Below are positions 1-10,922 of a stretch of DNA of 10,922 nucleotides, piece after piece. This stretch comes from a virus (lineage: Duplodnaviria > Heunggongvirae > Uroviricota > Caudoviricetes). A program made the position numbers and the translations under genes. The DNA lies in the IMG/VR virus record IMGVR_UViG_2617270960_000002; one strand, written 5' to 3'. Positions within the stretch are counted from its first letter, which is position 1. Each line of letters begins with the position of its first letter. The notes below the pieces were generated by a model. It made no database searches and was not told where the DNA came from. It saw only the letters and a list, made by a program, of their open reading frames with translations.

Positions 1-1
1 C

Positions 2-406
2 ATCGGGGAGGAAGAAGCCCGTGCCTTTTCCCGCGAGGTTGAAGCGGCATGGAAAGAGTTTGCCGAGGACGACTGTTGCTGCATTGACGTTGAGCGAAAA
101 CGCACGTTCACCATGATGATTCGGGAAGGTGTGGCCATGCATGCCTTTAACGGTGAACTGTTCGTTCAGGCCACCTGGGATACCAGCCCGTCGCGACTGT
201 TCCGGACACAGTTCCGGATGGTCAGTCCGAAGCGTATCAGCAACCCGAACAATACCGGCGACAGCCGGAACTGCCGTGCCGGTGTGCAGATTAATGACAG
301 CGGTGCGGCGCTGGGATATTACGTCAGCGAGGACGGCTATCCTGGCTGGATGCCGCAGAAATGGACATGGATACCCCGTGAATTACCCGGCGGGCGCGCG
401 CGTTGA
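2..406 (+). CDS. 3' end of an upstream phage head-module gene (5' end outside the window); product not identified, possibly an FI-like DNA-packaging or head-completion protein
   Basis: Frame 2 is open from the first bases of the window to TGA at 404-406. The translation is protein-like (…FNGELFVQATWDTSPSRLFRTQF…GYPGWMPQKWTWIPRELP) but does not match lambda FI or FII as I recall them. Its position directly upstream of the FII remnant and Z-U-V suggests a head-module gene. Confidence 0.5.
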   Translation: MGEEEARAFSREVEAAWKEFAEDDCCCIDVERKRTFTMMIREGVAMHAFNGELFVQATWDTSPSRLFRTQFRMVSPKRISNPNNTGDSRNCRAGVQINDSGAALGYYVSEDGYPGWMPQKWTWIPRELPGGRAR

Positions 407-584
407 AGGCTCCAGCCCGTCCCTGTTTGTCCGGACTGATGAGGTGCGGCAGCTGCGGCGCGGCGACACGCTGACCATCGGTGAGGAAAACTTCTGGATA
501 GACCGGATTTCGCCGGATGATGGTGGAAGCTGTCATCTCTGGCTTGGGCGGGGCGTACCGCCTGCCGTTAACCGTCGCCGCTGA
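378..584 (+). CDS. FII: Head-tail joining protein FII homolog, C-terminal ~62 residues only; start codon uncertain (candidate GTG 378; the longest ORF begins at ATG 129)
   Basis: Frame-3 translation from ~393 to 584 (…VEGSSPSLFVRTDEVRQLRRGDTLTIGEENFWIDRISPDDGGSCHLWLGRGVPPAVNRRR*) matches the C-terminal half of lambda gpFII nearly residue for residue. Upstream of ~390 this frame reads as R/S/C-rich non-protein-like sequence and overlaps the frame-2 gene, so the N-terminal half of FII is absent. Stop TGA at 582-584. Confidence 0.55.
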   Translation: MNYPAGARVEGSSPSLFVRTDEVRQLRRGDTLTIGEENFWIDRISPDDGGSCHLWLGRGVPPAVNRRR

Positions 585-592
585 AAGGGGGA
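585..592 (+). promoter_or_regulatory. Shine-Dalgarno-like ribosome-binding site for Z (AAGGGGGA)
   Basis: Purine-rich AAGGGGGA lies 3-5 nt upstream of the Z ATG at 596. Confidence 0.5.
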
Positions 593-595
593 TGT

Positions 596-1174
596 ATGGC
601 CATAAAAGGTCTTGAGCAGGCCGTTGAAAACCTCAGCCGTATCAGCAAAACGGCGGTGCCCGGTGCCGCCGCAATGGCCATTAACCGCGTTGCTTCATCC
701 GCGATATCGCAGTCTGCGTCACAGGTTGCCCGTGAGACAAAGGTACGCCGGAAACTGGTAAAGGAAAGGGCCAGGCTGAAAAGGGCCACGGTCAAAAATC
801 CGCAGGCCAGAATCAAAGTTAACCGGGGGGATTTGCCCGTAATCAAGCTGGGTAATGCGCGGGTTGTCCTGTCCCGCCGCAGGCGTCGTAAAAAGGGGCA
901 GCGTTCATCCCTGAAAGGTGGCGGCAGCGTGCTTGTGGTGGGAAACCGTCGTATTCCCGGCGCGTTTATTCAGCAACTGAAAAATGGCCGCTGGCATGTC
1001 ATGCAGCGTGTGGCCGGGAAAAACCGTTACCCCATTGATGTGGTGAAAATCCCGATGGCGGTGCCGCTGACCACGGCGTTTAAACAGAATATTGAACGGA
1101 TACGGCGTGAACGTCTTCCGAAAGAGCTGGGCTATGCGCTGCAGCATCAACTGAGAATGGTAATAAAGCGATGA
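596..1174 (+). CDS. Z: Tail completion protein Z (lambda gpZ family), 192 aa
   Basis: ORF 596..1174 translates to MAIKGLEQAVENLSRISKTAVPGAAAMAINRVASSAISQ…[11 protein letters not shown], essentially the lambda gpZ sequence as I recall it. Its stop overlaps the U start (ATGA at 1171-1174). Confidence 0.95.
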   Translation: MAIKGLEQAVENLSRISKTAVPGAAAMAINRVASSAISQSASQVARETKVRRKLVKERARLKRATVKNPQARIKVNRGDLPVIKLGNARVVLSRRRRRKKGQRSSLKGGGSVLVVGNRRIPGAFIQQLKNGRWHVMQRVAGKNRYPIDVVKIPMAVPLTTAFKQNIERIRRERLPKELGYALQHQLRMVIKR

Positions 1175-1566
1175 AACATACTGAACTCCGTGCAGCCGTA
1201 CTGGATGCACTGGAGAAGCATGACACCGGGGCGACGCTTTTTGATGGTCGCCCCGCTGTTTTTGATGAGGCGGATTTTCCGGCAGTTGCCGTTTATCTCA
1301 CCGGCGCTGAATACACGGGCGAAGAGCTGGACAGCGATACCTGGCAGGCGGAGCTGCATATTGAAGTTTTCCTGCCTGCTCAGGTGCCGGATTCAGAGCT
1401 GGATGCGTGGATGGAGTCCCGGATTTATCCGGTGATGAGCGATGTCCCGGCACTGTCAGATTTGATCACCAGTATGGTGGCCAGTGGCTATGACTACCGG
1501 CGCGACGATGATGCGGGCCTGTGGAGTTCAGCCGATCTGACTTATGTCATTACCTATGAAATGTGA
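1171..1566 (+). CDS. U: Tail terminator protein U (lambda gpU family), 131 aa
   Basis: ORF 1171..1566 translates to [71 protein letters not shown]…LTYVITYEM, matching lambda gpU. It is coupled to Z by an ATGA overlap. Confidence 0.95.
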
Positions 1567-1573
1567 GGACGAT

Positions 1574-2314
1574 ATGCCTGTACCAAATCCAGTAATGCCG
1601 GTGAAAGGGGCCGGGACCACACTGTGGGTTTATAAGGGGAACGGTGACCCTTATGCGAACCCGCTTTCAGACGTTGACTGGTCGCGTCTGGCTAAAGTTA
1701 AAGACCTGACGCCCGGCGAACTGACCGCTGAGTCCTATGACGACAGCTATCTCGATGATGAAGATGCGGACTGGACTGCGACCGGGCAGGGGCAGAAATC
1801 TGCCGGAGATACCAGCTTCACGCTGGCGTGGATGCCCGGAGAGCAGGGGCAGCAGGCGCTGCTGGCGTGGTTTAATGAAGGGGATACCCGTGCCTATAAA
1901 ATCCGCTTCCCGAACGGCACGGTCGATGTGTTCCGCGGCTGGGTCAGCAGTATCGGTAAGGCGGTGACGGCGAAGGAAGTGATCACCCGCACGGTGAAAG
2001 TCACCAACGTGGGACGTCCGTCGATGGCAGAAGATCGCAGCACGGTAACAGCGGCAACCGGCATGACCGTGACGCCTGCCAGCACTTCGGTGGTGAAAGG
2101 GCAGAGCACCACGCTGACCGTGGCATTCCAGCCGGAAGGCGCAACCGACAAGAGCTTCCGTGCGGTGTCTGCGGATAAAACAAAAGCCACCGTGTCGGTC
2201 AGTGGTATGACCATCACCGTGAAAGGTGTTGCTGCAGGCAAGGTCAACATTCCGGTTGTATCCGGTAATGGTGAACTTGCTGTGGTTGCAGAAATCACCG
2301 TCACCGCCAGTTAA
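1574..2314 (+). CDS. V: Major tail tube protein V (lambda gpV family), 246 aa, with a C-terminal Ig-like domain
   Basis: The true start is the internal ATG at 1574 ([22 protein letters not shown]…), preceded by GAGGA at 1565-1569. The listed ORF start at 1544 lies inside U and adds a non-homologous [10 protein letters not shown]. The sequence matches lambda gpV through the C-terminal …[17 protein letters not shown]. Stop TAA at 2312-2314. Confidence 0.95.
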
Positions 2315-2329
2315 TCCGGAGAGTCAGCG

Positions 2330-2752
2330 ATGTTCCTGAAAACCGAATCATTTGAATATAACGGTGTGAGCGTCACGCTTTCTGAACTGTCAGCCCTGCA
2401 GCGAATTGAGCATCTCGCCCTGCTGAAACGACAGGCAGAACAGGCGGGATCCAGTCTCAATCGACAGGTGAGCGTGGAAGATCTCGTCAGAACCGGTGCT
2501 TTTCTGGTGGCGATGTCCCTGTGGCATAGCCATCCGCAGAAGACAAAGATGCCGTCCATGAATGAAGCCGTTAAACAAATTGAGCAGGAAGTGCTTACCA
2601 CCTGGCCCACAGAGGCAATTGCTCAGGCTGAAAATGTGGTAATGCGTCTGTCCGGTATGTCTGAGTTTGTTGTGAATGATGCACCTGAACAGGCAGATGA
2701 CGCCGGGCCAGCAGAGCCTGTTTCTGCGGGAAAGTGTTCGACGGTGAGCTGA
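2330..2752 (+). CDS. G: Tail assembly chaperone G (lambda gpG family), 140 aa
   Basis: ORF 2330..2752 translates to MFLKTESFEYNGVSVTLSELSALQRIEHLALLKRQAEQ…PAEPVSAGKCSTVS, matching lambda gpG. GGAGAG (2318-2323) is upstream of the ATG. The slippery heptamer sits near the 3' end. Confidence 0.95.
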   Translation: MFLKTESFEYNGVSVTLSELSALQRIEHLALLKRQAEQAGSSLNRQVSVEDLVRTGAFLVAMSLWHSHPQKTKMPSMNEAVKQIEQEVLTTWPTEAIAQAENVVMRLSGMSEFVVNDAPEQADDAGPAEPVSAGKCSTVS

Positions 2753-3168
2753 GTTTTGCCCTGAAACTGGCGCGTGAGATGGGGCGACCCGACTGGCGCG
2801 CCATGCTTGCCGGGATGTCATCCACGGAGTATGCCGACTGGCACCGCTTTTACAGTACCCATTATTTTCATGATGTTCTGCTGGATATGCACTTTTCCGG
2901 GCTGACGTACACCGTACTCAGCCTGTTTTTCAGCGATCCGGATATGCATCCGCTGGATTTCAGTCTGCTGAACCGGCGCGAGGCTGACGAAGAGCCTGAA
3001 GATGATGTGCTGATGCAGAAAGCGGCAGGGCTTGCCGGAGGCGTCCGCTTTGGCCCGGACGGGAATGAAGTTATCCCCGCTTCCCCGGATGTGGCGGACA
3101 TGACGGAGGATGACGTAATGCTGATGACAGTATCAGAAGGGATCGCAGGAGGAGTCAGGTATGGCTGA
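2330..3168 (+). CDS. T: Tail assembly chaperone G-T fusion made by a -1 frameshift at 2728-2734; the T-specific segment is 2734..3168
   Basis: The -1 frame downstream of the slippery site reads FDGELSFALKLAREMGRPDWRAMLAGMSSTEYADWHRFYSTHYFHDVLLDM…SEGIAGGVRYG*, matching the lambda gpT portion of gpGT. There is no independent RBS or ATG for T. TGA at 3166-3168 overlaps the H start at 3161. Confidence 0.85.
2728..2734 (+). other. Programmed -1 ribosomal frameshift slippery heptamer G_GGA_AAG (G to G-T)
   Basis: GGGAAAG at 2728-2734, with GGA and AAG as zero-frame codons of G. The -1 frame is open from 2734 to 3168 and encodes lambda gpT-like sequence. Lambda G-T uses the same heptamer. Confidence 0.85.
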
Positions 3169-5722
3169 ACCGGTAGGCGATCTGGTCGTTGATTTGAGTC
3201 TGGATGCGGCCAGATTTGACGAGCAGATGGCCAGAGTCAGGCGTCATTTTTCCGGTACGGAAAGTGATGCGAAAAAAACAGCGGCAGTCGTTGAACAGTC
3301 AATGAACCGGCAGGCGCTGGCTGCACAGAAAGCGGGGATTTCCGTCGGACAGTATAAAGCCGCCATGCGTATGCTGCCTGCACAGTTCACCGACGTGGCC
3401 ACGCAGCTTGCAGGCGGGCAAAGTCCGTGGCTGATCCTGCTGCAACAGGGTGGTCAGGTTAAGGACTCCTTCGGCGGGATGATCCCCATGTTCAGGGGGC
3501 TTGCCGGTGCGATCACCCTGCCGATGGTCGGGGCCACCTCGCTGGCGGTGGCGACCGGTGCGCTGGCGTATGCCTGGTATCAGGGCAACTCAACCCTGTC
3601 CGATTTCAACAAAACGCTGGTCCTTTCCGGCAATCAGTCGGGTCTGACGGCAGATCGCATGCTGGTCCTGTCCAGAGCCGGGCAGGCGGCAGGGCTGACG
3701 TTTAACCAGACCAGCGAGTCACTCAGCGCACTGGTTAAGGCGGGAGTAAGCGGTGAGGCTCAGATTGCGTCCATCAGCCAGAGTGTGGCGCGTTTCTCCT
3801 CTGCATCCGGCGTGGAGGTGGACAAGGTCGCTGAAGCCTTCGGGAAGCTGACCACAGACCCGACGTCAGGGCTGACAGCGATGGCGCGTCAGTTCCATAA
3901 CGTGACGGCGGAGCAGATTGCGCATGTTGCTCAGTTGCAGCGTTCCGGCGATGAAGCCGGGGCATTGCAGGCGGCGAACGAGGCCGCGACGAAAGGGTTT
4001 GATGACCAGACCCGCCGCCTGAAAGAGAACATGGGTACGCTGGAGACCTGGGCAGACAGGACAGCGCGGGCATTCAAATCCATGTGGGATGCGGTGCTGG
4101 ATATTGGTCGTCCTGATACCGCGCAGGAGATGCTGATTAAGGCAGAGGCTGCGTTTAAGAAAGCGGACGACATCTGGAGTCTGCGCAAGGATGATTATTT
4201 TGTTAACGATGAAGCGCGGGCGCGTTACTGGGATGATCGTGAAAAGGCCCGTCTTGCGCTTGAAGCCGCGAGAAAGAAGGCTGAACAGCAGAGTCAACAG
4301 GACACAAATGCGCAGCAGCAGAGCGATACTGAAGCGTCACGGCTGAAATATACCGAAGAGGCGCAGAAGGCTTACGAACGCCTGCAGACGCCGCTGGAGA
4401 AATATACCGCCCGTCAGGAAGAACTGAATAAGGCACTGAAAGACGGGAAAATCCTGCAGGCAGATTACAACACGCTGATGGCGGCGGCGAAAAAGGATTA
4501 TGAAGCGACGCTGAAAAAGCCGAAACAGTCCGGCGTGAAGGTGTCTGCGGGCGATCGTCAGGAAGACAGTGCTCATGCTGCCCTGCTGACGCTTCAGGCT
4601 GAACTCCGGACGCTGGAGAGGCATGCCGGAGCGAATGAGAAAATCAGCCAGCAGCGCCGGGATTTGTGGAAGGCGGAGAGTCAGTTCGCGGTACTGGAGG
4701 AGGCGGCGCAACGTCGCCAGCTGTCTGCACAGGAGAAATCCCTGCTGGCGCATAAAGATGAGACGCTGGAGTACAAACGCCAGCTGGCTGCACTTGGCGA
4801 CAAGGTTACGTATCAGGAGCGCCTGAACGCGCTGGCGCAGCAGGCGGATAAATTCGCACAGCAGCAACGGGCAAAACGGGCCGCCATTGATGCGAAAAAC
4901 CGGGGGCTGACTGACCGGCAGGCAGAACGGGAAGCCACGGAACAGCGCCTGAAGGAACAGTATGGCGATAATCCGCTGGCGCTGAATAACGTCATGTCAG
5001 AGCAGAAAAAGACCTGGGCGGCTGAAGACCAGCTTCGCGGGAGCTGGATGGCAGGCCTGAAGTCCGGCTGGAGTGAGTGGGAAGAGAGCGCCACGGACAG
5101 TATGTCGCAGGTTAAAAGTGCTGCCACGCAGACCTTTGATGGTATTGCACAGAATATGGCGGCGATGCTGACCGGCAGTGAGCAGAACTGGCGCAGCTTC
5201 ACCCGTTCCGTGCTGTCCATGATGACAGAAATTCTGCTTAAGCAGGCAATGGTGGGGATTGTCGGGAGTATCGGCAGCGCCATTGGCGGTGCTGCCAGTG
5301 GTGGAGCATCAGCGTCAGGCGGTACAGCCATTCAGGCAGCTGCGGCGAAATTCCATTTTGCGACCGGAGGATTTACGGGAACCGGCGGCAAATATGAGCC
5401 AGCGGGGATTGTTCACCGTGGTGAATTTGTCTTCACGAAGGAGGCAACCAGCCGGATTGGTGTCGGCAACCTGTACCGCCTGATGCGGGGCTATGCGGAA
5501 GGTGGTTATGTGGGCGGTGCCGGAAGTCCGGCGCAGATGCGGCGGGCTGAAGGCATTAATTTTAATCAGAACAATCACGTGGTGATTCAGAACGACGGTA
5601 CGAATGGTCTGCCAGGTCCACAGATGATGAAGGCAGTGTATGACATGGCCCGCAAGGGTGCCCGTGATGAAATTCAGGCACAGATGCGCGATGGTGGTCT
5701 GTTCTCCGGAGGTGGACGATGA
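3161..5722 (+). CDS. H: Tail tape measure protein H (lambda gpH family), 853 aa
   Basis: ORF 3161..5722 translates to MAEPVGDLVVDLSLDAARFDEQMARVRRHFSGTESDAKKTAAVVEQS…, co-linear with and the same length as lambda gpH. It has the hydrophobic segment and Gly-rich C-terminal region typical of tape measure proteins. Its stop overlaps the M start. Confidence 0.95.
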   Translation: MAEPVGDLVVDLSLDAARFDEQMARVRRHFSGTESDAKKTAAVVEQSMNRQALAAQKAGISVGQYKAAMRMLPAQFTDVATQLAGGQSPWLILLQQGGQVKDSFGGMIPMFRGLAGAITLPMVGATSLAVATGALAYAWYQGNSTLSDFNKTLVLSGNQSGLTADRMLVLSRAGQAAGLTFNQTSESLSALVKAGVSGEAQIASISQSVARFSSASGVEVDKVAEAFGKLTTDPTSGLTAMARQFHNVTAEQIAHVAQLQRSGDEAGALQAANEAATKGFDDQTRRLKENMGTLETWADRTARAFKSMWDAVLDIGRPDTAQEMLIKAEAAFKKADDIWSLRKDDYFVNDEARARYWDDREKARLALEAARKKAEQQSQQDTNAQQQSDTEASRLKYTEEAQKAYERLQTPLEKYTARQEELNKALKDGKILQADYNTLMAAAKKDYEATLKKPKQSGVKVSAGDRQEDSAHAALLTLQAELRTLERHAGANEKISQQRRDLWKAESQFAVLEEAAQRRQLSAQEKSLLAHKDETLEYKRQLAALGDKVTYQERLNALAQQADKFAQQQRAKRAAIDAKNRGLTDRQAEREATEQRLKEQYGDNPLALNNVMSEQKKTWAAEDQLRGSWMAGLKSGWSEWEESATDSMSQVKSAATQTFDGIAQNMAAMLTGSEQNWRSFTRSVLSMMTEILLKQAMVGIVGSIGSAIGGAASGGASASGGTAIQAAAAKFHFATGGFTGTGGKYEPAGIVHRGEFVFTKEATSRIGVGNLYRLMRGYAEGGYVGGAGSPAQMRRAEGINFNQNNHVVIQNDGTNGLPGPQMMKAVYDMARKGARDEIQAQMRDGGLFSGGGR

Positions 5723-6048
5723 AAACCTTCCGCTGGAAAGTGAAACCCGGTATGGATGTGGCTTCGGCCCCTTCCGTAAGAAAGGTGCGCTTTGGTGATG
5801 GCTATTCCCAGCGAGCGCCTGCCGGGCTGAATGCCGACCTGAAAACGTACAGCGTGACGCTTTCTGTTCCCCGTTGGGAGGCCACGGCGCTGGAGTCGTT
5901 TCTGGCTGAGCACGGGGGCTGGAAAGCCTTTCTGTGGACGCCGCCTTATGAGTGGCGGCAGATAAAGGTGACCTGCGCAAAATGGTCGTCGCGGGTCAGT
6001 ATGCTGCGTGTTGAGTTCAGCGCAGAGTTTGAACAGGTGGTGAACTGA
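5719..6048 (+). CDS. M: Tail tip assembly protein M (lambda gpM family), 109 aa
   Basis: ORF 5719..6048 translates to MKTFRWKVKPGMDVASAPSVRKVRFGDGYSQRAPAGLNADLKTYSVTLSVPRWEAT…EFSAEFEQVVN, matching lambda gpM. ATGA overlap with H; its stop overlaps the L ATG at 6048. Confidence 0.95.
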   Translation: MKTFRWKVKPGMDVASAPSVRKVRFGDGYSQRAPAGLNADLKTYSVTLSVPRWEATALESFLAEHGGWKAFLWTPPYEWRQIKVTCAKWSSRVSMLRVEFSAEFEQVVN

Positions 6049-6746
6049 TGCAGGATATCCGGCAGGAAACACTGAATGAATGCACCCGTGCGGAGCAGTC
6101 GGCCAGCGTGGTGCTCTGGGAAATCGACCTGACAGAGGTCGGTGGAGAACGTTATTTTTTCTGTAATGAGCAGAACGAAAAAGGTGAGCCGGTCACCTGG
6201 CAGGGGCGACAGTATCAGCCGTATCCCATTCAGGGGAGTGGTTTTGAACTGAATGGCAAAGGCACCAGTACGCGCCCCACGCTGACGGTTTCTAACCTGT
6301 ACGGTATGGTCACCGGGATGGCGGAAGATCTGCAGAGTCTGGTCGGCGGAACGGTGGTCCGGCGTAAGGTTTACGCCCGTTTTCTGGATGCGGTGAACTT
6401 CGTCAACGGAAACAGCGACGCCGATCCGGAGCAGGAGGTGATCAGCCGCTGGCGCATCGAGCAGTGCAGCGAACTGAGCGCGGTCAGTGTCTCTTTTGTA
6501 CTGTCCACACCGACTGAAACGGATGGCTCTGTTTTTCCGGGGCGTATCATGCTGGCCAACACCTGCACCTGGACCTATCGCGGCGATGAGTGCGGTTATA
6601 GCGGTCCGGCGGTCGCGGATGAATATGACCAGCCGACGTCCGATATCACGAAGGATAAATGCAGCAAATGCCTGAGCGGCTGTAAGTTTCGCAATAACGT
6701 CGGCAACTTTGGCGGCTTCCTTTCCATTAACAAACTTTCGCAGTAA
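6048..6746 (+). CDS. L: Tail tip protein L (lambda gpL family), 232 aa
   Basis: ORF 6048..6746 translates to MQDIRQETLNECTRAEQSASVVLWEIDLTEVGGERYFFCNEQNEKGEPVTWQGRQYQPY…, matching lambda gpL, including the C-terminal Cys cluster (CSKCLSGC). Confidence 0.95.
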   Translation: MQDIRQETLNECTRAEQSASVVLWEIDLTEVGGERYFFCNEQNEKGEPVTWQGRQYQPYPIQGSGFELNGKGTSTRPTLTVSNLYGMVTGMAEDLQSLVGGTVVRRKVYARFLDAVNFVNGNSDADPEQEVISRWRIEQCSELSAVSVSFVLSTPTETDGSVFPGRIMLANTCTWTYRGDECGYSGPAVADEYDQPTSDITKDKCSKCLSGCKFRNNVGNFGGFLSINKLSQ

Positions 6747-6751
6747 ATCCC

Positions 6752-7495
6752 ATGACACAGACAGAATCAGCGATTCTGGCGCACGCCCGGCGATGTGCGC
6801 CAGCGGAGTCGTGCGGCTTCGTGGTGAGAACGCCGGAGGAGGAAAGATATTTTCCCTGCGTGAATATCTCCGGTGAACCGGAGGATTATTTCCGGATGTC
6901 GCCGGAGGACTGGCTGCAGGCCAAAATGCAGGGTGAGATTGTGGCGCTGGTCCACAGCCACCCCGGTGGTCTGCCCTGGCTGAGTGAGGCCGACCGGCGG
7001 CTGCAGGTGCAGAGTGATTTGCCGTGGTGGCTGGTCTGCCGGGGGACGATTCATAAGTTCCGCTGTGTGCCGCATCTCACCGGGCGGCGCTTTGAGCACG
7101 GGGTGACGGACTGTTACACGCTGTTCCGGGATGCTTATCATCTGGCGGGGATTGAGATGCCGGATTTTCATCGCGAGGATGACTGGTGGCGTCACGGTCA
7201 GAATCTCTATCTGGATAATCTGGAGGCCACAGGGCTGTATCAGGTGCCGTTGTCAGCGGCACAGCCGGGCGATGTTCTGCTGTGCTGTTTTGGTTCATCG
7301 GTGCCGAATCACGCCGCCATTTACTGCGGCGACGGCGAGCTGCTGCACCATATTCCTGAACAACTGAGTAAACGAGAGAGGTATACCGACAAATGGCAGC
7401 GACGCACACACTCCCTCTGGCGTCACCGGGCATGGCACGCATCTGCCTTTACGGGGATTTGCAACGATTTGGCCGCCGCATCGACCTTCGTGTGA
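6752..7495 (+). CDS. K: Tail tip assembly protein K (lambda gpK family), 247 aa from ATG 6752; JAMM/MPN-like N-terminal region plus NlpC/P60-like C-terminal region. An internal ATG at 6896 would give the shorter 199-aa form.
   Basis: ORF 6752..7495 translates to MTQTESAILAHARRCAPAESCGFVV…ALVHSHPGG…GVTDCYTLF…NHAAIY…, matching lambda K. The HSHP motif (~6953-6964) and the Cys (7112-7114) and His (7310-7312) of an NlpC/P60-type dyad are present. The 3' end overlaps the I start by 103 nt in another frame. Confidence 0.9.
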   Translation: MTQTESAILAHARRCAPAESCGFVVRTPEEERYFPCVNISGEPEDYFRMSPEDWLQAKMQGEIVALVHSHPGGLPWLSEADRRLQVQSDLPWWLVCRGTIHKFRCVPHLTGRRFEHGVTDCYTLFRDAYHLAGIEMPDFHREDDWWRHGQNLYLDNLEATGLYQVPLSAAQPGDVLLCCFGSSVPNHAAIYCGDGELLHHIPEQLSKRERYTDKWQRRTHSLWRHRAWHASAFTGICNDLAAASTFV

Positions 7496-8064
7496 AAACG
7501 GGGGCTGAAGCCATCCGCGCACTGGCCACACAGCTCCCGGCGTTTCGTCAGAAACTGAGCGACGGCTGGTATCAGGTACGGATTGCCGGGCGGGACGTCA
7601 GCACGTCCGGGTTAACGGCGTAGTTACATGAGACTCTGCCTGACGGCGCTGTGATTCATATTGTTCCCAGAGTCGCCGGGGCCAAGTCAGGGGGCGTATT
7701 CCAGATTGTTCTGGGGGCTGCCGCCATTGCCGGATCATTCTTTACTGCCGGAGCCACTCTTGCAGCATGGGGGGCAGCCATTGGGGCCGGTGGTATGACC
7801 GGTATCCTGTTTTCTCTCGGTGCCAGTATGGTACTTGGTGGTGTGGCGCAGATGCTGGCACCGAAAGCCAGGACGCCCACGGCAGCAAGTACAGATAACG
7901 GCAAACAGAACACCTATTTCTCCTCACTGGATAACATGGTTGCCCAGGGCAATGTTCTGCCCGTTCTGTACGGTGAAATGCGCGTGGGGTCGCGGGTGGT
8001 CTCTCAGGAGATCAGCACGGCAGACGAAGGGGATGGTGGTCAGGTTGTGGTGATTGGTCGCTGA
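7393..8064 (+). pseudogene. I: Tail tip assembly protein I (lambda gpI family), interrupted by an in-frame amber codon (TAG 7621-7623) at codon 77. Full-length 223 aa would need amber suppression; otherwise a 76-aa N-terminal fragment, with possible re-initiation at GTG 7651.
   Basis: Frame 1 from ATG 7393 reads MAATHTLPLASPGMARICLYGDLQRFGRRIDLRVKTGAEAIRALATQLPAFRQKLSDGWYQVRIAGRDVSTSGLTA, then TAG, then continues in the same frame LHETLPDGAVIHIVPRVAGAKSGGVFQIVLGAAAIAG…GQVVVIGR* to 8064. Lambda gpI has Gln (CAG) at this position as I recall, and the total span of 672 nt equals lambda I. Confidence 0.8.
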
Positions 8065-8082
8065 TGCAAAACATTTTATGTG

Positions 8083-8110
8083 AAACCGCCTGCGGGCGGT
8101 TTTGTCGTTT
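8083..8110 (+). terminator. Candidate stem-loop followed by a T-rich tract in the I-J intergenic region (weak intrinsic-terminator-like or mRNA-structure element)
   Basis: AAACCGCC (8083-8090), loop TGCG, then GGCGGTTT (8095-8102) form an inverted repeat with a 5-bp GC core, followed by TGTCGTTT. The U-tract is interrupted, so a true terminator is doubtful. Confidence 0.3.
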
Positions 8111-8112
8111 AT

Positions 8113-8117
8113 GGAGC
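8113..8117 (+). promoter_or_regulatory. Shine-Dalgarno-like ribosome-binding site for J (GGAGC)
   Basis: GGAG at 8113-8116 lies 8 nt upstream of the J ATG at 8125. Confidence 0.5.
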
Positions 8118-8124
8118 GTGACGA

Positions 8125-10922
8125 ATGGGTAAAGGCAGCAGTAAGGGGCATACCCCGCGCGAAGCGAAGGACAACCTGAAGTCCACGCAGCTGCTGAGTG
8201 TGATCGATGTCATCAGCGAAGGGCCGATTGAAGGTCCGGTGGATGGATTAAAAAGCGTGCTGCTGAACAGTACGCCGGTGCTGGACAGTGAGGGGAATAC
8301 CAATATCTCCGGCGTCACGGTGGTGTTCCGGGCAGGTGAGCAGGAGCAGACGCCGCCGGAGGGCTTTGAATCCTCCGGTTCCGAGACGGTGCTGGGTACG
8401 GAAGTGAAATACGACACGCCGATTACCCGGACCATCACGTCTGCAAACATCGACCGTCTGCGCTTTACCTTCGGTGTGCAGGCACTGGTGGAAACCACCT
8501 CAAAGGGGGACCGGAATCCGTCGGAAGTCCGCCTGCTGGTTCAGATACAGCGTAACGGTGGCTGGGTGACGGAAAAAGACATCACCATTAAAGGCAAAAC
8601 CACCTCACAGTATCTGGCATCGGTGGTGGTGGGTAACCTGCCGCCGCGCCCGTTCAATATCCGGATGCGCAGGATGACGCCGGACAGCACCACAGATCAG
8701 CTGCAGAACAAAACGCTCTGGTCGTCATACACCGAAATCATCGATGTGAAACAGTGCTACCCGAACACGGCACTGGTCGGCGTACAGGTGGATTCGGAGC
8801 AGTTCGGCAGCCAGCAGGTGAGCCGTAATTATCATCTGCGCGGGCGTATTCTGCAGGTGCCGTCGAACTATAACCCGCAGACGCGGCAATACAGCGGTAT
8901 CTGGGACGGAACGTTTAAGCCAGCATACAGCAATAACATGGCCTGGTGTCTGTGGGATATGCTGACCCATCCACGCTACGGCATGGGGAAACGTCTTGGT
9001 GCGGCGGATGTGGACAAATGGGCGCTGTATGTCATCGGCCAGTACTGCGACCAGTCAGTGCCGGACGGCTTTGGCGGCACGGAGCCGCGCATCACCTGTA
9101 ATGCGTACCTGACCACACAACGTAAGGCGTGGGATGTGCTCAGTGATTTCTGCTCGGCGATGCGCTGTATGCCGGTATGGAACGGGCAGACGCTGACGTT
9201 CGTGCAGGACCGACCGTCGGATAAGGCGTGGACCTATAACCGCAGTAATGTGGTGATGCCGGATGATGGCGCGCCGTTCCGCTACAGCTTCAGCGCCCTG
9301 AAGGACCGCCATAATGCCGTTGAGGTGAACTGGATTGACCCGAATAACGGCTGGGAGACGGCGACAGAGCTTGTTGAAGATACGCAGGCCATTGCCCGTT
9401 ACGGTCGTAATGTCACGAAGATGGATGCCTTTGGCTGTACCAGTCGGGGGCAGGCACACCGCGCCGGGCTGTGGCTGATTAAAACGGAACTGCTGGAAAC
9501 GCAGACCGTGGACTTCAGCGTGGGTGCTGAAGGGCTTCGCCATGTACCGGGCGATGTCATTGAAATCTGCGATGATGACTATGCCGGTATCAGCATCGGC
9601 GGGCGCGTGCTGGCGGTGAACAGCCAGACCCGGACGCTGACGCTCGACCGTGAAATCACGCTGCTATCCTCCGGTACTACGCTGATAAGCCTGGTTGACG
9701 GAAGTGGCAATCCGGTCAGCGTGGAGGTCCAGTCCGTCACCGACGGCGTGAAGGTAAAAGTGAGCCGTGTTCCTGACGGCGTTGCAGAATACAGCGTGTG
9801 GGGGCTGAAGTTGCCGACGTTGCGCCAGCGCCTGTTCCGCTGTGTGAGTATCCGTGAGAACGATGACGGCACGTATGCCATCACCGCCGTGCAGCATGTA
9901 CCGGAAAAAGAAGCCATCGTGGATAACGGGGCGCACTTTGACGGCGACCAGAGCGGCACGGTGAATGGCGTTACGCCGCCAGCGGTGCAGCACCTGACCG
10001 CCGAAGTCACCGCAGACAGCGGGGAGTATCAGGTACTGGCCCGCTGGGACACGCCGAAGGTGGTGAAGGGCGTGAGCTTCCTGCTCCGTCTGACCGTAAC
10101 AGCGGATGACGGCAGTGAGCGGCTGGTCAGCACGGCCCGGACGACGGAAACCACATACCGCTTCAGGCAGCTGGCGCCAGGGAACTACAGGCTGACGGTC
10201 CGGGCGGTAAATGCGTGGGGACAGCAGGGCGATCCGGCGTTGGTATCGTTCCGGATTGCCGCCCCGGCAGCGCCGTCGCGGATTGAGCTGACGTCGGGCT
10301 ATTTTCAGATAACTGCCACGCCGCATCTTGCGGTTTATGATCCGACGGTACAGTTTGAGTTCTGGTTCTCGGAAAAGCGGATTGCGGATATCAGGCAGGT
10401 TGAAACCACAGCACGCTATCTTGGCACGGCGCTGTACTGGATAGCCGCCAGTATCAATATCAGGCCGGGCCATGATTATTATTTTTACGTTCGCAGTGTG
10501 AACACCGTTGGCAAATCGGCATTCGTGGAGGCTGTTGGTCAGCCGAGTGATGATGCATCCGGCTATCTGGATTTTTTCAAAGGCGAGATAGGGAAAACCC
10601 ATCTGGCTCAGGAGCTGTGGACGCAGATTGATAACGGTCAGCTTGCGCCTGACCTGGCTGAAATCAGGACGTCCATTACGGATGTCAGCAATGAAATCAC
10701 GCAGACCGTCAATAAGAAACTGGAAGACCAGAGTGCGGCAATTCAGCAGATACAGAAGGTTCAGGTTGATACAAATAATAACCTGAACAGCATGTGGGCT
10801 GTGAAGCTGCAGCAGATGCAGGACGGACGCCTTTATATCGCGGGTATTGGTGTCGGTATTGAGAACACCCCTGACGGCATGCAGAGTCAGGTGCTGCTGG
10901 CGGCGGACAGGATTGCGATGGT
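8125..10922 (+). CDS. J: Tail tip/central tail fibre protein J (lambda gpJ family), 3'-truncated by the window end (~932 of ~1100+ codons present)
   Basis: Frame 1 from ATG 8125 reads [63 protein letters not shown]…, near-identical to lambda gpJ over roughly the first 800 residues. The frame stays open to the last base of the window, and no competing sense-strand ORF is listed after 8064. Confidence 0.95.

Follow-up and report, generated by a model that had tools for sequence, protein, structure and literature searches.

An amber codon at Gln77 of tail gene I in a lambda-like prophage of Escherichia coli

Gene I of lambda and its counterpart in the window

The sus (amber) mutants of phage lambda are conditional-lethal alleles that are grown on supE or supF hosts, and amber mutations in tail genes have long served as markers in the laboratory. 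Lambda gene I lies between K and J and encodes gpI, of which residues 135-223 alone are resolved in the virion, where they form a trimeric plug beneath the C-terminus of gpH (PMC10721106, PMC12617516). The JAB peptidase of gpK is predicted to cleave the N-terminal ubiquitin-like domain from gpI (PMC1779556). The window analysed here is a stretch of 10,922 nucleotides and represents the entire contig JNRP01000057.1 (locus L008) of the draft E. coli assembly GCA_000704745.1. Its gene I, which is of the lambda gpI type (tail tip assembly or plug protein), is located at 7393..8064 (223 codons plus stop) on the plus strand, as are the other genes of the window and the deletion junction described below. 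It occupies the same place as in lambda, with gene K (JAB/MPN plus NlpC/P60 peptidase; 6752..7495), which is intact, overlapping its start by 103 bases, and with the 5' part of gene J (central tail fibre; 8125..10922 in the gene table of L008) running past the contig end. The order K, I, J is found in the gene tables of L008, of L002, which is one of two prophages of strain 1297KP, and of phage 2G7b. The gene I product of the window and lambda gpI are identical at 218 of the 223 residues, and share the ubiquitin-like N-terminus, the Gly/Ala-rich hydrophobic linker and the C-terminal domain. The two translations differ only at position 77, where the window has a stop, and at residues 163-166, which are TAAS in the window and RIQT in lambda. 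At the DNA level, codon 77 is TAG in the window and CAG in lambda, and codon 87 is GTG in the window and GTA in lambda. The TAAS patch (window 7879-7890) lies within the segment of gpI that is built into the tail tip.

The in-frame TAG is located at 7621-7623 (GGG TTA ACG GCG TAG TTA CAT GAG) and is codon 77 of the frame that runs from ATG 7393 to TGA 8062-8064 with 223 sense positions. The list of open reading frames splits gene I at this codon into two parts in the same frame, 7393..7623 and GTG 7651..8064. The first part encodes the product of 76 amino acid residues that is expected from the stop, with an incomplete ubiquitin-like beta-grasp domain. The second part starts at Val87, encodes 137 residues, and is called as a separate gene in public assemblies. 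It holds the linker, which is hydrophobic and rich in Gly and Ala, and the C-terminal domain that forms the tail-tip plug in lambda. Alignment with lambda gene I (NC_001416, 14773..15444) bears out the first-pass annotation, which had described the frame as lambda-like and co-linear on both sides of the TAG. This annotation had given the lambda protein as GLTAQLHETLPDG, with glutamine at the position of the stop, which is correct, because the homologous codon of lambda is CAG (Gln77). CAG is also present in the six other gene I copies that were aligned over codon 77, namely those of ATCC 8739, phage 2G7b and four prophage or read-assembly contigs. Over 675 bases, the intact gene I of ATCC 8739 departs from that of the window at position 229 alone (T>C, giving CAG). 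This result directly reveals a single inactivating change relative to an otherwise identical intact orthologue, a C-to-T transition at 7621, as had been proposed. Since no further change is found 3' of the stop relative to the ATCC 8739 allele, the lesion is likely to be recent.

When glutamine is restored at position 77, the translation matches the Pfam family PF06805 (Lambda_tail_I) over residues 14-97 with an E value of 1e-28. The fragment of 76 residues alone matches PF06805 with an E value of 2.6e-18, reaching only position 60 of the 83 positions of the profile. The stop is therefore located inside a domain and not between two genes. The homologues of gene I do not end at 7621-7623 but run on across it, as the Pfam match does, and the possibility that the two parts represent separate conserved genes was rejected because the domain crosses the stop. 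The uninterrupted frame of about 223 codons that is expected of PF06805/TAPI is broken in the window at codon 77. The window thus very probably holds a pseudogene of the lambda tail assembly protein I family and no working member.

The start of the gene is assigned to ATG 7393, which is preceded by the Shine-Dalgarno-like sequence GAGAGAGGU (-8.5 kcal/mol). PGAP places the start at GTG 7492, where a Shine-Dalgarno sequence is lacking. As the Pfam domain starts at residue 14 of the long form, ATG 7393 is favoured. In the I-J spacer, a GC-rich inverted repeat at 8082-8108 is followed by T's (AAACCGCCTGCGGGCGGTTTTGTCGTTT). A scan for terminators and promoters around gene I gave nothing relevant, and the inverted repeat at 8082-8108 is absent from its list of terminators.

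Distribution of the amber allele

The TAG is also present in two sister drafts, GCA_000704685.1 (contigs L010, L011 and L015) and GCA_000704765.1 (contig L012). The contig L010 is the same DNA as the sole IMG/VR match to the TAG allele. Among 5,426 complete E. coli genomes, the exact allele is found only in NZ_CM173856.1 of strain 1297KP, a clinical strain from a human host in the Czech Republic. The gene I of strain 1297KP is identical to that of the window over 675 bases (100%), is located in a prophage at the Qin site, and is labelled in RefSeq by PGAP as a pseudogene with an "internal stop". The identical allele is thus already known as a pseudogene in the RefSeq annotation. A 37-mer containing the TAG is also present in the metagenome contig OHAS01021650.1 (L020).

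An intact gene, with the T at 7621 arising from an error of sequencing or assembly, is very unlikely. This would be conceivable because the window is a short-read draft contig across DNA that is repeated among co-resident prophages, and is apparently a mosaic of two of them. However, two sister drafts, the metagenome contig and the complete chromosome of strain 1297KP all have T at this position. The sister drafts may share an assembly method, but the assemblies of strain 1297KP and the metagenome are apparently separate submissions, going by the record names. Direct recurrence of the T across independent assemblies makes a one-off sequencing error unlikely. A test against chance is not applicable to a single-base variant, and it is the reality of the T that is testable instead.

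Of 2,229 complete E. coli genomes in which this stretch is present, only one contains the exact 81-mer around the stop, and the remaining complete-genome records, among the matches listed, differ from it by one mismatch. None of 63 records of sequenced phages contains it. In IMG/VR, a 20-mer with TAG is found in one contig, and the corresponding 20-mer with CAG in at least 120. The 37-mer with TAG has no exact match among the GTDB species representatives, and a literature search on the assembly accessions and the strain name gave no matches. The counts for genomes, phages and IMG/VR identify this allele as rare and restricted to a lineage. A programmed readthrough or recoding site was rejected, because the stop is not conserved, being missing from 2,228 of the 2,229 genomes.

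Amber codons in tail genes are typical of the classical laboratory markers, and the first-pass annotation had taken the TAG as a signature of a laboratory-derived phage. The allele of the window resembles those of the classical sus mutants in that it is a CAG-to-TAG change in an essential morphogenesis gene, which a glutamine-inserting suppressor could restore perfectly. However, the DNA is not that of lambda: records named Lambda, among the matches listed, are only about 96% identical in gene I, whereas strain 1297KP, the closest among the complete E. coli genomes, reaches 98.5% identity over the whole window. The carriers are natural isolates and a metagenome, not laboratory stocks. The copy of strain 1297KP resides at the chromosomal Qin site of a human isolate, and the absence of the allele from the 63 sequenced phages also argues against such a source. 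The element of the window also bears further inactivating lesions, unlike the sus mutants. The probability that it descends from a laboratory sus mutant of lambda in gene I is thus close to nil.

Lesions other than the TAG are found in gene I elsewhere. Among 71 further IMG/VR loci with a full-length alignment to gene I, 69 are uninterrupted and two are broken by indels. Several public contigs in which the ORF of 137 residues is separately called have other lesions in the 5' part of gene I, namely insertions, a one-base deletion and larger deletions. Breaks of gene I thus appear to be commonplace and a routine part of prophage decay.

Defects and mosaic structure of the prophages

The window contains a deletion of head genes in addition to the amber codon. 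Positions 1-399 match the interior of the portal gene, and positions from 387 onward match the middle of FII, such that the junction is located at 387..399. About 4.24 kb has been lost there, and the join coincides with a repeat that is short and imperfect. Portal codons up to about 230 of 533 are followed by FII from codon 52, in a different reading frame. The deleted DNA comprised the rest of the portal gene (its 3' half), the genes for the protease (C), the decoration protein (D), the capsid protein (E) and FI, as well as the 5' half of FII. Among the 5,426 complete E. coli genomes, this junction is found only in strain 1297KP, in a prophage adjoining icd (the e14 site), whose gene I is a different and intact allele. 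The linkage of the TAG and the deletion is seen in one short-read contig only, and the two lesions reside in separate prophages in the complete genome of strain 1297KP. The tail genes Z, U, V, G, T, H, M and L (596..6746) are all full length, and the ORF lengths of these genes and of K are those of the phage 2G7b annotation. The slippery heptamer GGGAAAG of the G-T programmed frameshift is intact at 2728-2734, at the end of gene G.

The TAG-bearing prophage at the Qin site of strain 1297KP contains dicA/dicB/dicC, relBE and ydfK/pinQ. It has a partial IS transposase gene among the early genes, just downstream of dicA/dicC, and three pseudogenes other than gene I, which are truncated ydfB, truncated ydfR and frameshifted gnsB. 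Among its late morphogenesis genes, from terminase to tail-fibre assembly, only gene I is flagged as broken by PGAP. Further inactivating lesions are thus present both in the window (the deletion) and in the Qin-site prophage (the partial IS and the pseudogenes), with the link between TAG and deletion confined to one draft contig. The two prophages of strain 1297KP resemble the cryptic lambdoid prophages Qin and e14 of E. coli K-12 in that they occupy the same sites, the copy with the TAG at the Qin site and the copy with the deletion at the e14 site, and in that both carry pseudogenes. They differ from the K-12 prophages in that they retain nearly complete late regions.

The window is a mosaic of these two prophages (L002 and L004 of NZ_CM173856.1). 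The region of 1-500 is identical to the icd-site prophage, and the region from about 7500 to the end is nearly identical to the Qin-site prophage, with eight mismatches in 3.4 kb and none in 7501-9000. In the region of about 1500-4250 (V, G, T and the 5' half of H), both prophages differ from the window at the same positions, indicating that L002 and L004 match each other exactly over about 3 kb. This identity between them suggests that gene conversion may have occurred between co-resident prophages in one cell. The mosaic structure of the window fits either recombination between prophages in one strain or a chimeric short-read contig. Under both alternatives, two defective lambdoid prophages reside in the lineage. 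The two prophages of strain 1297KP are inverted with respect to each other and are about 480 kb apart, such that their recombination would invert about 480 kb of the chromosome.

Between about 7507 and 8066 the TAG carriers are identical, and in the flanks of this block they differ. The contig L010 differs from the window at many positions in K and J. Of the three contigs of GCA_000704685.1 with the TAG, L011 and L015 are identical over the first 2,135 bases and then diverge, resembling one repeat written twice, and L010 stands apart in its K end and in its J. The stop may be present in more than one prophage copy of this strain. When the lom-stf region of L011 was used as a query for a third gene I copy of strain 1297KP, this strain was absent from the best 12 matches. 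The metagenome contig L020 aligns to 6026-7781 of the window with 97% identity, with differences as near to the stop as 7541 and 7644, and its best match in the complete E. coli genomes is only 96.9%. This contig could reflect independent recurrence of the mutation, conversion over a short tract, or a metagenome consensus that is chimeric. For the differing flanks of the TAG carriers in general, gene conversion, recurrent mutation and consensus effects of assembly are possible explanations.

Suppression, restart and probable inactivation of gene I

A host amber suppressor, such as a glutamine-inserting glnV allele of the supE type, would restore wild-type gpI, because glutamine at codon 77 exactly recreates the wild-type residue. 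The persistence of the TAG allele across several isolates is consistent with such a suppressor, and dependence on supE/glnV44 had been proposed. To search for it, the operon metT-leuW-glnU-glnW-metU-glnV-glnX of strain 1297KP, the sole complete genome with the allele, was analysed by ARAGORN and the anticodons of its four tRNA-Gln genes were read. Both glnV and glnX are wild type with the anticodon CTG, and both glnU and glnW are normal with the anticodon TTG, such that this closest complete genome lacks a supE allele. No tRNA gene is found in the stretches of 40 kb around the two lambdoid prophages of strain 1297KP, or in the TAG-bearing contigs. Thus, a suppressor tRNA is detected neither in the tRNA-Gln operon nor in these prophage stretches and contigs, which distinguishes this allele from those of the classical sus mutants. 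A T as the fourth base after TAG provides a strong termination context in E. coli, and the base following the TAG at 7621-7623 is T. A sus allele is expected in an otherwise plaque-forming phage, but the contig with the TAG has lost the protease gene, D, E and FI together with half of the portal gene. It is extremely unlikely that host suppression accounts for this allele, and the proposed dependence is not sustained.

The ribosomes that stop at the TAG could instead restart at GTG 7651, such that Val87-Arg223 would be made and the function of gene I partly kept. Restart after amber codons is known for lacI and T4 rIIB. GTG 7651 is in frame and located 27 bases past the TAG, within the few tens of bases in which a restart codon is expected. 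It could be reached directly or after translation of a short ORF in the +1 frame, which runs from ATG 7628 to TGA 7652-7654 and overlaps the GTG (GTGA). This ORF is also present in intact alleles. The segment of gpI seen in the lambda virion, 135-223, lies inside the restart fragment of 137 residues (PMC10721106, PMC12617516), and the ubiquitin-like domain that this fragment lacks is predicted to be cleaved off (PMC1779556). The codons downstream of the TAG are unchanged relative to intact alleles, but this is equally expected of a young pseudogene. A Shine-Dalgarno sequence is missing in front of GTG 7651, for which pairing with the 3' end of 16S rRNA reaches -1.8 kcal/mol at best, compared with -6 to -11 kcal/mol for most other tail gene starts in the window. 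Moreover, this GTG did not arise for restart, because it is the ordinary Val87 codon of the allele group, in place of GTA of lambda, and restart would bring no benefit in an element whose head genes are deleted on the same contig. Restart at GTG 7651 would be possible at a low level only, and its contribution to gene I function is unlikely. Met135 (ATG 7795, window 7795-7797), which is preceded by GGUGGU, is the first residue of gpI that is resolved in the lambda virion. An internal start at this position is conceivable, with proteolytic processing being the usual assumption.

The TAG allele is very probably a recent nonsense pseudogene of gene I in a defective lambda-like prophage of a natural E. 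coli lineage. A spontaneous C-to-T transition would have converted Gln77 (CAG) to an amber stop in this tail gene. Translation from ATG 7393 would then end after 76 residues, within the N-terminal ubiquitin-like domain, and the linker and the C-terminal domain, which forms the trimeric tail-tip plug in lambda, would not be made in normal amounts. Selection would not act against the stop, because the prophage was already defective due to the head-gene deletion, and the young pseudogene would be carried passively along with the chromosome. We infer that the function of gene I is lost and that gene I is not under selection. Of the four readings of the TAG offered by the first-pass annotation, inactivation of gene I in a decaying prophage is therefore the one that gains support, from the deletion of 4.2 kb, the pseudogene annotation and other Qin-site lesions of strain 1297KP, and the rarity of the allele, whereas dependence on supE and origin from a laboratory phage lack support.

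Some observations argue against simple decay. The other tail genes of the window are full length, so that decay does not extend to the tail module in general. The allele also recurs in isolates whose assemblies are separated by years, with two or more haplotypes in the flanks, a persistence somewhat greater than expected of a random new lesion. The confinement of the link between TAG and deletion to a single draft contig is a further point against this reading. It might then be that the amber allele is not simply dead, either because it provides the plug domain Val87-Arg223 at a low level, or because it has spread among co-resident prophages by gene conversion, or both. Gene conversion between prophages would explain the presence of the allele on several haplotypes and on more than one contig of one genome. 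The chance that the allele is more than a passive pseudogene in either of these ways is slim.

As a recent nonsense pseudogene, the allele provides a clean example of how the decay of a tail module starts, with one nonsense change among intact tail genes, beside a head-gene deletion, in a lineage in which co-resident lambdoid prophages apparently exchange segments. It is otherwise of little significance. A wider point is that an allele splitting the two halves of gpI could serve as a reagent to address the need for the ubiquitin-like domain, because this domain is not present in the virion and only residues 135-223 are built into it.

Follow-up and report, generated by a model that had tools for sequence, protein, structure and literature searches.

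Does the point at which a lambda-like gene J ceases to resemble that of lambda mark the acquisition of a new receptor specificity? The question is raised by the 3′ end of a 10,922-bp stretch of DNA (hereafter the window), which is the entire draft contig JNRP01000057.1 of assembly GCA_000704745.1. Its open reading frames follow the order of a lambda-type tail operon (FII'-Z-U-V-G-T-H-M-L-K-I-J), and positions 392-10621 are 95.8% identical to lambda DNA. Gene J lies at the end of this operon on the plus strand, after H-M-L-K-I, as in lambda; its frame opens with an ATG at 8125 and remains open through 10920, giving a 2798-nt 5′ part (8125-10922, 932 codons) that is truncated by the contig end. 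A preliminary description of this DNA proposed that J is near-identical to lambda gpJ until about residue 820, that its C-terminal region has been replaced from there on, and that this pattern points to a receptor other than LamB. Our results support a lambda-like J with a replaced segment, i.e. a recombinational mosaic, but not the interpretation of that segment as a replaced C terminus or a host-range module.

The identity of the gene is well defined. Its product carries, in the lambda order, the Pfam domains FNIII-A_GpJ, Phage-tail_3, Ig_J, Ig_J_second and Phage_Tail_Tip (five of five matched, with E values from 1e-14 to 1e-43) and is a lambda-type tip attachment protein J, the central tail fibre and baseplate hub. 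On global alignment with lambda gpJ (NC_001416 15505-18903), 799 of the first 820 residues are identical, which agrees with the near-identity first described. The lambda-like part of the gene, encoding the hub domains and two FNIII/Ig domains (8125-10532, plus strand), has 91-99% nucleotide identity to lambda per 150-nt block. The last lambda-like domain, the second Ig/FNIII domain (residues 716-818, 10270-10578; PF24489 Ig_J_second, E = 2.4e-39), ends at residue 818 in both proteins, and the conserved GYLDFFKG block (residues 813-820, 10561-10584), present in every shaft class considered below, forms the left edge of the variable cassette. Two other features were called in this conserved region: a hairpin followed by a T-run at 10557-10572, considered as a terminator, proved to be just the conserved GYLDFF codons, and a minus-strand ORF (9664-10602) overlying conserved J coding sequence is a probable by-product of G+C-rich coding DNA.

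Beyond GYLDFFKG, the window has 111 residues where lambda has 83, with ~32% identity and a net gain of 28 residues. At the DNA level, identity to lambda is ~95% up to 10532 and ~75% over 10533-10617; positions 10618-10745 cannot be aligned, and 10745-10922 align at 57-68%. These steps place the breakpoint within ~50 nt of where it was first put, and a check for uniformly high identity to lambda over 10580-10922 instead revealed a collapse to ~32% from residue 821. The peptide quoted for this region in the preliminary description matches the J translation exactly, and its likeness to lambda is, as suggested there, at the level of motifs, with MWAVK...DG..Y.AGIG being retained. On the left side identity declines by degrees instead of breaking off at a sharp, recent joint, which makes the exchange an old one and its crossover point something that we infer.

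In lambda gpJ the shaft comprises residues 809-861 and is followed by a beta-prism and then by the receptor-binding domain (RBD) (PMC11101478). The diverged stretch maps to lambda residues 821-904, that is to the shaft and upper prism, with the lambda RBD lying at 1001-1132. In the window it consists of an alpha-helical shaft (residues 821-889, 10585-10791, plus strand), which spans 69 residues between FFKG and MWAVK compared with 41 in lambda, and of the top of the beta-prism, or central straight fibre (residues 890-932, 10792-10920), which is loosely lambda-like (MWAVK..DG..Y.AGIG..ADRIA; 57-68% nucleotide identity). Comparison by HMMER with the gpJ chains in the PDB assigns the extra material to a single block (residues 836-865, 10630-10719, net +28 residues), located between lambda residues 835 and 838 and flanked on both sides by matched lambda stretches. 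The Phage_Tail_Tip domain (PF09327) starts at residue 872 in window J versus 845 in lambda, i.e. 27 residues later, and residues 819-871 of window J are covered by no Pfam domain. The RBD itself (PF12421, Ig_GpJ_C), found at 1001-1132 in lambda, occupies 1029-1159 in the closest full-length relative; window J stops at 932, so that the receptor-binding end was rightly placed beyond the window.

An AF2 monomer model of window J residues 801-932 (mean pLDDT 69) places helices at 809-822 and 826-836, which a break at an NGQLAP motif separates from a long, continuous one at 841-891 (pLDDT 79-89); beta strands follow at 893-921. The extra block is predicted to fall inside the long helix. The Pfam layout and the AF2 model thus identify the diverged stretch as the shaft and the prism top, without a receptor-binding domain; the receptor-contacting Ig-like domain and its loops fall outside it. 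The model suggests that the second helix of the window shaft is ~28-30 residues longer than that of lambda and, if this helix is straight, the closed fibre would be ~4 nm longer. Hydrophobic residues at 840, 844, 847, 851, 854 and 858 have a heptad-like 4-3-4-3-4 spacing, which is confined to 840-858, with the whole segment fitting no single register and the AF2 helix being that of a monomer.

Three discrete lengths, 41, 69 and 142 residues, are found for the shaft between FFKG and MWAVK, with sequence conservation inside each class. The window has the 69-residue, phage 21-type allele, including its ...NNNLNS, and its shaft is identical to the commonest variant, which is present in 42 IMG/VR loci. 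We considered whether the classes differ by whole heptads, as would be the case for 69 - 41 = 28 (four heptads); however, 142 - 69 = 73 is not a heptad multiple and, there being no single register either, we claim no heptad rule. The third class, of 142 residues from GYLEIFRG to the prism (IMG/VR L102-L104, L112, L116, L130-L135 and L147), resembles the 69-residue class in its C-terminal half; the RBD attached to it is in some cases 78% identical to that of lambda and in others of a different type. At another locus, L143, the helical region is unrelated and longer still.

Full-length relatives reveal what follows the diverged stretch. The whole window is best matched (98.5%) by a prophage that E. 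coli 1297KP carries at its Qin (ydfJ) locus (J WP_488914624.1), which differs in retaining the head genes missing from the window and in having a complete J of 1159 residues; its J, like that of the Qin-locus prophage of ATCC 8739, has the same shaft as the window, and both prophages share the amber codon in gene I described below. The J protein of phage 21 (UMO75436.1, OL657228 15693-19175; 1160 residues) has the domain order and the 69-residue shaft of the window; it is almost identical to window J over residues 781-932, and 95.8% identical to the whole J fragment at the DNA level, with one shaft substitution (D853G) and scattered substitutions elsewhere in the comparison, which extends to residue 932. 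Compared with lambda, the J proteins of both the 1297KP prophage and phage 21 are four-part mosaics, in which lambda-like hub and FNIII domains (residues 1-820) are followed by a diverged shaft and upper prism (821 to ~931), a lower prism with 90-97% DNA identity to lambda (~944-994), and an RBD (~1004 to the end) with 45-48% protein identity to that of lambda and DNA identity of only 50-60%. J thus returns to 90-97% nucleotide identity with lambda ~10 residues past the end of the window. Since the lower prism is lambda-like again, the diverged stretch is an internal cassette and not the start of a C-terminal replacement, contrary to the reading of a conserved N-terminal and central J with a replaced C-terminal region; comparison of these sequences indicates that the RBD is a separate variable module that diverges separately from the shaft. 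Downstream, J of the 1297KP prophage is followed by lom, stf and tfa.

To what extent do shaft and RBD travel together? A homologue search with J residues 801-932 returned only short partial proteins, from which Pfam labels and allele diversity were gained, and IMG/VR loci were used instead: 80 loci with a near-identical FNIII region, which, being selected by similarity to the window FNIII region, are a biased sample and were considered together with reference phages. Their J tails were split into the shaft and upper prism, the lower prism, and the RBD, and each segment was clustered. The window-type shaft occurs with four RBD clusters, namely those of the 1297KP type (36), the 434 type (27), the phage 21 type (10) and the type of L023 (2), and the lambda-type shaft occurs with the RBD of lambda, of the phage 21 type (L080) and of the 434 type (L081); in this set, shaft allele does not covary with RBD type or receptor. 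The same follows from direct alignment of named phages, which together make up a two-by-two table of shaft and RBD: lambda has a short shaft with a lambda-type RBD, 434 a short shaft with a 434-type RBD, phage 21 a long shaft with a phage 21-type RBD, and Stx2a_WGPS6 a long shaft with a 434-type RBD. Lambda gpJ (NP_040600.1; PDB 8IYK, 8XCI and 8XCK), 97% identical to window J over residues 1-820, shares its hub/FNIII/shaft/prism architecture and operon position, and differs in its shorter shaft and in the ~32% identity of the shaft and upper prism. Phage 434 J (UMO75362.1) combines lambda's short shaft with an OmpC-type RBD, and Stx2a_WGPS6 J (YP_009909415.1) combines a window-type shaft with the 434-type RBD, both proteins being of the same J family as that of the window, so the two modules are separable; close prophage relatives carry other RBD types.

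In a second IMG/VR scan, seeded with the lambda RBD, 18 loci had an RBD matching that of lambda at 98% identity or more; the shaft is short in every one of them, and many are probably lambda itself. In three further loci (L102-L104) an RBD 78% identical to that of lambda is joined to a 142-residue shaft, and in L105-L111 the short shaft is joined to a further RBD type of 152 residues. The window-type shaft with lambda's own RBD was found neither among 75 full-length relatives nor among the 18 lambda-RBD loci, both of them biased samples; there may be some linkage or incompatibility between the two, but given the bias the missing combination is no proof of it. Among the partial proteins, reciprocal junctions were observed at GYLDFFKG, with QPSDDAS upstream of the block and the lambda-type KITES after it in one (P0053), and RASDDAE with the window-type EIGKT in another (P0013). 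Such reciprocal joints fit a crossover within the conserved 24-nt GYLDFFKG block. In these comparisons, shaft version and RBD version assort independently.

The reading that we favour, with considerable confidence, is that 10585-10922 is a common alternative allele of the stalk of the lambda-type central tail fibre, exchanged independently of the RBD. The stalk would consist of a trimeric alpha-helical shaft below the second FNIII domain and of the beta-prism top, with the 28 extra residues lengthening the second shaft helix. Its alleles would be exchanged among lambdoid phages and prophages by homologous recombination, with crossovers in the conserved flanks, i.e. the GYLDFFKG block to the left and the conserved lower prism to the right, and independently of the RBD ~100 residues further on. 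In lambda the three chains are held together by the shaft, which also clamps the FNIII-2 collar; upon binding of LamB it flips, residues 841-861 turning into beta strands atop the prism, while fibre length decreases from 29.7 to 13.2 nm and the hub is opened (PMC11101478). By analogy, the window shaft likely does the same job, with a conserved trigger role: it would clamp the FNIII collar shut until the RBD binds a porin, whereupon refolding of the shaft would pass the trigger up to the hub, the shaft itself having no part in the choice of receptor.

Shaft length might nevertheless be adaptive for host range in a receptor-independent manner, by setting how far the tip reaches through O-antigen or capsule or by setting a trigger threshold, the alleles being selected with host surface type. 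We regard this as unlikely, though it has some appeal: the length classes of 41, 69 and 142 residues are discrete and internally conserved, receptor binding in lambda is accompanied by refolding of the shaft and by a decrease in fibre length from 29.7 to 13.2 nm (PMC11101478), and both common alleles are frequent in E. coli. However, lambda and phage 21 both infect K-12 via LamB despite their different shafts, both common alleles coexist in single genomes (with a median of two places per genome), and the classes may simply reflect ancestry. The more specific proposal that the 41-, 69- and 142-residue shafts form a second, receptor-independent axis of tail-tip adaptation, hence shuffled against RBD alleles by recombination, is more speculative again; were it true, shaft length would set either the reach of the RBD through O-antigen or capsule or the energy and stroke of refolding on triggering.

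A stalk allele exchanged on its own is also to be preferred over a single host-range cassette that would extend from ~821 through the C terminus of J and specify a receptor other than LamB, a view that we consider improbable. The J C terminus is an established determinant of host range (PMC3509688), the RBDs of full-length relatives with the window shaft are only 39-48% identical to that of lambda, and none of the 75 carries the lambda RBD. Yet ~70 residues with 90-97% DNA identity to lambda separate the two divergent parts, the window shaft is found with at least four RBD types and the lambda shaft with at least three, and phage 21, which has the window shaft, natively uses LamB (PMC11336670). 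Phage 434, conversely, uses OmpC, a specificity to which lambda switches when given the 434 fibre (PMC3509688), and it has the lambda shaft allele. With the window shaft in a LamB user and the lambda shaft in an OmpC user, the divergence over 10585-10922 is no evidence against LamB, and the proposed link to another receptor does not follow from the sequence in the window. The last 249 residues of lambda J suffice for LamB binding (PMC3509688), a fragment that excludes the shaft. As for the missing RBD of window J, which cannot be recovered from a contig ending at residue 932, the count of none in 75 relatives makes it probably of another type than lambda's; by comparison with these relatives it is probably of the 1297KP, 434 or phage 21 type. 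The literature yielded nothing usable on the receptor of the 1297KP/PPompW-type RBD, nor on those of the PhiR, ev and Chlobot phages.

That the divergence is an artefact, i.e. an assembly chimera or poor sequence, can be dismissed with near certainty: the window is indeed a full 10,922-bp draft contig that stops inside J, and contig ends are error-prone, but complete genomes such as ATCC 8739 match its last 338 nt at 99.7% identity, 958 records do so at ≥99% and 3335 complete E. coli records at ≥95%, which rules out an assembly artefact, and the reading frame is open to the final codon. The contig stops at 10922, no more than 2 nt from the point at which the variable segment (shaft and upper prism) gives way to the highly conserved lower prism, and the break there was probably caused by several J copies per genome disrupting assembly (again with a median of two places per genome). 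When the 3′ end of J was sought via the exact tape-measure protein, the sole matching contig was the window itself.

The state of the element bears on what its J copy can do. Over positions 1-399 the window matches the portal gene of the 1297KP prophage (L002 8001-8399) at 100% identity, and 392-800 resume in the middle of FII (L002 12645 onward), so that portal sequence is fused directly to mid-FII, the two alignments sharing an 8 bp overlap at 392-399. This arrangement implies a ~4.2-kb deletion that would start within the portal gene, removing its 3′ part, run through protease/scaffold, D, E and FI, and take the 5′ half of FII as well, leaving a prophage without head genes. In gene I (7393-8064), which encodes the tail tip assembly protein, codon 77 (7621-7623) is an in-frame TAG in place of the CAG of lambda; the amber codon is shared with the 1297KP prophage, in which I is annotated as a pseudogene. 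With the head-gene deletion and the amber codon in I, the element is a defective prophage, whose J copy can thus be no more than a reservoir for recombination; lambdoid phages reportedly acquire DNA from such defective prophages.

Several smaller features of the window were noted. Positions 7879-7890 of gene I are reshuffled, encoding TAAS as opposed to RIQT in lambda. The K homologue (6752-7495) was called with 247 residues, JAB and NlpC/P60 domains and a start immediately behind L; in the RefSeq annotation of lambda, K has only 199 residues and a later start. In the 60-nt gap between I and J, a G+C-rich hairpin followed by T's (AAACCGCCTGCGGGCGGTTTTGTCGTTT; 8084-8107) lies at the position of an annotated terminator in the phage 21 record. 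This hairpin was absent from the output of a consensus promoter/terminator scan, which gave hits at chance level only over the window, and no RNA family was found in the window with Rfam.

The window stalk allele is an already known, common and long-sequenced polymorphism. Of 5426 complete E. coli genomes, 3596 contain its sequence (10585-10922), at 7090 places with a median of two places per genome, and 2649 contain the lambda allele, at 4055 places; deposited phage genomes with the window allele number at least 65, among them 21, cdtI, phi458, the Stx phages 1717 and WGPS6, and the PPompW phages. Given this prevalence, the segment is an ordinary, already-sequenced piece of a mosaic: a phage 21-type stalk, carried by two thirds of complete E. 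coli genomes, in a dead prophage. For annotation, the overall results imply that divergence from ~residue 820 of a lambda-like J should not be taken for a receptor switch, since receptor information resides only in the last 130-160 residues of J, in the Ig-like RBD. Structural biologists working on phages might take an interest in the discrete classes of shaft length, the shaft being the part of lambda gpJ whose refolding opens the tail.
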